Source: Oceanispirochaeta sp.
Lineage (GTDB): Bacteria; Spirochaetota; Spirochaetia; DSM-2461
Assembly: GCA_963666275.2 (NCBI GenBank)
Contig: CAXXOA010000002.1
Coordinates: forward strand, 192,001-256,000
Direction: 5' to 3'
Length of the DNA: 64,000 nt
Shown: positions 1-64,000 of the stretch, piece after piece
Layout of the letters: every line of letters begins with the position of its first letter
How positions within the stretch are numbered: position 1 is the stretch's first letter
Program-made: the position numbers and the translations under genes
The notes under the pieces: model-generated
Database searches by the model: none
What the model was told of the DNA's origin: nothing
The model's input: the letters and a program-made list of their open reading frames with translations, nothing else

Positions 1-383
1 AGGAGCCAACTGGAAAGATCCGGCTGAAAGGAAATGTTTCCATTACTTATGACGAGCTCTGTCATAAACCGCATCATCACCAGCCTGACCAGCCAGAAAA
101 GGAAAATCAGAACGGATGAAACAGTCACAAGACGGGAATCCCCGAAATTGAAGAGCCCCAGAAGCAGAAGAAGGCCGGAAACCAGACTGAATATACCGAA
201 TATAAGTTCAGTCTTCTGAACAGCCGGATATTCGGGATTGAAAAAACGGGCAACTTCTCTGGCAAAACCGGTGTTCTGGGAAACAGAATACATAATCCCC
301 TGTAATCCGAGGATAAGGAAAAAGACTGCTATAGCGAGCTGAAGAAAAAAAAGTGATGTCATTCCTGCATTCTGTCTTCTCAT
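1..383 (-). CDS. Hydrophobic membrane protein, 3'-partial (runs off window start)
   Basis: Read manually: ATG at 383 after AGGAGA; MRRQNAGMTSLFFLQLAIAVFFLILGLQGIMYS..., several TM-like stretches, no stop before position 1. Confidence 0.75.
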   Translation of the reverse strand, partial: MRRQNAGMTSLFFLQLAIAVFFLILGLQGIMYSVSQNTGFAREVARFFNPEYPAVQKTELIFGIFSLVSGLLLLLGLFNFGDSRLVTVSSVLIFLFWLVRLVMMRFMTELVISNGNISFQPDLSSWL

Positions 384-467
384 GCAAAGTTCTCCTGGGT
401 TTGTGTATACTGATGTTGATCGGTTCTGCCTATAAAATATCATAGTTTTTCCCATATAGGCAATTCA

Positions 468-796
468 TTATTCACGACTTTTCCACAGCCCATAATCCCT
501 TCAGAGCCAGCAGAGAGGTTTTATCCCCAAACTATCAACTTTTTTCCACAGTTTATCCACAGGCCCTGGAATTTGATTCAGTTATCCACAAGAACTGAAA
601 TATCCTTAAAAAACCTCTAAAACAGCTGATTTCCGGCAAAAAAGCCGATTTTTTCAAGCTTTTGTGCCCTCAGAAGTGAGAAAGTCCTTTTTTTATTCAC
701 AGATACCACAGGGTTTTCCCCAGTTTATCCACAAGAGCCGGGGAATAAAACAGATTTCATATCTGTTCCGGCAATTTTATCCACAGATTATCCACA
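468..796 (+). promoter_or_regulatory. DnaA-box cluster (oriC-like or datA/DARS/DBC-like)
   Basis: TTATCCACA at 553, 582, 725, 777, 788; TTTTCCACA at 479, 542; TTATTCACA at 693; one-mismatch boxes at 468, 521, 714; all on + strand in a non-coding gap. Confidence 0.85.
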
Positions 797-930
797 GTAA
801 AAATCTCTCAGGGTTTTGCGGTTTTGACAAAAAAAAAGATTCAATACCGGGCGAAAATATAAAAAAGGATTATACTTAGAGTATGCGGTATGAGTTTGAA
901 TATTTTTACATATACAACGGAAGACTATTA

Positions 931-1065
931 ATGAGTGAAACCATTGAAACAATGGAAGAACTTCTGGATTTGGCCGCTATTGATAAACAGCGGGCCGAGA
1001 AAGGGCACAGCAGAAAGGAAAACTACTCGGAAAGGTCCTCAAGGCCTGCCAGTTCTTCCAGATAG
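931..1065 (+). CDS. Small ORF or gene remnant (44 aa)
   Basis: MSETIETMEELLDLAAIDKQRAEKG... looks protein-like, but the tail overlaps the convergent gene and the RBS is weak. Confidence 0.3.
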   Translation: MSETIETMEELLDLAAIDKQRAEKGHSRKENYSERSSRPASSSR

Positions 1066-1559
1066 ATGCCGCTGCGCTCCACATAATTGATGCCGTTTCG
1101 CCTGATAGCGTCTATCATGGATGGCTTCAATTCTTTCAGAACCTTTGCGGGAGATCCCACTACAAGAGAACCGGGGGGGACTTTCATCCCCTGGGATACC
1201 AGAGAGTTTGCCGCGACAAGAGAGTTTTCTCCAATTTCCGCCCCGTTTAGAACTGTGGCATTCATCCCTATAAGGCAATTATCCCCCACAGTACAGCCAT
1301 GAAGAACGGCACTATGCCCCACGGTGACTCCTTCACCCACGGTACAGGGAACATTCTCGTCAACATGGACAACGCAACCGTCCTGAATATTGCTGTTCCT
1401 GCCTATGCTTATGGAATCCACATCACCCCGTATGACAGCATTGAACCAGACATTGACTCCTTCTGCCAGAGTGACATTTCCTATGATATCTGCCGAGGGA
1501 GCCAGAAACCCGACATCCCCGGAAATTTCAGGAGTTTTGCCTTTCAGTTTATAAATCAT
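1023..1559 (-). CDS. Gamma carbonic anhydrase family (YrdA/PaaY-like hexapeptide-repeat) protein
   Basis: VWFNAVIRGD, SNIQDGCVVH, VTVGHSAVLHGC motifs. Confidence 0.92.
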   Translation of the reverse strand: MIYKLKGKTPEISGDVGFLAPSADIIGNVTLAEGVNVWFNAVIRGDVDSISIGRNSNIQDGCVVHVDENVPCTVGEGVTVGHSAVLHGCTVGDNCLIGMNATVLNGAEIGENSLVAANSLVSQGMKVPPGSLVVGSPAKVLKELKPSMIDAIRRNGINYVERSGIYLEELAGLEDLSE

Positions 1560-1579
1560 TCCTTAATACCTCTTCATAT

Positions 1580-2386
1580 TCACGGAGCAGACGGTTCATC
1601 AACAACGGGAAAATCCCATTCCTTCAGTCTGGATTCAATAAAATCAAGAACAGCCTGATGCTCCTGCTTCCCCCGTCCTTCCACAGGAAGGGCCTGACCG
1701 ATGGAAAACCGGATTGTTTTCTCGGGATAAATAGGTCCGAAATAGGATGAAACTTTTCCGGGAGCCATAAAATCGGTCTTGATCGCAACAGGCAGGACTT
1801 TTGCCCCTCCCCGCGCGGCAAGTTTGACTCCCAGAGAGTTAAAACTTTTCCTTTCGAAATAGCTTTTCCTTGTTCCCTCGGGAAACAGAACAATAGAACG
1901 CCCCTTCTTTAGATGCTCAACCCCTTCACTCATGATCTTATCCAGGTCAGCTTTCAGGTTCTGCCGGGTCAGTCCGATACTTTTGGTTGCTGTGGCAATA
2001 GGCCCGAAAAGCCAGGAATTGTAAAGACTCTCTTTCATTACCACACTCAGGGGTGTAAAACTTCCTATGATCCAGGGAAAGAGCTGGGTTTCCAGAACAC
2101 CCATATGATTGGCCACCACAACAAAGGGGCCCTGGGTATGCAGATTGGAAAGGCCTTCGATCACAAATTTTCCGCCGTAATGCTCCATGACCATGCGGAT
2201 CTGATCAGACTGATCCCAGAATGCTTTATCCGGAAACTGTCCTCTCAGAGACATTTTTCTGCATCTGAGGACAATCTTGAAAAAATCGATATAAAGGGCC
2301 AGTCTTCTTCCGAAAATTAGCCTTTTAGGGGACAGCCTGACATCATCAGGGGTTTCATAAGTCTCAAAAAGAGATAAATCCAGCAT
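1580..2386 (-). CDS. 1-acyl-sn-glycerol-3-phosphate acyltransferase (PlsC family)
   Basis: VVANH and FPEGTR acyltransferase motifs. Confidence 0.88.
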   Translation of the reverse strand: MLDLSLFETYETPDDVRLSPKRLIFGRRLALYIDFFKIVLRCRKMSLRGQFPDKAFWDQSDQIRMVMEHYGGKFVIEGLSNLHTQGPFVVVANHMGVLETQLFPWIIGSFTPLSVVMKESLYNSWLFGPIATATKSIGLTRQNLKADLDKIMSEGVEHLKKGRSIVLFPEGTRKSYFERKSFNSLGVKLAARGGAKVLPVAIKTDFMAPGKVSSYFGPIYPEKTIRFSIGQALPVEGRGKQEHQAVLDFIESRLKEWDFPVVDEPSAP

Positions 2387-2415
2387 TCTAGAATTCTCCG
2401 AAATAGTTTTTTAAG

Positions 2416-3210
2416 TCAGAATGGTAGATGCCACTGGTAGTTTTTAATACGGGATGTATAACCCGACTCCCAGGCAGCTTCCTCCTGTGCGGACAGGTCA
2501 TTAAAGGATAGGTCAACACGCTCCAGCTGATTGAGAAGTTCCAGTCCGGAGGGAACAGTCCGAAGGGAATTCCCGGAAAGATCCAGCTCATTCAACCGCA
2601 GAAGTCCTTCCAGTGAGAAGTCAATGGATTTCAGATTATTACCTGACAGATCCAGAATCTTCAGCTTCTTAAGCCTGCCAAGTTGCTCCGGAAGTTGTTC
2701 AAGTTCATTATCCGCAGCACTAAAATACACCAATTGCCTGTATTTGACTATACCCGGAGGGAGGGATTTGAGCCTGTTCCGGCTCAGTTCTATAAACCTC
2801 AGCCTCCGCAGTTCCAGCAGCTCTTCAGGGAAATCACTCAGTCCGGCATCGGTCAGGCTTATCCCCTTGAGGGAGGGGCAGAATCTGAGCCCCTCAGGAA
2901 GCCTGAAAGGCTCATCTCCTGTCCGGGTGGAAAAAGAGAAGAACTCGATTCTATAAAACCACAGGGGTTTGTCTTTCATGAGGGTAAGGATCTTCCAGAA
3001 GCTGTAATCAGAATAAACTGTTGTCTCTCCTGAATCATCCCTTAAAAAAGGGGGAATCTGGACCGAGCCGTCAGAAAGAACGAGAGTCTGCTTCAGCAAT
3101 AGGGGGAAAGTTTCCCTCTGCTCCATTTCCAGAAGTGTCAGAAGGGAGTCGATTCGTTCATAAGGCCCGTTAACAAGGCAGTTTTTCAGAGTTCTGGCAG
3201 CATCCAGCAT
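2416..3210 (-). CDS. Leucine-rich repeat protein
   Basis: Repeated LxxLxLSxNxLxxLP units in the C-terminal half. Confidence 0.88.
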   Translation of the reverse strand: MLDAARTLKNCLVNGPYERIDSLLTLLEMEQRETFPLLLKQTLVLSDGSVQIPPFLRDDSGETTVYSDYSFWKILTLMKDKPLWFYRIEFFSFSTRTGDEPFRLPEGLRFCPSLKGISLTDAGLSDFPEELLELRRLRFIELSRNRLKSLPPGIVKYRQLVYFSAADNELEQLPEQLGRLKKLKILDLSGNNLKSIDFSLEGLLRLNELDLSGNSLRTVPSGLELLNQLERVDLSFNDLSAQEEAAWESGYTSRIKNYQWHLPF

Positions 3211-3404
3211 CAGTTCAGATCCCAGGGATCGCCTTCCAGTTCCTCTTCTGTGTCTCCATAATGCCTGTCCCAGGACTCTGAATCCATATCATCGTATTCA
3301 TCGCCCCAGTCGGAGTCTTCGTCTTCATAATCGTCATCGGGTTCCAGATCATCTAAAGACAAGGTGTCATCTTCATCATCTTCTTCATCTTCAAAGATGG
3401 ACAT
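3210..3404 (-). CDS. Small, highly acidic protein (64 aa)
   Basis: GGAGG upstream of ATG 3404; MSIFEDEEDDEDD...; stop overlaps the LRR gene start. Confidence 0.7.
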   Translation of the reverse strand: MSIFEDEEDDEDDTLSLDDLEPDDDYEDEDSDWGDEYDDMDSESWDRHYGDTEEELEGDPWDLN

Positions 3405-3522
3405 ACAGTGCCTCCAATCCAATAGGATTTTATGAAACATATAATAACCACAAAGAAAGTGAAAATCCAGAGTTTCCTTAATAATTCTTTAAATGATCCG
3501 ATATTAGAAACAGGAGTATTTT

Positions 3523-3696
3523 ATGGACAGATATGAAAAGATTCGTAAAGAAATTGAACAGATTGAAAGAGAACTGAACGAGCTCCGCTGTGCAGCTGGA
3601 ACAGGAAGAGTCAAAGGGTCTCTGAAGGAACTCAGCATGAAGAATGAAAAGATAAAATCTGCCTTTTCAAGCATATCCACAGCCATAAACGGCTGA
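3523..3696 (+). CDS. Small coiled-coil-like hypothetical protein (57 aa)
   Basis: Read manually (below ORF-track cutoff): CAGGAG RBS, MDRYEKIRKEIEQIERELNELR...AING*. Confidence 0.65.
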   Translation: MDRYEKIRKEIEQIERELNELRCAAGTGRVKGSLKELSMKNEKIKSAFSSISTAING

Positions 3697-3706
3697 TGAT
3701 GTACGC

Positions 3707-4222
3707 TTAATGCTGGCTGATAGAGAGGGGGCTGATGGAAACACGGCCTCCCAGGAATGAAACAGCATTCCCCAGATCATCCGAAAGGATATCCAGATCG
3801 CTTACTTTCAGAGAGGTGTAAAGGATGGAATGGTCCAGACCGTACCGTCTGATAGCATCTTCAAGCCCCTGTTTGAGCGAAACAGGCTCTGTATCATCCG
3901 AATTCAGGGCATTCGCCTTATCCACAAAAAACTGCCTGCCTTCCACCATCCAGGAACAGACATCTTCAAAAGGAAAGTCCTGACCCAGGGCAATCTGCCG
4001 GGGCTGAAAAAGCCTGGCCCTGATTGAAAAGGTAAAAGATTCCTCACCAATATTTTTCAGATAACGCTTATAGGACAGGTCATAACCAACCAGAGAGACC
4101 AGATAACGGTCAATGTTTTCCAGAGAGCGGATCAACAGTTCAATGGAGGGGAATAGATGATCCAGCCCTTCTGAACTTTTATCAAACTGAAACTCCAGTA
4201 TGTAATATCTGTCTTTTATCAC
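3707..4222 (-). CDS. Hypothetical protein
   Basis: 171-aa ORF filling the gap, GTG start. Confidence 0.7.
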   Translation of the reverse strand: MIKDRYYILEFQFDKSSEGLDHLFPSIELLIRSLENIDRYLVSLVGYDLSYKRYLKNIGEESFTFSIRARLFQPRQIALGQDFPFEDVCSWMVEGRQFFVDKANALNSDDTEPVSLKQGLEDAIRRYGLDHSILYTSLKVSDLDILSDDLGNAVSFLGGRVSISPLSISQH

Positions 4223-4266
4223 CGTTATAGCAATCCTTCAGGAATAGTACCATAAGCTTGAGAATT

Positions 4267-4298
4267 AAAAAAGGACTGCCCTGTGTAGAGCAGTCCTA
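4267..4298 (-). terminator. Intrinsic terminator of the fusA operon
   Basis: GGACTGC...GCAGTCC hairpin followed by a T-run on the minus strand. Confidence 0.7.
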
Positions 4299-4320
4299 TT
4301 GGTTTTTACCTATTTTTGCC

Positions 4321-5025
4321 TCACAATTCAGCAATCAGTAAGGTTTTCGGATCCAGTTTTAAAGAAAGATCCTCGGATACGAGATTCTTATGTTCTTTCA
4401 CCAGTTTGAGAACCATAAAACCGTCTTCAGCCCTGAGGGTTAAGATAACCGAAATATCATCAAGGTCTTTAATAAGGTTTTTGGGAACACCCCTGTCGTC
4501 CACATAAACCTGCCCGTCAGGGTAGGAATCGCTGAACCACAGTTCTATATCAGATTCCACAGCAAAAGCTTTGAATTTTTTAATATCCTCAGCCGTTCCT
4601 TTGGTGAAATCGTATCCGTCAATAATAACAGCATCGGTACCGCGCTGTCCGTTGTCCATCATGGCTTTAATGCTGGCCAGTACCTGGTCTACACTTACAC
4701 CACTCTGGTTGAAATTCATAATGACACGATTTCTTATCAGTTCATCATGAACATCCATTGCCTTTTCAAGATCCCTCTTTTTGGCAATTTCTTTAAAAAT
4801 GTCTTCATACCATGTAACAATATGATCGACCTTATTGGAATAGGAAGCATGAATCACATGCTTATCCCGCATCAGTTTGTCAGTAGCAATGTGTACAAGA
4901 CAGGCTGTTTTGCCGATCCCCTGTTTGGAGGCAATAACGGCAATATTTCCTTTACCCACGCCCCCGTCAACAGCCTTTTCGAGACTTCTGAGAGGACTTT
5001 TATTGGTCAGTTCAGTTTTTACCAT
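4321..5025 (-). CDS. RecA/DnaB/KaiC-superfamily P-loop protein
   Basis: Walker A-like ASKQGIGKT, Walker B-like AVIIDG; 12 bp downstream of fusA. Confidence 0.75.
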   Translation of the reverse strand: MVKTELTNKSPLRSLEKAVDGGVGKGNIAVIASKQGIGKTACLVHIATDKLMRDKHVIHASYSNKVDHIVTWYEDIFKEIAKKRDLEKAMDVHDELIRNRVIMNFNQSGVSVDQVLASIKAMMDNGQRGTDAVIIDGYDFTKGTAEDIKKFKAFAVESDIELWFSDSYPDGQVYVDDRGVPKNLIKDLDDISVILTLRAEDGFMVLKLVKEHKNLVSEDLSLKLDPKTLLIAEL

Positions 5026-5037
5026 TGGTTTCTCCTT

Positions 5038-7131
5038 TTATTTCTGCTGAGCTCTTCTTTCTTCTTCGTACTTCCTAACCAGCTCGTCAGTTACACTCTG
5101 GGGAACTTTACCGTATTTGGCGAACTCCATGGTGAACTCGGCTTTACCCTGGGTAGAAGAACGAAGGACGGTGGAGTAACCGAACATCTCGCTCAGAGGA
5201 ACTTCCGCTTCAACAACACAGTAATTTCCTTCTTCATTGGATGCTACAATCATACCACGTCTCTGGTTCAGTGTACCGAAAATATTTCCCTGGAATTCCG
5301 AGGGACCTTCAACACTGACCTTCATGATAGGCTCGAGGATAACAGGCTTGGCCTTTTTGTAGGCTTCACGGAAAGCTCCGAGACCTGCTGTCTGGAAAGC
5401 CTGGTCGGAAGAGTCAACAGGGTGAAACTGACCGTCCACGATTGTCATCTTAACACCGACGACAGGGGCTCCGATCAGGGAACCTTTCTGCATGGCAGTC
5501 TGAAAACCTTTATCACAGGAGGGGATATATTCTGTAGGGATAGATCCACCCTTGATCTGGTTTACAAATTCGTATTCTTTCTCATCATCTTCCAGAACTT
5601 CCATGATACCCGCAACTCTAGCGTACTGACCGGAACCACCGGTCTGCTTTTTATGGGTATAGTTAAACTCGGCAGAAGTGGAAATGGCTTCTCTGTAAGC
5701 TACCTGGGGAGCACCGGTCTCCACTTCAGCTTTGTACTCTCTCTTCATCCTTTCGATATAAACTTCCAGGTGAAGCTCTCCCATTCCGGAGATGATAGTC
5801 TCGTTGGATTCGGGATCCACATGAGTTCTGAAAGTGGGGTCTTCCTTGGTAAATCTGTTGAGAGCCTTGGCCATCTTATCAGAAGCGGACTTATCAACAG
5901 GTTTGATAGAAAGAGAGATAACCGCGTTAGGAACAAACATGGAAGTCATGGACAGGTTCAGTGAAGAGTCACAGAAGGTGTCACCCGAGGCACAGTCAAC
6001 ACCGAAAAGGGCAACAATGTCACCGGCAGGTGCTTCTGTAATATCTTCCATTGTATTGGAGTGCATTCTTACAAGACGACCGATCTTGAATTTCCGTCCA
6101 TTACGAACGTTAATCATATCGGCACCTTTTTTGATAACACCCTGGTATACACGGATATATGTCAGCTGTCCGTACTGTCCGTCTTCCAGCTTGAATGCCA
6201 GAGCGACAGGAGGTTTGGAAGCATCTGAGGGAAGGATAACTTCCTCTTCGTTATTATCCAGATCAAGAGCTTTGTTTTCTACATCCGGAGGAGCAGGCAG
6301 ATAGCGGAGAACCGCATCCATCATTTCCTGAACACCTTTGTTTTTATAGGCGGATCCGAGATAAACAGGAACCAGTTCCAGATTGATGACAGCTTTTCTG
6401 ATGGTGGCGTGAAGGAGTTCTTCGGGGATCTCTTTCTCTTCCATCATGAGTTCCATAATTTCTTCACTGAACATGGAAACTGTATCGAGCATCATCTCCC
6501 GTCTTTCATCGGCTTCGGCCTGAAGTTCAGCGGGAATCTCTTCAACACGGATCTGTTCACCGTCATTTCCATCGAAATAAACAGCTTTCATACGGACCAG
6601 GTCGATAACACCTTCCAGTTTCTCTTCCAGTCCGATAGGAACCTGCATCATGACAGAGTTCAGGTCCAGTTTTTCTCTGAGCTGATCACAGACTTTGTAG
6701 GGATTCGCTCCGGTACGGTCGCTCTTGTTGACAAAAGCGATTCTGGGAACGCCGTATCTTTTCAGCTGTCTGTCAACGGTAATTGACTGAGACTGTACAC
6801 CACCGACGGAACACAGAACAAGAACGGCTCCATCGAGAACCCGGAGAGCTCTCTCGACCTCGATAGTAAAGTCAACGTGACCCGGAGTATCGATAATGTT
6901 GATATCATGATCTTTCCAGGTAACATTTGTAGCGGCAGAGGCAATTGTGATACCTCTCTCTTTTTCCAGCTCCATGGAGTCCATGGTAGCTCCAACCCCA
7001 TCTTTTCCTCTAACTTCGTGAATGGCGTGAATTTTCTGACAGTAGAAAAGGATCCTTTCTGTCAGAGTTGTTTTACCTGAGTCGATGTGGGCGCTGATTC
7101 CGATATTACGCATCTTCGTGATATCTTTCAT
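5038..7131 (-). CDS. fusA: Elongation factor G (spirochaete/mitochondrial EF-G1 type)
   Basis: [33 protein letters not shown] motifs; [15 protein letters not shown] signature. Confidence 0.97.
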
Positions 7132-7310
7132 ATAATCATTAACCTCTCAAAAAATAAATTCGCCGGGGTGCGCGGAATGAAAAAAAGATCCCAACCTCCG
7201 ACCGAACAGCATCCGGCCGTTTGATCTAGGCCGCAGGAGTAACGCGGATTTACCGGTCTCTGTCATCCCGGCAAACTTCCGGATTGTTCAAAGCATATAA
7301 ATGTAGACGA

Positions 7311-7339
7311 ATTATATAGAGTTACCCCTCTTTCATCAA
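7311..7339 (-). promoter_or_regulatory. Sigma70-type promoter for fusA
   Basis: TTGATG-17 bp-TATAAT on the minus strand. Confidence 0.65.
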
Positions 7340-7383
7340 TACCCGGGCTTTGAGAAATCAGCAAACAATTTCCCTGTAGGAAA

Positions 7384-8181
7384 TCAGTTATATCCTTCAC
7401 CTGTCAACAGAAGCGAAAGGGCTTCCCGAATAGACGAGGCAAGCCTCTCTTCCGCCAGAGGGAGTACCGCATCGTCGGGGGCTTCATCCCGCCCCCGGAC
7501 GGCAATCACCGAAGCGATCATGGCCGCCTTCAGCCCGAACACCGAAGCCAGAGTCAGCAGGGTGGCGGATTCCATTTCGTAATTCAGAACATTCAGATGC
7601 TTCCACTCCTCCAGGCTTCCCTGGAATTTCCGGGGAACATACCCCGTAAAGGTGTCATACCTCTCCTGGCCGGGATAAAAAGTATCACTGGAAGCGGTGA
7701 TCCCCAGATGAAAGGGAATCTTAAGATTCTCAGCCCCCCGGACCAGATAGCTGGTCAGAGAAAAATCCGCTACAGCCGGATATTCAAGCGGCGCATAGTG
7801 GGTGGAGGCTCCATCCAGACGGACAGACCCGGTTGTAATGACAAGATCCCCCGGCTGGATCCTGTCCTGAATAGCCCCGGTGGTTCCTATTCTGAAAAAG
7901 TTCTGAATTCCCAGGACCGCCAGTTCCTCCAGACAAATGGAGACCGAAGGACCTCCTATTCCTGTGGAACAGACAAGAACGCTGTGCCCTCCCATCTCAG
8001 CCAGCCAGGAGGTGTACTCTCTGTTGGAAACCAGAAAGACCGCATCAGGATCAATCATCCGGGCTGTTTTCTCCACCCTTCCGGGATCGCCGGGGAGGAC
8101 GGCCGTCACAGCGTCGTTCAGCATTTTTCGGTTCAGTTTTATATGGTATAAAATTTTATCTTCCGGTTTTTCCTTTTCCAT
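7384..8181 (-). CDS. udp: Uridine phosphorylase
   Basis: LPGDPGRV, STGIGGPS, RIGTTGAIQ, SDTFYPGQER, NYEME motifs. Confidence 0.95.
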   Translation of the reverse strand: MEKEKPEDKILYHIKLNRKMLNDAVTAVLPGDPGRVEKTARMIDPDAVFLVSNREYTSWLAEMGGHSVLVCSTGIGGPSVSICLEELAVLGIQNFFRIGTTGAIQDRIQPGDLVITTGSVRLDGASTHYAPLEYPAVADFSLTSYLVRGAENLKIPFHLGITASSDTFYPGQERYDTFTGYVPRKFQGSLEEWKHLNVLNYEMESATLLTLASVFGLKAAMIASVIAVRGRDEAPDDAVLPLAEERLASSIREALSLLLTGEGYN

Positions 8182-8310
8182 GATAACTCCTATTTTTCGC
8201 GTTATTGACGGGGCAGTTCCTTCGCTTCTGAAAGAGAGCCCTCTTTCTATTCTAATAGGATTTTCGGCAATTTGTTCACTTAAAAGTAATGAACGGAAAA
8301 ATCCTTTTTA

Positions 8311-8340
8311 TTGACAAAGCAAAGAGAGAAAGAACATAAT
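8311..8340 (+). promoter_or_regulatory. Sigma70-type promoter directly abutting ATG (leaderless)
   Basis: TTGACA-18 bp-CATAAT, ATG 7 nt later. Confidence 0.6.
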
Positions 8341-8347
8341 CCTTAAT

Positions 8348-9724
8348 ATGATAAACTATATGCCGTTACTTATTCCTCTATTTATAGTGGGAATAGCGGT
8401 GATCATCATTACTTCCAGAGTGATCTCCCGTCATAACAAGACATTCAAGGGAGAAAAAGTCCAGGACAGAAATTCAATCCTCCGGGAAGCCAACAAAAGG
8501 CTCGCAAGCAACCCCAAGGACACTCAGGCCCTTCTTGCTCTGGCGGATCTTCACTATACAGAAAAAAATTATCAGCAGGCGATGAAAACCTACGGAATCC
8601 TACTGGAGCTCTGCGCTACCAATTCGCATCTGGATGAACAGATGATCAATCTGAGATTCGGTCTGTCCGCTATGAGATCCCAGGTCTGGTCGGAAGCCTA
8701 TAAGAGCCTGGCGATTGCCAGAACCAAGGATCAGGACAATTTTGACATAAACTCTTCTCTGGGTATTCTGGAGTATAAGCGGGGAAACCTGGAAAAAGCC
8801 ATGAACTTTCTCTCCATGGCTCTGAAGCATAAACCGAATCACTATGAAACTCTCAGATACATGGGCCTCAGTTTTTTCAAACTGCGCCGCTACAAAGAGG
8901 CAGGTCCCTACCTGAGGAATGCGGCAAACGGTCATCCTGATGACAAGGAAGTGCTTTTCTGCCTGGCAAAATCCCTCTATGAAGTAGGTCAGATGGAACA
9001 GTCTCTGAAAATCTTCACTCACCTGAGACCCGACCCGGAATGGGGACCCCGGGCAGCTCTATATGCGGGAACAATCAATAAACAGAAGAAGTCCTATGAA
9101 AGCGCCATTATGGATTTCGAAATAGGCCTCAAGCACAAACAGATCAGTAGCGATATCCTTCTTGAAATAAAATACAGACTGGCCGACTGCTACAATCAGA
9201 CAAACCAGCTTACCAAAGCCCTGGTGGAACTCAATGAAATTACCAATATAAATCCGAAATACAAGGATGCGGAGATTCAGCGAAACAAGATAAAGGAACT
9301 CACTTCCAACCAGAACCTGCAGACCTATCTCATGGCTCCCATCAGCGAGTTCATTACCCTCTGCCGCCGTCTGACCATGGAGCTGTTTCCTAAAACACGG
9401 ATCAAAGTGCTGGATATTTCAGTCAATAAAAACGAATACGTGGATATCTTTGCCGAGGTCAAAGCCAGAAAGTGGGAAGACCAGATCCTGTTCCGCTTCT
9501 ACAGAGAAGAGGGGAATATCGGAGAGCTGGCGGTACGGGAACTCTACGCTCATATAAAAGAGGTACATGCAGGAAGAGGATTTTGCCTGAGTGCCGGCAA
9601 GTTTACCGAAGAAGCCGAAAAATTTGTGGAAGCCAGACTGATTGACCTGCTCCCCAAGGCAAAACTTGTAAAACTGCTGAATAAAGTAAAAAACTCTCCC
9701 CAGACTCTCACAAGCACAATGTAA
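8348..9724 (+). CDS. Membrane-anchored TPR protein with C-terminal Mrr-like restriction-endonuclease-fold domain
   Basis: N-terminal TM, multiple TPR helices, C-terminal IGELAVRELY...GFCLSAGKFTEEA pattern. Confidence 0.8.
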   Translation: MINYMPLLIPLFIVGIAVIIITSRVISRHNKTFKGEKVQDRNSILREANKRLASNPKDTQALLALADLHYTEKNYQQAMKTYGILLELCATNSHLDEQMINLRFGLSAMRSQVWSEAYKSLAIARTKDQDNFDINSSLGILEYKRGNLEKAMNFLSMALKHKPNHYETLRYMGLSFFKLRRYKEAGPYLRNAANGHPDDKEVLFCLAKSLYEVGQMEQSLKIFTHLRPDPEWGPRAALYAGTINKQKKSYESAIMDFEIGLKHKQISSDILLEIKYRLADCYNQTNQLTKALVELNEITNINPKYKDAEIQRNKIKELTSNQNLQTYLMAPISEFITLCRRLTMELFPKTRIKVLDISVNKNEYVDIFAEVKARKWEDQILFRFYREEGNIGELAVRELYAHIKEVHAGRGFCLSAGKFTEEAEKFVEARLIDLLPKAKLVKLLNKVKNSPQTLTSTM

Positions 9725-10331
9725 CAATATGCCTCTCTTCCGAGAGCATGGGAACTGTCACCGCCGTTATCTGAGCCTTCTCCCCCAGACCTCCCTCCAG
9801 AGAGTGGAGTTCTTCCCGGATCTGGGACATCCTGCCTTTGTAGGCGAAGATTCTGCCTTCTTCCGCAAGGATCCTTCTCAAATGAACAATGAGCTCCGGA
9901 TTGAAAGGGGAAAATCCCCGGAATGTTACCGCATCATACCGGTCTTCAAGCTTTTCGAGGGCCTTTTCGACTATCGTCACATTTTTAATCCCGAGCGTGA
10001 GGACCGCATTCCTGAGAAAACTGACTCTCCGCCCGGAGCGCTCCACGAGGAAGAATTCCGTCCCGGGCAGAAAAACAGCCAGAGGGATCCCCGGCAGCCC
10101 CGCACCGGAACCGATATCCGCCACGCGCTCCAGTCCGGGCTGATCCAGAACGGAAACACCCGAAAGGGAATCCAGGATGTGCCGGATAACAAGCTGATCG
10201 CCCTCGGCATTGACAAGTCCGTACCGGGGATTCCAGAGTTCGATCTCTTTTATATACCGTTCCAGTTTCTTGATTTTTTCAGGATCCTGATCCAGACCCA
10301 TGGCTTTAAGACCGTCATGAAGCAGACTCAT
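9708..10331 (-). CDS. rsmG: 16S rRNA m7G527 methyltransferase
   Basis: RHILDSL and DIGSGAGLPGIPLA motifs; follows mnmG. Confidence 0.95.
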   Translation of the reverse strand: MSLLHDGLKAMGLDQDPEKIKKLERYIKEIELWNPRYGLVNAEGDQLVIRHILDSLSGVSVLDQPGLERVADIGSGAGLPGIPLAVFLPGTEFFLVERSGRRVSFLRNAVLTLGIKNVTIVEKALEKLEDRYDAVTFRGFSPFNPELIVHLRRILAEEGRIFAYKGRMSQIREELHSLEGGLGEKAQITAVTVPMLSEERHIVTLCL

Positions 10332-12178
10332 TTTTTCCTTCCCTGGTTCAGCAGAACCATCAGCACGGCAATATCCGACGAGCGCACTCCGGAAATACGG
10401 GAAGCCTGCCCGACCGAAATTGGTCTGATCGATTTCATTTTTTCTCTGGACTCTTTCGAAACCCCTTCCGCCCTGTCGTAATCAAAGTCTTCGGGAATAC
10501 GGATATCCTCCATCTTTCTGAAGCGGGCGATCTGCCTCTCCTGACGGGCCACATACCCTTCATACTTCACATCCAGTTCCGTATGGGAGAGCCAGGCGGG
10601 CGGATAATTCTTCAGTTCGGGAACGGCTTCCTCCAGAAGAGAGAGATCCACATAGGGATCTTTGAGCGCCATATAGCACTCTTTTCCCACATGGGCGGTG
10701 AGTTTTTCTCTTCCTTCGGCGTAGCTTCCGCTGATGCGCCTCTGCCTGAGAAGCTCTTTAATTTCATCAATACCGTCGGCTTTCCTGTGGAAGAGCTCTT
10801 TCATTTTTTCGTCTGCCAGGCCGACCTGTTCAGCATAGGGAAAGAGCCTCCTGTCCGCATCATCATGACGAAGGGAGAGCCTGTATTCCGCCCGGGATGT
10901 GAACATCCGGTAGGGTTCCTTCGTCCCCAGCGTCACAAGGTCATCGATAAGAACTCCCACATAGGCCTCATCCCGTCCCAGAACAAGCGGTTCCCGTCCC
11001 TGCAGCTTCATGGCCGCATTGATTCCCGCCATGAGCCCCTGGCTGGCGGCCTCTTCGTATCCGGAAGTCCCGTTGGTCTGCCCCGCAATGAACAGCCCTT
11101 TATGCCTTTTGCTCTCCAGACTGGGCATCAGCTGGGTAGGATCGAGATAATCGTATTCCACCGCATATCCCGGCCTCATGATCTCCACATTCTCCAGCCC
11201 CGGCAGTGTTCGGAGAAACTCCTCCTGCACGACTTCGGGCAGAGAGGAAGAGATACCGTTCAGGTACATTTCCTCCGTATCCAGTCCTTCCGGCTCCACA
11301 AAGATCTGATGACGGATCCTGTCGGGAAAGCGGACAACTTTATCTTCGATGGAAGGACAGTACCGGGGCCCGGTGCCGACAATTTCTCCTCCGTACAGGG
11401 GAGATTCGTGCATATGATCCCGGATAATCTGATGAGTTTTTTCATTGGTATAGGTGATATGACAGGGCACCTGAGGCCTGTCGGTTGTTTCCCGGAAAAA
11501 AGAGAAAGGCTGCATGATCTCATCGCCGGCCTGTTCTTCCATACGGGAAAAATCCAGGCTGGAACTTTTAACCCGCGCGGGAGTGCCTGTCTTGAGCCGG
11601 CCCACGGTATACCCTTTCTCCCGGAGAGCGGTCCCCAGACCTACAGCAGCGGGTTCCCCCAGACGGCCGGAGGACTGATTGAAGGCTCCGATGAAGATGC
11701 GTCCCTCCATAAAGGTTCCTGTCGTGAGAACAACAACTTGGGAGCGGAAGGTTCTTCCCCTTTCCGTCACCACGCCCTGACAGACCGTACCGGACGAATC
11801 CAGCAGGAGATCCACAACGGTATCCTGAAACAGATGGAGGTTGTCCTGGCTTTCAAGAACCTTTTTTGCCAGCCGGGCGTAGAGGTTTTTATCCGCCTGA
11901 GCCCGGGGAGACTGCACAGCCGGCCCCCTGCTGCGGTTGAGGATCCGGAACTGAATCATCGAGTCATCTATCAGCCGGGCCATCTGACCGCCCAGAGCAT
12001 CCACTTCCCGGACAATATTCCCCTTGGAAAGCCCGCCTACCGCAGGATTACAGGAGAGCCGTCCGATGGCATCCAGACTCTGAGTTATAAAAAGTGTGGA
12101 GAAATTCAAACGGGACAGAGCAAGCCCCGCCTCGATCCCCGCATGTCCGCCGCCAATAACTATTGCATCAAAATCCAT
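10328..12178 (-). CDS. mnmG: tRNA U34 modification enzyme MnmG (GidA)
   Basis: GGGHAG, SCNPAVGG, GPRYCPSIEDK, AGQTNGTSGYEEA motifs. Confidence 0.98.
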   Translation of the reverse strand: MDFDAIVIGGGHAGIEAGLALSRLNFSTLFITQSLDAIGRLSCNPAVGGLSKGNIVREVDALGGQMARLIDDSMIQFRILNRSRGPAVQSPRAQADKNLYARLAKKVLESQDNLHLFQDTVVDLLLDSSGTVCQGVVTERGRTFRSQVVVLTTGTFMEGRIFIGAFNQSSGRLGEPAAVGLGTALREKGYTVGRLKTGTPARVKSSSLDFSRMEEQAGDEIMQPFSFFRETTDRPQVPCHITYTNEKTHQIIRDHMHESPLYGGEIVGTGPRYCPSIEDKVVRFPDRIRHQIFVEPEGLDTEEMYLNGISSSLPEVVQEEFLRTLPGLENVEIMRPGYAVEYDYLDPTQLMPSLESKRHKGLFIAGQTNGTSGYEEAASQGLMAGINAAMKLQGREPLVLGRDEAYVGVLIDDLVTLGTKEPYRMFTSRAEYRLSLRHDDADRRLFPYAEQVGLADEKMKELFHRKADGIDEIKELLRQRRISGSYAEGREKLTAHVGKECYMALKDPYVDLSLLEEAVPELKNYPPAWLSHTELDVKYEGYVARQERQIARFRKMEDIRIPEDFDYDRAEGVSKESREKMKSIRPISVGQASRISGVRSSDIAVLMVLLNQGRKK

Positions 12179-12183
12179 AATAT

Positions 12184-13542
12184 TTACTTCCCGACGCAGA
12201 AGTTTAAAAACATCTGCTCCATGATATCCGAAGAGGTGACTTCTCCTGTGATTTCTCCCAGTGCCTGGAGAACTTCAGAAATATCCATTGCCAGCACGTC
12301 CACAGGGAGGCCATTATGAATTCCCTCCAGAACTTTTTCAACCCCGGCATAAGCCCGCTCCAGGAGGTTTTTCTGCCGGAGCGAATCGATCACAGGACCG
12401 TCCTGAGGAGAGGGAGAATCGCGGAAGATCCGCCGCTTCAGTTCCTCTTCCAGCTCATGAAATCCCTCTCCGGTTGCGGCGCTCAATGGAACCGCTCCCT
12501 CTGGACAGGGGCCATCAGCCAGGTCCGCTTTGTTCCAGACCAGAACCCTGCCGGGATCCGGTTCCGCCAGAACAGCACGATCCTCATCAGAGAGTCCGGC
12601 GGTTCCGTCCAGCAGATACAGAACGATATGGGCATTCTCAATAACTTTTCTTGTTCTCCGGATACCCTCTTCTTCGATAGGATCCTCGGACTGACGCAGG
12701 CCCGCCGTATCGTACAGACGGACAGGGATTCCCGAAAGGGAGATCCATGACTCAAGAAAATCTCTGGTCGTACCATGTATATCCGAAACTATAGACCGGT
12801 CCTCTTTAAGAAAGAGATTGAACAGGGAGGATTTTCCCGCATTGGTCCTTCCGGCAAGGGCCACAATGACCCCCTCCTGATAAATCTTACCCACCTGATA
12901 GGTTCCTATCAGATCATGAAGGGAAGATTTGATGGTTTCGAGATCTCCCACAGGAGGTTCGGGCATTTCCACTTCATCATCGGGATAGTCCAGCTGCAGT
13001 TCAAAAGATGCGGCAATGTGTACCGCTTTGTTTTTTATTGTGTCGATCCGCTGGGCTACCGCACCGGACAGCCTGTTCAGAGCCATAGCCTGGGCTTTTC
13101 CGGATTTGGCGCTGACGATCTCCTGAACCGCTTCGGCTCTTGTGAGATCCATCTTGCCGTTGATAAATGCCCGGAAGGTAAACTCTCCGGGAGACGCCTG
13201 GCGGAACCCGTTCCGGAACAGGAGCTGGAGTATTTTCTGAATTCCAGGAAGACTGCCGTGGCAGTAGAATTCCACGCTGTCCTGCCCTGTATAACTGGCC
13301 GGCCCTCTGAAGACAACAGCCATAACCTCATCAAGGGGATCCCCCGTCTCGGGATCAAAGATCATTCCCAGGTGCATCCTGGAAGGCCTGGCCTTTCCCA
13401 GGGAGTTTTTGCCCCTGAATAAAGAGTCTGCCTTTTCAACAGACCCCTCTCCGGTGAGACGGATAATCCCTATAGCGCTTTCTGCCCAGGGTGTTGCCAG
13501 GGCTGCGATTCGATCATCTGGATCGTAATTTTCATGATTCAT
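12184..13542 (-). CDS. mnmE: tRNA modification GTPase MnmE (TrmE)
   Basis: IAALAT, GRTNAGKSSL, GTTRD, DTAGLR, terminal FCVGK; start may be 13560. Confidence 0.97.
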   Translation of the reverse strand: MNHENYDPDDRIAALATPWAESAIGIIRLTGEGSVEKADSLFRGKNSLGKARPSRMHLGMIFDPETGDPLDEVMAVVFRGPASYTGQDSVEFYCHGSLPGIQKILQLLFRNGFRQASPGEFTFRAFINGKMDLTRAEAVQEIVSAKSGKAQAMALNRLSGAVAQRIDTIKNKAVHIAASFELQLDYPDDEVEMPEPPVGDLETIKSSLHDLIGTYQVGKIYQEGVIVALAGRTNAGKSSLFNLFLKEDRSIVSDIHGTTRDFLESWISLSGIPVRLYDTAGLRQSEDPIEEEGIRRTRKVIENAHIVLYLLDGTAGLSDEDRAVLAEPDPGRVLVWNKADLADGPCPEGAVPLSAATGEGFHELEEELKRRIFRDSPSPQDGPVIDSLRQKNLLERAYAGVEKVLEGIHNGLPVDVLAMDISEVLQALGEITGEVTSSDIMEQMFLNFCVGK

Positions 13543-13593
13543 ACAGAAAGAAGGATACATCTTTTAAAGAGAACGTATCAATTGCCGGAAGTC

Positions 13594-15063
13594 TCAATAT
13601 AGATTGTTCTTAAGCTCTTCTCCGAAGGCCCGACCCAATTCCCGGAAAGATGCGGACACTGCCAGGGCGTTATCCCGGCTTTCAACCGACTTGACCGCTT
13701 CCACTTCCATCAGGATCTCTCCGGTAGCCACATCAACGGCTTTCACAAAACCACTGGTTTCAACTTTATAGAGACTTTCATTTCGAATATCAAAGTCATT
13801 GATACCGACCACACCGAAGACAACCCTTTTATACCTCCCGGCATAGGCGGCTTTCAGATCTCTCAGAAAAGACTGTTCATTCGATGCGGTAATCTCCCGG
13901 GGAGCCAGATCCATAATTTCCACATCAAAACCATCTGCTGTGAGGACCTCCCTCAGGCCGCCGGCAGTTTCGGAAGAGTTCAGATTGGCTCCTGACATAT
14001 CCGTATGAAGGATAACAATGCCTGTGGACACTTCCCTGGCAATGGAGTCTACCGTGAAATCCATGGTTACCGTATTCTCTTCGAGATAGCGGGATAACCC
14101 GGCAGCTGACTCCAGAAGAGGAGCCAGTTCCCGCAGAGTGGTTTTCAGTTTCCGGCTTCCCGGAGACATAACCACTTCCGAAGGGCCTGCGAAAGGGACA
14201 AAGGGGTGATAGAAATTGACGAAACCATCCACATCAGAAACCATCCTGACCTCGAAGGCACCGATCGTTCCATCCCGTTTTCTGCCCTTGTATTCCACCA
14301 GGAACTCAATATTCCGGATCCCAATAATACCATCCATACAGCGGAGCGAAAAAGGCGTATCGACCGGACTGTTTGCATCCACCCGGGAGGGGTAATTCTG
14401 GATTCTGTAATCTATACGCTGAAAAATCTCCAGAGCCTGTCCCGCATACTGTTCCGCCAGATCCGAAGAGACCGGCGATCCGGTTCCCAGAACATAGGAG
14501 GCCGCATCCATCAGAGCTTCCACAGCCTGATAGAGGAGTCCGTTATTTTCACTCTCTTCAGCCAGCCTGAGCAGCCTGGAAAGGGCTTCATCGGCTCCAA
14601 AATACCTCTCCTGCAGCACCGACCTGAGGACCTGTTCCGCAGTTTCCGGAATGCAGTAATAGCCGAAATAGGCAAAAAGCCCATCCTGTTCAACCCATTC
14701 ATCCCTCTCAAGATTCAGGGGCATCCCGTCTCCGGAGATTCCAGTCAGCACAAGAGAGCGGATCTCCTCAAGAAGGAGCTGACGATCCTCTTCTTCCTCC
14801 AGAAGAGTTCCCAGACCGCTTTTCTCCAGAAAAACCTCCAGGATCCGGACTGAAACCGCTTCAGCAGTGTCGTCCCGGTTTTCCGACTCGGAGGAAACTT
14901 TGAAATAATAGCAGCCGTTTTCCTCTTTATCTTCCAGCTCTTCGAACCACTGAGGAGGGGCTATCCTGCCAGACCGGCCTGAAGCACAACTGATAAAAAT
15001 CTGGGAGACTCCCATCAAAAGGAGAAGATAGATAATGGGCTGATGAAACTTTTTTATTGTCAA
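13594..15063 (-). CDS. Putative lipoprotein
   Basis: Signal peptide with FISC lipobox-like motif. Confidence 0.75.
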   Translation of the reverse strand: MTIKKFHQPIIYLLLLMGVSQIFISCASGRSGRIAPPQWFEELEDKEENGCYYFKVSSESENRDDTAEAVSVRILEVFLEKSGLGTLLEEEEDRQLLLEEIRSLVLTGISGDGMPLNLERDEWVEQDGLFAYFGYYCIPETAEQVLRSVLQERYFGADEALSRLLRLAEESENNGLLYQAVEALMDAASYVLGTGSPVSSDLAEQYAGQALEIFQRIDYRIQNYPSRVDANSPVDTPFSLRCMDGIIGIRNIEFLVEYKGRKRDGTIGAFEVRMVSDVDGFVNFYHPFVPFAGPSEVVMSPGSRKLKTTLRELAPLLESAAGLSRYLEENTVTMDFTVDSIAREVSTGIVILHTDMSGANLNSSETAGGLREVLTADGFDVEIMDLAPREITASNEQSFLRDLKAAYAGRYKRVVFGVVGINDFDIRNESLYKVETSGFVKAVDVATGEILMEVEAVKSVESRDNALAVSASFRELGRAFGEELKNNLY

Positions 15064-15080
15064 TTACAAACTCTTTATAC

Positions 15081-16754
15081 TCAATCCTGATATATGCGGA
15101 TCTCTTTTACAGCATTTATTCCTGTATTTATACTATCATACGGCTGGATCTTCAATATTAAACTTCCATTAACAGAAAACGGGCCTTTCACCTGTCCTTC
15201 ATACCCGACATACAGCCCGTCTCTGTTCTGAATAATAGAAAAATAGACATTTTCCTCTCCCCCATCACCGGCGGGCCTGCCAGAACCTGAAACAACCGAA
15301 ATGGGATAATCCACCGCCAGATAGGTATCCCCGGAATCTTTCATAAAAAGAATCTGCCACTGAATATCCTGAACACTTTTATCCAGAAGAAATTCAAGCG
15401 AAGAGAATTCACTGACAGGAAGTGATGTATCTACAAGAATCGAATCTGGAACAGGAAGTTCTCTTGTATAGAGGGTATCATAACCGGACAGGGCGGAACC
15501 ATCAGCACCTGCGCCTCCCTCGGGAAGAGCTTCCATTGCGTTAAGAATTCCCGCTTCTGTCCAGGCAGAAAGAACCGTACTGCTGTCGGATGAAGACTCG
15601 GGAGAACCGGGGAAAGGAATTTCTGTTTCCCCCAGGATTTCCTCTTCATTCTGCCAGACAAGTCTGTTCCGGCCATCGCTTTTTGTGTAGATAAGCTGTA
15701 CGGCGGCCTGACTTCTATCCTCAAACAGAGATAAGGGGAGAGAAGAGAGAACCTGGGGTATCCTGCTGAATCCTGCATAGAAAGTTCTGGTTTTTCCATT
15801 ATAGAAAAGGATAAAACCATCATCACTGTCGCCCATGGAGATAAGCTGCCACTGATCTGAGCTCATAAGGTGGCGGGGAGTAAATTCCAGAGAGAGCGAA
15901 AAACTTTCCACAGAGCCGAGACGATTCCCGGGAAGATCTGGATAGATATAGGAAATCCCCTGTTCGGCAGATTTTATGTCCCAGGATGCCCCGGGAATGA
16001 CTGTATTGTTATCAAGCTGAACCGCGAATGAAAAAAGCGAATCCCCCTGATTTTCAAGAGCCTTTCCGCTTCCGGAAGGAGAGACATAGATATCTGTTGA
16101 GGCCGCAAGGGTACTTATCAATTTTTTCTGGGGCTCCAGGGGAAAAAGTTCACATTTCAGAGTATAGATCCCTTCATCTCTGGATACGGGAAAAGAAACC
16201 GTGCTTCCTATTTGACTGATAAATCCTTCAAGAAGAACTTCCCCGTCCAGAGACCAACGCAGCCAGGGAGAGGAATCTTCCGGGTAGACAGTATAAACCC
16301 GGGCAGTGATATTTCCTCCGGGCTGCACTTTGGGAGGATAGGTTTCAACACTTGAAATGGAGAAATCTCCCGTCACCAGATAGAAGTAGGTTTCGGATTC
16401 CGACAGAAGAACCCCGGCTCCCCAGGCTTCAAACTGCAGATAATAGACACCTGCTTCCAGATCTTCAGGGAGCGAGACAGGAAGCCCGTCCCCTTTGAGC
16501 TCTTCCGGAGCCAGTTCCACCAGGGCTATCTCATTGTATGCGGAATCTGTCAGTCGGATGAGGATCTGATCAGCCTGACCGTCAACTTCAGTAAAACTCA
16601 CAGGAATTTCAGCCCCGGGAGCCACCACAGAACCATTATCCACAGAGTAGAAGAAATACTCCTCCTCCGGTGTCATGACAAGTCCGTTCTGATCTCCGCA
16701 GGAGACAAAAAGAGAAACAATTAAGAATATAAAAAACCACCTGGTTTTTACCAC
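15081..16754 (-). CDS. Putative lipoprotein
   Basis: Signal peptide with FVSC lipobox-like motif; beta-rich body. Confidence 0.75.
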   Translation of the reverse strand: MVKTRWFFIFLIVSLFVSCGDQNGLVMTPEEEYFFYSVDNGSVVAPGAEIPVSFTEVDGQADQILIRLTDSAYNEIALVELAPEELKGDGLPVSLPEDLEAGVYYLQFEAWGAGVLLSESETYFYLVTGDFSISSVETYPPKVQPGGNITARVYTVYPEDSSPWLRWSLDGEVLLEGFISQIGSTVSFPVSRDEGIYTLKCELFPLEPQKKLISTLAASTDIYVSPSGSGKALENQGDSLFSFAVQLDNNTVIPGASWDIKSAEQGISYIYPDLPGNRLGSVESFSLSLEFTPRHLMSSDQWQLISMGDSDDGFILFYNGKTRTFYAGFSRIPQVLSSLPLSLFEDRSQAAVQLIYTKSDGRNRLVWQNEEEILGETEIPFPGSPESSSDSSTVLSAWTEAGILNAMEALPEGGAGADGSALSGYDTLYTRELPVPDSILVDTSLPVSEFSSLEFLLDKSVQDIQWQILFMKDSGDTYLAVDYPISVVSGSGRPAGDGGEENVYFSIIQNRDGLYVGYEGQVKGPFSVNGSLILKIQPYDSINTGINAVKEIRIYQD

Positions 16755-16821
16755 AGAAACTCCCTACATTAAATATAACACATGAAGGGATTAATACACA
16801 GATTAATAGCGATGAAAAAAA

Positions 16822-18084
16822 TCAGGTATTCAGCTTCTGCTCAGGAGCGTCCAGGACAATCCCCAGAACAACCTGTACCGCCTTGACCATAGAACTGAGA
16901 GGGATACACTCCCGAACGCTGTGAAAATTCAGACCTCCTGCAAAAATATTCGGGGTGGGAATTCCCATTGCGGTGAGTCTGGCTCCATCGGTTCCTCCCC
17001 GGATAGGCCTCACTTCCGGCAGAACATCCGCTTTTTCATAGGCTTTAACGAGCAGAGGCTCCAGAACCGGATATTTATCAAGCTCACCTTTCATATTTTT
17101 GTACTGTTCCTTGATTTTCAGATCAACTTTCCCACCTGGAAAAGCAGCTTCCACGGCATCGGCAAAGGCACGGAGAGCTTTTAAGCGTCGCTGGCCCTGC
17201 TCTTCTGAAAAATCCCGAACCATCACAGTGACTTCCGCTTTATCAACACTTCCCCAGATATGATGAGCCCAGTAATTGCCGAAATAGCCGTCGGTGGCCT
17301 CGGGGCTTTCACTCCTCGGGAGAAGAGAGACAAAATGAGAGGCCATGGAGACGGCGTTCACAAGCTTCCCTCTGGCATATCCGGGATGAATGACTTTCCC
17401 CTGAAAAGAAGCATCACAGCGCCAGGCGTTGTAGCACTCCGTTTCCAGCTCCCCTTCCACTCCTCCATCCAGGGTAAAACAGAAATCAGACTTCAGCTGC
17501 TCCAGAGGAAAATCGTCCATCCCGCAGCCGGTTTCCTCGTCCGGAGTAAATATGATCTCAATATCCCCATGTTCCCAATCAGGATTTTTCATAAGGACTT
17601 CCATGGCTGTCATAATTTCCGCAACACCGGCTTTATCATCCGCTCCGAGCAGAGTGGTTCCATCACTGGAGATTATGGTATCACCATTAAACCGGGCAAG
17701 AGCTTCTGTGGTTTCCCCATCCAGTACCACGCCGTTTTCAAGACGTATCGGTGATCCGTCCCAGGACCTGTGGATCCGGGGATGAACATCCTTCCCGGGG
17801 GCATCCTCCGCAGTATCCACATGGGCCATAAAACCCATTACAGGAAAATCCTTTTCCGAATTGGAAGGGATCCGCCCTATGAGATATCCCTTCTCATCCA
17901 GATCCACCCGGGGGACTCCCAGCTGAAGGAGTTCCTGTTTCAGCATATTTAAAAGATCCCACTGTCCTTCTGTGGAGGGCCTCTTCTTTTCAGCAACGGC
18001 AGGATTTGATGTAGTCCAGACTTTCACATACCTGAGAAACCTGTCCAGAACGGCAGTCTCTATTTCGCTCTTGTTCATTTCCAT
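16822..18084 (-). CDS. pepT: Peptidase T (tripeptide aminopeptidase)
   Basis: AHVDT, LGADDKAG, FTPDEE, IRGGTDG, NFHS motifs. Confidence 0.95.
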   Translation of the reverse strand: MEMNKSEIETAVLDRFLRYVKVWTTSNPAVAEKKRPSTEGQWDLLNMLKQELLQLGVPRVDLDEKGYLIGRIPSNSEKDFPVMGFMAHVDTAEDAPGKDVHPRIHRSWDGSPIRLENGVVLDGETTEALARFNGDTIISSDGTTLLGADDKAGVAEIMTAMEVLMKNPDWEHGDIEIIFTPDEETGCGMDDFPLEQLKSDFCFTLDGGVEGELETECYNAWRCDASFQGKVIHPGYARGKLVNAVSMASHFVSLLPRSESPEATDGYFGNYWAHHIWGSVDKAEVTVMVRDFSEEQGQRRLKALRAFADAVEAAFPGGKVDLKIKEQYKNMKGELDKYPVLEPLLVKAYEKADVLPEVRPIRGGTDGARLTAMGIPTPNIFAGGLNFHSVRECIPLSSMVKAVQVVLGIVLDAPEQKLNT

Positions 18085-18174
18085 TATTTTATCTCCCTGA
18101 TATAAAATACAAGCTAAATAGGCTGGCTTTAAAAGTCAATTAAAGTTGCCTGAAAAAACTGATACAAAAAACAG

Positions 18175-18203
18175 TTGACATAAAATACCGCATTCTATAT
18201 GAT
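18175..18203 (+). promoter_or_regulatory. Sigma70 promoter of the tRNA operon
   Basis: TTGACA-17 bp-TATGAT just upstream of tRNA-Arg. Confidence 0.8.
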
Positions 18204-18216
18204 ACAGCCATCCTGT

Positions 18217-18292
18217 GCCCCGGTAGCTCAGGGGATAGAGCAGCCGCCTCCTAAGCGGCAGGTCAGACGTTCGAATCGTCCCCGGGGTACCA
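18217..18292 (+). tRNA. tRNA-Arg (anticodon CCT)
   Basis: Acceptor GCCCCGG/CCGGGGT, anticodon arm GCCGC-CTCCTAA-GCGGC, TTCGAAT loop, encoded CCA. Confidence 0.95.
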
Positions 18293-18320
18293 TTTTTTTT
18301 CTGCACAGGATTGGACAATT

Positions 18321-18394
18321 GGAGGCGTAGCGAAGATGGTTATCGCGCCGGCCTGTCAAGCCGGAGATCGCGGGTTCGAGACCCGTCGCTTCCG
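18321..18394 (+). tRNA. tRNA-Asp (anticodon GTC), copy 1
   Basis: Acceptor GGAGGCG/CGCTTCC, anticodon arm CCGGC-CTGTCAA-GCCGG; no encoded CCA. Confidence 0.95.
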
Positions 18395-18396
18395 TA

Positions 18397-18585
18397 TCCC
18401 TTCGAGACCGCTGAAATACCTGTTACAGGTCAGAGCGGGATCGACAGCTGAATGTTCCCGTTAGCAATAACGGAAACCTCTGAGCCGCAAAGGGTCTTTT
18501 ATACTCCGCGAAGGAGACCCTTTTATTGATAAGCGGAAAACGGTACTGTATACCGTAAAATACAGCGTCTTGCCCTTTAGGGCTT
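18397..18585 (+). ncRNA. Candidate structured RNA between the two tRNA-Asp genes
   Basis: Several stems (ACCTGT/ACAGGT, CCGTTA-GCAA-TAACGG, AAAGGGTCT/AGACCCTTT, ACGGTA/TACCGT); ends complementary. Confidence 0.4.
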
Positions 18586-18595
18586 TACATATACT

Positions 18596-18669
18596 GGAGG
18601 CGTAGCGAAGATGGTTATCGCGCCGGCCTGTCAAGCCGGAGATCGCGGGTTCGAGACCCGTCGCTTCCG
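18596..18669 (+). tRNA. tRNA-Asp (anticodon GTC), copy 2
   Basis: Identical to copy 1. Confidence 0.95.
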
Positions 18670-19105
18670 TACACAATAACTTTAGAAAGCTGTCCTTTTC
18701 GGGATGGCTTTTTTTTGCCTGAAAATAATTCGGGTCTCGAAGCGGAAGGTCCGGCGCGATGCTCGCAGCGCAATCCGGCAGGGATGCCGGATTAGGACCT
18801 GGAGCCGGTCAGCAGGGAGGAGGCAGGATGCCGACAACCGGAGGAGTGACCCGTCGCTTCCGTACACACTAACTTTACAAAGCTATCCTTTTCGGGATGG
18901 CTTTTTTTTTGCCTGAAAAGAATTCGGTTCTCGAAGCGGAATAGCTGGCGCGAATACTTGCAGCGCAAACCGGCAAGGACGCCGGTTTAAGGTATGGAGC
19001 CGGCCCGCAGGGAAGAGGCAGGATGCCGACAACCGGAGGAGTGACCCGTCGCTTCCGTAAATAAGAACCTTTTAAAGCTGTCCTACTCAGGATGGCTTTT
19101 TTTTT
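18670..19105 (+). repeat. tRNA-Asp-linked tandem repeat: two ~194-bp units plus a third terminator
   Basis: Units 18670-18862 and 18863-19057, each starting with a terminator and ending in tRNA 3' sequence GACCCGTCGCTTCCG. Confidence 0.9.
18686..18716 (+). terminator. Intrinsic terminator after tRNA-Asp (repeated near 18878-18910 and 19075-19105)
   Basis: AAAGCTGTCC-TTTTCG-GGATGGCTTT followed by a T-run. Confidence 0.8.
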
Positions 19106-19539
19106 GCGGCGGCCGCTTTCAGAGGTTCTATAACCATCAGAAGAATCAGCACTGTATAGAGAGGGACGATCATGAGGACTCCGAAATTCAGCCCCAGGAC
19201 TTCGGGACTATCCAGATGAGCTCCGATTCCGATAGCTCCGATGATCGTCCAGACAAAGGCATTGAGAATGAAAATGTTTCTGTAGGTTCTCAGAAACAGG
19301 AGGATCTGATTCTGAGAGTTTCCAGAAAGACTGTTTTCCCGACGGAAGATTTCATCATAGAACCCTTTCTGATCTTTCAGGGGGAATATCATTGATATGA
19401 GCAGAAAAGGCGGAACAATCACCAGAACAAGAGAAGCAATATCAACATAGAGATTCACGGAATTCCCCGTGACGACGATGGCGGCCAGAACCAGAAGAAA
19501 AACCATAATATTGAGTAAACAGAAGCGGATTTTAGTCAT
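19087..19539 (-). CDS. Membrane protein (about 4 TM), third gene of the ECF operon
   Basis: Hydrophobic segments; overlaps the upstream gene. Confidence 0.75.
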   Translation of the reverse strand: MTKIRFCLLNIMVFLLVLAAIVVTGNSVNLYVDIASLVLVIVPPFLLISMIFPLKDQKGFYDEIFRRENSLSGNSQNQILLFLRTYRNIFILNAFVWTIIGAIGIGAHLDSPEVLGLNFGVLMIVPLYTVLILLMVIEPLKAAAAKKKPS

Positions 19540-19831
19540 TTTTGACTCCTTTGCTTTTATAGTATTCCTGTGAAGCTGTAAAAACAGCCAGGGATAAGTC
19601 CTTTTTCATCTCATCCATTTGATGAAATGAGATATAGACATCTTTTCGAAGCGAATTGTCATAGCTGCGAGGGAGCATAAGACAGAACAGGGAAGCCGCA
19701 AACAGTGCTGCCAGAGAATAGTGTTCAATCCGGCTTTTTTTCTTCCTTCCCAGGGGAAAGGGCGGAACATTCCGGGCTGCAACCTCTGAAGAAAAGTACT
19801 CTTTTACAAGGGTATCAATATCTTTTTTCAT
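19532..19831 (-). CDS. Single-TM protein, putative anti-sigma factor
   Basis: Start overlaps ECF sigma stop; one central TM helix. Confidence 0.6.
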   Translation of the reverse strand: MKKDIDTLVKEYFSSEVAARNVPPFPLGRKKKSRIEHYSLAALFAASLFCLMLPRSYDNSLRKDVYISFHQMDEMKKDLSLAVFTASQEYYKSKGVKND

Positions 19832-20373
19832 ACCACCTCACTCCTTTCCAGTTTTATCTTCAGTTTTTTCCTGCATTCAGACATTCTGTATTTTATTGTT
19901 CCCTCGGGAACTCCTGTTATGAGTGAAATCTCTGAGTATTTCAGCCCTTCATAAAAACTGAGAAAGATGAGCTCCCTCTCCCGGGGACTCAGTTCTCCGA
20001 TTGCCTGACGTATCATATGAATATCATTTTCACGCTGAAAATCATCTTCCGGTGAGGAGTGACCCGATGCAATCTCATCGTCGGGAAAGGTTCTGACAGG
20101 ATCCTTTTTTCTCAAGGCATCAATAAGAGTATGCCTGGCAACAGAATAGATCCATGTGGAAAAAGCATAGTCTCTTTTGTATGTATCCAGTTGTTCCAAA
20201 ACCTGAAGCAGAATGCCCGAGGCAAGATCGGAAGAATCAGAACGGGAGCCTGTAAAATTCTCCGCATAGGTCTGAATCCTGGGATAATACCGGACCCAGA
20301 TCATTTCCATAAGAGACTCTTTTGCTAGTTTATTCTGTTTCCAGAGGTCGTAACGGGCCTCGATGGTATCCAT
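19828..20373 (-). CDS. ECF RNA polymerase sigma factor
   Basis: FSTWIYSVARHTLIDALRK (region 2); LKYSEISLITGVPEGTIKYRM (region 4). Confidence 0.92.
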   Translation of the reverse strand: MDTIEARYDLWKQNKLAKESLMEMIWVRYYPRIQTYAENFTGSRSDSSDLASGILLQVLEQLDTYKRDYAFSTWIYSVARHTLIDALRKKDPVRTFPDDEIASGHSSPEDDFQRENDIHMIRQAIGELSPRERELIFLSFYEGLKYSEISLITGVPEGTIKYRMSECRKKLKIKLERSEVV

Positions 20374-20417
20374 ATACTTATAGTATTCGTAAATAGATGG
20401 AAAAGGTTGGAAAAAAG

Positions 20418-22256
20418 TCAGAGATTCCCGGGGCTGGGTATGCTCTCAGGAGAAAGAGACCTGAAAAAATCGTATTCCCTGGCCAGAGTTTCTATATCAA
20501 GGGAATTCCTGAGAAATACAAGACGGGCCATCTTCTGAATGTCACTTGTAAGAGACCGCCACCTGGACACAAGAGATCTTCTGCTCTCCAGGTAATCCAG
20601 ACAGATCTGCTTTTCCTCATCTCCGGCGTTCCGGCCGGCGGAGACTGCCCGCTCAAAGGCATTTCCCGCCCCCCGATCATACCATTCGGCTGTATTCCGG
20701 AGGATTTTAGCCTCCCTCAACCAGCTGTCTTCTCCTGTATCAAAAAAATTCTGCTGGTATTGAAAGGCTCCCAAACGGCTGGATTCAGCATTCAGAAGAT
20801 ACTGTTCCCACTCCCTGAAATAATAGAAATAGGGATATTCTTCGTATCGGGCGGCATTACGGCTGTTTCTGAATACCATCACATTGCTCTCAATGTCGTA
20901 GAGGCTCCAGAGAGAAGAAACAATCCGGGAAGGCAGGGGTATATTGCTTAAATACCCCAGCAGATCCTCCTGAGAGAGAGTTTCAAAGAGGAGAAAGATA
21001 TTATCTGTCCTATAACCGCCATCGGTCTCATCATAAACAAGAAGCGGCTCTTTCAGCTTCACAAGGATTTCCAGTGACACCGCCTGAAGAGGGTTTCCGT
21101 CCTGAAGCTGACTGATAAGGTACTCCGAAGCGGAGTCTCCATAAGCCTGAATCACTTCCACAGCCCGGGCAGCCACATCCGGGTCGGGATGATTGAAATT
21201 CCCGCTTAAAAAAGGAAGCAGACGGGGATCAAGGAACTTTTCCGCAATACTGAATGAGTGCATCAGAGCCCGGGTGGACTGTGTTTCAACCCTCTGCAGA
21301 AGAGAGGGGATCACTGTATCCGCTCCCAGACGGACAAGGATTTCCACAGATTTCAGGGCTATCCTCCGGTTCTCATCCTCCAGCATCTGCAAAAGAATCG
21401 GGACACTTCGGGAATCCAGAATCCCTTCAACAATCTGAAGCAGACTCAGACGCAGTTCGTTGTCTTCCGACTCCAGGAGAACCGTGTGAAGATAGGGCAG
21501 AGCCGAAACATCGTATTCGGACAGGCCGAACAGGGCCGCAGACCGGATAGAGCTCTCAGAGTCTTTTACAAAAGGAATCAGAACAGGTACCAGCAGAGGG
21601 TCACGGAACCGGGGAAGAGTCTGGACCGCCGTAAGTCTCACAATCGGGTCAGAACTGTCCAGAAGCACCTGAAACCAGGGATGATCCGGATCTCCCAGAG
21701 AGGCAAAAGTTCTGGAGGCGGCAGAGCGGACAATTTCCCTGGGATCGGAATAGAGAGTGAGAAGGTAGATAGCCTCTTCCACGGCGCCCTTCCGGGAAAC
21801 AGCGTTGATGGATGTGAGAAGAAGAGAAACAGATCCGGAATTCAAACCCCTTATGACAGCCTTATCCGCTTCTTCCCACTGATCGAAAAGGATTCTGAAG
21901 GCCTCTTCCGAGACAGTTTCTTCGTCATCCAGAGTGGCTTCCAGAATAGCATCATAGAGATTCTGAGAGGGATTCTTCTCCATGATCTTCAGTACTGTCA
22001 GCTTCACTTCAGGATCCGGATCATCCAGGAGCGCAATGAGGGACTCTTCATCTTCGGGATGCAGGGTATAGACCCGTCCCCTCCGAAGAACATCCTCAAT
22101 GATCCTGTCTTTATCGTCGGAAAAGGTTAATAGTTCGGGAGTAAAAGTACTGCAGCTGTAGAACAGGAACAGGAGAACTGAAAGAAAAAAGAACCTGTAT
22201 CCCGTGCTTCTGGAATATCCCGTCAGCTTATTGATATTTTCACCCTCCCCGCTCAT
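20418..22256 (-). CDS. HEAT-repeat protein, probable lipoprotein
   Basis: Repeated LLDDPDPEVK/DPREIVRSAA/DSESSIRSAA units; FYSC lipobox-like motif; start uncertain. Confidence 0.8.
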   Translation of the reverse strand: MSGEGENINKLTGYSRSTGYRFFFLSVLLFLFYSCSTFTPELLTFSDDKDRIIEDVLRRGRVYTLHPEDEESLIALLDDPDPEVKLTVLKIMEKNPSQNLYDAILEATLDDEETVSEEAFRILFDQWEEADKAVIRGLNSGSVSLLLTSINAVSRKGAVEEAIYLLTLYSDPREIVRSAASRTFASLGDPDHPWFQVLLDSSDPIVRLTAVQTLPRFRDPLLVPVLIPFVKDSESSIRSAALFGLSEYDVSALPYLHTVLLESEDNELRLSLLQIVEGILDSRSVPILLQMLEDENRRIALKSVEILVRLGADTVIPSLLQRVETQSTRALMHSFSIAEKFLDPRLLPFLSGNFNHPDPDVAARAVEVIQAYGDSASEYLISQLQDGNPLQAVSLEILVKLKEPLLVYDETDGGYRTDNIFLLFETLSQEDLLGYLSNIPLPSRIVSSLWSLYDIESNVMVFRNSRNAARYEEYPYFYYFREWEQYLLNAESSRLGAFQYQQNFFDTGEDSWLREAKILRNTAEWYDRGAGNAFERAVSAGRNAGDEEKQICLDYLESRRSLVSRWRSLTSDIQKMARLVFLRNSLDIETLAREYDFFRSLSPESIPSPGNL

Positions 22257-22291
22257 AATAAATTCCCACACCCCCAAAGGAGTCTATAGTA

Positions 22292-23128
22292 ATGAAAGGT
22301 ATCATTGTTGCCGCAGGTTACGGAACCCGGTTCCTGCCTGTAACGAAAACGATCCCCAAAGAAATGCTGCCCCTGATCAATAAACCTTCTATTTCCTTTA
22401 TCATAGAAGAGTTCATCCAGTCGGGTATTAAAGATATTATCGTCATTTCCTCGAGAAGAAAAAAAGTTCTGGAGGATTTTTTTGACAGAGAAGTGGAGAT
22501 GGAGGAGATTTTCCGCCGGGAGGGAGCAGAGAGCAAACTGGAGGCCATCAGGCCTCAGGATGCCCGCTTCTCTTTTATCCGTCAGACAGAAATGATGGGA
22601 ACAGGCCATGCCCTGCTTCAGGCAGCACCCCTGATAGGAAATGAACCTGTAGTCGTCGCCTATCCGGACGACATCCACATGGGCGAAAAACCTCTTGCGG
22701 GACAGCTGATAAAGAGCTATGAAGAAACAGGCTGTTCCGTACTGGCCACCATACACAACCCTCCCCACCTGGAACGTTACGGCGTTCTGGATCTGGCCGA
22801 AGACGGCAGGCATGTAAAAGGGATCATAGAGAAACCGCCTGCGGGACAGGCTCCCAGTAAAGAAGTCTCCATAGGCCGTTACCTGTACACCCCGGAATTT
22901 TTCCACTACCTCCAGGAGGGATGGGAGAAACACCAGGGCGGTGAGTATTACCACATATATGCCCTGACGAAACTGATGGAGCAGAACAAGGTGGTTTTCA
23001 AAGAGACCGAGGGAGAACGTCTTGATACGGGAGAGCCTGCAGGATTCCTCAGAGCCACCCTGAGATACGCTGCCGGAGATCCTGAACTTCTGAAAATAAT
23101 TAAAGAAGAAGCGTCCCTACTGGGCTGA
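22292..23128 (+). CDS. galU: UTP-glucose-1-phosphate uridylyltransferase
   Basis: AAGYGTRFLPVTKTIPKEMLP, GTGHA, IEKP, GRY motifs. Confidence 0.9.
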   Translation: MKGIIVAAGYGTRFLPVTKTIPKEMLPLINKPSISFIIEEFIQSGIKDIIVISSRRKKVLEDFFDREVEMEEIFRREGAESKLEAIRPQDARFSFIRQTEMMGTGHALLQAAPLIGNEPVVVAYPDDIHMGEKPLAGQLIKSYEETGCSVLATIHNPPHLERYGVLDLAEDGRHVKGIIEKPPAGQAPSKEVSIGRYLYTPEFFHYLQEGWEKHQGGEYYHIYALTKLMEQNKVVFKETEGERLDTGEPAGFLRATLRYAAGDPELLKIIKEEASLLG

Positions 23129-23512
23129 CAGGGGGCCTTCGTCCAAATAGGTTCCAAATGTGTAGCGGTCCCGGGGGAAAAGCTGTTTTTTCCGTTCCAC
23201 CAGGTCTACGATCAGGGCCCGGGCCGCACTCTGGAACTCCTCGCTGTGAGCGGCATAGGGACTCATAAAATTATCCAGCTCCCTATCGAAAATGTCTTCC
23301 GGAGCAAAAGAGAGATTCCAGGCAAAAATAACAAAGAAATAGAAGAGTTCCATGTCGGTAAGAACTTCCCTGTAGGGTTCTCCCAGAGTATTGAGAACAC
23401 TCTTCACTTCATCCAGATCCTTTACACTGACCCGCCCGGTCCCGGTCTGGACAAAAAAACCGCTTAAAGCCCTGTTTTCCTCACGACGCTGTTTCTTCTT
23501 ATCCGCTCCCAT
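23117..23512 (-). CDS. Hypothetical protein
   Basis: 131-aa ORF overlapping the GT2 gene end. Confidence 0.65.
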   Translation of the reverse strand: MGADKKKQRREENRALSGFFVQTGTGRVSVKDLDEVKSVLNTLGEPYREVLTDMELFYFFVIFAWNLSFAPEDIFDRELDNFMSPYAAHSEEFQSAARALIVDLVERKKQLFPRDRYTFGTYLDEGPLSAQ

Positions 23513-24398
23513 TGATCTCTCCCGCTATTTTCCTGCTTAATTCCAGATAATATCCTGAAAGCTCCAGAAATGACCGGCCTTCCACTTCTTTTCCCCGTTT
23601 CAGACAGCCTTTGCTGTAGACCCGGCATTTCCCCGCCAGCTCCTCAGCCGCCAGGGACGCCTGAGGCTCCTTAAAATATTCAGAATCAACAAGCTGTTTC
23701 AAGCCCTGTATCCGGAACATCTCAATATGGCCGTACTTTTCAGAAAGCTGTCCCTCATGACCCGCCCTTTTAACAGTCAGGGGCTCATCCAGATAGGCAA
23801 CTTTCTGTTCCGCTGTTATCCGAAGCCAGAACTCATAGTCCTCGGCAATCTCCAGATCCTCCCGGAATCCTCCGGTACTGTGATAGTAATCCGCCCGGAT
23901 CATCACAGTGGAAGGACCGATAATACATTTCTTGAGGGAGTCTGCAAACATGTCTCCTTTCCGGTTATGCCTGAGCTTCGACTGGGAGATAATCCTGCCC
24001 GCCCGATTCCACTCTTCTCTGGTATGGGAGATCATCAGTCCCGGATGCTCCCGATGAAGGGAGTACTGCTTCTCCAGCTTTTCCGGCAGCCAGAGATCAT
24101 CCGAGTCAAGAAAAGCGAGGATCTCCCCCTTCGCTTTTTCGGCGCAGCGGTTTCTCACGGCACCAGGCATTCCTGTATGGGAAAGCTCCAGGACTTCACA
24201 GTCCATGAGATTGGCATCGGTCGTGGAGAGAACTTCTTCAATTACAGTTTTTGTGTGATCTGTAGACCCGTCATCGCCGATAATCAGTTCAAGAGGTCTC
24301 CAGGTCTGATTCAGCACCGATTCAATGGCTTCCCGTATCTGTTCCGGCCTGTTGTAAACCGGTATTATGGCCGAAATAAGAGGCCTTTTATGTTCCAT
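23499..24398 (-). CDS. Glycosyltransferase family 2
   Basis: IIPVYNR, DDGSTD, FLDSDD, EDYEFWLR motifs. Confidence 0.92.
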   Translation of the reverse strand: MEHKRPLISAIIPVYNRPEQIREAIESVLNQTWRPLELIIGDDGSTDHTKTVIEEVLSTTDANLMDCEVLELSHTGMPGAVRNRCAEKAKGEILAFLDSDDLWLPEKLEKQYSLHREHPGLMISHTREEWNRAGRIISQSKLRHNRKGDMFADSLKKCIIGPSTVMIRADYYHSTGGFREDLEIAEDYEFWLRITAEQKVAYLDEPLTVKRAGHEGQLSEKYGHIEMFRIQGLKQLVDSEYFKEPQASLAAEELAGKCRVYSKGCLKRGKEVEGRSFLELSGYYLELSRKIAGEINGSG

Positions 24399-24482
24399 TT
24401 GTGTATTTTATCATAGAAAGGCCCTGTTTTTCGGCCCGTATATTGAGAAATTTGCAAGGCGGGGGTATCATTAATAATACAA

Positions 24483-25739
24483 ATGAAGAGGTATTTCCTT
24501 CTTTACAGTATAGTTATCTCATTCCTTTTAATGACCTGCAATCTGGATCCTTCGTTTGATGAATACGACGGGGAGAACTTCCTGTCCCAGACAGCATGGT
24601 CAGACTGGGCCCTGATGCCGGACTACAGCTTTGAAAGCGGAACCAGTGCCAGTGACTACATGGATTTTTCCCCGGTCAACGGAGAAACCGGCCCCAACGG
24701 CGGAGAAGTTTACCGCCTGGAAATTAAAAATCTCCTCCAGAACGGAGATTTCAGCAGTGGAGTAGTGACTCCCTGGAAGTATTACAACAGGGAAGCCCCG
24801 GGGACACCACCAGCCGCGGCATCCGCTCCGAAAATGACTATAACCAGTTACAGTGGCAATAATAAGGCTGATTTTAACTTACAGCTTAATCCTGGTTCTT
24901 TTGATGACCAACTTTTAATCCGTCCATCAACGGACTTGATTAATGGCAATACCTATTTATCAGGGAAAAATTATTTTTTCCTCTTCAATTACCTTGATAG
25001 CGGTATAGACAAGTATACTCTCTACTTTTTCAGCAACTGGGATACCTTAGCGACAAACCCCTTGGAAAACGGTAAAGATTACCAAACCCAAGCTGGCCAA
25101 AACTATCCTTATACTTCCATACCAGAGGTAGATCCAAATGACCCTACGAAAATTACATTAAACCGGTTTACCGCATCAGGGACAGGATCAAACAACGACT
25201 ACCTGGGATTTGCATCTAAGACCCAGGTGGGAGCTTTTGATGAATTCCGAATTGTCCGGTCTCCTGAGGGAGATTTCGACCTCCGGTTACGACTGAAAAT
25301 GGATGTGGACCACAGACCCGACCTGGATCTGATCAGCGGGTACTACCGTTTCTCGGTCTGGGTAAAACAGGCGGATCTGTCGGGAACAACAAACACCTAC
25401 CATGCTGATCGTGTGGAAGTGGGTATCCACGGCTACGACAGCAATAACCAGTTGAATGTGGATGATGTCCGGGTCTATTACAAAACCCAGGCTCTGGCGG
25501 ATGAGTTTGCCACCAGTACGGGAACCTTTTCGGGAGACTGGTCTTCCAGTTGGGTCGAGCTGGTTCTGGATTCGGAAAACCTGATTCAGCTTCCCAATGT
25601 CTCCACAGATTCTGTTTTTGAGCTGACTCTGTCTCCCTCCAATCCGGGAAGCTCCGACAGCAGTTGGAACCGCCTCTCTCCTGGAACAATCCTTATATCA
25701 GAACCCACTCTGGAGTATTCTGAAACGCCCTGGAATTGA
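24483..25739 (+). CDS. Putative surface lipoprotein with carbohydrate-binding-like segment
   Basis: LLMTC lipobox-like motif; NLLQNGDFSSG motif. Confidence 0.75.
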   Translation: MKRYFLLYSIVISFLLMTCNLDPSFDEYDGENFLSQTAWSDWALMPDYSFESGTSASDYMDFSPVNGETGPNGGEVYRLEIKNLLQNGDFSSGVVTPWKYYNREAPGTPPAAASAPKMTITSYSGNNKADFNLQLNPGSFDDQLLIRPSTDLINGNTYLSGKNYFFLFNYLDSGIDKYTLYFFSNWDTLATNPLENGKDYQTQAGQNYPYTSIPEVDPNDPTKITLNRFTASGTGSNNDYLGFASKTQVGAFDEFRIVRSPEGDFDLRLRLKMDVDHRPDLDLISGYYRFSVWVKQADLSGTTNTYHADRVEVGIHGYDSNNQLNVDDVRVYYKTQALADEFATSTGTFSGDWSSSWVELVLDSENLIQLPNVSTDSVFELTLSPSNPGSSDSSWNRLSPGTILISEPTLEYSETPWN

Positions 25740-25761
25740 CAATTGAAGCAATAAATGTTTT

Positions 25762-26190
25762 TCAGATATTCATATTTTGAAAAAGATGAAGAAACTCCTC
25801 AGGAGTTCTTACTTTCAAATCAGAGCCTGCATAATCTCTAATGTTTCTGGTTACGATATATTCGCATTGATTATCAACAGCTGAAAAATTCTGCATGGCA
25901 TCTTCAAAATCAGAAAACTCCGAATCCAAAGCATCCTGTACGTTTTTAAATGAAACAGTAAGAATACTCAAAAATTTAACGAGATTCCTGAGAAAGAAAC
26001 GGGCCTTCTCATCTCCCCCGTTTTTTCGCAAAATGTAATAAAGATTAGCTACTTCAATGGATGTTATAAAACCATTTATAAGAGAATTATCCGCCATTAC
26101 CAAAACTGTTTTACTTTTTTGATAAAAAGGCTCCCTTCCCAGGGCGACATCCAGTATGACATCAGTATCAATAAACACTCTTCGAGTCAT
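25762..26190 (-). CDS. PIN-domain (VapC-like) toxin
   Basis: VFIDTDVILD, DFEDAMQ, IVTRNIRDY motifs. Confidence 0.9.
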   Translation of the reverse strand: MTRRVFIDTDVILDVALGREPFYQKSKTVLVMADNSLINGFITSIEVANLYYILRKNGGDEKARFFLRNLVKFLSILTVSFKNVQDALDSEFSDFEDAMQNFSAVDNQCEYIVTRNIRDYAGSDLKVRTPEEFLHLFQNMNI

Positions 26191-26441
26191 GAGAATTTTT
26201 CAGTTCTGGCTTCATTAAGCAAATCTTCATAGTCCCTTCCATCATCCTGAAAAAGAGAACTTATCTTATCAACCAGAGGAGAACGAATTGTCTTAATAGA
26301 CCTGTCATCTGTTTTGAGCCCCGTAAGGCCTCCCAGATATTCTTCTACGAGTTTCGAAACACTCTGGTGATGAGATTTGGCATATTTTTTTGCTTCGGAA
26401 ACAACACTTTCATCGATTGTCAAGGTAAGTTTCGTTTGCAT
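26187..26441 (-). CDS. RHH-type antitoxin (DUF6364-like)
   Basis: MQTKLTLTIDESVVSEAKKYAK...SVSKLVEEYL; overlaps PIN start. Confidence 0.85.
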   Translation of the reverse strand: MQTKLTLTIDESVVSEAKKYAKSHHQSVSKLVEEYLGGLTGLKTDDRSIKTIRSPLVDKISSLFQDDGRDYEDLLNEARTEKFS

Positions 26442-26529
26442 CACAGTCTCCTTATACGTATATTCTAACCCCACTTACACGTGTAGTCAACTTTTTAAAA
26501 GAATCATACAGAGAGCAGCTCTCTCCCGG

Positions 26530-29500
26530 TTATTTTACGACCATGACTTTCCGGATTTCATCCACTTCAGGGCCGACAACTCTTATGAAGTAGACGCCCC
26601 GGGCGACTATGCGGCCGCTGTTATTCCGGCCGTCCCAGAGGTACTGATAGGTCCCTTCGGCCTGGCGACCCCGCTGGAGGATCCGGACCATATTTCCGTT
26701 GAGGGCAAAGACCTGTACCGTAACAATCCCCGGATCATCAATGTCATACATCAGGATGGCTTCATCTCCGTTATGGGGGTTGATGATATTATTCAGGATC
26801 GTAACACCACCCCTCTGTTTTCGAATATCCCGGATCTGGAAGGACCAGGGATGGAAGCTGAACACGTCATCCGGATCATCCAGAGCGACACAGGGGAGGC
26901 CGTTGAGCATGAAGTAGAACTCCATGGTATTATCTGTTTCCATCTCTTCATCGGATGAGGAGATAGAGAATTCCTGCAGACCGTTCCCCAGAATAGCTGT
27001 TGGATTCACATACCGGGCTTCGTAGTTGCCCGATGGTGCAAGTTCTTCCTGATAGTAGGGGAGCCAGAGGTTGTTGGTCACCAGATCGGAGGGGACATTG
27101 GCATCGTAGTACATGGACATAGAGAGTCCCTGAAAGGAGGAGGCATTGATCCTGGCCTGCAGGAGAATATCCCGGTCCATGAGTTTTCCGGTTCCGTCAA
27201 ACACTGTCAGAGAGGTTCCTTCCCGGATGTCTTCGCTGTGAATGCCGTCGGAAGCCCAGAGTGGTTCCACAATACCGAATCCCAGATCCGAAACCCTGTA
27301 GACAAGCTGGCTTCTGGCGTAGTTCCCTTCCGAGTCGTATACCGAAAGGGGAAGGATATTAATCGTTGCCGCCAGGATGTCATTCTCGGTTAAAGCGCTG
27401 GAGAAACGGAACCTGTACTCCTGACTGGCAGCTCCTCCGGGCCAGGCTTCGACAGATGTAATGGCAATCCCCGACACGCCGGAGAGAGAGAAGTCCGAAG
27501 CTGTAATGGGAGCCGAAGCCGTATCGTTTCCGTAAACGGGTTCGGAAAATTTGACATATCCCCAGCTATTTCCGGGGACCGCCAGGGTCAGGGATATATT
27601 GGGAGGAACAATTTCCACAGCCCGCTCTTTGGTGAAACTACGGAGCCTGTTGCCCGCATGGTCTGTCAGATAACCTTCATCTTCATCATAATCCACCCAG
27701 AGTTTTGTGAGGGTATCCCAGCTGGTATTGCCCGAGGGGTAGATAGAGAAGTAGGAGTCATCCGCGACACTGATACCGGCCAGAGAGAAAACACTGTTCA
27801 AAACGTCTGTGACAAAGGTAGGACTGGTCAGATCTGCCGGCTCGTTTCCCAGAGGCTGGAATTCGAAAGCGAGAGGGGGAATGCCTTGTAAAGAACTGTC
27901 ACGGATTCCGCCTCCCAGAGCATTGGGATGGTCAGTATCGGAATTCCAGGCGGCCGCATCGGCGGAGTTATCAAGCACATGGAATTCAAACCGGTCAAGG
28001 AATGTATTGGAATCTTCGTCTTCCGGGATAATCTCGTAGGTGGCCGAACCTTTGTAGGGAGCCAGAATGGGGGGATCTACGTCCCAGCCGGTTTCGGTGA
28101 TAGCATTCCAGTCGGAACCAGCTGCATAAGGCATATCTCCGTTTATAAACTCATTGGTACCGTTATTATTGATATTAGCTGTTGCGTTGCCATTAAGATC
28201 CAGGACTCTGGCGTTGGTTATTCCTCGATACTCAACAGTTCCGTTTCCGGGATCTGTCAATGTCACACCATTTGATCCAAGATAACCCGGCCAGAGATTA
28301 TTGGTGACATTATCATAGTATCCGGCAATATTGATTCTTATCTCATAAATATTGTCCCGGTCAATGGAATTCACTAATGGATTGCCGTCCAAAGGGAGAA
28401 CTCCCGAATCAAAAACCCCTTCACCGTTGCCGTCGGCATCATTATCACCGTACTGGAACAACCCTTCTACTGTAACCCAGCCAGGAATTAGCTGATCAGG
28501 TATGTGACCCAGGTTTTCACCGCTGTCCAGACCATAGGTCCCGACCCGTATATTAGTATTGGAGCCAGTTAGAGTTGTTCCCAGAGCTATTCCGGTGGTG
28601 TTGAAATCAATGGGTTCGGAATAGCGTAGAACAAAATAGTTATGTCCGTTGGAATAATCATTTGCTGGAACCGCATCATAGGGGGCGGTTCCGGCTTTCA
28701 CACCGACAAGCACAGGAGGAGCTTCGTCGGTGACCTGATAAAAGTTGGTAAAACCATGATTCCCGTTATCATAGCTTCTTACCGGGTTTTTTCCACCCGC
28801 GTCATAAAAAAGAGACTTAATTAGTGAAAGATCCGGAGAAATATTCCTGTTGTTTCCCGCTGTATCCGTACTGTTCCCGCCGGGGTTGGTATCCATGATA
28901 AATCCGTCCCATCCGGCATCAGTGTTCCAGGATGTATTGCTTGTCCCGATATAGAATGTTGTAAGATCTCCCTGTCCATTGGTTGTACCCAGATTTGTTC
29001 CGTTGACAAAATCAAAATCCACATAGGTATCGGTAATAACAACAGCTTCCGAGTTGGTCAGCATTAATCCTGACCCTATGGCTGAGGATATTTCATTAGA
29101 CGAATTTTCCAAAGGTTCACTGAATGTGAGCCTTATAACATTATCCCAAACAGTTTCCGCCGACAGAAGTCTGGGACGGGTAAAGTCCCATCCATCTACA
29201 GGACCGATCGGGTTGTAGACAGTATTCCCACCTCCATTAGTCACATTGTTGTTTGTTTCTGCCACATTCGGAGCGGTCAGTGTATCAGTCACAGGAGAGG
29301 CCGCAGAGATACTCCCACCGGATACGGACGAGTTCTGTACATTCAGATTGAAAGCCACATTATAGGGAGTTCCCCAGTTGGTTGGATTAGTTCCATTGTT
29401 GAAAACCGGATTTGCAGCTCCAGAACCTCTTACCTGAAGAGTCCATGATCCGACTCCGCCTGTTGCTGTCAGATCGGTTCCGTTGATATATAGGTTTCCA

Positions 29501-32500
29501 GTCACTCCAGCTCCTACAGTAATATTGGATCCCACAAGATCTGAAAAGGCAGCATTATAATTTCCGAGACCCGGATCAAAAGGTAGAAGAGCATTAAACC
29601 GGTCCGGATAGTCAAAGCGGTTATCATCATTATCATTTCTCGTACCGTTTGAGTCTCCATCCCAATCCGGATCTTCCGGGTCAAACCCCGCTCCGAAAAT
29701 AACGAAGTCCTGGCCGCCGTTCTGGTTTGTTGATAATGATTGACCATTTAGATCAATTGTTCCTCGATAAAAGACAAATTTACCTGTACTTATTCCTGTA
29801 TTGAGAGTAACTGTCCAACCATCAAAATCCAAATAGACATCATCAAAGGTAATGCTTCCAACGGTAGCTTCGAAAGCCCCTCCAGCAGAGTGATTCCACC
29901 TCGTCCCCTGGGATCCTGTTGAATAGTCTTGAGAATTTCCTGACCGATAATATGAGCCGCCCAGAACAATTCCGTTAGTTGCTGTTAATGAGACAGTCCC
30001 CGAAACTCCCATATTTAAATTATCCCCAATTGAAGCTATTGAGATATTAGAAGAGGTTATACTCAGAGAAAGGAGCGGATTTGTCACCCCGGAATCACCA
30101 TTAATAAAAACATCTCCTGTTCCAGCAGTGATAATAAAACTACGATCAGTAGCATCACTATTAATACTACTGTTTATAGTAATGTTCCCGGGACCCGCAC
30201 CTGTTGCCAGAGTCGTATTACCGGTTAATTGGATTTGACTCAGGGAAATCTGAGAATCTGTCGTTGAAATATTCCCCGATAAATATTCCAGGGATGGAGA
30301 TGTGGCTGTCACTCCTCCGGTAAAGGTAAAACCCGAACCAATTGTCAGGGTTCCTGTATTTGTGAAACTGGACGTGGTGGTGATCGTCCCTCCCCCATTC
30401 AGAGCAACATTCATTCCCGTAGCTCCGGTGGACAGGCTGGTTCCGTTCAAAGCTCCCGAAAAAGTGACCGTTGTTGAATCACTCAGGGTCACAGCCCCCG
30501 CTGTCACTCCGGCAAAAGTTGCTGTATCACTATCAGTAATGGTCAGATCATTACCGCCCGTTGTGGCTCCACTGACCGAGATAGCCCCTGATGCTCCCGC
30601 ATCAAAGGTGACACCACCGGCTCCAATTGTCAGATCATCAAGAGTTATGTTCTGACCCGCTCCTCCTCCGGTTGCTATCGTTCCGGCAAGACTGTTGGTT
30701 CCCGCGGCGACAGAACTGATTCCTCCTGTAAAGGTAAAGCCTGCCCCTACCGTCACATTTCCTGTATTCAGGAAAGAGACCGCGTTGGTTACTGTTCCAC
30801 CACCGTTCAGGGTGACATTCACTCCCGTGGCGGCTGTGGACAGGGAAGATGCTGTTAAGGCTCCGGCCACTGTCACGGTTCCACCGGTCTCCCCGGTCAG
30901 ATCAAGGGTTCCGACTCCCAGCGCTGCTGAAGCGACATTGGCTCCGCCACTGCCCTGAAGGATCAGATTGGAAGCTCCCGTTACTGCTCCCAGAGTAATC
31001 AGTCCTGTTCCACTGCTGAATGTGGTGTTTCCTGTAAGGCTGACTCCGGTAGTTCCGAAGTTGATTGCAGAATTCGTTGAAGAGATGATTCCATTCACGA
31101 CTTTGCTGCTCGGGGATGTGGCTGTCACTCCTCCAGTAAAGGTAAAACCCGAACCAATCGTCAAAGTACCTGTATTTGAAAAGGTCACAGGATTGGTAAC
31201 TGTCCCGCCCCCATTGAGAGCAATATTAACTCCTGTGGCTGCTGTCGTCAGGGAAGACGCTGTTAAAGCTCCGGCTACTGTCACGGTTCCGCCTGTCTCT
31301 CCAGCCAAATTGAACGTTCCCGCCCCAAGAGCGGCAGAAGCTACATTGGCACCGCCACTGCCCTGAAGGATCAGATTGGAAGCTCCCGTTACTGCTCCCA
31401 GGGTAATCAGTCCTGTCCCGCTGCTGAATGTGGTATTTCCTGTAAGGCTGACTCCGGTTGTTCCGAAGTTGATTGCAGAATTCGTTGAAGAGATGGTTCC
31501 ATTCACGATCTTGCTGCTCGGTGATGTGGCTGTCACTCCGCCAGTAAAGGTAAAACCCGAACCAATCGTCAGGGTTCCTGTATTCGTGAAACTGGATGTG
31601 GTGGTGATCGTCCCTCCCCCATTCAGGGCGACATTCATTCCTGTAGCTCCGGTGGACAGGCTGGTTCCGTTCAAAGCTCCAGAAAAAGTGACCGATGTTG
31701 AATCACTCAGGGTCACTGCCCCTGCTGTCACTCCGGCAAAAGATGCTGTATCACTATCAGTAATGGTCAGATCATTACCGCCCGTTGTGGCTCCACTGAC
31801 CGAGATAGCCCCTGATGCTCCCGCATCAAAGGTGACACCACCGGCTCCAATTGTCAGATCATCAAGAGTTATGTTCTGACCCGCTCCTCCTCCGGTTGCT
31901 ATCGTTCCGGCAAGACTGTTGGTTCCCGCGGCGACAGAACTGACTCCTCCTGTAAAGGTAAAGCCTGCCCCTACCGTCACGTTTCCAGTATTCAGGAAAG
32001 AGACCGCGTTGGTTACTGTTCCACCGCCGTTCAGGGATACATTCACTCCCGTGGCGGCTGTAGTCAGGGAAGACGCTGTTAAGGCTCCGGCCACGGTCAC
32101 GGTTCCGCCTGTCTCCCCGGTCAGATCAAGGGTCCCAACTCCCAGCGCGGCTGAAGCCACACTGGCACCGCCACTGCCCTGAAGGATCAGATTGGAAGCT
32201 CCCGTTACTGCTCCCAGGGTAATCAGTCCTGTCCCGCTGCTGAATGTGGTGTTTCCTGTAAGGCTGACTCCGGTTGTTCCGAAGTTGATCGCAGAATTCG
32301 TTGAAGAGATGGTTCCATTCACGATCTTGCTGCTCGGTGATGTGGCTGTCACTCCGCCAGTAAAGGTAAAACCCGAACCAATCGTCAGGGTTCCTGTATT
32401 CGTGAAACTGGATGTGGTGGTGATCGTCCCTCCCCCATTCAGGGCGACATTCATTCCTGTAGCTCCGGTGGACAGGCTGGTTCCGTTCAAAGCTCCAGAA

Positions 32501-35500
32501 AAAGTGACCGATGTTGAATCACTCAGGGTCACTGCCCCTGCTGTCACTCCGGCAAAAGATGCTGTATCACTATCAGTAATGGTCAGATCATTACCGCCCG
32601 TTGTGGCTCCGCTTACAGAGATAACTCCTGATGCACCCGCATCAAAGGTGACTCCTCCAGCACCAATTGTCAGATCATCAAGAGTAATGTCCTGACCCGC
32701 TCCTCCTCCGGTTGCTATCGTTCCGGCAAGACTGTTGGTTCCCGCGGCGACAGAACTGACTCCTCCTGTAAAGGTAAAGCCTGCCCCTACCGTCACGTTT
32801 CCAGTATTCAGGAAAGAGACCGCGTTGGTTACTGTTCCACCGCCGTTCAGGGATACATTCACTCCCGTGGCGGCTGTAGTCAGGGAAGACGCTGTTAAGG
32901 CTCCGGCCACGGTCACGGTTCCGCCTGTCTCCCCGGTCAGATCAAGGGTCCCAACTCCCAGCGCGGCTGAAGCCACACTGGCACCGCCACTGCCCTGAAG
33001 GATCAGATTGGAAGCTCCCGCTACTGCTCCCAGGGTAATCAGTCCTGTCCCGCTGCTGAATGTGGTGTTTCCTGTAAGGCTGACTCCGGTTGTTCCGAAG
33101 TTGATCGCAGAATTCGTTGAAGAGATGGTTCCATTCACGATCTTGCTGCTCGGGGAAGTGGCTGTCACTCCGCCAGTAAAGGTAAAACCCGAACCAATCG
33201 TCAAAGTACCTGTATTTGAAAAGGTCACAGGATTGGTAACTGTCCCGCCCCCATTGAGAGCAATATTAACTCCTGTGCCGGCTGTCGTCAGGGAAGACGC
33301 TGTTAAAGCTCCAGCCACTGTCACGGTTCCGCCTGTCTCTCCAGCCAAATTGAACGTTCCCGCCCCAAGAGCGGCTGAAGCTATATTGGCACCGCCACTG
33401 CCCTGAAGGATCAGATTGGAAGCTCCCGTTACTGCTCCCAGGGTAATCAGTCCTGTCCCGCTGCTGAATGTGGTGTTTCCTGTAAGGCTGACTCCGGTTG
33501 TTCCGAAGTTGATCGCAGAATTCGTTGAAGAGATGGTTCCATTCACGATCTTGCTGCTCGGTGATGTGGCTGTCACTCCTCCGGTAAAGGTAAATCCCGA
33601 ACCAATCGTCAAAGTACCTGTATTTGAAAAGGTCACAGGATTTGTAACTGTCCCGCCCCCATTGAGAGAAATATTAACTCCCGTGGCGGCTGTAGTCAGG
33701 GAAGACGCTGTTAAGGCTCCGGCCACGGTCACGGTTCCGCCTGTCTCCCCGGTCAGATCAAGGGTCCCAACTCCCAGCGCGGCTGAAGCCACACTGGCAC
33801 CGCCACTGCCCTGAAGGATCAGATTGGAAGCTCCCGTTACTGCTCCCAGGGTAATCAGTCCTGTCCCGCTGCTGAATGTGGTGTTTCCTGTAAGGCTGAC
33901 TCCGGTTGTTCCGAAGTTGATCGCAGAATTCGTTGAAGAGATGGTTCCATTCACGATCTTGCTGCTCGGGGAAGTGGCTGTCACTCCGCCAGTAAAGGTA
34001 AAACCCGAACCAATCGTCAAAGTACCTGTATTTGAAAAGGTCACAGGATTGGTAACTGTCCCGCCCCCATTGAGAGCAATATTAACTCCTGTGCCGGCTG
34101 TCGTCAGGGAAGACGCTGTTAAAGCTCCGGCTACGGTCACGGTTCCGCCTGTCTCTCCAGCCAAATTGAACGTTCCCGCCCCAAGAGCGGCTGAAGCTAT
34201 ATTGGCACCGCCACTGCCCTGAAGGATCAGATTGGAAGCTCCCGTTACTGCTCCCAGGGTAATCAGTCCTGTCCCGCTGCTGAATGTGGTGTTTCCTGTA
34301 AGGCTGACTCCGGTTGTTCCGAAGTTGATCGCAGAATTCGTTGAAGAGATGGTTCCATTCACGATCTTGCTGCTCGGTGATGTGGCTGTCACTCCGCCAG
34401 TAAAGGTAAAACCCGAACCAATCGTCAGGGTTCCTGTATTCGTGAAACTGGATGTGGTGGTGATCGTCCCTCCCCCATTCAGGGCGACATTCATTCCTAT
34501 AGCTCCGGTGGACAGGCTGGTTCCGTTCAAAGCTCCAGAAAAAGTGACCGATGTTGAATCACTCAGGGTCACTGCCCCTGCTGTCACTCCGGCAAAAGAT
34601 GCTGTATCACTATCAGTAATGGTCAGATCATTACCGCCCGTTGTGGCTCCGCTTACAGAGATAACTCCTGATGCACCCGCATCAAAGGTGACTCCTCCAG
34701 CACCAATTGTCAGATCATCAAGAGTAATGTCCTGACCCGCTCCTCCTCCGGTTGCTATCGTTCCGGCAAGACTGTTGGTTCCCGCGGCGACAGAACTGAC
34801 TCCTCCTGTAAAGGTAAAGCCTGCCCCTACCGTCACGTTTCCAGTATTCAGGAAAGAGACCGCGTTGGTTACTGTTCCACCGCCGTTCAGGGATACATTC
34901 ACTCCCGTGGCGGCTGTAGTCAGGGAAGACGCTGTTAAGGCTCCGGCCACGGTCACGGTTCCGCCTGTCTCCCCGGTCAGATCAAGGGTCCCAACTCCCA
35001 GCGCGGCTGAAGCCACACTGGCACCGCCACTGCCCTGAAGGATCAGATTGGAAGCTCCCGTTACTGCTCCCAGGGTAATCAGTCCTGTCCCGCTGCTGAA
35101 TGTGGTGTTTCCTGTAAGGCTGACTCCGGTTGTTCCGAAGTTGATCGCAGAATTCGTTGAAGAGATGGTTCCATTCACGATCTTGCTGCTCGGTGATGTG
35201 GCTGTCACTCCGCCAGTAAAGGTAAAACCCGAACCAATCGTCAAAGTACCTGTATTTGAAAAGGTCACAGGATTGGTAACTGTCCCGCCCCCATTGAGAG
35301 CAATATTAACTCCTGTGCCGGCTGTCGTCAGGGAAGACGCTGTTAAAGCTCCGGCTACGGTCACGGTTCCGCCAGTCTCCCCGATCAGATCAAGGGTCCC
35401 AACTCCCAGCGCGGCTGAAGCCACACTGGCACCGCCACTGCCCTGAAGGATCAGATTGGAAGCTCCCGTTACTGCTCCCAGGGTAATCAGTCCTGTCCCG

Positions 35501-38500
35501 CTGCTGAATGTGGTGTTTCCTGTAAGGCTGACTCCGGTTGTTCCGAAGTTGATCGCAGAATTCGTTGAAGAGATGGTTCCATTCACGATCTTGCTGCTCG
35601 GGGATGTGGCTGTCACTCCGCCGGTAAAGGTAAAACCCGAACCAATCGTCAGGGTTCCTGTATTCGTGAAACTGGATGTGGTGGTGATCGTCCCTCCCCC
35701 ATTCAGGGCGACATTCATTCCTGTAGCTCCGGTGGACAGGCTGGTTCCGTTCAAAGCTCCAGAAAAAGTGACCGATGTTGAATCACTCAGGGTCACTGCC
35801 CCTGCTGTCACTCCGGCAAAAGAGGCTGTATCACTATCAGTAATGGTCAAATCATTACCGCCCGTTGTGGCTCCGCTTACAGAGATAACTCCTGATGCAC
35901 CCGCATCAAAGGTGACTCCTCCAGCACCAATTGTCAGATCATCAAGAGTAATGTCCTGACCCGCTCCTCCTCCGGTTGCTATCGTTCCGGCAAGACTGTT
36001 GGTTCCCGCGGCGACAGAAGTAACTCCTCCTGTAAAGGTAAAGCCTGCCCCTACCGTTACATTTCCTGTATTCAGGAAAGAGACCGCGTTGGTTACTGTT
36101 CCACCGCCGTTCAGGGATACATTCACTCCCGTGGCGGCTGTAGTCAGGGAAGACGCTGTTAAGGCTCCGGCCACGGTCACGGTTCCGCCTGTCTCCCCGG
36201 TCAGATCAAGGGTCCCAACTCCCAGCGCGGCTGAAGCCACACTGGCACCGCCACTGCCCTGAAGGATCAGATTGGAAGCTCCCGTTACTGCTCCCAGGGT
36301 AATCAGTCCTGTCCCGCTGCTGAATGTGGTGTTTCCTGTAAGGCTGACTCCGGTTGTTCCGAAGTTGATCGCAGAATTCGTTGAAGAGATGGTTCCATTC
36401 ACGATCTTGCTGCTCGGTGATGTGGCTGTCACTCCGCCAGTAAAGGTAAAACCCGAACCAATCGTCAGGGTTCCTGTATTCGTGAAACTGGATGTGGTGG
36501 TGATCGTCCCTCCCCCATTCAGGGCGACATTCATTCCTGTAGCTCCGGTGGACAGGCTGGTTCCGTTCAAAGCTCCAGAAAAAGTGACCGATGTTGAATC
36601 ACTCAGGGTCACTGCCCCTGCTGTCACTCCGGCAAAAGAGGCTGTATCACTATCAGTAATGGTCAGATCATTACCGCCCGTTGTGGCTCCGCTTACAGAG
36701 ATAACTCCTGATGCACCCGCATCAAAGGTGACTCCTCCAGCACCAATTGTCAGATCATCAAGAGTAATGTCCTGACCCGCTCCTCCTCCGGTTGCTATCG
36801 TTCCGGCAAGACTGTTGGTTCCCGCGGCGACAGAACTGACTCCTCCTGTAAAGGTAAAGCCTGCCCCTACCGTCACGTTTCCAGTATTCAGGAAAGAGAC
36901 CGCGTTGGTTACTGTTCCACCGCCGTTCAGGGATACATTCACTCCCGTGGCGGCTGTAGTCAGGGAAGACGCTGTTAAGGCTCCGGCCACGGTCACGGTT
37001 CCGCCTGTCTCCCCGGTCAGATCAAGGGTCCCAACTCCCAGCGCGGCTGAAGCCACACTGGCACCGCCACTGCCCTGAAGGATCAGATTGGAAGCTCCCG
37101 TTACTGCTCCCAGGGTAATCAGTCCTGTCCCGCTGCTGAATGTGGTGTTTCCTGTAAGGCTGACTCCGGTTGTTCCGAAGTTGATCGCAGAATTCGTTGA
37201 AGAGATGGTTCCATTCACGATCTTGCTGCTCGGGGAAGTGGCTGTCACTCCGCCAGTAAAGGTAAAACCCGAACCAATCGTCAAAGTACCTGTATTTGAA
37301 AAGGTCACAGGATTGGTAACTGTCCCGCCCCCATTGAGAGCAATATTAACTCCTGTGCCGGCTGTCGTCAGGGAAGACGCTGTTAAAGCTCCGGCTACGG
37401 TCACGGTTCCGCCTGTCTCTCCAGCCAAATTGAACGTTCCCGCCCCAAGAGCGGCTGAAGCTATATTGGCACCGCCACTGCCCTGAAGGATCAGATTGGA
37501 AGCTCCCGTTACTGCTCCCAGGGTAATCAGTCCTGTCCCGCTGCTGAATGTGGTGTTTCCTGTAAGGCTGACTCCGGTTGTTCCGAAGTTGATCGCAGAA
37601 TTCGTTGAAGAGATGGTTCCATTCACGATCTTGCTGCTCGGTGATGTGGCTGTCACTCCGCCAGTAAAGGTAAAACCCGAACCAATCGTCAGGGTTCCTG
37701 TATTCGTGAAACTGGATGTGGTGGTGATCGTCCCTCCCCCATTCAGGGCGACATTCATTCCTATAGCTCCGGTGGACAGGCTGGTTCCGTTCAAAGCTCC
37801 AGAAAAAGTGACCGATGTTGAATCACTCAGGGTCACTGCCCCTGCTGTCACTCCGGCAAAAGATGCTGTATCACTATCAGTAATGGTCAGATCATTACCG
37901 CCCGTTGTGGCTCCGCTTACAGAGATAACTCCTGATGCACCCGCATCAAAGGTGACTCCTCCAGCACCAATTGTCAGATCATCAAGAGTAATGTCCTGAC
38001 CCGCTCCTCCTCCGGTTGCTATCGTTCCGGCAAGACTGTTGGTTCCCGCGGCGACAGAACTGACTCCTCCTGTAAAGGTAAAGCCTGCCCCTACCGTCAC
38101 GTTTCCAGTATTCAGGAAAGAGACCGCGTTGGTTACTGTTCCACCGCCGTTCAGGGATACATTCACTCCCGTGGCGGCTGTAGTCAGGGAAGACGCTGTT
38201 AAGGCTCCGGCCACGGTCACGGTTCCGCCTGTCTCCCCGGTCAGATCAAGGGTCCCAACTCCCAGCGCGGCTGAAGCCACACTGGCACCGCCACTGCCCT
38301 GAAGGATCAGATTGGAAGCTCCCGTTACTGCTCCCAGGGTAATCAGTCCTGTCCCGCTGCTGAATGTGGTGTTTCCTGTAAGGCTGACTCCGGTTGTTCC
38401 GAAGTTGATCGCAGAATTCGTTGAAGAGATGGTTCCATTCACGATCTTGCTGCTCGGTGATGTGGCTGTCACTCCGCCAGTAAAGGTAAAACCCGAACCA

Positions 38501-38898
38501 ATCGTCAGGGTTCCTGTATTTGAAAAGGTCACAAGATTGGTGACGCTGCCACCGCTGTTCAGGGAGATATTATTTCCAGCAGAAACTGTCAGCGATGTTG
38601 TTGTTAACGAGCTATTAAAAGTAATATCTGCAGCAGCATTATTAATTTGAATATCTGAAAAAGTAACAGCAGGGATTGCAGTTAATGTAATGGTATATGC
38701 ACCGAATACAGCGATGTCACCTGCAACTGGAGAACCTGCATCTGAAACCCAGTTTAATGGATCAGTCCAGGAAGTATTATCCCCGTCAGCATCTGAGTTA
38801 CCATCCCAAATATAGGTAGCACCCCACCCCTGCAAAACAACCGAGAACAAAATAAATACTATTAAAAATCTCTTCTTCACACTCAAAATAAATCCCAT
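26530..38898 (-). CDS. Giant secreted repetitive surface protein (about 4,120 aa) with C-terminal FlgD-Ig-like domain
   Basis: Single open frame; signal peptide (KKRFLIVFILFSVVLQGWG); G/T/S-rich repeats; C-terminal VTVQVFALNG...WDGRNNSGRIVARGVYFIRV; longest ORF starts at 38973. Confidence 0.9.
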   Translation of the reverse strand: MGFILSVKKRFLIVFILFSVVLQGWGATYIWDGNSDADGDNTSWTDPLNWVSDAGSPVAGDIAVFGAYTITLTAIPAVTFSDIQINNAAADITFNSSLTTTSLTVSAGNNISLNSGGSVTNLVTFSNTGTLTIGSGFTFTGGVTATSPSSKIVNGTISSTNSAINFGTTGVSLTGNTTFSSGTGLITLGAVTGASNLILQGSGGASVASAALGVGTLDLTGETGGTVTVAGALTASSLTTAATGVNVSLNGGGTVTNAVSFLNTGNVTVGAGFTFTGGVSSVAAGTNSLAGTIATGGGAGQDITLDDLTIGAGGVTFDAGASGVISVSGATTGGNDLTITDSDTASFAGVTAGAVTLSDSTSVTFSGALNGTSLSTGAIGMNVALNGGGTITTTSSFTNTGTLTIGSGFTFTGGVTATSPSSKIVNGTISSTNSAINFGTTGVSLTGNTTFSSGTGLITLGAVTGASNLILQGSGGANIASAALGAGTFNLAGETGGTVTVAGALTASSLTTAGTGVNIALNGGGTVTNPVTFSNTGTLTIGSGFTFTGGVTATSPSSKIVNGTISSTNSAINFGTTGVSLTGNTTFSSGTGLITLGAVTGASNLILQGSGGASVASAALGVGTLDLTGETGGTVTVAGALTASSLTTAATGVNVSLNGGGTVTNAVSFLNTGNVTVGAGFTFTGGVSSVAAGTNSLAGTIATGGGAGQDITLDDLTIGAGGVTFDAGASGVISVSGATTGGNDLTITDSDTASFAGVTAGAVTLSDSTSVTFSGALNGTSLSTGATGMNVALNGGGTITTTSSFTNTGTLTIGSGFTFTGGVTATSPSSKIVNGTISSTNSAINFGTTGVSLTGNTTFSSGTGLITLGAVTGASNLILQGSGGASVASAALGVGTLDLTGETGGTVTVAGALTASSLTTAATGVNVSLNGGGTVTNAVSFLNTGNVTVGAGFTFTGGVTSVAAGTNSLAGTIATGGGAGQDITLDDLTIGAGGVTFDAGASGVISVSGATTGGNDLTITDSDTASFAGVTAGAVTLSDSTSVTFSGALNGTSLSTGATGMNVALNGGGTITTTSSFTNTGTLTIGSGFTFTGGVTATSPSSKIVNGTISSTNSAINFGTTGVSLTGNTTFSSGTGLITLGAVTGASNLILQGSGGASVASAALGVGTLDLIGETGGTVTVAGALTASSLTTAGTGVNIALNGGGTVTNPVTFSNTGTLTIGSGFTFTGGVTATSPSSKIVNGTISSTNSAINFGTTGVSLTGNTTFSSGTGLITLGAVTGASNLILQGSGGASVASAALGVGTLDLTGETGGTVTVAGALTASSLTTAATGVNVSLNGGGTVTNAVSFLNTGNVTVGAGFTFTGGVSSVAAGTNSLAGTIATGGGAGQDITLDDLTIGAGGVTFDAGASGVISVSGATTGGNDLTITDSDTASFAGVTAGAVTLSDSTSVTFSGALNGTSLSTGAIGMNVALNGGGTITTTSSFTNTGTLTIGSGFTFTGGVTATSPSSKIVNGTISSTNSAINFGTTGVSLTGNTTFSSGTGLITLGAVTGASNLILQGSGGANIASAALGAGTFNLAGETGGTVTVAGALTASSLTTAGTGVNIALNGGGTVTNPVTFSNTGTLTIGSGFTFTGGVTATSPSSKIVNGTISSTNSAINFGTTGVSLTGNTTFSSGTGLITLGAVTGASNLILQGSGGASVASAALGVGTLDLTGETGGTVTVAGALTASSLTTAATGVNISLNGGGTVTNPVTFSNTGTLTIGSGFTFTGGVTATSPSSKIVNGTISSTNSAINFGTTGVSLTGNTTFSSGTGLITLGAVTGASNLILQGSGGANIASAALGAGTFNLAGETGGTVTVAGALTASSLTTAGTGVNIALNGGGTVTNPVTFSNTGTLTIGSGFTFTGGVTATSPSSKIVNGTISSTNSAINFGTTGVSLTGNTTFSSGTGLITLGAVAGASNLILQGSGGASVASAALGVGTLDLTGETGGTVTVAGALTASSLTTAATGVNVSLNGGGTVTNAVSFLNTGNVTVGAGFTFTGGVSSVAAGTNSLAGTIATGGGAGQDITLDDLTIGAGGVTFDAGASGVISVSGATTGGNDLTITDSDTASFAGVTAGAVTLSDSTSVTFSGALNGTSLSTGATGMNVALNGGGTITTTSSFTNTGTLTIGSGFTFTGGVTATSPSSKIVNGTISSTNSAINFGTTGVSLTGNTTFSSGTGLITLGAVTGASNLILQGSGGASVASAALGVGTLDLTGETGGTVTVAGALTASSLTTAATGVNVSLNGGGTVTNAVSFLNTGNVTVGAGFTFTGGVSSVAAGTNSLAGTIATGGGAGQNITLDDLTIGAGGVTFDAGASGAISVSGATTGGNDLTITDSDTASFAGVTAGAVTLSDSTSVTFSGALNGTSLSTGATGMNVALNGGGTITTTSSFTNTGTLTIGSGFTFTGGVTATSPSSKIVNGTISSTNSAINFGTTGVSLTGNTTFSSGTGLITLGAVTGASNLILQGSGGANVASAALGAGTFNLAGETGGTVTVAGALTASSLTTAATGVNIALNGGGTVTNPVTFSNTGTLTIGSGFTFTGGVTATSPSSKVVNGIISSTNSAINFGTTGVSLTGNTTFSSGTGLITLGAVTGASNLILQGSGGANVASAALGVGTLDLTGETGGTVTVAGALTASSLSTAATGVNVTLNGGGTVTNAVSFLNTGNVTVGAGFTFTGGISSVAAGTNSLAGTIATGGGAGQNITLDDLTIGAGGVTFDAGASGAISVSGATTGGNDLTITDSDTATFAGVTAGAVTLSDSTTVTFSGALNGTSLSTGATGMNVALNGGGTITTTSSFTNTGTLTIGSGFTFTGGVTATSPSLEYLSGNISTTDSQISLSQIQLTGNTTLATGAGPGNITINSSINSDATDRSFIITAGTGDVFINGDSGVTNPLLSLSITSSNISIASIGDNLNMGVSGTVSLTATNGIVLGGSYYRSGNSQDYSTGSQGTRWNHSAGGAFEATVGSITFDDVYLDFDGWTVTLNTGISTGKFVFYRGTIDLNGQSLSTNQNGGQDFVIFGAGFDPEDPDWDGDSNGTRNDNDDNRFDYPDRFNALLPFDPGLGNYNAAFSDLVGSNITVGAGVTGNLYINGTDLTATGGVGSWTLQVRGSGAANPVFNNGTNPTNWGTPYNVAFNLNVQNSSVSGGSISAASPVTDTLTAPNVAETNNNVTNGGGNTVYNPIGPVDGWDFTRPRLLSAETVWDNVIRLTFSEPLENSSNEISSAIGSGLMLTNSEAVVITDTYVDFDFVNGTNLGTTNGQGDLTTFYIGTSNTSWNTDAGWDGFIMDTNPGGNSTDTAGNNRNISPDLSLIKSLFYDAGGKNPVRSYDNGNHGFTNFYQVTDEAPPVLVGVKAGTAPYDAVPANDYSNGHNYFVLRYSEPIDFNTTGIALGTTLTGSNTNIRVGTYGLDSGENLGHIPDQLIPGWVTVEGLFQYGDNDADGNGEGVFDSGVLPLDGNPLVNSIDRDNIYEIRINIAGYYDNVTNNLWPGYLGSNGVTLTDPGNGTVEYRGITNARVLDLNGNATANINNNGTNEFINGDMPYAAGSDWNAITETGWDVDPPILAPYKGSATYEIIPEDEDSNTFLDRFEFHVLDNSADAAAWNSDTDHPNALGGGIRDSSLQGIPPLAFEFQPLGNEPADLTSPTFVTDVLNSVFSLAGISVADDSYFSIYPSGNTSWDTLTKLWVDYDEDEGYLTDHAGNRLRSFTKERAVEIVPPNISLTLAVPGNSWGYVKFSEPVYGNDTASAPITASDFSLSGVSGIAITSVEAWPGGAASQEYRFRFSSALTENDILAATINILPLSVYDSEGNYARSQLVYRVSDLGFGIVEPLWASDGIHSEDIREGTSLTVFDGTGKLMDRDILLQARINASSFQGLSMSMYYDANVPSDLVTNNLWLPYYQEELAPSGNYEARYVNPTAILGNGLQEFSISSSDEEMETDNTMEFYFMLNGLPCVALDDPDDVFSFHPWSFQIRDIRKQRGGVTILNNIINPHNGDEAILMYDIDDPGIVTVQVFALNGNMVRILQRGRQAEGTYQYLWDGRNNSGRIVARGVYFIRVVGPEVDEIRKVMVVK
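30295..38560 (-). repeat. Intragenic array of twenty 408-bp (136-aa) modules of two types
   Basis: Anchor GATCAGATTGGAAGCTCCC recurs at 30961, 31369, 32185, 33001, 33409, 33817, 34225, 35041, 35449, 36265, 37081, 37489, 38305 (spacings 408 or 816). Confidence 0.95.
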
Positions 38899-39165
38899 AC
38901 CGACGGAATAGTGATCTCCCAGTTTTAAAAGATAGACACTACTTAATATATCACGTAAGCAATAAGCTTTCATTTATCTTTCAGTAAATGAATTGAAAAA
39001 ATTTGTATGAACGTTTTTTATCCCGGAGATAAATGAGATTGAGTCCTCCCTTACCCCGGTACAATGTTTTTTTCCGGATAGGAATCTTCATTAAACATAA
39101 AGGCGTAACCAAACGATAATAATACTATTCAGATAAAAAAGTGTTATTAATAAAAGAGGCTCATA

Positions 39166-40860
39166 GTGCAGCTTTTCAAAAAGCGGAAACTCCTGAATAT
39201 AACAGCCCGGGAGATCCAGTTTCTGGACAATCTCTCTCTGTCTATTCTGGGTTTTGATAAAAAGAACCGTTTGATTTACGTAAGCCGTTACCTGAAAGAT
39301 CAGATTGGCCACGATACGATTCAGACAGGCATCACAAACCTGGAACTGCTGGATTTTCTGATTTCCATTGTGAATCCGGAAGATATCCGCTTTCTCAAAG
39401 AGAATCTTAAATCCGACCCCTCATGGGATCCCACGGGGACCCGTTTCCGCTACAGGATCAATGGAAAGCTCTACTCCTCAAAAATCATACTGGATACTCT
39501 CATATTGAAGGATTCCGGTCAGGAAGTATCCCTCTTTTTTCTCAAAGAGCAGAGAGAAACTCCGGAAACTGAACATTTGTCTCACATAAAAAGGAGCCTC
39601 ACTGGAAATTTCTATCTTCAGGAACATCTGAAAAACATCTTTGACCATCAGTATACCGAGGATAGACAGACCGCCCTCTTCCTTCTTTCAATAGATCAGT
39701 ACGAACAGATACAGAACAACCTGACTGAAGAAGAACTGAAGAGTATGAATCTGATCGTTCAGGAGCGTCTGAAAAGAAAAAATCCTACCATGGATCTGAT
39801 CAGTCACCGATGGGAGGAGGGACGATATGCGGGGATTCTTCCCCGGGTGGAATCCATTACTGAGCTGGCAAAACGAATGAATGCGATCCTCACGGCCTTT
39901 GAACATCCGATCCTCCTTTACACCAGTTCCCGGAAACTTCAGGTCAGTATGGGGCTAACCCTTTATCCCAGCCGCTGCAGCAGCATACAGAATATGATAA
40001 ATCAGGCGGAAATGGCACTTACCATTGCAGCCAGGCAGGGGGGGAACAGATATATTATCTACTCCCAGGAGCTGAAGGAGGGACAGCACCGTCCACACCT
40101 CATACATAACAGCCTGCCCCTGGCCCTGGAAAGGGAGGAAATGTTCCTCCGCTATCAGCCCCGTGTAGACAGCAGGGGCAATATCATCAGTGTGGAAACC
40201 CTGCTACGCTGGTATCATCCCGTGCTGGGCATGGTAAGTCCCGGAGAGTTCATCCCTCTGGCGGAGGACTCGGGCCAGATTATTCATGTGGGAGAGTGGG
40301 TACTGAAACAGGCCTGTCTGCAGGCGAAAAAGTGGATGCTGAACGGAATAGACCTTGTGGTCTCCGTGAATATATCACCGATTCAGATCCACCAGTTCAA
40401 CTCTTACAGGGTCATAGAGCAGATCCTCAAAGAAACCGGATTGCCTCCCGAAAGGCTGGAGCTTGAAGTGACAGAGATGACCCTGATGAACCATCTCGAG
40501 AAAACAGTGAATGCCCTCCGGAAAATCCACAACCTGGGGGTTAGGATTTCTCTGGACGACTTTGGCACCGGATTCTCTTCTCTGAGTTATCTTGGGACAT
40601 TTCCCGTGGATATTCTTAAAATTGACCAGTCCTTTGTAAAAGATATAATCCGGAACAATAACCATAAAAGCGTCGTTCAGGCGATTTACGATCTTGCAAG
40701 GAGCTTCCGATACCGGATCATTGCAGAGGGTGTCGAGACAGCTGAACAGGTTGAAATTCTGAAACAGATAGGCTGTGATGAGTTTCAGGGATTTTACTAC
40801 CATAAACCGATGACATCCGAAGAAGTGGAAGACCTGTACATTATGAGGGTCGTCTCATAG
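39166..40860 (+). CDS. c-di-GMP phosphodiesterase (degenerate GGDEF plus EAL)
   Basis: ETLLRW, SVNISP, ELEVTE, LDDFGTGFSSL, KIDQSFV, AEGVET; GGDEF site reads EEGRY. Confidence 0.9.
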   Translation: MQLFKKRKLLNITAREIQFLDNLSLSILGFDKKNRLIYVSRYLKDQIGHDTIQTGITNLELLDFLISIVNPEDIRFLKENLKSDPSWDPTGTRFRYRINGKLYSSKIILDTLILKDSGQEVSLFFLKEQRETPETEHLSHIKRSLTGNFYLQEHLKNIFDHQYTEDRQTALFLLSIDQYEQIQNNLTEEELKSMNLIVQERLKRKNPTMDLISHRWEEGRYAGILPRVESITELAKRMNAILTAFEHPILLYTSSRKLQVSMGLTLYPSRCSSIQNMINQAEMALTIAARQGGNRYIIYSQELKEGQHRPHLIHNSLPLALEREEMFLRYQPRVDSRGNIISVETLLRWYHPVLGMVSPGEFIPLAEDSGQIIHVGEWVLKQACLQAKKWMLNGIDLVVSVNISPIQIHQFNSYRVIEQILKETGLPPERLELEVTEMTLMNHLEKTVNALRKIHNLGVRISLDDFGTGFSSLSYLGTFPVDILKIDQSFVKDIIRNNNHKSVVQAIYDLARSFRYRIIAEGVETAEQVEILKQIGCDEFQGFYYHKPMTSEEVEDLYIMRVVS

Positions 40861-40952
40861 ACGGGCATTGGATCCTCCCGATCCTGTAAAAACCCGGCAT
40901 CTCCCGGGGATTCAGAATTGACTAAGACGGACATAAAGCTACAATTGACTCT

Positions 40953-41807
40953 ATGAAATTTGAAATAGACCAGTCTGTTTGTACCGGATGCGGGCTCTGC
41001 ATCAAAGAATGCCCCCCCGGAACAGTCAAAAAAGATGAGAAAACATCCAGAGTATCCATAGTGCAGGAAAACTGCATCGAGTGCAGTCACTGCGGCATGA
41101 TCTGTCCTGTGGGAGCAGTGAAGGCCGACGGACAGGACCTTCCCGGAATTCCGAAAAGTCTGAACCTCACAGAATATGAAAGGGCAGACCGCCTTATCAG
41201 GACAAAAAGATCCATCCGCCACTACAGGTCGGCTCCTCTTGTCCGGGAAGATCTTCAGGATATCCTTTACACCGGTTCGATTACCGCCACAGCCAGTAAC
41301 TCCCGGCATGTGAGCCCCGTTGTTCTGCAGGGAGGAGAGGTAGCCGCAGCGGCAGCACTGATTGCCAGAGAACTGCTGAAGGTTGTCGGTTTACTGAACA
41401 ATCCTCTGGTCCGGGCCCTGACAAGGAAAACGCCCATGGCCCGGTATACGGGCAAAGAGATGATGGACAGAAATATCAGAGCCCTGAAAAAAACTCTCAA
41501 AGGCAAGGGTGATCCCCTCTTTTTCCATGCGCCGGCGGTGATTATTCTGACCTACCCCAAAAAGGGAAAACGCTTCGGCCGCACCGACTGCTCCCTGGCG
41601 GGAGCCCATATGATGCTGTCCGCCCATGCAAGAGGAATCGGATCCTGTATGATCGGGTTTGCCGAAGCGGCACTCTGGAGAAAAGCCGCCAGAAAGCAGC
41701 TTGGAATTCCTGAGGACAGGAAAATCGGACTGATTTTCACACTGGGGTATACGGATAAAAAATACTACCGTTATCCTGTCAGAAACTCATGGGAGCCGGC
41801 GGAGTAA
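40953..41807 (+). CDS. Nitroreductase with N-terminal 2x[4Fe-4S] ferredoxin domain
   Basis: CTGCGLCIKECP and CIECSHCGMICP; RSIRHY; GIGSCMIG. Confidence 0.9.
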   Translation: MKFEIDQSVCTGCGLCIKECPPGTVKKDEKTSRVSIVQENCIECSHCGMICPVGAVKADGQDLPGIPKSLNLTEYERADRLIRTKRSIRHYRSAPLVREDLQDILYTGSITATASNSRHVSPVVLQGGEVAAAAALIARELLKVVGLLNNPLVRALTRKTPMARYTGKEMMDRNIRALKKTLKGKGDPLFFHAPAVIILTYPKKGKRFGRTDCSLAGAHMMLSAHARGIGSCMIGFAEAALWRKAARKQLGIPEDRKIGLIFTLGYTDKKYYRYPVRNSWEPAE

Positions 41808-41817
41808 ATAACGCGTC

Positions 41818-42258
41818 TCAGGTGTTATAGCCTTTCTCTTCGAGCCAGGCCAGTAGTCCCGGCATGATACCGGGGAAGCGGGTGTTTTCAACGGGAAAGG
41901 TTTTAACAAAAGCTACCTCTTCGATCTCATACTCCTCGGGGAGAGGATCAAACTCCTGAATTTCCGAATGGTAGATGGCTCCCCAGCTCATGCTGTCTCC
42001 GTTATCCACACTGAAGTCACCTATCCGGGAAAGGGAGTACTTTGTGGCACCGGTTTCTTCGTACAATTCTCTGTGAGTCGCCTCATCAATAGTTTCACCC
42101 TCTTCGCGGTGTCCTCCGGGAAATCCCCAGTCAGTTTTCCCTTTAAGACGGACAATAACCCATTTGCCTTTATGCCTGGCGGCGATGACCATATATTCCA
42201 GCAGAGCGTCCTCGGCGGTGCCTTCGGGGGCGATACTGTGGAGATCTCGTTTTATCAT
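41818..42258 (-). CDS. NUDIX hydrolase
   Basis: Nudix box GGHREEGETIDEATHRELYEETG. Confidence 0.92.
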   Translation of the reverse strand: MIKRDLHSIAPEGTAEDALLEYMVIAARHKGKWVIVRLKGKTDWGFPGGHREEGETIDEATHRELYEETGATKYSLSRIGDFSVDNGDSMSWGAIYHSEIQEFDPLPEEYEIEEVAFVKTFPVENTRFPGIMPGLLAWLEEKGYNT

Positions 42259-42304
42259 GAATCTATTCTATCAGGATCGGGGTGCCCCTTCCAGCCGGGA
42301 AGAC

Positions 42305-43339
42305 TTATTTTGCCCGTACATACTGCTTCGGCCAGTAATCCAGATCGATGCCCCTCTCCTGGGCGGTCTGCAGAGGAAAGTAGGGATTCCGGAGGAGTTC
42401 CCGCCCCAGAAAAACCATATCACTGCTCTGAGAAGACAAAACCTCTTCCACCTGATCGGGATCTGTGATCAAACCGCCGCCGACCACAGGCAGGCCGGTG
42501 AGCTCTTTAATTGTTTTTGCCGCAGGAATCTGATAGGCCGGTCCCAGAGGGATCCTGGCATGGGGGATGACACCTCCGGTGCTGACATGGACGATATCGA
42601 CCCCTTCCTGTTTCACAAGATTCACAGCTTCCGCCAGGTCTCCCGCCTGATTTCCCCCTTCTCCGTAATCGAGAGCAGAGACTCTCAGCATCAGGGGATT
42701 CCGTGCTTTCCAGACAGAACGGACCGCTTTGATAATCTCAAGAAGAAGAGCCGTACGACCGGGCATCCCACCTCCGTAGGCATCGCTCCTGAGGTTTGTC
42801 AGGGGAGACAGAAACTCGCTGATAAGATAACCATGGGCTCCATGGATTTCCAGAATCTGATACCCCGCTTCCATGGCTCGCTCCGCTGCGGCCTTAAAGG
42901 AGTTAACCACATGGGCGATATCCTCTTCACCCATCTCACGGGGGGTAACATAAGAGCTGTCTTCCGGATCGAAATTGATGGGAGAGGGAGCTATAATATC
43001 TTCTCCGGGAACCGTACATTTCCGTCCCGCGTGAGCCAGCTGAATCCCGGCGACAGCCCCTTCCGCTTTGATGGCAGAAGCAATTTCAGAAAGTCCGGAG
43101 ATATGGTCATCATCCCAGATTCCCAGATCATGTGAAGAGATTCGCCCTCTGGCTTCTACAGCTGTGGCTTCCTGTATAATCAGGCCGCATCCGCCCTGGG
43201 CTCTTGTCCTGTAGTGAAAAGTATGCCAGGGAGTGGAATGCCCGCTTTCGGGGGCACTGTACATACACATGGGGGGCATGACAATCCTGTTTCTCAATTC
43301 AATATTCTTTATCTTTAAGGGAGAAAAAAAATGATCCAA
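42305..43339 (-). CDS. NADH:flavin oxidoreductase (Old Yellow Enzyme, NamA/YqjM-like)
   Basis: PMCMYS, IQLAHAGRK, EIHGAHGYLISEFLSP, GRELLRNPYF. Confidence 0.92.
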   Translation of the reverse strand: MDHFFSPLKIKNIELRNRIVMPPMCMYSAPESGHSTPWHTFHYRTRAQGGCGLIIQEATAVEARGRISSHDLGIWDDDHISGLSEIASAIKAEGAVAGIQLAHAGRKCTVPGEDIIAPSPINFDPEDSSYVTPREMGEEDIAHVVNSFKAAAERAMEAGYQILEIHGAHGYLISEFLSPLTNLRSDAYGGGMPGRTALLLEIIKAVRSVWKARNPLMLRVSALDYGEGGNQAGDLAEAVNLVKQEGVDIVHVSTGGVIPHARIPLGPAYQIPAAKTIKELTGLPVVGGGLITDPDQVEEVLSSQSSDMVFLGRELLRNPYFPLQTAQERGIDLDYWPKQYVRAK

Positions 43340-43407
43340 AATATCCTCCAGAAAGGCAGTTTTTTAAAAGGTAATTATTTCTTACGGATTAGCCAATCCA
43401 AATCGTC

Positions 43408-43635
43408 CTAGAAACCGACCAGATTCCTTTTAATCAGATTCCGCCCCAGATTGAGCCCCTCTTTGGCCGCCTCTTCTTTCAGTATGTAATGGATATTGTC
43501 ATTGGCATGGAAAAGCTGAGAGCTCTGAGAACCTTCCATCTCTTTCCGGATCTCTATCGAGACAGACCACTTCCCCGAGGGCTCCAGGGTCGGTTCGGAA
43601 AGGATCTGATAATTCTGGAAAATTTCTTTAATCAT
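43408..43635 (-). CDS. Small hypothetical protein
   Basis: 75-aa ORF with normal composition. Confidence 0.6.
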   Translation of the reverse strand: MIKEIFQNYQILSEPTLEPSGKWSVSIEIRKEMEGSQSSQLFHANDNIHYILKEEAAKEGLNLGRNLIKRNLVGF

Positions 43636-43657
43636 ACAGGAATGTCAGAAAGAGTTA

Positions 43658-43855
43658 TCATGCGTTAAGAGCCGGAGGCAGATTCCCGTCCAGGACCCGC
43701 TGAAAAAGGCCTATGATATAATCTTCCTTTTTCATAAGGAGCCAATACTGGGTGATGTCCCCGAAAAGGACATAAAAGCCTCTCTTCTCGTAATAATCCC
43801 GGGTTTTAATGATATCTGTAACATTCAGAGTCATGGAAAATAGCGGTAATTTCAT
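43658..43855 (-). pseudogene. Truncated VOC/glyoxalase-family gene
   Basis: AGGAGAGG RBS; MKLPLFSMTLNVTDIIKTRDYYEKRGF...QYWLLMKKEDYIIGLFQ resembles the first half of ~125-aa VOC proteins, then stops. Confidence 0.6.
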
Positions 43856-44009
43856 ATATCCTCTCCTACCTGACTTACCTCGGGATCGATTCCCTACTTA
43901 AAGTATGATCAAAACAGAAAGAATATGAAACGTTTGCATAAGTGGAAATCAGGCCCGTTTATTATTCTGCAGACTGATCCTGCCAATAGGCAAGAGAGTC
44001 CCGGAAGCG

Positions 44010-45216
44010 CTAGGAGGAAACAACAACCCGGTTCCTTCCGCTCTTTTTTGCCTCATACAGAGCTTTATCCACCTCTTTATAGGCCTTGTCAAAACTTGTA
44101 TTCACTCCAGGTGAAATCGCTGCCATTCCGATACTGACCGTGATGGAGATAGTGATATCACCTGCCGAAAGTGGCGTTTCCGCAAAAAGACGCCTCAGCC
44201 TCTCAGCAGAGAGAAAACTATCTCCTCCGGGCTGGGCGGGAAAGAAAAGAATGAACTCCTCCCCTCCCCAACGGGCCGAGAGATCCTCTTCTCTTATCTC
44301 TCTGTTCAGCAAATCCGCGATTCCCTGAAGAACCTGGTCTCCCGTATCATGGCCGTATGTATCATTGATCCTTTTGAAATGGTCCACATCAAGAAGCAGC
44401 AGAGTTCCCTCTCTTTTATACCTCTCAATAAGAACAAGTTCTTTCTCAATGATCTCTTCAAAATACCGTCGATTTCCCATACCGGTCAGAGGATCATGAG
44501 TGGCCAGGTGGGCGAACTTTTTATTTGCCTCTTTCAGGAGCAGATTTTTCAGCCTGTGAAGATAGTAGTCTCTGTACATAAAGGAGGAGATGAAGAGACT
44601 GGCCACAAATATAACGAAGCTGTTCACTGCAGCTGAGATTTTTACAGACAGTTCTACATCCAGCTTGAAAACACCCGCAAAAAAAAATGATAAAGGGGAC
44701 TCCGAAAACAGGAAGATTACCGGGAAACCGGATCAGGCAGAGAAGTCCTGCAATCAGCATACTGCTTGTATAGACGACAAGCTGCCCCGTCCCCTGTAAA
44801 TCCAGAAGGGCAATGAGAGAAAGCAGAGACAGAATGAGCACCAGAAAAAATGGAGGGAGAAACTTGAGCCTCAGGGAGCACTGGCCTCCCCGCCTGTTAT
44901 GGAAGATTGCCAGGAATATCAGGATAAAAACAATGGTAACAATTCCGAGAAGACCGTGCAGCAGAAGATATTGACCGAAGACTCCGGCTTCCTCCGGGTC
45001 TGCTTCCTTTAAACGGGGCAGGTCAAGCAAAAGGATAAGAAGGATTTCCATCACAAAAATGGCACCACAGTATATACCGCCCCTGCGGCAGTTTGCATTG
45101 GCAATCCTGCTTTTAATCTGCTGATCCTGTGCAGGGGTAGGCACCAGGTCTGAACCAAGAGAGAGATACTGTAAAAAAAAATTCAGTAACGGGGAAAAGC
45201 GGTTTCTATTTTTCAT
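44010..45216 (-). pseudogene. Membrane diguanylate cyclase split by a 1-bp frameshift in a T9 tract
   Basis: TM-rich ORF 44521-45216 and GGEEF ORF 44010-44627 join in frame if the A9 run at 44679-44687 were A8. Confidence 0.85.
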
Positions 45217-45411
45217 AACAGCTCTTTAGTTCATGAACACGGGATTTGGAACAGTTCTCATTATAGGAGGAGCCACTGGCCGGTTCAACTCTTATTTTTA
45301 TAAAAACAGACTCCTGCGGCCGGAAAAACAGCAGGACAGCAATTGTTCTGATGCCCTGTAGAAGGAACCGGGGTTAGACAGAAATGACGGGTTTTGGTAT
45401 GATCGATCATT

Positions 45412-47919
45412 ATGAGCAAATACCCGTACAAAGAGATAGAAGCCCGTTGGCAAAAATACTGGGAAGAGAATAAAACCTTTAAGGTCTCTGAGGATCCGGC
45501 CTTCCCCCGGGAGAAGAGAGCCTATGTTCTGGATATGTTTCCTTATCCGTCCGGAGCCGGTCTCCATGTAGGTCATCCCGAAGGCTATACGGCCACAGAT
45601 ATTTACTGCCGCTACCTGAGGATGAACGGTTATAATGTGCTGCATCCCATGGGATTCGACTCCTTTGGACTCCCTGCGGAAAACTATGCCATTAAAACAG
45701 GAACCCATCCCAAAATTACCACAGAAGCGAATATCGAAAACTTCCTGAAACAGATAAAAGCTCTGGGATTCAGTTATGATTGGGACCGGGAGATTTCCAC
45801 CCATACCTCTGAATACTACCACTGGACCCAGTGGATATTCCTTCAGCTGTATAAAAAGGGCCTGGCCTATGAATCGGATATGCCCATCAACTGGTGCCCC
45901 GACTGTAAAACCGGACTGGCCAATGAGGAAGTTCTGGACGGACGCTGTGACCGCTGCGGTCACCAGGTGGAAAGAAAGAACCTGAGACAGTGGGTATTTA
46001 AAATTACCGAATACGCAGACAAGCTCCTGGAAGATCTGGATACTCTGGACTGGCCCGATTCAGTCAAAGCCATGCAGAGGAACTGGATCGGCCGCTCCGA
46101 AGGGGCAAATGTCACTTTTAAAATTGAAAAAACCGAAGACCCGATCCATGTTTACACAACCCGTCCGGATACCCTGTTCGGTGCGACCTATATGGTTCTG
46201 GCTCCCGAGCACGATCTTGTGGGAAAAATCACCACGCCTGAACAGAAAGAGGCTGTAGAAGCCTATGTCCGTCAGGCCAATCTGAAGAGCGACCTGGAAC
46301 GGACCGAACTGGCCAAAGATAAAACCGGTGTATTTACCGGATCCTATGCGATCAATCCCATGAACGGAAAGAAAATCCCTGTATGGGTTGCCGACTACGT
46401 TCTTATATCCTACGGCCACGGAGCCATTATGGCTGTACCCGCCCACGATGAAAGGGACTGGGAATTTGCCAAAAAATTTGACCTCCCCATAATTGAAGTT
46501 CTGGAGGGAGGAAACGTCGAGGATGAAGCCTTCACCGGCGACGGCCCCCATGTGAACTCGGACTTTCTGAATGGAATGGGCAAAGAGGAAGCCATTTCCA
46601 CAGTCATCAAATGGCTGGAGGAAGAAGGCATCGGAACCGGAGCAGTCAATTACAAACTGAGAGACTGGATCTTCAGCCGCCAGAGATACTGGGGAGAGCC
46701 GATTCCCCTTGTGCACTGCGAGAAGTGCGGAATCGTCCCGGTTCCCGAGGACCAGCTTCCCCTGGAACTGCCTCCCACAGATGACTTTCATCCCTCCAAT
46801 ACGGGAGAATCACCCCTGGCCAATATCGAAGAGTGGGTGAACTGTGAATGTCCTGTCTGCGGCGGCCCGGGAAGACGGGAAACCAATACCATGCCCCAGT
46901 GGGCGGGAAGCTGCTGGTACTATCTGCGCTATGTGGATCCCAAAAATCCTTCCGCCTTTGTCGGAAAAGAAGCAGAAGACTACTGGATGCCTGTGGACCT
47001 TTATGTGGGAGGAGCGGAACATGCGGTTCTTCACCTTCTGTACAGCCGGTTCTGGCACAAGGTCCTTTTTGATCTGGGACTGGTAAAGGACAAAGAGCCC
47101 TTCCAGAGACTGATCAACCAGGGAATGATAACCTCCTTTGCCTATCAGCGCTCTGACAAGTCCCTTGTCCCCACCGATATGGTGGAGGAAAAAGACGGCA
47201 AGTACATTGAAAGCGCCACAGGCGAAGAGGTAACTCAGGTTATTGCCAAAATGTCCAAGTCCCTGAAGAACGTCATCAATCCGGACGATATTATCCGGGA
47301 TTACGGCGCCGACTCCATGAGGATGTACGAAATGTTCATGGGCCCCCTGCAGGTATCCAAACCCTGGCAGACAAAAGGCCTTGTGGGCGTGAACAGATTC
47401 CTGAACAGAGTCTGGGATATTGCGGAGCGGGAAATCACCGATGAGGACCCCTCCAAAGAGATGCTCAAGGTTCTGCATAAAACGATCAAGAAAGTCACTG
47501 ACGATACCCGGGAGCTGGAGTTCAACACAGGCATCGCCCAGATGATGATCTTCATCAACGAGGCTTTTAAGCTGGAGAAGTGTTTCCGCAAACTCTGGGA
47601 ACCCTTTGTCCTCCTCATTGCCCCCTATGCTCCTCATCTGGCAGAAGAGATGTGGAAGCGCCTAGGCAAAGAAGGGACCCTGGCCTACGAATCCTGGCCT
47701 GTGTACATGGAAGAGCTTACAAAAGACGACGAGAAGGAAGTGGTTGTTCAGATCAACGGTAAAGTCCGCTGCAAGATGATGCTTCCAGCGGGAACCAGTC
47801 CCGATGAAATGAAAAAAGCCGCTCATGCCCAGGAAAGGGTACAGGAGTACACAGAAGGAAAGACGATTATCAAAGAGATCGCCATTCCCGATAAGCTTGT
47901 GAATATTGTTGTAAAGTAA
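45412..47919 (+). CDS. leuS: Leucine-tRNA ligase
   Basis: [14 protein letters not shown] (HIGH), [15 protein letters not shown] editing domain, C-terminal KLVNIVV. Confidence 0.98.
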
Positions 47920-47940
47920 TCGGATTTAGAAAGTAGAATC

Positions 47941-47974
47941 AGCCCCGGGAGCCAGAGCTTACCGGGGCTTTTTA
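47941..47974 (+). terminator. leuS terminator
   Basis: AGCCCCGG...CCGGGGCT followed by a T-run. Confidence 0.8.
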
Positions 47975-48277
47975 TTCTTTCAATTGGAGCATATATTTTC
48001 TCAGCTCCCTTTCGGCTCTCATAATATGCAGTATAAAAACTCTCTCTTCAGTATATCTGTAAAAAAGCCTAACAGGATTGATAACCAGTTCTCTATAAAG
48101 CCTGCTGTCAGTTTCAGGAGGAGTCCGGCCTGATTCGGGAAACTCTTTCAGGTGCCCCACTCTCTCCAGAACCCGGGCTACCAGTTTTTCTGCAGCATTC
48201 ATATTTACCAGAGCAATATAATCTGCAATGCCTTCCAAATCTCTCAAAGCAGATTCGGTCCAGATTATTTCAGCCAT
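47972..48277 (-). CDS. RelE/ParE-family toxin
   Basis: IIWTESALRDLEGIADYIA, FPESGR, YRELVINPVRLFYR. Confidence 0.9.
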   Translation of the reverse strand: MAEIIWTESALRDLEGIADYIALVNMNAAEKLVARVLERVGHLKEFPESGRTPPETDSRLYRELVINPVRLFYRYTEERVFILHIMRAERELRKYMLQLKE

Positions 48278-48522
48278 TTATTCAATCTTTTTTGAACAGC
48301 CTCTTCACCGAAAGTGTTACCTTCCAGGATATCCTTTTCCCCTTTAGCGATACCTTCCAGGATCCGGATCCTTTTTTCCTGCATCTCATAGGCTTCAGCA
48401 TCGATCAGATAGGCCGACGGTTTGCCATGTTCTGTTATCAGAACCGGTTCTTTTGATTCATGCAGTTCAGCAAGGATTTTCGTAGCTTGACGTTTCAATG
48501 TTGTCACGAGCTCTGTTTTCAT
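48265..48522 (-). CDS. Phd/YefM-family antitoxin
   Basis: VTTLKRQATKIL...PVLITEHGKPSAYL; overlaps toxin start. Confidence 0.9.
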   Translation of the reverse strand: MKTELVTTLKRQATKILAELHESKEPVLITEHGKPSAYLIDAEAYEMQEKRIRILEGIAKGEKDILEGNTFGEEAVQKRLNKWLK

Positions 48523-48526
48523 AAAT

Positions 48527-48559
48527 GTAATACTAAAGTATCACTTCCTTAGCTGTCAA
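48527..48559 (-). promoter_or_regulatory. TA promoter with operator palindrome
   Basis: TTGACA-18 bp-TAGTAT; imperfect palindrome GTGATACTTTAGTATTAC overlaps the -10. Confidence 0.65.
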
Positions 48560-48668
48560 GTTTTCCAAATAAGCTGTGAATATTGCTGGAAAGGAATCGG
48601 ATTTGAAAAAAATCAGCCCCGGGAGCGAAAGCTTTCCGGGGCTTTTTTATTCGAAACCAGTGTACATT

Positions 48669-49421
48669 CTATTTTGTGAAGGTCTGAATATCATCTCCCG
48701 AACTGGTGAATGTCAAAGCTTTTGCACTTGCGATCATAGTGCTGAAATCCGTATCATCAAAAGAAATTGGATCATAATTTCCATCAAGGGTCACTTTTAT
48801 GACCTTGAAATCGGCATACTTTGTAGGACTTGCGCTCTGATTCGCCAAATCTTCCAGATCATAATTCGTTAAATAATACTCCACGTCCTCCGGTTGATAG
48901 GAAAAGGTCAGGGTCTGTCCGTCCGAACTAAGCTTACCTTTGGTATAGAACAGGTAGAAGGTTTCAGCATCAGAAGGTGCTCCGATATAGTCAGCCATAT
49001 TTTCATTATGGGAAGGAATCATTACCCACTCATCGACTCCTGTTAACTTCTCGGGACAGTAAATGGTTCCGTTATTATACTCACCATATTCACCGTCAAA
49101 ATAGGTAAAAGAACTGTCTGTTAAAGTTAATGTATCAGTATAGGAAGAAGCGCTGCCGTATGAATAGGAGAATTTCCACTGGCCTTCAAACCCGAAGTCA
49201 ATACTGCTATCGGAACAAACACTGCTGGTTTCTTCCACTTCTTCATCAACTTCACTCAGTTCAGAATTGTATGTGGCAGATAATGAATCATTTTCATAGA
49301 TGGAGATAACGAGATTTGCTTCTGTTATCGCACCATTTACGATCATACCGGAAAGAGAAAACACTATCCTGAATGTGCCTATAGACCCTGTTGCGCTTAC
49401 TCCGTTTATTTTTATCAACAA
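48669..49421 (-). CDS. AT-rich hypothetical protein, probably a 5'-truncated exported-protein remnant
   Basis: TTG start with no RBS, in-frame stop 6 codons upstream; S/T/D/Y-rich. Confidence 0.55.
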   Translation of the reverse strand: MLIKINGVSATGSIGTFRIVFSLSGMIVNGAITEANLVISIYENDSLSATYNSELSEVDEEVEETSSVCSDSSIDFGFEGQWKFSYSYGSASSYTDTLTLTDSSFTYFDGEYGEYNNGTIYCPEKLTGVDEWVMIPSHNENMADYIGAPSDAETFYLFYTKGKLSSDGQTLTFSYQPEDVEYYLTNYDLEDLANQSASPTKYADFKVIKVTLDGNYDPISFDDTDFSTMIASAKALTFTSSGDDIQTFTK

Positions 49422-49499
49422 GATTGGATCCGGCTTCTATATTTTTTATATAACCAGAAAAATACGGAGAGGTATATTAGTAAGAATTCAGAAAAGAAA

Positions 49500-49901
49500 T
49501 CAGAGATCCAGAAGCAGCTCTTTCAGCAGTTTGACCTTTTCCAGGCCTATCCTGGCGGCAACCTCTGCTTCCAGTTCAGCTTTCATTGCCAGATTATCCC
49601 GGCAGAATTCTTTACCCTTTCCAGTCAGTTTCAGGATTTTCTCCCTTTTGCTGGAGCCCTCTTTCTGAAGCAGAAACCCTTTTTCAATCAAATCGGACGA
49701 ACATTTGTGCACAGCCTGTCGGGACATGTTCATAAACCGGGCAACAGCGGAGATAGACAGTTCCTGATGATAGAGACGGTTCAGCAGATGCCCTTCGGCC
49801 CGGGTTATATCACTACCGTGTTCACTGACCCAGCGGGCATCCAGTTCCTTCCGGAGCTCCAGGTGTCTGTCACTGATCAGGTCTATAAGATTAGATTGCA
49901 T
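49500..49901 (-). CDS. MarR-family transcriptional regulator
   Basis: ISAVARFMNMSRQAVHK...LIEKGFL...REKILKLTGKG. Confidence 0.9.
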   Translation of the reverse strand: MQSNLIDLISDRHLELRKELDARWVSEHGSDITRAEGHLLNRLYHQELSISAVARFMNMSRQAVHKCSSDLIEKGFLLQKEGSSKREKILKLTGKGKEFCRDNLAMKAELEAEVAARIGLEKVKLLKELLLDL

Positions 49902-49917
49902 TTTTACCCTTTCCAAT

Positions 49918-49934
49918 TGTCAACTTGATTGACA
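49918..49934. promoter_or_regulatory. Palindrome TGTCAA-N5-TTGACA, probable MarR operator overlapping a -35
   Basis: Perfect inverted repeat between divergent marR and membrane-protein genes. Confidence 0.55.
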
Positions 49935-49991
49935 TTTCTTCGTATAAAATCAATAATAACCGACAATTAAAAGAATGAAAAGGAATTATTT

Positions 49992-50465
49992 ATGGGAGAA
50001 GGTAAACTTCAGAAATTTGTATTCACACTGTTAATGTGTTTTTTTATGGTCCTTGGAATGACCATGTATAACATTATCCTCCATGCGGGATGGTCCAATC
50101 AGGTCTTTCTTATTCTGGTCAAAGAGTTCTGGCTTGTATTCATCATAGCTCTGTTTCTGGACACTCTGATAATCGGACCGCTGGGTAAAAAACTGGCTTT
50201 CACAATCATCCCTCCGGGGCAGGAGAAGCACATCATTTTCCGGATTCTGTCCATTGCTCTGCCCATGGTAACAGGAATGGTACTGTGCATGTCTATTTTC
50301 GGAGCGGTCACACAGCACGGTTTCACACATCATGCGGTGCGGGCCTATCCCGGTGTTGTGGGAAGAAACTTTATCATGGCTCTGCCCCTGAATCTTCTGA
50401 TTGTCGCCCCCCTGGCAAGAGCTCTGTTTCCTCTTATTTTTCCTCAGAGGAAGGCGATGGCATAG
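49992..50465 (+). CDS. DUF2798-like membrane protein
   Basis: FVFTLLMCFFMVLGMT...NFIMALPLNLLIVAPLAR; 4 TM. Confidence 0.75.
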   Translation: MGEGKLQKFVFTLLMCFFMVLGMTMYNIILHAGWSNQVFLILVKEFWLVFIIALFLDTLIIGPLGKKLAFTIIPPGQEKHIIFRILSIALPMVTGMVLCMSIFGAVTQHGFTHHAVRAYPGVVGRNFIMALPLNLLIVAPLARALFPLIFPQRKAMA

Positions 50466-50560
50466 CCGTCTGATTCCTGGAGTGAATTGTCTGGACACAT
50501 CCCGACAGGGTGTGTCCATTATTCCAGATCACGTTCACTTTCTCTGTATACAGTGAGAGC

Positions 50561-50779
50561 TCAGACCTTTGCCAGTATTGCAGTAGCTTTCGCGGCTTCA
50601 TTGGGATAAAGATCTCCCGGGACAGCAGATTTTCCCATACTGATAAAAATTCTATGGCGGGCACAGGAGTCAAAATCCCCCTGACAGTACTGCTTTTTGT
50701 AGATTTTCGCCATGGTCGGCATTTTATCCATTTTGTCATTGAAAAAAGGGCATCCCTCCAGACATTCACAATTAGCCAT
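50561..50779 (-). CDS. Small Cys-rich hypothetical protein
   Basis: GGAGG/GAGG RBS; CECLEGCPFF...YCQGDFDSCAR...PGDLYPN. Confidence 0.75.
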   Translation of the reverse strand: MANCECLEGCPFFNDKMDKMPTMAKIYKKQYCQGDFDSCARHRIFISMGKSAVPGDLYPNEAAKATAILAKV

Positions 50780-50947
50780 TCCTCGTCCTCCTGAAGTTAT
50801 ATTCTACAGAACCGAAAACAGTAGTTCTTCAAAAAAGTGTAAAACCTTTAATGGGAATATGCCAATTAATCCTGTTTTTTTTCCTTTTCCTCCTCCTTTT
50901 GCAGAGAGTCAGGTTTATGATATGGTACCCACAACAAGGATAATCAT

Positions 50948-51643
50948 ATGAACCGTGACATAAAACTGGAAAAGAGCTGGCTCCTGACGATGGGAGACGA
51001 GTTTGATAAACCCTATATGGCGGACCTGCGCCAGTTCCTTCTGACAGAAAAGCAGCAGGGGAAAACCATCTATCCGCCGGGCAGTCAGATTTTCTATGCC
51101 CTGGACAGAACGCCCTTCGAAAAAGTTAAAGTTGTCATCCTCGGCCAGGACCCCTACCACGGCCCGGGGCAGGCTCACGGTTTGTGTTTCTCCGTCCAGC
51201 CCGGTGTAGCGCCTCCCCCGTCTCTGATCAATATCTACAAAGAGATGGAAAGTGATCTTGCCCTGACTCCTCCCGGTCACGGCTGCCTGTCCAGCTGGGC
51301 TGATCAGGGCGTTTTGCTGCTGAACTCTGTTCTGACTGTAGAAGCTCATATGGCGGCCTCCCATCAGAGCCGGGGCTGGGAGCAGTTTACCGACAGAATC
51401 ATCCGGGAGCTGGAATCCCGGAGAGAGCACCTTGTTTTTATACTCTGGGGCGGGTATGCCAGAAAGAAAGGAAGCTTCATTGACAGAACCAGGCACCTGG
51501 TCATTGAATCGGCCCATCCGTCTCCCCTGTCCGCCTACAGAGGCTTTCTGGGCAGCCGTCCCTTCAGCCGGGCCAATGAGTACCTGAAAGAAACCGGTCA
51601 GACTCCGGTTCAGTGGGAGCTGCCGGCAGAGGCCGTGCTTTAG
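50948..51643 (+). CDS. ung: Uracil-DNA glycosylase
   Basis: GQDPYH, GVLLLN, HPSPLS motifs. Confidence 0.97.
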
Positions 51644-52380
51644 TCTTCATAAAAGATCTGAAAAAACTCTCCCCTGTCATCCACAGCAACTGCAAACCCC
51701 AGATTCTGCAGGGGATCAAAAAAGTGATGGTCCCCTTCTGTCAGGGAGAAAGCCGCCCTGCCGGAAGAACTCTGTTCCAGTGGCTCCAGAAACAGGGACC
51801 GGCTGAACCAGAGCCCCTGAGGAAGGGGAATCTCCAGATCAAAACGGTGCTTTTCTCTCAGATACCAGCTTTTCATCTCATTTCCGGCGAGCCGCCGTTC
51901 AAGAAGCGCCCAATCCATCTGCCAGGGATCTCTCACCTCCTTCTCCTTTATCTCGCTGAGGAAACGGCGGGAATTGAATGAGGACAGGTCCATCCCTCCC
52001 TGTAAAGCCCGTATAAGGAATTCCGCTCCCGCCCCGTCCTTCCAGGAGAGCTCTATCACAGGATCCTCTCCCGGCACGAACAGCCCCCCGGCCGGATAGG
52101 GGCTGAAGTGTTCAGAAATTCCCGAGGGGATCAGCAGACAGACCACCGGAGTCTCTTTATATACCTCGATCTCACAGGAGGCAGACTCTCCGAAGTGAAC
52201 AGCCCGGCTCTCCGGGGTAGCGCCGGACTCACACCACTGCAGCGTCCAGTCCCGCTGTTCCGGCGAAAGAGGAAAATCTGTGACTGAGGGGGGAAATTCG
52301 ACTGTCAAAGACTCTGTTTCGCCGAAGCGGCAGGAGAGAATGAGCAGGATAACGGCAGTTAAGAGGAAAGGGAGCTTCAT
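51640..52380 (-). CDS. Putative lipoprotein
   Basis: ILSC lipobox-like signal peptide. Confidence 0.7.
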
Positions 52381-52412
52381 ACTCCTTCAACAGAAGAAAA
52401 AACTGAAATGCT

Positions 52413-52949
52413 TCAGCTTTCTGAAGATTTCCGCTGCTTTTTATAGATGTCGCGAATCTGAATCAGGATATCCCGGTTTTCTCTGCTTCTGAAATCCGGA
52501 TAGGTCCACTCAAGAGGCAGAAAATCCCTGTTTTTAAACTGCAGAGTCAGCTCACCGTAAATGCCCCTGTTCATGGGGATCCTATGGGCATTGTTTTTTG
52601 TGGTTGCCAGGATGAATTTACTCAGGGAGAGGATTCCCGGATCGAGATTGACCTTTCTCAGCCCGGCCTCATCAGCAAATTCTTTTTCAATTGCGTTGGT
52701 TTGAAGTTTCACCTCAGTCAGATCCTCAGGGTGAATCAGACGGGAAAAAGAGTAGAAACAGCGGTAAATGGGCGTACCCATCTCAGAGTTGTAGTAATCG
52801 GTATAATCAAAGAGAGCCGGCTCTGTCTCAAGATCCATTTCACCCCAGCGGCTGACCAGAATCTTTTTCAGCCTATCCAGTGATTCCGGAATCGAAACAA
52901 GGACCCCCATAACCAGCTTTTCCTGCTCAAAATTCTCCGCAATTCCCAT
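52413..52949 (-). CDS. DUF4416-like protein
   Basis: FDYTDYYNSEMG, RKVNLDPG, LATTKNNAHRI, WTYPDF motifs. Confidence 0.8.
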   Translation of the reverse strand: MGIAENFEQEKLVMGVLVSIPESLDRLKKILVSRWGEMDLETEPALFDYTDYYNSEMGTPIYRCFYSFSRLIHPEDLTEVKLQTNAIEKEFADEAGLRKVNLDPGILSLSKFILATTKNNAHRIPMNRGIYGELTLQFKNRDFLPLEWTYPDFRSRENRDILIQIRDIYKKQRKSSES

Positions 52950-53022
52950 ATATCAGCCTTTTACCAACAATTCATTTTTTCTGTGCTTGTTACTTTACCT
53001 TTATTCTATAATAATAACCAGT

Positions 53023-54444
53023 ATGAGTCAGAATGAAATGTTTCAGGCACGGCTGGACGAAGCCTTAACAAAAAGAGCAATGGTTATGGCCAGGCAGGAC
53101 ATCCCCCAGCTGAAAGACGCATGTAGAACCTACCAGGCGGCTTTTGATGGAATTTTTAAAGTACTTCTGGAAAAGGGGATCCTTCAGGAGGATCAGTACA
53201 ACTATGAACAGAAAATCTCAGACCTGACTCCGCCGCCATCCGACTCATTCTCCGAGTCTGATATGTTCAATCAGATGAACAGCAGGCTCAGCGCCTATCT
53301 GGCACAGCTGGATTTTCTGAACAATTTTTTCTTTATGAGTCCCGATACTCTGGACCTGAGAGCCATAAAGAATGTGCTGGGCCTGATAGACTATATCCAC
53401 TGGGCCGATCTGTCTGTCACTGCGGGACACCTTATGACAAGAAGTACAGCCCTCTATCTGGAGAAACTGAAAAAGAGCGCCGACAGCATGGCCATGAATA
53501 TTATGATGAACTCCGTAAAAGTTCTCCAGGAGCAGAATAAGGCAATCAAGAAAATCCTGAAAGGGATCTCCACCTATGCCAAGGAAAACTACAAACTCAC
53601 TGTAAGAGTCAATATACTCTCCCATATGACCCTGGACCCCAAGAGGATCCATACGGACAGGAGCGGAACCCTTCAGGCTATAAAATTTGAATTCCCGGTC
53701 AGATGGGAGGGATCCCCTTTCTTCAAACAGCTGATAGACGAAATCCTTGAAGAAGATTACAGCAGCCAGGGAGAAAATCTTCAGGCACAGATTCTGAAAA
53801 ATCTGGAAGTTTCTGAAAAGATCGTTAAAAAGAAGAAGAAAAATCTCATGGAGGATCTCAAAAAAGATCTGATGGAGGTCATACAGGAGATGGCAAAGGC
53901 CTATATGCCTCTGGAAACGATCATAACCAGAATGGATGCCAACAGCCGTCTGCTGGATGAAAATCCTTCCTCTTTCTCAGAGAAATTTTCCCGCTGGTTC
54001 AAGCGGGTCATGCTCAGAAAGCTTGAAGTCTACTATGACATCAAAGACTCCAAGGCAGAGAAAGGCAATAAAAAGGAACACCTCAATTTCACAAGCTATA
54101 TAAACTGGCTGAGAATGAAGGCGTCCTTCTACAAATCTCTCAACAACCCCAAAAGCCAGAGCTATACAAGAGCAAAGGAATCCTCCTGTGATGATCTGGA
54201 GGAATTCCTCGCCAAGAATCAGCAGGAGCTGAAAAGAATCCATTCCAAGTTAACTGTTCTGGAAATGTATTTTAAAGAAAGTGCGGAAGGACCTGTAAAA
54301 AATCAGATTAAAGGCTTTAAAGCGGAACTGACTCAGCTGAAGGGAATAGTAGGAAAAGTCATTACAGGCCTGAAAGAGTATCAGGCCCGTAAAGAAGAGA
54401 TGGATCAGCTCAGAAACCTGGGCATTGACCCGGACTCCAACTAG
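53023..54444 (+). CDS. Hypothetical alpha-helical protein
   Basis: Long ORF; ATG 53023 preferred over the track's TTG 52987. Confidence 0.8.
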   Translation: MSQNEMFQARLDEALTKRAMVMARQDIPQLKDACRTYQAAFDGIFKVLLEKGILQEDQYNYEQKISDLTPPPSDSFSESDMFNQMNSRLSAYLAQLDFLNNFFFMSPDTLDLRAIKNVLGLIDYIHWADLSVTAGHLMTRSTALYLEKLKKSADSMAMNIMMNSVKVLQEQNKAIKKILKGISTYAKENYKLTVRVNILSHMTLDPKRIHTDRSGTLQAIKFEFPVRWEGSPFFKQLIDEILEEDYSSQGENLQAQILKNLEVSEKIVKKKKKNLMEDLKKDLMEVIQEMAKAYMPLETIITRMDANSRLLDENPSSFSEKFSRWFKRVMLRKLEVYYDIKDSKAEKGNKKEHLNFTSYINWLRMKASFYKSLNNPKSQSYTRAKESSCDDLEEFLAKNQQELKRIHSKLTVLEMYFKESAEGPVKNQIKGFKAELTQLKGIVGKVITGLKEYQARKEEMDQLRNLGIDPDSN

Positions 54445-54445
54445 T

Positions 54446-56350
54446 TCAGTCTGCCCTGTACATCCCCATAATCCGGAAATCCTCAGTCAGCTTATGTATC
54501 TCCTGAACAGCTTTTTCAAAGCGGCTCTTATCTTCAGGCATATCAAGGTCCACATAAAACATATAGGACCAGGGTTTGCCGTGAATGGGCCGGGATTCCA
54601 GTTTTGTCATATTCAGCCTGTTGCTGGCAAAAACAGAGAGACAGCGGGAGAGAGCCCCGGCTTCATCTGAAGTGGAGAACACCAGGGAGACTTTATCACA
54701 CTCTTCCGGAGAGGGAGCCATCTCCTCCCGGGCAATGATGGCAAAGCGGGTGTAGTTATGCGGATTGGTTTCCAGCCCCTGAGCCAGAATTTCCAGGCCG
54801 TAAGTCCTGGCGGCATCGACACCGGCAATGGCTGCGATCTCCGGATCATTACTATCAGCCACGTAGCTGGCTGCACCGGCGGTGTCATAATAGCTGACAG
54901 GTTCATAACCGTTTTTATTCAGATATTCCGCACACTGAGAGAGTGCCTGAGGATGAGAATACACTTTTTTTACGCTGTCCAGAGTGGAACCTTTCTTTCC
55001 CAGCAGATTATGCCTGACACGGATTTTTACCTCTCCGATGATCCTGAGATCCGGATAGAGATAGAGAAGATCGTAGTTTTCCAGGATGGAACCGGCGACA
55101 GAGTTTTCCAGAGGAACAACTCCCCAGTCCGCTTTTCCTGTCAGTACATTCTTAAAGATATCCTGAAACTTGGGAACCGGAACCGCTTCGACTTCCGATC
55201 CCTGAAAGTAGGTTCTTGCAGCCAGCTCACTGTAGGCTCCGGGAAGCCCCTGGAAAGCGGCAAAGGAGCGGCCCTCTTTCCGGGAAGTCTTACTGTCCGT
55301 CCGCGAGGCGATCGTCAGATGCCGGGGATCGGGAATATGGGTCATCTCCTTGCCCACCACCGGAGACAGAGCTTCGATATCGCACATCAGTTTCTCAAAC
55401 TGCTCCGGGTAGAGAGACTGAGGACCGTCGGAAGAAGCTTTTTCAGGATTGGGGTGTACTTCAATGATAAGACCGTTTGCCCCGGCAGCCACTCCGGCCA
55501 GAGCCATGGGAAGAACCTTGTCTCTCAGACCGGTTCCATGGGAGGGATCCACAATAACAGGAAGATGACTGAGCTTCTGGACAACCGGGATAGCCGAAAG
55601 ATCCAGAGTATTCCTTGTCATATTTTCAAAAGTCCTGATTCCTCTTTCACAGAGAATGACTTTATCTGTTCCCGATGAAAGCAGGTATTCCGCAGCCATC
55701 AGCCATTCCTGGATAGTGGCGGATAATCCCCTTTTCAGAATAACAGGCATATCAAGGGAACCGACCTTTTTCAGAAGCTCGAAATTCTGCATATTCCGTG
55801 CGCCTATCTGGAAGACATCAATATAGTCTTTCATCATATCCGCATCAGATGGGGAGACAATCTCCGTGACAATAGGAAGACCGGTTTTCTCTCCCGCTTC
55901 CTTCATATACCGGAGACCTTCTTCTCCCAGGCCCTGAAAGGCATAGGGTGAGGTTCGCGGCTTGAACGCCCCGCCGCGAAGCATGACCGCACCGGCTTTC
56001 TGCACGGCGATGGCCGATTCCATAATCTGTTCTCTTGATTCAATCGCACAGGGGCCGGCAATAACGCAGAGCCGGGGCCCTCCGATTTTTACAGGACCCA
56101 CATTAAATACGGTGTCATCTTTTTTTAGTTCCCGGGAAGCCAGTTTATATGGCTGGGAAATCGGGATAACCTGAGCAACCCCCGGAAGAAGCTCCACCTG
56201 CCGCATGTCCAGCGGGATGCTGCCGACAGCACCCAGGACAGTCTCTTTTTCACCCACAATCTCCCGGATCGTCATCCCTTTGGATTGGAGATACTCTACA
56301 ATGTGCTCCTTCTCGGAGTCTTTGACCGTATTATGAAGTACAATTATCAT
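54446..56350 (-). CDS. aroF: Fused DAHP synthase (type I-beta) - prephenate dehydratase
   Basis: [33 protein letters not shown]; then [33 protein letters not shown]. Confidence 0.9.
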
Positions 56351-56359
56351 GGAGAAATC

Positions 56360-57043
56360 TTAATTGATTTCTCCTGATTGTTCCATAAGCAGGGTTACAT
56401 TCTTCCTGCTTTTCATTGCGGGGAATTTTACATCTGCCGGTACAATCTCTTCGGGGATCTCTCCCGAGGCGAACCGCTCCCTATAGGTGAGCACTTTATC
56501 GATATACTGAAGAGTCATCATAGGGGTCCGGCTGGATTTCACCCTGTTGGGACCGGCATTGTACATGGCTAAAGCGGTAACCTCATTGACCCCCGTATCC
56601 AGGCAGTATCTCAGGTAGGAGACGCCCAGAGGAACATTCAATTCCGGATCAAAAAAATCCTCTTCCGATAAATCGGGAAACGAGCGGGAGTTCAGCTGAA
56701 AGACACCCCTGTCAGTAGAACTTCTGTTTTCATTCACTGCGTTCGGATCAAAACGGCTTTCCGTGAAGGCCAGTGCAAAAGCCAGGGCGGGATCAATCCC
56801 GTTTCGTTCAGATTCCTGTATAATCAGTGCGGCGAGATCTCTGTCGCCTGTAATAACTGTGTAGTAATTCAGAAGATTCCCTTCCGAACCGGAAGGACCT
56901 CTGTATACAATCTCCTGCAGAAGAGATTCATAGGTATCCCGTTCTTCCAGTTCCATAGCTGCCCCCGGTATAGAAGGCTGAGCCAGGCATCCTGAAAAAA
57001 GGATACCGATACAGCTTAAAGCTGTAATGCGTAAAGTTTTCAT
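56360..57043 (-). CDS. Lytic transglycosylase (SLT domain) lipoprotein
   Basis: ESRF, GVFQL, AMYNAG motifs; FSGC lipobox-like motif; start uncertain. Confidence 0.88.
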   Translation of the reverse strand: MKTLRITALSCIGILFSGCLAQPSIPGAAMELEERDTYESLLQEIVYRGPSGSEGNLLNYYTVITGDRDLAALIIQESERNGIDPALAFALAFTESRFDPNAVNENRSSTDRGVFQLNSRSFPDLSEEDFFDPELNVPLGVSYLRYCLDTGVNEVTALAMYNAGPNRVKSSRTPMMTLQYIDKVLTYRERFASGEIPEEIVPADVKFPAMKSRKNVTLLMEQSGEIN

Positions 57044-57186
57044 TTCCATCCCAACAAATATTTTTATATCCCGCAGATTCTTTCTGAAATAGCTGCTGTT
57101 GCTCAAGAGAGAAAAATGCCGATTCGGGAATTTTTTTGTTAAAAACGCTGTATATCCTTTCTATAGAGTGCTATTAATGGAGAGGG

Positions 57187-58140
57187 ATGTCTGAATTAAA
57201 CCGCGGGATATTGAATCCGACACAGGAAATGTCCTCTTTCGGCTTTGGAGGATGGGCTCTGGGGGGAGACTATTGGGGTCCTCAGGAACACAGGGACTCG
57301 GTCAGGGCCATCCATAAAGCGCTGGCTCTGGGTATAAACCATTTTGATACTGCCCCGGTCTACGGAAAAGGCAGGTCCGAGCAGCTCATAGGGCAGCAGC
57401 TCAAAAAAATCCGCAGCCGCTGTCTGATAGCCACCAAAGCCTTTTACACCACTCCGGAAGAAATGATCAAAAGCTTTCACACTAGCCTGAAAAGGCTCCT
57501 TACCGATTATATTGATATTTTCTATATTCACTGGCCCAGGAGCGGCACGGATATGCGCCCCGGCATGGAGGAACTGGAAAATCTCCGCCGTCAGGGCAGA
57601 ATCCGTTCTATCGGTGTGAGCAACTTCTCTCTGGAGCAGATCAGGGAGGTAGAGCAGGCGGGAAAGATAGATTATTTCCAGGGAGGCTACAGCATTCTCT
57701 GGCCTTTCATGAAAGAGACCATTCTGCCATACTGCCGATCCCGGGGGATACGCTTTGTTCCCTACGGCGTCCTGGCCCAGGGAATACTGACCGATCAGGG
57801 AGTGGAAAAGCTCCTTATCAGCCATCCCGGTTTCCGGCATAAAATGCTTCTCTATTCAGAGGGGATCAGAGAAAGGATTGCACCGGAACTGGAAAAACTG
57901 ACAGGAAAGTGCAGAGAAGAGGGCTGGTCAGTGGAAAATGCCGTTTCTTGCTATACATTGAAAGAAACAGAAGCAGCCAGTATCCTCCTGGGATGCAGAA
58001 ACAGAGATCAGGCAGAAAGGAACTTTTCCCTTCCTCCGAAGGAACTTCCCAATTCCATAGTGGAAGAGATCGAGACTCTTAAAATTAGGATTGTCCCCTT
58101 TCTGCCGAAAGCTGACAATATGTTCGGGCATGAAAGTTGA
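57187..58140 (+). CDS. Aldo/keto reductase
   Basis: FDTAPVYGKGRSE, IATK, YIHWP, IGVSNF. Confidence 0.92.
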   Translation: MSELNRGILNPTQEMSSFGFGGWALGGDYWGPQEHRDSVRAIHKALALGINHFDTAPVYGKGRSEQLIGQQLKKIRSRCLIATKAFYTTPEEMIKSFHTSLKRLLTDYIDIFYIHWPRSGTDMRPGMEELENLRRQGRIRSIGVSNFSLEQIREVEQAGKIDYFQGGYSILWPFMKETILPYCRSRGIRFVPYGVLAQGILTDQGVEKLLISHPGFRHKMLLYSEGIRERIAPELEKLTGKCREEGWSVENAVSCYTLKETEAASILLGCRNRDQAERNFSLPPKELPNSIVEEIETLKIRIVPFLPKADNMFGHES

Positions 58141-58215
58141 TGTTCCGGTGGGAACATGAAATAATAGAATAATCCTTTAGTAGAGGAATTGAATTGTTTA
58201 CAGCAGGGGTAAAGG

Positions 58216-58572
58216 ATGATTAAAACGGTACTGTACGCGGAAGACGAATTTACAAACAGAAAAATTGTTGAAATGGTGTGCCGTAAACTGAATATAAACT
58301 GTGTCCTTGCGGAAGACGGACTTCAGGCGCTGGAGATGTTCCGGAAAGAAAAGCCGGACCTGGTTATTCTGGATCAGTATATGCCCGGTTACAACGGCGA
58401 TATTGTAGCGGAAAGAATACGGAAAATGGACGGGACAATCCCTCTGATTGCCATAACAAGTGATGATGAAGCTGTAACCAGACTCGAAACTTCGGGTTTT
58501 AATCGTGTACTGGTTAAGCCGGTGAAGAACAGGGACTACGAATCCCTTCTCAATACTTACCTGGAGACATAA
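58216..58572 (+). CDS. Single-domain response regulator
   Basis: AEDE, DLVILDQYMP, T, KP receiver motifs. Confidence 0.9.
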   Translation: MIKTVLYAEDEFTNRKIVEMVCRKLNINCVLAEDGLQALEMFRKEKPDLVILDQYMPGYNGDIVAERIRKMDGTIPLIAITSDDEAVTRLETSGFNRVLVKPVKNRDYESLLNTYLET

Positions 58573-60120
58573 ATGCACAAACTGACAAGAGCAGCCCTTC
58601 TGCTCATTTTTTTTTCTCTCTCAGCCCTGACAATTTCCGCTGAGGAGAACTCGGTCTTTACAGTCAATTTCTCCCCCTCCCGGATATCTCTCAACCCTCA
58701 TTACGGATTCACAACATCGGAAGCACAGATATACACCGCACTCTATGAAGGACTGGTGACCTACCATCCTGCCACGCTGGCTCCCCAGCCGGGGCTTGCC
58801 GAGAGCTGGGAGATCAGTGAAGACGGAAAAACCTATACTTTTCATCTCCGGGAAGACCTGAAATGGAGCAACGGGGATCCCCTCACGGCAGACCAGATAA
58901 AGCAGTCCTGGCTGAGGCTGCTCTCACCGGAAGTATCCGCCGACTATGCCTCTTTGCTGGATAATATCACCGGCGCCTCCGAATACCGCAAAGGAGAGGC
59001 ACCGGCCGACGGAGTCTCTCTCGAGACCCCTGACAGGGAAACATTCATTGTTCATCTGGACAAAAGCGTCCCCTACTTTCTCAAAATACTCTGTCACTAC
59101 AGCTTCACACCGGTTCACCCCTCGCTTTTAACAAAGCAGAACTGGTGGAATGAAAAAGAGATTCCCGTATCCGGCCCCTATGCCTTTACAGGTGAAACCG
59201 GACATAAAAGCATTATTCTGAAAAAAAATGATCTTTACTGGGACAGAGATTCCGTTCAGATTGATGAACTTCGTCTTCAGTTCAGCGATGATCCGGAAGA
59301 GCTTTTAGAGCAGTTCAGAATGTACGAAGTGGACTGGATTGTCTCCGGATGGAACGGCGCGGATGTGGATCCCCAGAAAATGGAAATCAATCCACTTTTT
59401 GCCACGTCCTACTTCTACTTTAACAACAAACAGGCTCCCTGGGATGATCCCCGGGTCAGAAAGGGACTGGCACTTCTCCTGCCCTGGGAAAAGGTCCGGG
59501 CCCAGGAATTCCTCTCCACATCCCGTCTGATCCCCTCCATACCGGGCTACCCCGAACTGGAAGGGATTCAGGAGTCTTCCATCGATGAAGGTCTCAAACT
59601 GCTGAAGGATGCGGGCTATCCCAATGGAAAAGGGCTGCCGGATATACGGATCAGGATCCCTTACGCCGATGGAGAATCCCTCAAACTGATGAAAAAAACC
59701 TGGGAGGACCTGCTGGAAACCAGCGTGATTCTGGAAGAGGTTCCTTTTCCGGGCTATTTTGAATCCCTCAAAGGAGATGACTACACTCTGGGACAGATTA
59801 CCTGGATAGGCGATTATGCCGACCCCATGACATTCCTTCAGATGTGGGAGGAACACAGCAGCCTGAACGATGCCGGCTTCTACAGCGAAGAGTATAACCG
59901 CCTTCTGAATGAGGCAGACAGTGAAAACCGTCTGGAGAATATGGCGGAAGCGGAACGGATTCTTCTTGAAACCGGACAGGTTCTGCCCATGGGCCACTCA
60001 CCGGCGATCAATCTGCTGGATCTGAGATTTATTGATGGATGGTATCACAATGTTCTGGATATCCATCCCTTCAAATACATCGGTTTTCTCAATGAGTTTG
60101 TGATTCCCGGGACAATCTGA
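58573..60120 (+). CDS. Peptide ABC transporter substrate-binding protein (OppA-like)
   Basis: LYEGLV, LAESWEISEDGKTYTFHLR...WSNGDPLTA, WIGDYADP. Confidence 0.9.
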   Translation: MHKLTRAALLLIFFSLSALTISAEENSVFTVNFSPSRISLNPHYGFTTSEAQIYTALYEGLVTYHPATLAPQPGLAESWEISEDGKTYTFHLREDLKWSNGDPLTADQIKQSWLRLLSPEVSADYASLLDNITGASEYRKGEAPADGVSLETPDRETFIVHLDKSVPYFLKILCHYSFTPVHPSLLTKQNWWNEKEIPVSGPYAFTGETGHKSIILKKNDLYWDRDSVQIDELRLQFSDDPEELLEQFRMYEVDWIVSGWNGADVDPQKMEINPLFATSYFYFNNKQAPWDDPRVRKGLALLLPWEKVRAQEFLSTSRLIPSIPGYPELEGIQESSIDEGLKLLKDAGYPNGKGLPDIRIRIPYADGESLKLMKKTWEDLLETSVILEEVPFPGYFESLKGDDYTLGQITWIGDYADPMTFLQMWEEHSSLNDAGFYSEEYNRLLNEADSENRLENMAEAERILLETGQVLPMGHSPAINLLDLRFIDGWYHNVLDIHPFKYIGFLNEFVIPGTI

Positions 60121-60260
60121 CAGGAAGCGGATGCAGATCAGCATCCGTACATTGAAAACGCTGTCTCCTGACCAGTCTATGCAACAGCTCAGGCAGCGAT
60201 TTTTGGTCCGCAGGCAGCGCAGATTGAAGACGACGTATCCTGACCAAAGATCGCCGCCGG

Positions 60261-60671
60261 TCAGTGGAATTCGAAAACCTGCACCTTCGTCAACGCCACA
60301 TTGACCACCCCCGGAGCATCTTTGAATTTTTCATATCTATGGAGATGGTAATTGACCAACGCCACAATCTCTTCTTTCAGAAGATCCTCATTGGCAGTGG
60401 AGAAATCGGCTGCTTTTTTTGAACTGAAAAGATTCCTCAGGGCATCTACAAGTACCTGATCGAGCTCGGCCAGACTGTATTGGGTCTTTTTATCACCCCA
60501 GTCGTAGGCAAGCTCCACTTTCAGGATAAAGAAGAGAGGTTTCTCATCACTGGTAGTACCGGATATCTCCGGAAGATTTTTATAATAGGAAACTTCTGCC
60601 AGCTCCTTGGAACAGGAGAAAAGGGAGAAGAGAACAAGCAGAACAGGGAATACTATTTTATATCGCAACAT
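60261..60671 (-). CDS. FliL-like lipoprotein
   Basis: LFSC lipobox-like motif; DALRNLFSSKKAADF...LKEEI resembles FliL. Confidence 0.6.
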   Translation of the reverse strand: MLRYKIVFPVLLVLFSLFSCSKELAEVSYYKNLPEISGTTSDEKPLFFILKVELAYDWGDKKTQYSLAELDQVLVDALRNLFSSKKAADFSTANEDLLKEEIVALVNYHLHRYEKFKDAPGVVNVALTKVQVFEFH

Positions 60672-60745
60672 ACCATAAATGTCGGCATAAAAAGCCGGCG
60701 ATTCAAGCTCTTGTCAAAAAGGGTAAATACGATTTAATCTAACAC

Positions 60746-61258
60746 ATGGAAAAAACCTATATTTCTTACAATCAGATACACAATACAATAATCGATCTGT
60801 CCAGACAGATCAAAGACTCGGGCTTTGACCCGGACCTGATGGTAGCCATCGGAACAGGAGGGTTCATCCCTGCCAGAATGGCAAAGACCTTTCTGAATAT
60901 TCCGATCCTGACAGTGGGCATAGCCTATTATGACCTGGATGATAATCCTACAGACAAACCCGCCATAACCCAGTGGCTGGATCAGCCGGAAAAACAGATC
61001 AAAGGGAAAAAAGTTCTACTCGTTGATGAAGTGGATGATACCCGTGCAACCATCGGATTCTGTCTGGATGAGCTTAAAAAGCATGAACCTGCAGAGATCG
61101 CACTTCTTGTTATCCATAACAAGGAAAAAGAGAAAAAACATGAAATTCCCTCCTGGATAAACCATTACTTTATCGGAGAGAATTTTCAGGATCAGTGGAT
61201 CTGCTATCCCTGGGATGCGGAAGACACTGAATTTCAGGAAAAAATGTCTAATTCATAA
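60746..61258 (+). CDS. Type I phosphoribosyltransferase (xanthine/hypoxanthine PRT-like)
   Basis: AIGTGGFIPAR, VLLVDEVDDTRAT, WICYPWD. Confidence 0.88.
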   Translation: MEKTYISYNQIHNTIIDLSRQIKDSGFDPDLMVAIGTGGFIPARMAKTFLNIPILTVGIAYYDLDDNPTDKPAITQWLDQPEKQIKGKKVLLVDEVDDTRATIGFCLDELKKHEPAEIALLVIHNKEKEKKHEIPSWINHYFIGENFQDQWICYPWDAEDTEFQEKMSNS

Positions 61259-61329
61259 ACAATTTTTCAGGTATCTCCTGTTCTGAGTCCGGGACAGGAG
61301 TATACTTCGAAAAATATATTTCCCTGCGT

Positions 61330-61635
61330 TCAGATGTCGATTTTGCCATAGGACACAGAACGCTTTGTTCCGTTTGTAACCACCTGCACTTTATCAACAG
61401 TAATGGCCACGACTTCTCCGGTCAGGACTTCCTTTTTAAACTTATATTTGATCTTGTCATGGATCTTGATTTTATCCCGGATTTTCCTGGCATTTTCTTC
61501 AGACTCTTCCTTCGCCATAGCCCGTTCATCCGCTTTAATGGCATAATCCAGTTCTGTTTTCAGTACCAGCTTATCTTCGTAGGAAAGCGGTTCATAAATA
61601 TTCTTATAATAGTCTGTTTTTTTTGCTCTTGCCAT
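61330..61635 (-). CDS. Small basic hypothetical protein
   Basis: AGGAG RBS, MARAKKTDYY... Confidence 0.7.
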   Translation of the reverse strand: MARAKKTDYYKNIYEPLSYEDKLVLKTELDYAIKADERAMAKEESEENARKIRDKIKIHDKIKYKFKKEVLTGEVVAITVDKVQVVTNGTKRSVSYGKIDI

Positions 61636-61785
61636 TTTAATAACTCCTGTTACCTGCAATGAAAAAAATCTAATTTTTTTAAATATAAGGGAGTTTTAAA
61701 AAATAGAAAAGAAAAAAAACTTTTTGCATAAAAACCGGAGAGTTCCGGAACGAAAAAAATGGCCTTCAATCTTCAAATGAAGACA

Positions 61786-61814
61786 AAAAAAACTCCGGAT
61801 TGCTCCGGAGTTTT
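61786..61814 (-). terminator. Terminator downstream of the uracil permease gene
   Basis: AACTCCGGA-TTGC-TCCGGAGTT hairpin followed by a T-run on the minus strand. Confidence 0.7.
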
Positions 61815-61844
61815 CTGCAGAAAATTCTGTTTCAGATTGTATTT

Positions 61845-63179
61845 TCAGTTTCCGTTCTTATGGATTTCATCCAGAATCATCTCTTCTGCGGACTCTTCGG
61901 GAATATCATCCAGGGACCGGGGTAGGACAAGGTTCAGAATGATACCGACAAGAGCTGCCAGAGCAACACCGCCGAGTTCGAAGTCCAGTCCGCTTCCCAT
62001 GGGAAATTTGACAAGTCCTCCGCCAATACCCAGAACAAGGATAACTGAAGACACTGTGAGATGCCGTTTTTCACCGTAGTTTACACCGCTCTCCACAACA
62101 GTCCGGATACCGGCACTGGCAATGATACCGAAGAGCATCATGCTCACCCCGCCCATAACAGGAGTGGGAATGGTCTGAATCAGGGCCCCGAATTTCTGAA
62201 TAAAAGAGAGAATGACCGCAATCACAGCCGCTCCCCCCACAACCCAGACGCTGTAGATCTTTGTAATAGCCATGACACCGATATTCTCACCATAAGTGGT
62301 ATTGGGAGGTCCACCGAAAAGAGCCGCCAGAGATGTGGCGATACCATCTCCCGCCAGGGTTCTGTGGAGACCCGGATCCTTATAGAAATCCCTTCCGGCA
62401 ACCTTGCTCAGTACCAGAGTATCTCCCAGGTGTTCTGCAATGGTGGCAAACGAGACAATCAGAAATGTGACAATAGGAACCCAGTGGAATTTTGGCATAA
62501 CCGGTTTGGTAAAACCAAGCCAGGAAGCTTCTTTCACTACGGTAAAATCAATCAGGTGATAGGCGGGAAAAATGGATCCCATGATCAGGGTAAAAAAGTA
62601 CCCGCCCAATATGCCGATCAGAATGGGAATCACATTGAAAAAACCCTTAAGAACTATAGAGGAAACAACAGCGACAGCCAGGGTGAACAGAGCAATACTG
62701 AAGTATGCCAGGCTGTAGGTTCCTGTTCCTCCGGTCATGGCCATATCCATGGCTGTGGGTGCCAGTTTAAGACCGATAACAATGATGATGGAACCGATCA
62801 CGACGGGGGGAAGAATCCTGTCCATCCATTTGATTCCGAAGCGGCTGATAATCAGAGCGATTATACAGTAGAAAACACCCACCATAAAGGCACCGCCCAT
62901 TGCATAGGCCACACCGAAATCCGGCGAAGAGCTGATGGCAATCAGTGGGGCGATAAAGGCAAAGGACGAACCGAGATAGGCCGGTACTTTTCCCTTTGTA
63001 ATGGCAATATACAAAAGGGTTCCGGTTCCGGAAGTGAAAAGAGCCACCGTGGGGCTCAGGCCAATCAGAATCGGCACAAGAATAGTAGCACTGAACATGG
63101 CAAAAACATGCTGAATACTCAGGGGTATCCACTGTTTGAGTTCAGGTTTGACATGAACATCAATAAATTTATCAGACAT
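61845..63179 (-). CDS. uraA: Uracil permease (NCS2 family)
   Basis: QHVFAMF, YLGSSFAFI, EHLGD, PNTTYGENIGV motifs. Confidence 0.92.
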   Translation of the reverse strand: MSDKFIDVHVKPELKQWIPLSIQHVFAMFSATILVPILIGLSPTVALFTSGTGTLLYIAITKGKVPAYLGSSFAFIAPLIAISSSPDFGVAYAMGGAFMVGVFYCIIALIISRFGIKWMDRILPPVVIGSIIIVIGLKLAPTAMDMAMTGGTGTYSLAYFSIALFTLAVAVVSSIVLKGFFNVIPILIGILGGYFFTLIMGSIFPAYHLIDFTVVKEASWLGFTKPVMPKFHWVPIVTFLIVSFATIAEHLGDTLVLSKVAGRDFYKDPGLHRTLAGDGIATSLAALFGGPPNTTYGENIGVMAITKIYSVWVVGGAAVIAVILSFIQKFGALIQTIPTPVMGGVSMMLFGIIASAGIRTVVESGVNYGEKRHLTVSSVILVLGIGGGLVKFPMGSGLDFELGGVALAALVGIILNLVLPRSLDDIPEESAEEMILDEIHKNGN

Positions 63180-63202
63180 ACAACCTCCAATTTTATTTGG
63201 GC

Positions 63203-63302
63203 AAAAAAAAGCCCTGAATCAGAAATTCAGGGCCGGAATACCAAAGTTATAAATACAGAAGGGGGATAAAAAAATCTGCCGGTTTTTTCTCCATTTCTTC
63301 AT
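63203..63302 (-). promoter_or_regulatory. Putative leader-peptide attenuator of the uracil permease
   Basis: Terminator GCCCTGAAT/ATTCAGGGC plus T8 ending 24 nt before ATG; 27-aa leader ORF 63302-63219 stops inside the hairpin. Confidence 0.6.
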
Positions 63303-63456
63303 AGTTCTTTTTTTATCATTTAACAAGCCCTACGGTCAAGGACATGTCTGACCAATTAATTAGACCGGCAGGCCACTTGCTCCCAGAAGGGCCTATCGGT
63401 ATGATTATCCCAGAGGATGGAAACAGGAAAGCCATCCTAACTTTCCGGAGGAATTT

Positions 63457-64000
63457 ATGAATTTAGTATGTCTGGACCTTGAAGGGGTCCTTGTACCCGA
63501 AATATGGATCAACTTTGCCTTGAAAACTGGAATCGAAGAACTGAAACTGACAACCCGGGATATCCCCGATTATGATGTTCTTATGAATAAGCGGCTGGGA
63601 ATCCTGGATGAACATGGTTTAAAACTGAGTGATATACAGGAAGTTATCAGTACAATGGATCCTCTCCCCGGAGGATACGATTTCCTTCAGCAGCTGAGAG
63701 AAAGAACCCAGGTGATTATCCTCTCCGATACATTCGATCAGTTTGCCTCTCCCCTTATGAAAAAACTGGACTGGCCCACCCTGTTCTGCAACACCCTGCT
63801 GATCGGGCCGGATGACAGGATAACCGGATACAGGCTGAGACAGAAAGACGGTAAAAAGAAAGCGATCGACGCCTTCCATTCCGCCGGATTCAGAGTCATG
63901 GCAGCAGGAGATTCCTATAACGATCTGACAATGATACAGCATGCGGACAAAGGGATGTTTTTCAGAGCTCCCGAGTCTATTTCACAGGAATACCCCGAGT
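63457..64000 (+). CDS. thrH: Phosphoserine phosphatase / homoserine phosphotransferase, 3'-partial
   Basis: Read manually: GGAGG RBS; MNLVCLDLEGVLVPEIWI...TTRDIPDYDVLM...ILSDTF...AGDSYND. Confidence 0.92.
   Translation, partial: MNLVCLDLEGVLVPEIWINFALKTGIEELKLTTRDIPDYDVLMNKRLGILDEHGLKLSDIQEVISTMDPLPGGYDFLQQLRERTQVIILSDTFDQFASPLMKKLDWPTLFCNTLLIGPDDRITGYRLRQKDGKKKAIDAFHSAGFRVMAAGDSYNDLTMIQHADKGMFFRAPESISQEYPE

Follow-up and report, generated by a model that had tools for sequence, protein, structure and literature searches.

The window analysed here, a stretch of 64,000 nt from Oceanispirochaeta sp. (GCA_963666275.2, contig CAXXOA010000002.1, positions 192,001-256,000, forward strand), contains on its plus strand a small tRNA cluster and, behind it, two tandem units of a folded repeat. 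The cluster consists of tRNA-Arg(CCT) (18217..18292) and two tRNA-Asp(GTC) genes of identical sequence (18320..18395 and 18595..18670), the second of which is the repeat's host gene, and it is preceded by a sigma-70-like promoter (18175..18203) with 11 of 12 consensus matches. This promoter is likely the sole source of transcripts through both units, within which a consensus scan detected no promoter-like site. The locus is flanked by an M20 peptidase gene upstream and, downstream on the opposite strand, by two short ORFs with no Pfam match and an ECF-type sigma factor. The 199-nt spacer between the tRNA-Asp genes (18396-18594; locus L003) was ruled out as a further copy of the element, as neither BLAST nor our model matched it to the bodies; it holds several hairpins, starts with a direct T-loop-like 9-mer and has short blocks that are kept in its ortholog in genome G004.

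Behind the second tRNA-Asp gene lies intrinsic terminator 1 (18686..18716; an 11-pair hairpin and U tail, -12.4 kcal/mol), which was missed by the promoter and terminator scan that listed terminators 2 and 3. Unit 1 opens with an arm (18731..18741) that is the exact reverse complement of host positions 54-64, covering the T-loop and the 3' T-stem, continues into a body with a covarying fold (18742..18847), and closes with a 16-nt direct copy of the tRNA-Asp 3' end that starts at T-loop position 59 (18848..18863). After terminator 2 (18879..18910; hairpin and U tail, -13.4 kcal/mol), unit 2 repeats this order with an arm that has one mismatch to the host (18925..18935), a body matched by our model at 125 bits (18936..19042) and a second 16-nt copy (19043..19058), and terminator 3 follows (19074..19105; hairpin and U tail, -12.6 kcal/mol). 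Unit starts are spaced 193 and 195 bp apart, and the two bodies are 84% alike. The original prediction for this DNA had described this layout of two units of 193 and 195 bp, three terminators and copies of the tRNA-Asp 3' end, together with body starts that nearly reverse-complement the tRNA T-arm; these claims were borne out, the copy being 16 nt long, and the central hairpins (18772-18793 and 18967-18988) and the other motifs it quoted are present as written.

Within the body of unit 1, helix P2 (18747-52 with 18795-800) closes P3 (18754-71) and the central hairpin P4 (18772-93, loop AGGGAT), and 3' of P4 a long helix interrupted by G.A mismatches is capped by P6 (18822-32, loop AGGAT); in unit 2, P4 lies at 18967-88 (loop AAGGAC) and P6 at 19017-27 (loop AGGAT). 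This fold is real. In an alignment of 19 copies, double-sided changes occur at 22 of 24 pairs and pairing holds in 94.5% of cells, a level above all slid controls and reached in 0 of 500 shuffles, with the consensus structure derived from the same sequences as were scored; mutual information in sets of 116 and 43 sequences aligned to the model recovered the same helices, and structure is kept between bodies just ~60% alike. The covarying fold includes the helices of the central hairpin, for which covariation between the two units had been proposed. Single-sequence folds of the units gave z values of -0.29 and -1.35, so support for the fold comes from covariation and not from single-sequence folding energy. 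Stem cells hold 83 G.U and 57 A.C among 3498, tRNA stems 36 and 2 among 552, and the G.U share is 8.9% in the predicted folds of 71 adjacent terminators. Because G.U is scarce and A.C nearly as frequent, the selected fold could be that of RNA or of single-stranded DNA, and the counts suit a fold at the DNA level at least as well as one of RNA.

The units are rich in GGA: unit 1 has 10 sites against a mean of 4.6 in approximate dinucleotide shuffles (0 of 1000 as high), and unit 2 has 7 against 3.6 (15 of 1000 as high). Two sites per unit lie in terminal loops, those of P4 and P6. The P4 loop carries GGA in 130 of 159 copies (97 of the 116-sequence set), 49 of 118 canonical P6 loops have CGA instead (52 GGA and 41 CGA in the 116-sequence set), and 60 of 159 copies have GGA in both. 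The remaining GGA sites of unit 1 are variable, each occurring in 2 to 54 of 116 copies, and several non-loop sites look like the G-N-A strands within symmetrical internal loops, whose outer pairs are only 76% paired. Of the earlier claim that each unit has at least five conserved GGA sites, two of them in hairpin loops, the enrichment and the two loop sites therefore stand, whereas the other sites vary between copies; conservation among homologous copies, which that claim depended on, holds for P4 and is partial for P6. At the GGA/CGA position the loops tolerate C or G and almost never A or T. This preference, the low G.U share with its near-equal A.C, the presence of the folded core within a ~290-bp element with terminal inverted repeats in another genus (g2), and the stability of tandem G.A and GNA/GNA motifs in DNA would all suit a mobile element of single-stranded DNA, of REP or MITE type, whose loops are sites for a transposase or another DNA-binding protein and whose likeness to CsrA sites is incidental. 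We consider that reading unlikely: every host-linked copy lies on the transcribed strand, 3' of a stable-RNA gene, decayed copies inflate the A.C counts, and the loss of loops coincides with the loss of csrA, as set out below.

The body, ~105 nt long, is not confined to the tRNA-Asp genes, as the original prediction of an Asp-specific array would have it, and forms a dispersed family at nine tRNA or tmRNA loci of this genome. An iterated profile search of the genome's contigs returned 12 matches, all 12 on the same strand as, and 35-259 nt 3' of, a tRNA or tmRNA gene; the nine loci comprise Asp, three Met-anticodon genes, two Gly, Leu, tmRNA and a partial copy at Cys, in a genome with 61 tRNA genes and one tmRNA gene. 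A second idea, that GAAGCG at the body start pairs with the terminal CGCTTC like an acceptor stem, is refuted, since GAAGCG is a host-independent part of the body: it opens 20 host-linked copies, just four of them Asp-linked, and is absent from six of ten Asp-linked copies. A covariance model built from 19 copies (R1) matched 30 of 41 relatives, including 23 of 24 within the same family, and copy number in the genus ranged from 1 to 28 per genome; under stricter filters it matched 11 of 151 genomes of the phylum. The copies behind other tRNAs and the copy-number variation that the original prediction proposed to look for were both found. The set analysed, 169 copies after removal of eight duplicates and drawn from part of ~214 R1 matches, has 151 copies behind a tRNA, tmRNA or tRNA fragment (141 behind tRNA or tmRNA genes, 10 behind a fragment), 8 at contig edges and 10 unlinked, and the 141 represent 20 anticodon types and tmRNA as hosts. 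The 22 phylum-level matches that were inspected also lie behind tRNA or tmRNA genes; some of them nearly abut the gene and lack a terminator, which is thus a non-essential part. To look beyond the spirochaetes, 80 of at least 113 loci listed by a pattern scan were examined; the 16 with strong model matches (E below 1e-8) are all titled as spirochaetes. The size of the element is constant, at ~105-135 nt, at its 21 host types and throughout the phylum, and the Asp locus is occupied in several members of the genus.

Tandem units number two at the Asp locus and at least ten behind one tRNA-Met in genome G020 (L056, units of 180 bp); a further array behind tRNA-Met in G016 (L053) has four units of ~137 bp. 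In several genomes (L077, L009, L031, L082) the units alternate with a second short repeated motif, starting with CCCTTAGG, which comes after the 3' copy. Remnants, either terminator plus arm or arm plus the first body bases, occur behind tRNA-Arg(CCG) and after the last unit of several arrays (G000:C1:2236649-2236710, G000:C1:2573250-2573340, L322, L315). At L027 (G000:C2:974870-975023), a copy of the tRNA-Gly(GCC) 3' end stands 137 nt downstream of the gene, preceded by a hairpin with a CAGGAAG loop; neither profile nor model matches this stretch, which is possibly a second, diverged TLR type. The ~290-bp element of genus g2 (G024, G011; L057:1378-1670, L123, L058) has no tRNA link; its end was counted 368 times in G024, between 47 and 83 times in three further g2 genomes and once in the Oceanispirochaeta genome, and shorter forms of 140-165 bp are without the folded core.

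The ends of the repeat follow its host. The general layout is host 3' end, spacer or terminator, inverted arm (host positions 54-63), body, and direct copy from about position 57. Of 151 host-linked copies, 142 match at least 8 of 11 arm positions, a filter that inflates the match to the own host; among the 115 distinct copies in this set, arms match their own host at the variable positions 57, 59 and 63 at 0.98, 0.97 and 0.87, against 0.49, 0.41 and 0.37 for other hosts. Own-host agreement stays at 0.87-1.0 across positions 54-63, drops to ~0.7 at 64-65 and is down to background by ~70. The 3' copy, scored in 89 of the 115, matches at 0.02-0.10 at positions 54-55 and at 0.91-1.0 at positions 57-66, and the full 15-nt run from position 59 is present in 63 of the 115, the rest being shorter. 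On these comparisons both arm and 3' copy are tailored to their own host gene. In a thermodynamic fold of the read-through RNA, the arm pairs with host or copy at a probability below 0.03; as the tRNA is misfolded too, this counts little against such pairing.

Such ends also recall the scars of integrative elements, and the repeats could be passive attL/attR relics, immobile and homogenised by gene conversion. The att sites of tRNA-targeting integrases begin within the T-loop, as the direct copy does; many last units have shortened 3' copies, arm-only remnants exist, and some copies adjoin island-like DNA (L007). We nonetheless regard relics as a very improbable explanation, as compensatory changes over the whole body need continued selection, scars would not be expected to keep one size throughout the phylum and at 21 host types, and no integrase is adjacent in the Oceanispirochaeta genome. 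Whereas tRNA-targeting integrative elements hold an integrase between their att repeats, the nearest of ten integrase matches in this genome lies 139-511 kb from each of the nine element loci; at the tRNA-Asp locus the distance is 201 kb, in line with the original remark that no integrase is present.

The core is probably mobile, to judge from how bodies and hosts are combined. In family f13, bodies behind different hosts of one genome are 95-97.5% identical, and in the genus bodies are ~58-62% alike regardless of shared host or genome, with 43 of 62 nearest neighbours behind a different host. One copy is a chimera: its arm is that of tRNA-Gly, its 3' copy that of tmRNA, and its body clusters with those linked to tmRNA (support 0.948). 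If old copies underwent ectopic gene conversion, identical bodies could arise with no new insertion. Preferential movement between hosts with alike T-loops was considered and dropped, the correlation between body similarity and host T-loop similarity not being significant (r = -0.09, p = 0.14). No mobilising gene was found with the copies: across five genomes checked for Y1 transposases, the seven matches in the Oceanispirochaeta genome each lie more than 168 kb from any copy, and G007, which has 28 copies, has no match; GIY-YIG genes, also sought in five genomes, are never adjacent to copies; and the first downstream ORFs of 97 loci, reviewed by eye, include no recurring mobility gene. The repeat differs in this from REP/REPIN sequences with RAYT, in which a Y1 transposase is flanked by the repeats. 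A non-autonomous element aimed at tRNA 3' ends, one of two readings offered originally, is accordingly well supported by the tailored ends at 21 host types, the 1 to 28 copies per genome in one genus and the near-identical bodies behind different tRNAs.

The other reading offered originally was a CsrA-sponge-like RNA array. Both csrA and fliW are present in the Oceanispirochaeta genome, overlapping one another behind flgL, and its CsrA has Asn55, which we take to be typical of FliW-controlled CsrA. In all four flagellin leaders (G000:C1 1662732, 1743658, 1744759 and 1984549) a CA-N-GGA-UG hairpin precedes a GGAGG ribosome-binding site; these are predicted CsrA target sites, and one of the hairpins agrees with the P4 hairpin of unit 1 in 20 of 21 bases. 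Of 17 long-stem CsrA-type hairpins in the genome, seven are element copies. Nine further perfect hairpins with CsrA-type loops lie outside elements and flagellin leaders, two of them identical and near contig starts (C2:2465, C3:4747), the other seven at C1:400999, C1:624892, C2:58923, C2:1005726, C2:1496492, C2:1543089 and C3:112418.

Family f13 offers a contrast, as no csrA was found in 41 of 41 of its genomes and none over the cut-off in nine more, nor any flagellin in the four tested. R1, trained on loop-bearing copies, found ten copies in f13, none of them loop-bearing, and a second model (R2) built from seven of these ten gave 75 matches in 14 of 101 f13 genomes, with up to 13 copies per genome; in the 41 relatives R2 found just seven full-length copies, all already known. 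Of 67 distinct f13 copies, 57 lie behind tRNA or tmRNA genes and four behind a fragment. None of the 67 has a GGA terminal loop, and the two that match the CsrA-hairpin pattern do so in the linker; in csrA-positive genomes, a CsrA-type hairpin with a GGA terminal loop occurs in 125 of 148 copies, twice in 52 of them, and phylum-wide a CsrA-type hairpin occurs in 18 of 22 matches. Loops were lost in two ways in f13: G208 and G229 keep P4 with the substituted loop AGTAG, and in other copies P4 itself is deleted. In one copy (L350) the P3 loop includes a CAGGGATG string, but the short stem that would close it is absent. The contrast concerns one lineage, itself also without flagellin, and does not amount to a statistical test. 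Neither R1 nor R2 matched another csrA-less family (f7, four genomes) or G159, which therefore supply no second contrast, and across the phylum csrA is too common (148 of 151 genomes) for its distribution to be informative. Two genomes with no csrA match, G001 and G012, keep the loops; each is a draft assembly (85% and 95% complete, respectively) and belongs to a csrA-positive genus. They were excluded from the 148 copies, and would count mildly against the link between loops and csrA if the loss of the gene is real.

Since the scaffold persists in the csrA-less f13, the core is independent of CsrA; since these csrA-less relatives keep the repeat and lose the loops, the loops likely bind CsrA. 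We thus suggest that the loops, which go with csrA, are a probable CsrA-binding accessory of the element. The CsrA idea is in this way upheld in part, by the presence of csrA and fliW, the P4 GGA, the likeness to flagellin leaders and the loss of loops in f13, although the element thrives without CsrA. A dedicated CsrA-sponge array is unsupported, as each unit has at most two loop sites and no promoter of its own and lies behind strong terminators.

These features also bear on the possibility that the repeat is a domesticated host regulator, its units processed from tRNA transcripts and kept as CsrA sponges, with copy number tuning the dose. Loops that match the flagellin-leader hairpins and are absent where csrA is absent, structure conserved between bodies ~60% alike, an Asp locus occupied in several members of the genus and the precedent of E. 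coli RrB (PMC8144298) would all be expected of such a regulator. Yet the element persists in genomes without csrA at up to 13 copies, occurs in 11 of 151 phylum genomes when csrA occurs in 148 of the 151, offers at most two loop sites, no promoter of its own and a position behind terminators, and resides in a genome in which fliW overlaps csrA; moreover, deletion of rrA/B/F in E. coli had modest effects (PMC8144298). On balance, domestication seems improbable to us.

The repeat is of a kind already known. tRNA-linked repeats (TLRs) have been described in E. coli since 1978 (PMC8144298, citing Egan and Landy 1978 and Rudd 1999). There are 22 of them in E. coli, at ten loci; their defining feature is a stretch of 18-19 bp that repeats the 3' end of the gene upstream, and in all that time no function has been known for them (PMC8144298). 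The spirochaete repeat shares the layout that defines them: a position in tRNA or rRNA operons (151 of 169 copies), 3'-end identity to the upstream gene (16 bp in both units) and one to several tandem units. It is a TLR by layout, and it is not a member of the RtT, TwoAYGGAY or CsrB families. A search of Rfam with positions 18100-19200 at E values up to 10 found no family for the body; RtT RNA (RF00391), which E. coli tyr and lys TLRs match, and TwoAYGGAY (RF01731) were both unmatched. By inspection of the sequences, the lysQ and tyrT/tyrV units of E. coli K-12 also open with an inverted copy of the host T-arm, of which the accessible text of PMC8144298 makes no mention, and with filters off R1 gave weak, in-register matches to E. 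coli arg and lysQ TLRs (E 0.016-0.35). In E. coli K-12 the serV-argV-Y-Z-Q cluster with three TLRs stands directly 3' of csrA (L307). The 19 tRNA-linked TLRs of E. coli are reported to have low CsrA-prediction scores, and RrA/B/F to be read-through transcripts with five GGA sites, two in loops, that bind CsrA in vitro at about 100 nM through such loops, as shown for RrB (PMC8144298). Like the spirochaete units, RrA/RrB/RrF are each a TLR between two terminators, and RrB has a hairpin with the same CAGGACG loop; unlike them, they lie behind 5S rRNA at a position fixed across Enterobacterales, in a host with CsrB/C and Hfq. Only the hairpin of RrB is scored by R1 (E 0.013), the body as a whole not being matched.

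Other RNAs with such loops differ in architecture. CsrB/CsrC and RsmX/Y/Z resemble the repeat in having CA(N)GGAYG loops on short stems, the consensus of the CsrB repeat, and csrA in the host, yet they are stand-alone, with a regulated promoter of their own and many loop sites, against at most two, no promoter and host-derived ends here. TwoAYGGAY is a repeated structured element whose A(N)GGAY loops are proposed Csr/Rsm sites and whose large copy-number variation suggests mobility, the link between the two being unresolved according to its description (bioRxiv 10.64898/2026.09.22.753630); it has sister hairpins on one basal stem, whereas P4 and P6 are not sisters and an AYGGAY P4 loop occurs in ~22 of 159 copies, and no tRNA link is described in the accessible part of that preprint. 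For CsrA sites a hexaloop consensus has been given, and in the Campylobacter jejuni flaA leader ANGGA hairpins are CsrA sites, a two-hairpin RNA being able to titrate CsrA (PMC4894983). Oceanispirochaeta resembles that CsrA-FliW-flagellin system in its fliW and csrA behind flgL and in flagellin leaders with ANGGA hairpins like P4; in C. jejuni the titrating RNA is the flagellin mRNA itself and not a dispersed repeat. In Leptospira, FliW is the presumed CsrA antagonist, and one predicted CsrA-related ncRNA, from Leptospira biflexa, is cited (PMC8668096). The accessible texts of PMC8632094 and of a preprint that reports raised coverage but no circles for rttR (bioRxiv 10.1101/2024.07.17.603846) contain nothing on a spirochaete TLR family, nor did our literature search, with most subscription papers and supplements outside its reach, find one described. 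What is new is the contrast with csrA loss and the likeness to flagellin leaders.

Taking these lines together, we favour, at a probability of about 0.6, a gene-less folded tRNA-linked repeat with host-matched ends that spreads among tRNA and tmRNA genes and whose loops bind CsrA in csrA-positive spirochaetes, a reading drawn from comparison of sequences. Such a repeat would spread by recombination at the T-loop with an enzyme supplied in trans; its arm may pair with a T-loop, that of its own 3' copy or of the target, and so set the junction between positions 56 and 57, and new copies may arise by templated copy-in or conversion. Arrays would expand through unequal crossing-over, and copies would be lost through recombination between direct repeats. 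A single CsrA dimer would bind the one or two CA(N)GGAYG loops of a minor read-through RNA, as may happen on flagellin leaders, and any titration would be at most weak and growth-linked, beside FliW. A bolder reading, which we offer tentatively and think rather doubtful, is that TLRs are cross-phylum gene-less mobile elements whose 5' arm guides them to the tRNA T-loop by base pairing and is refitted to each new host gene, the spirochaete branch having acquired a mimic of the flagellin-leader hairpin. If that were true, transcription of tRNA genes would release CsrA decoys in step with growth rate, and these would be the RNA antagonists that FliW-type bacteria have seemed to lack.

Our findings make an old question about TLRs directly testable, through the contrast with csrA loss and the likeness to flagellin leaders. 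The problem splits in two. One part is a scaffold that spreads from tRNA gene to tRNA gene with no need of CsrA; the other is a set of loops that accompany csrA and are lacking where the gene is missing. For the loops, nature offers matched variants for a binding assay, namely loop-bearing, CGA-loop and loop-less copies, and for the scaffold, recently spread, near-identical copies are material for how the ends get tailored. If the loops bind, these repeats would be candidate RNA antagonists of FliW-type CsrA.
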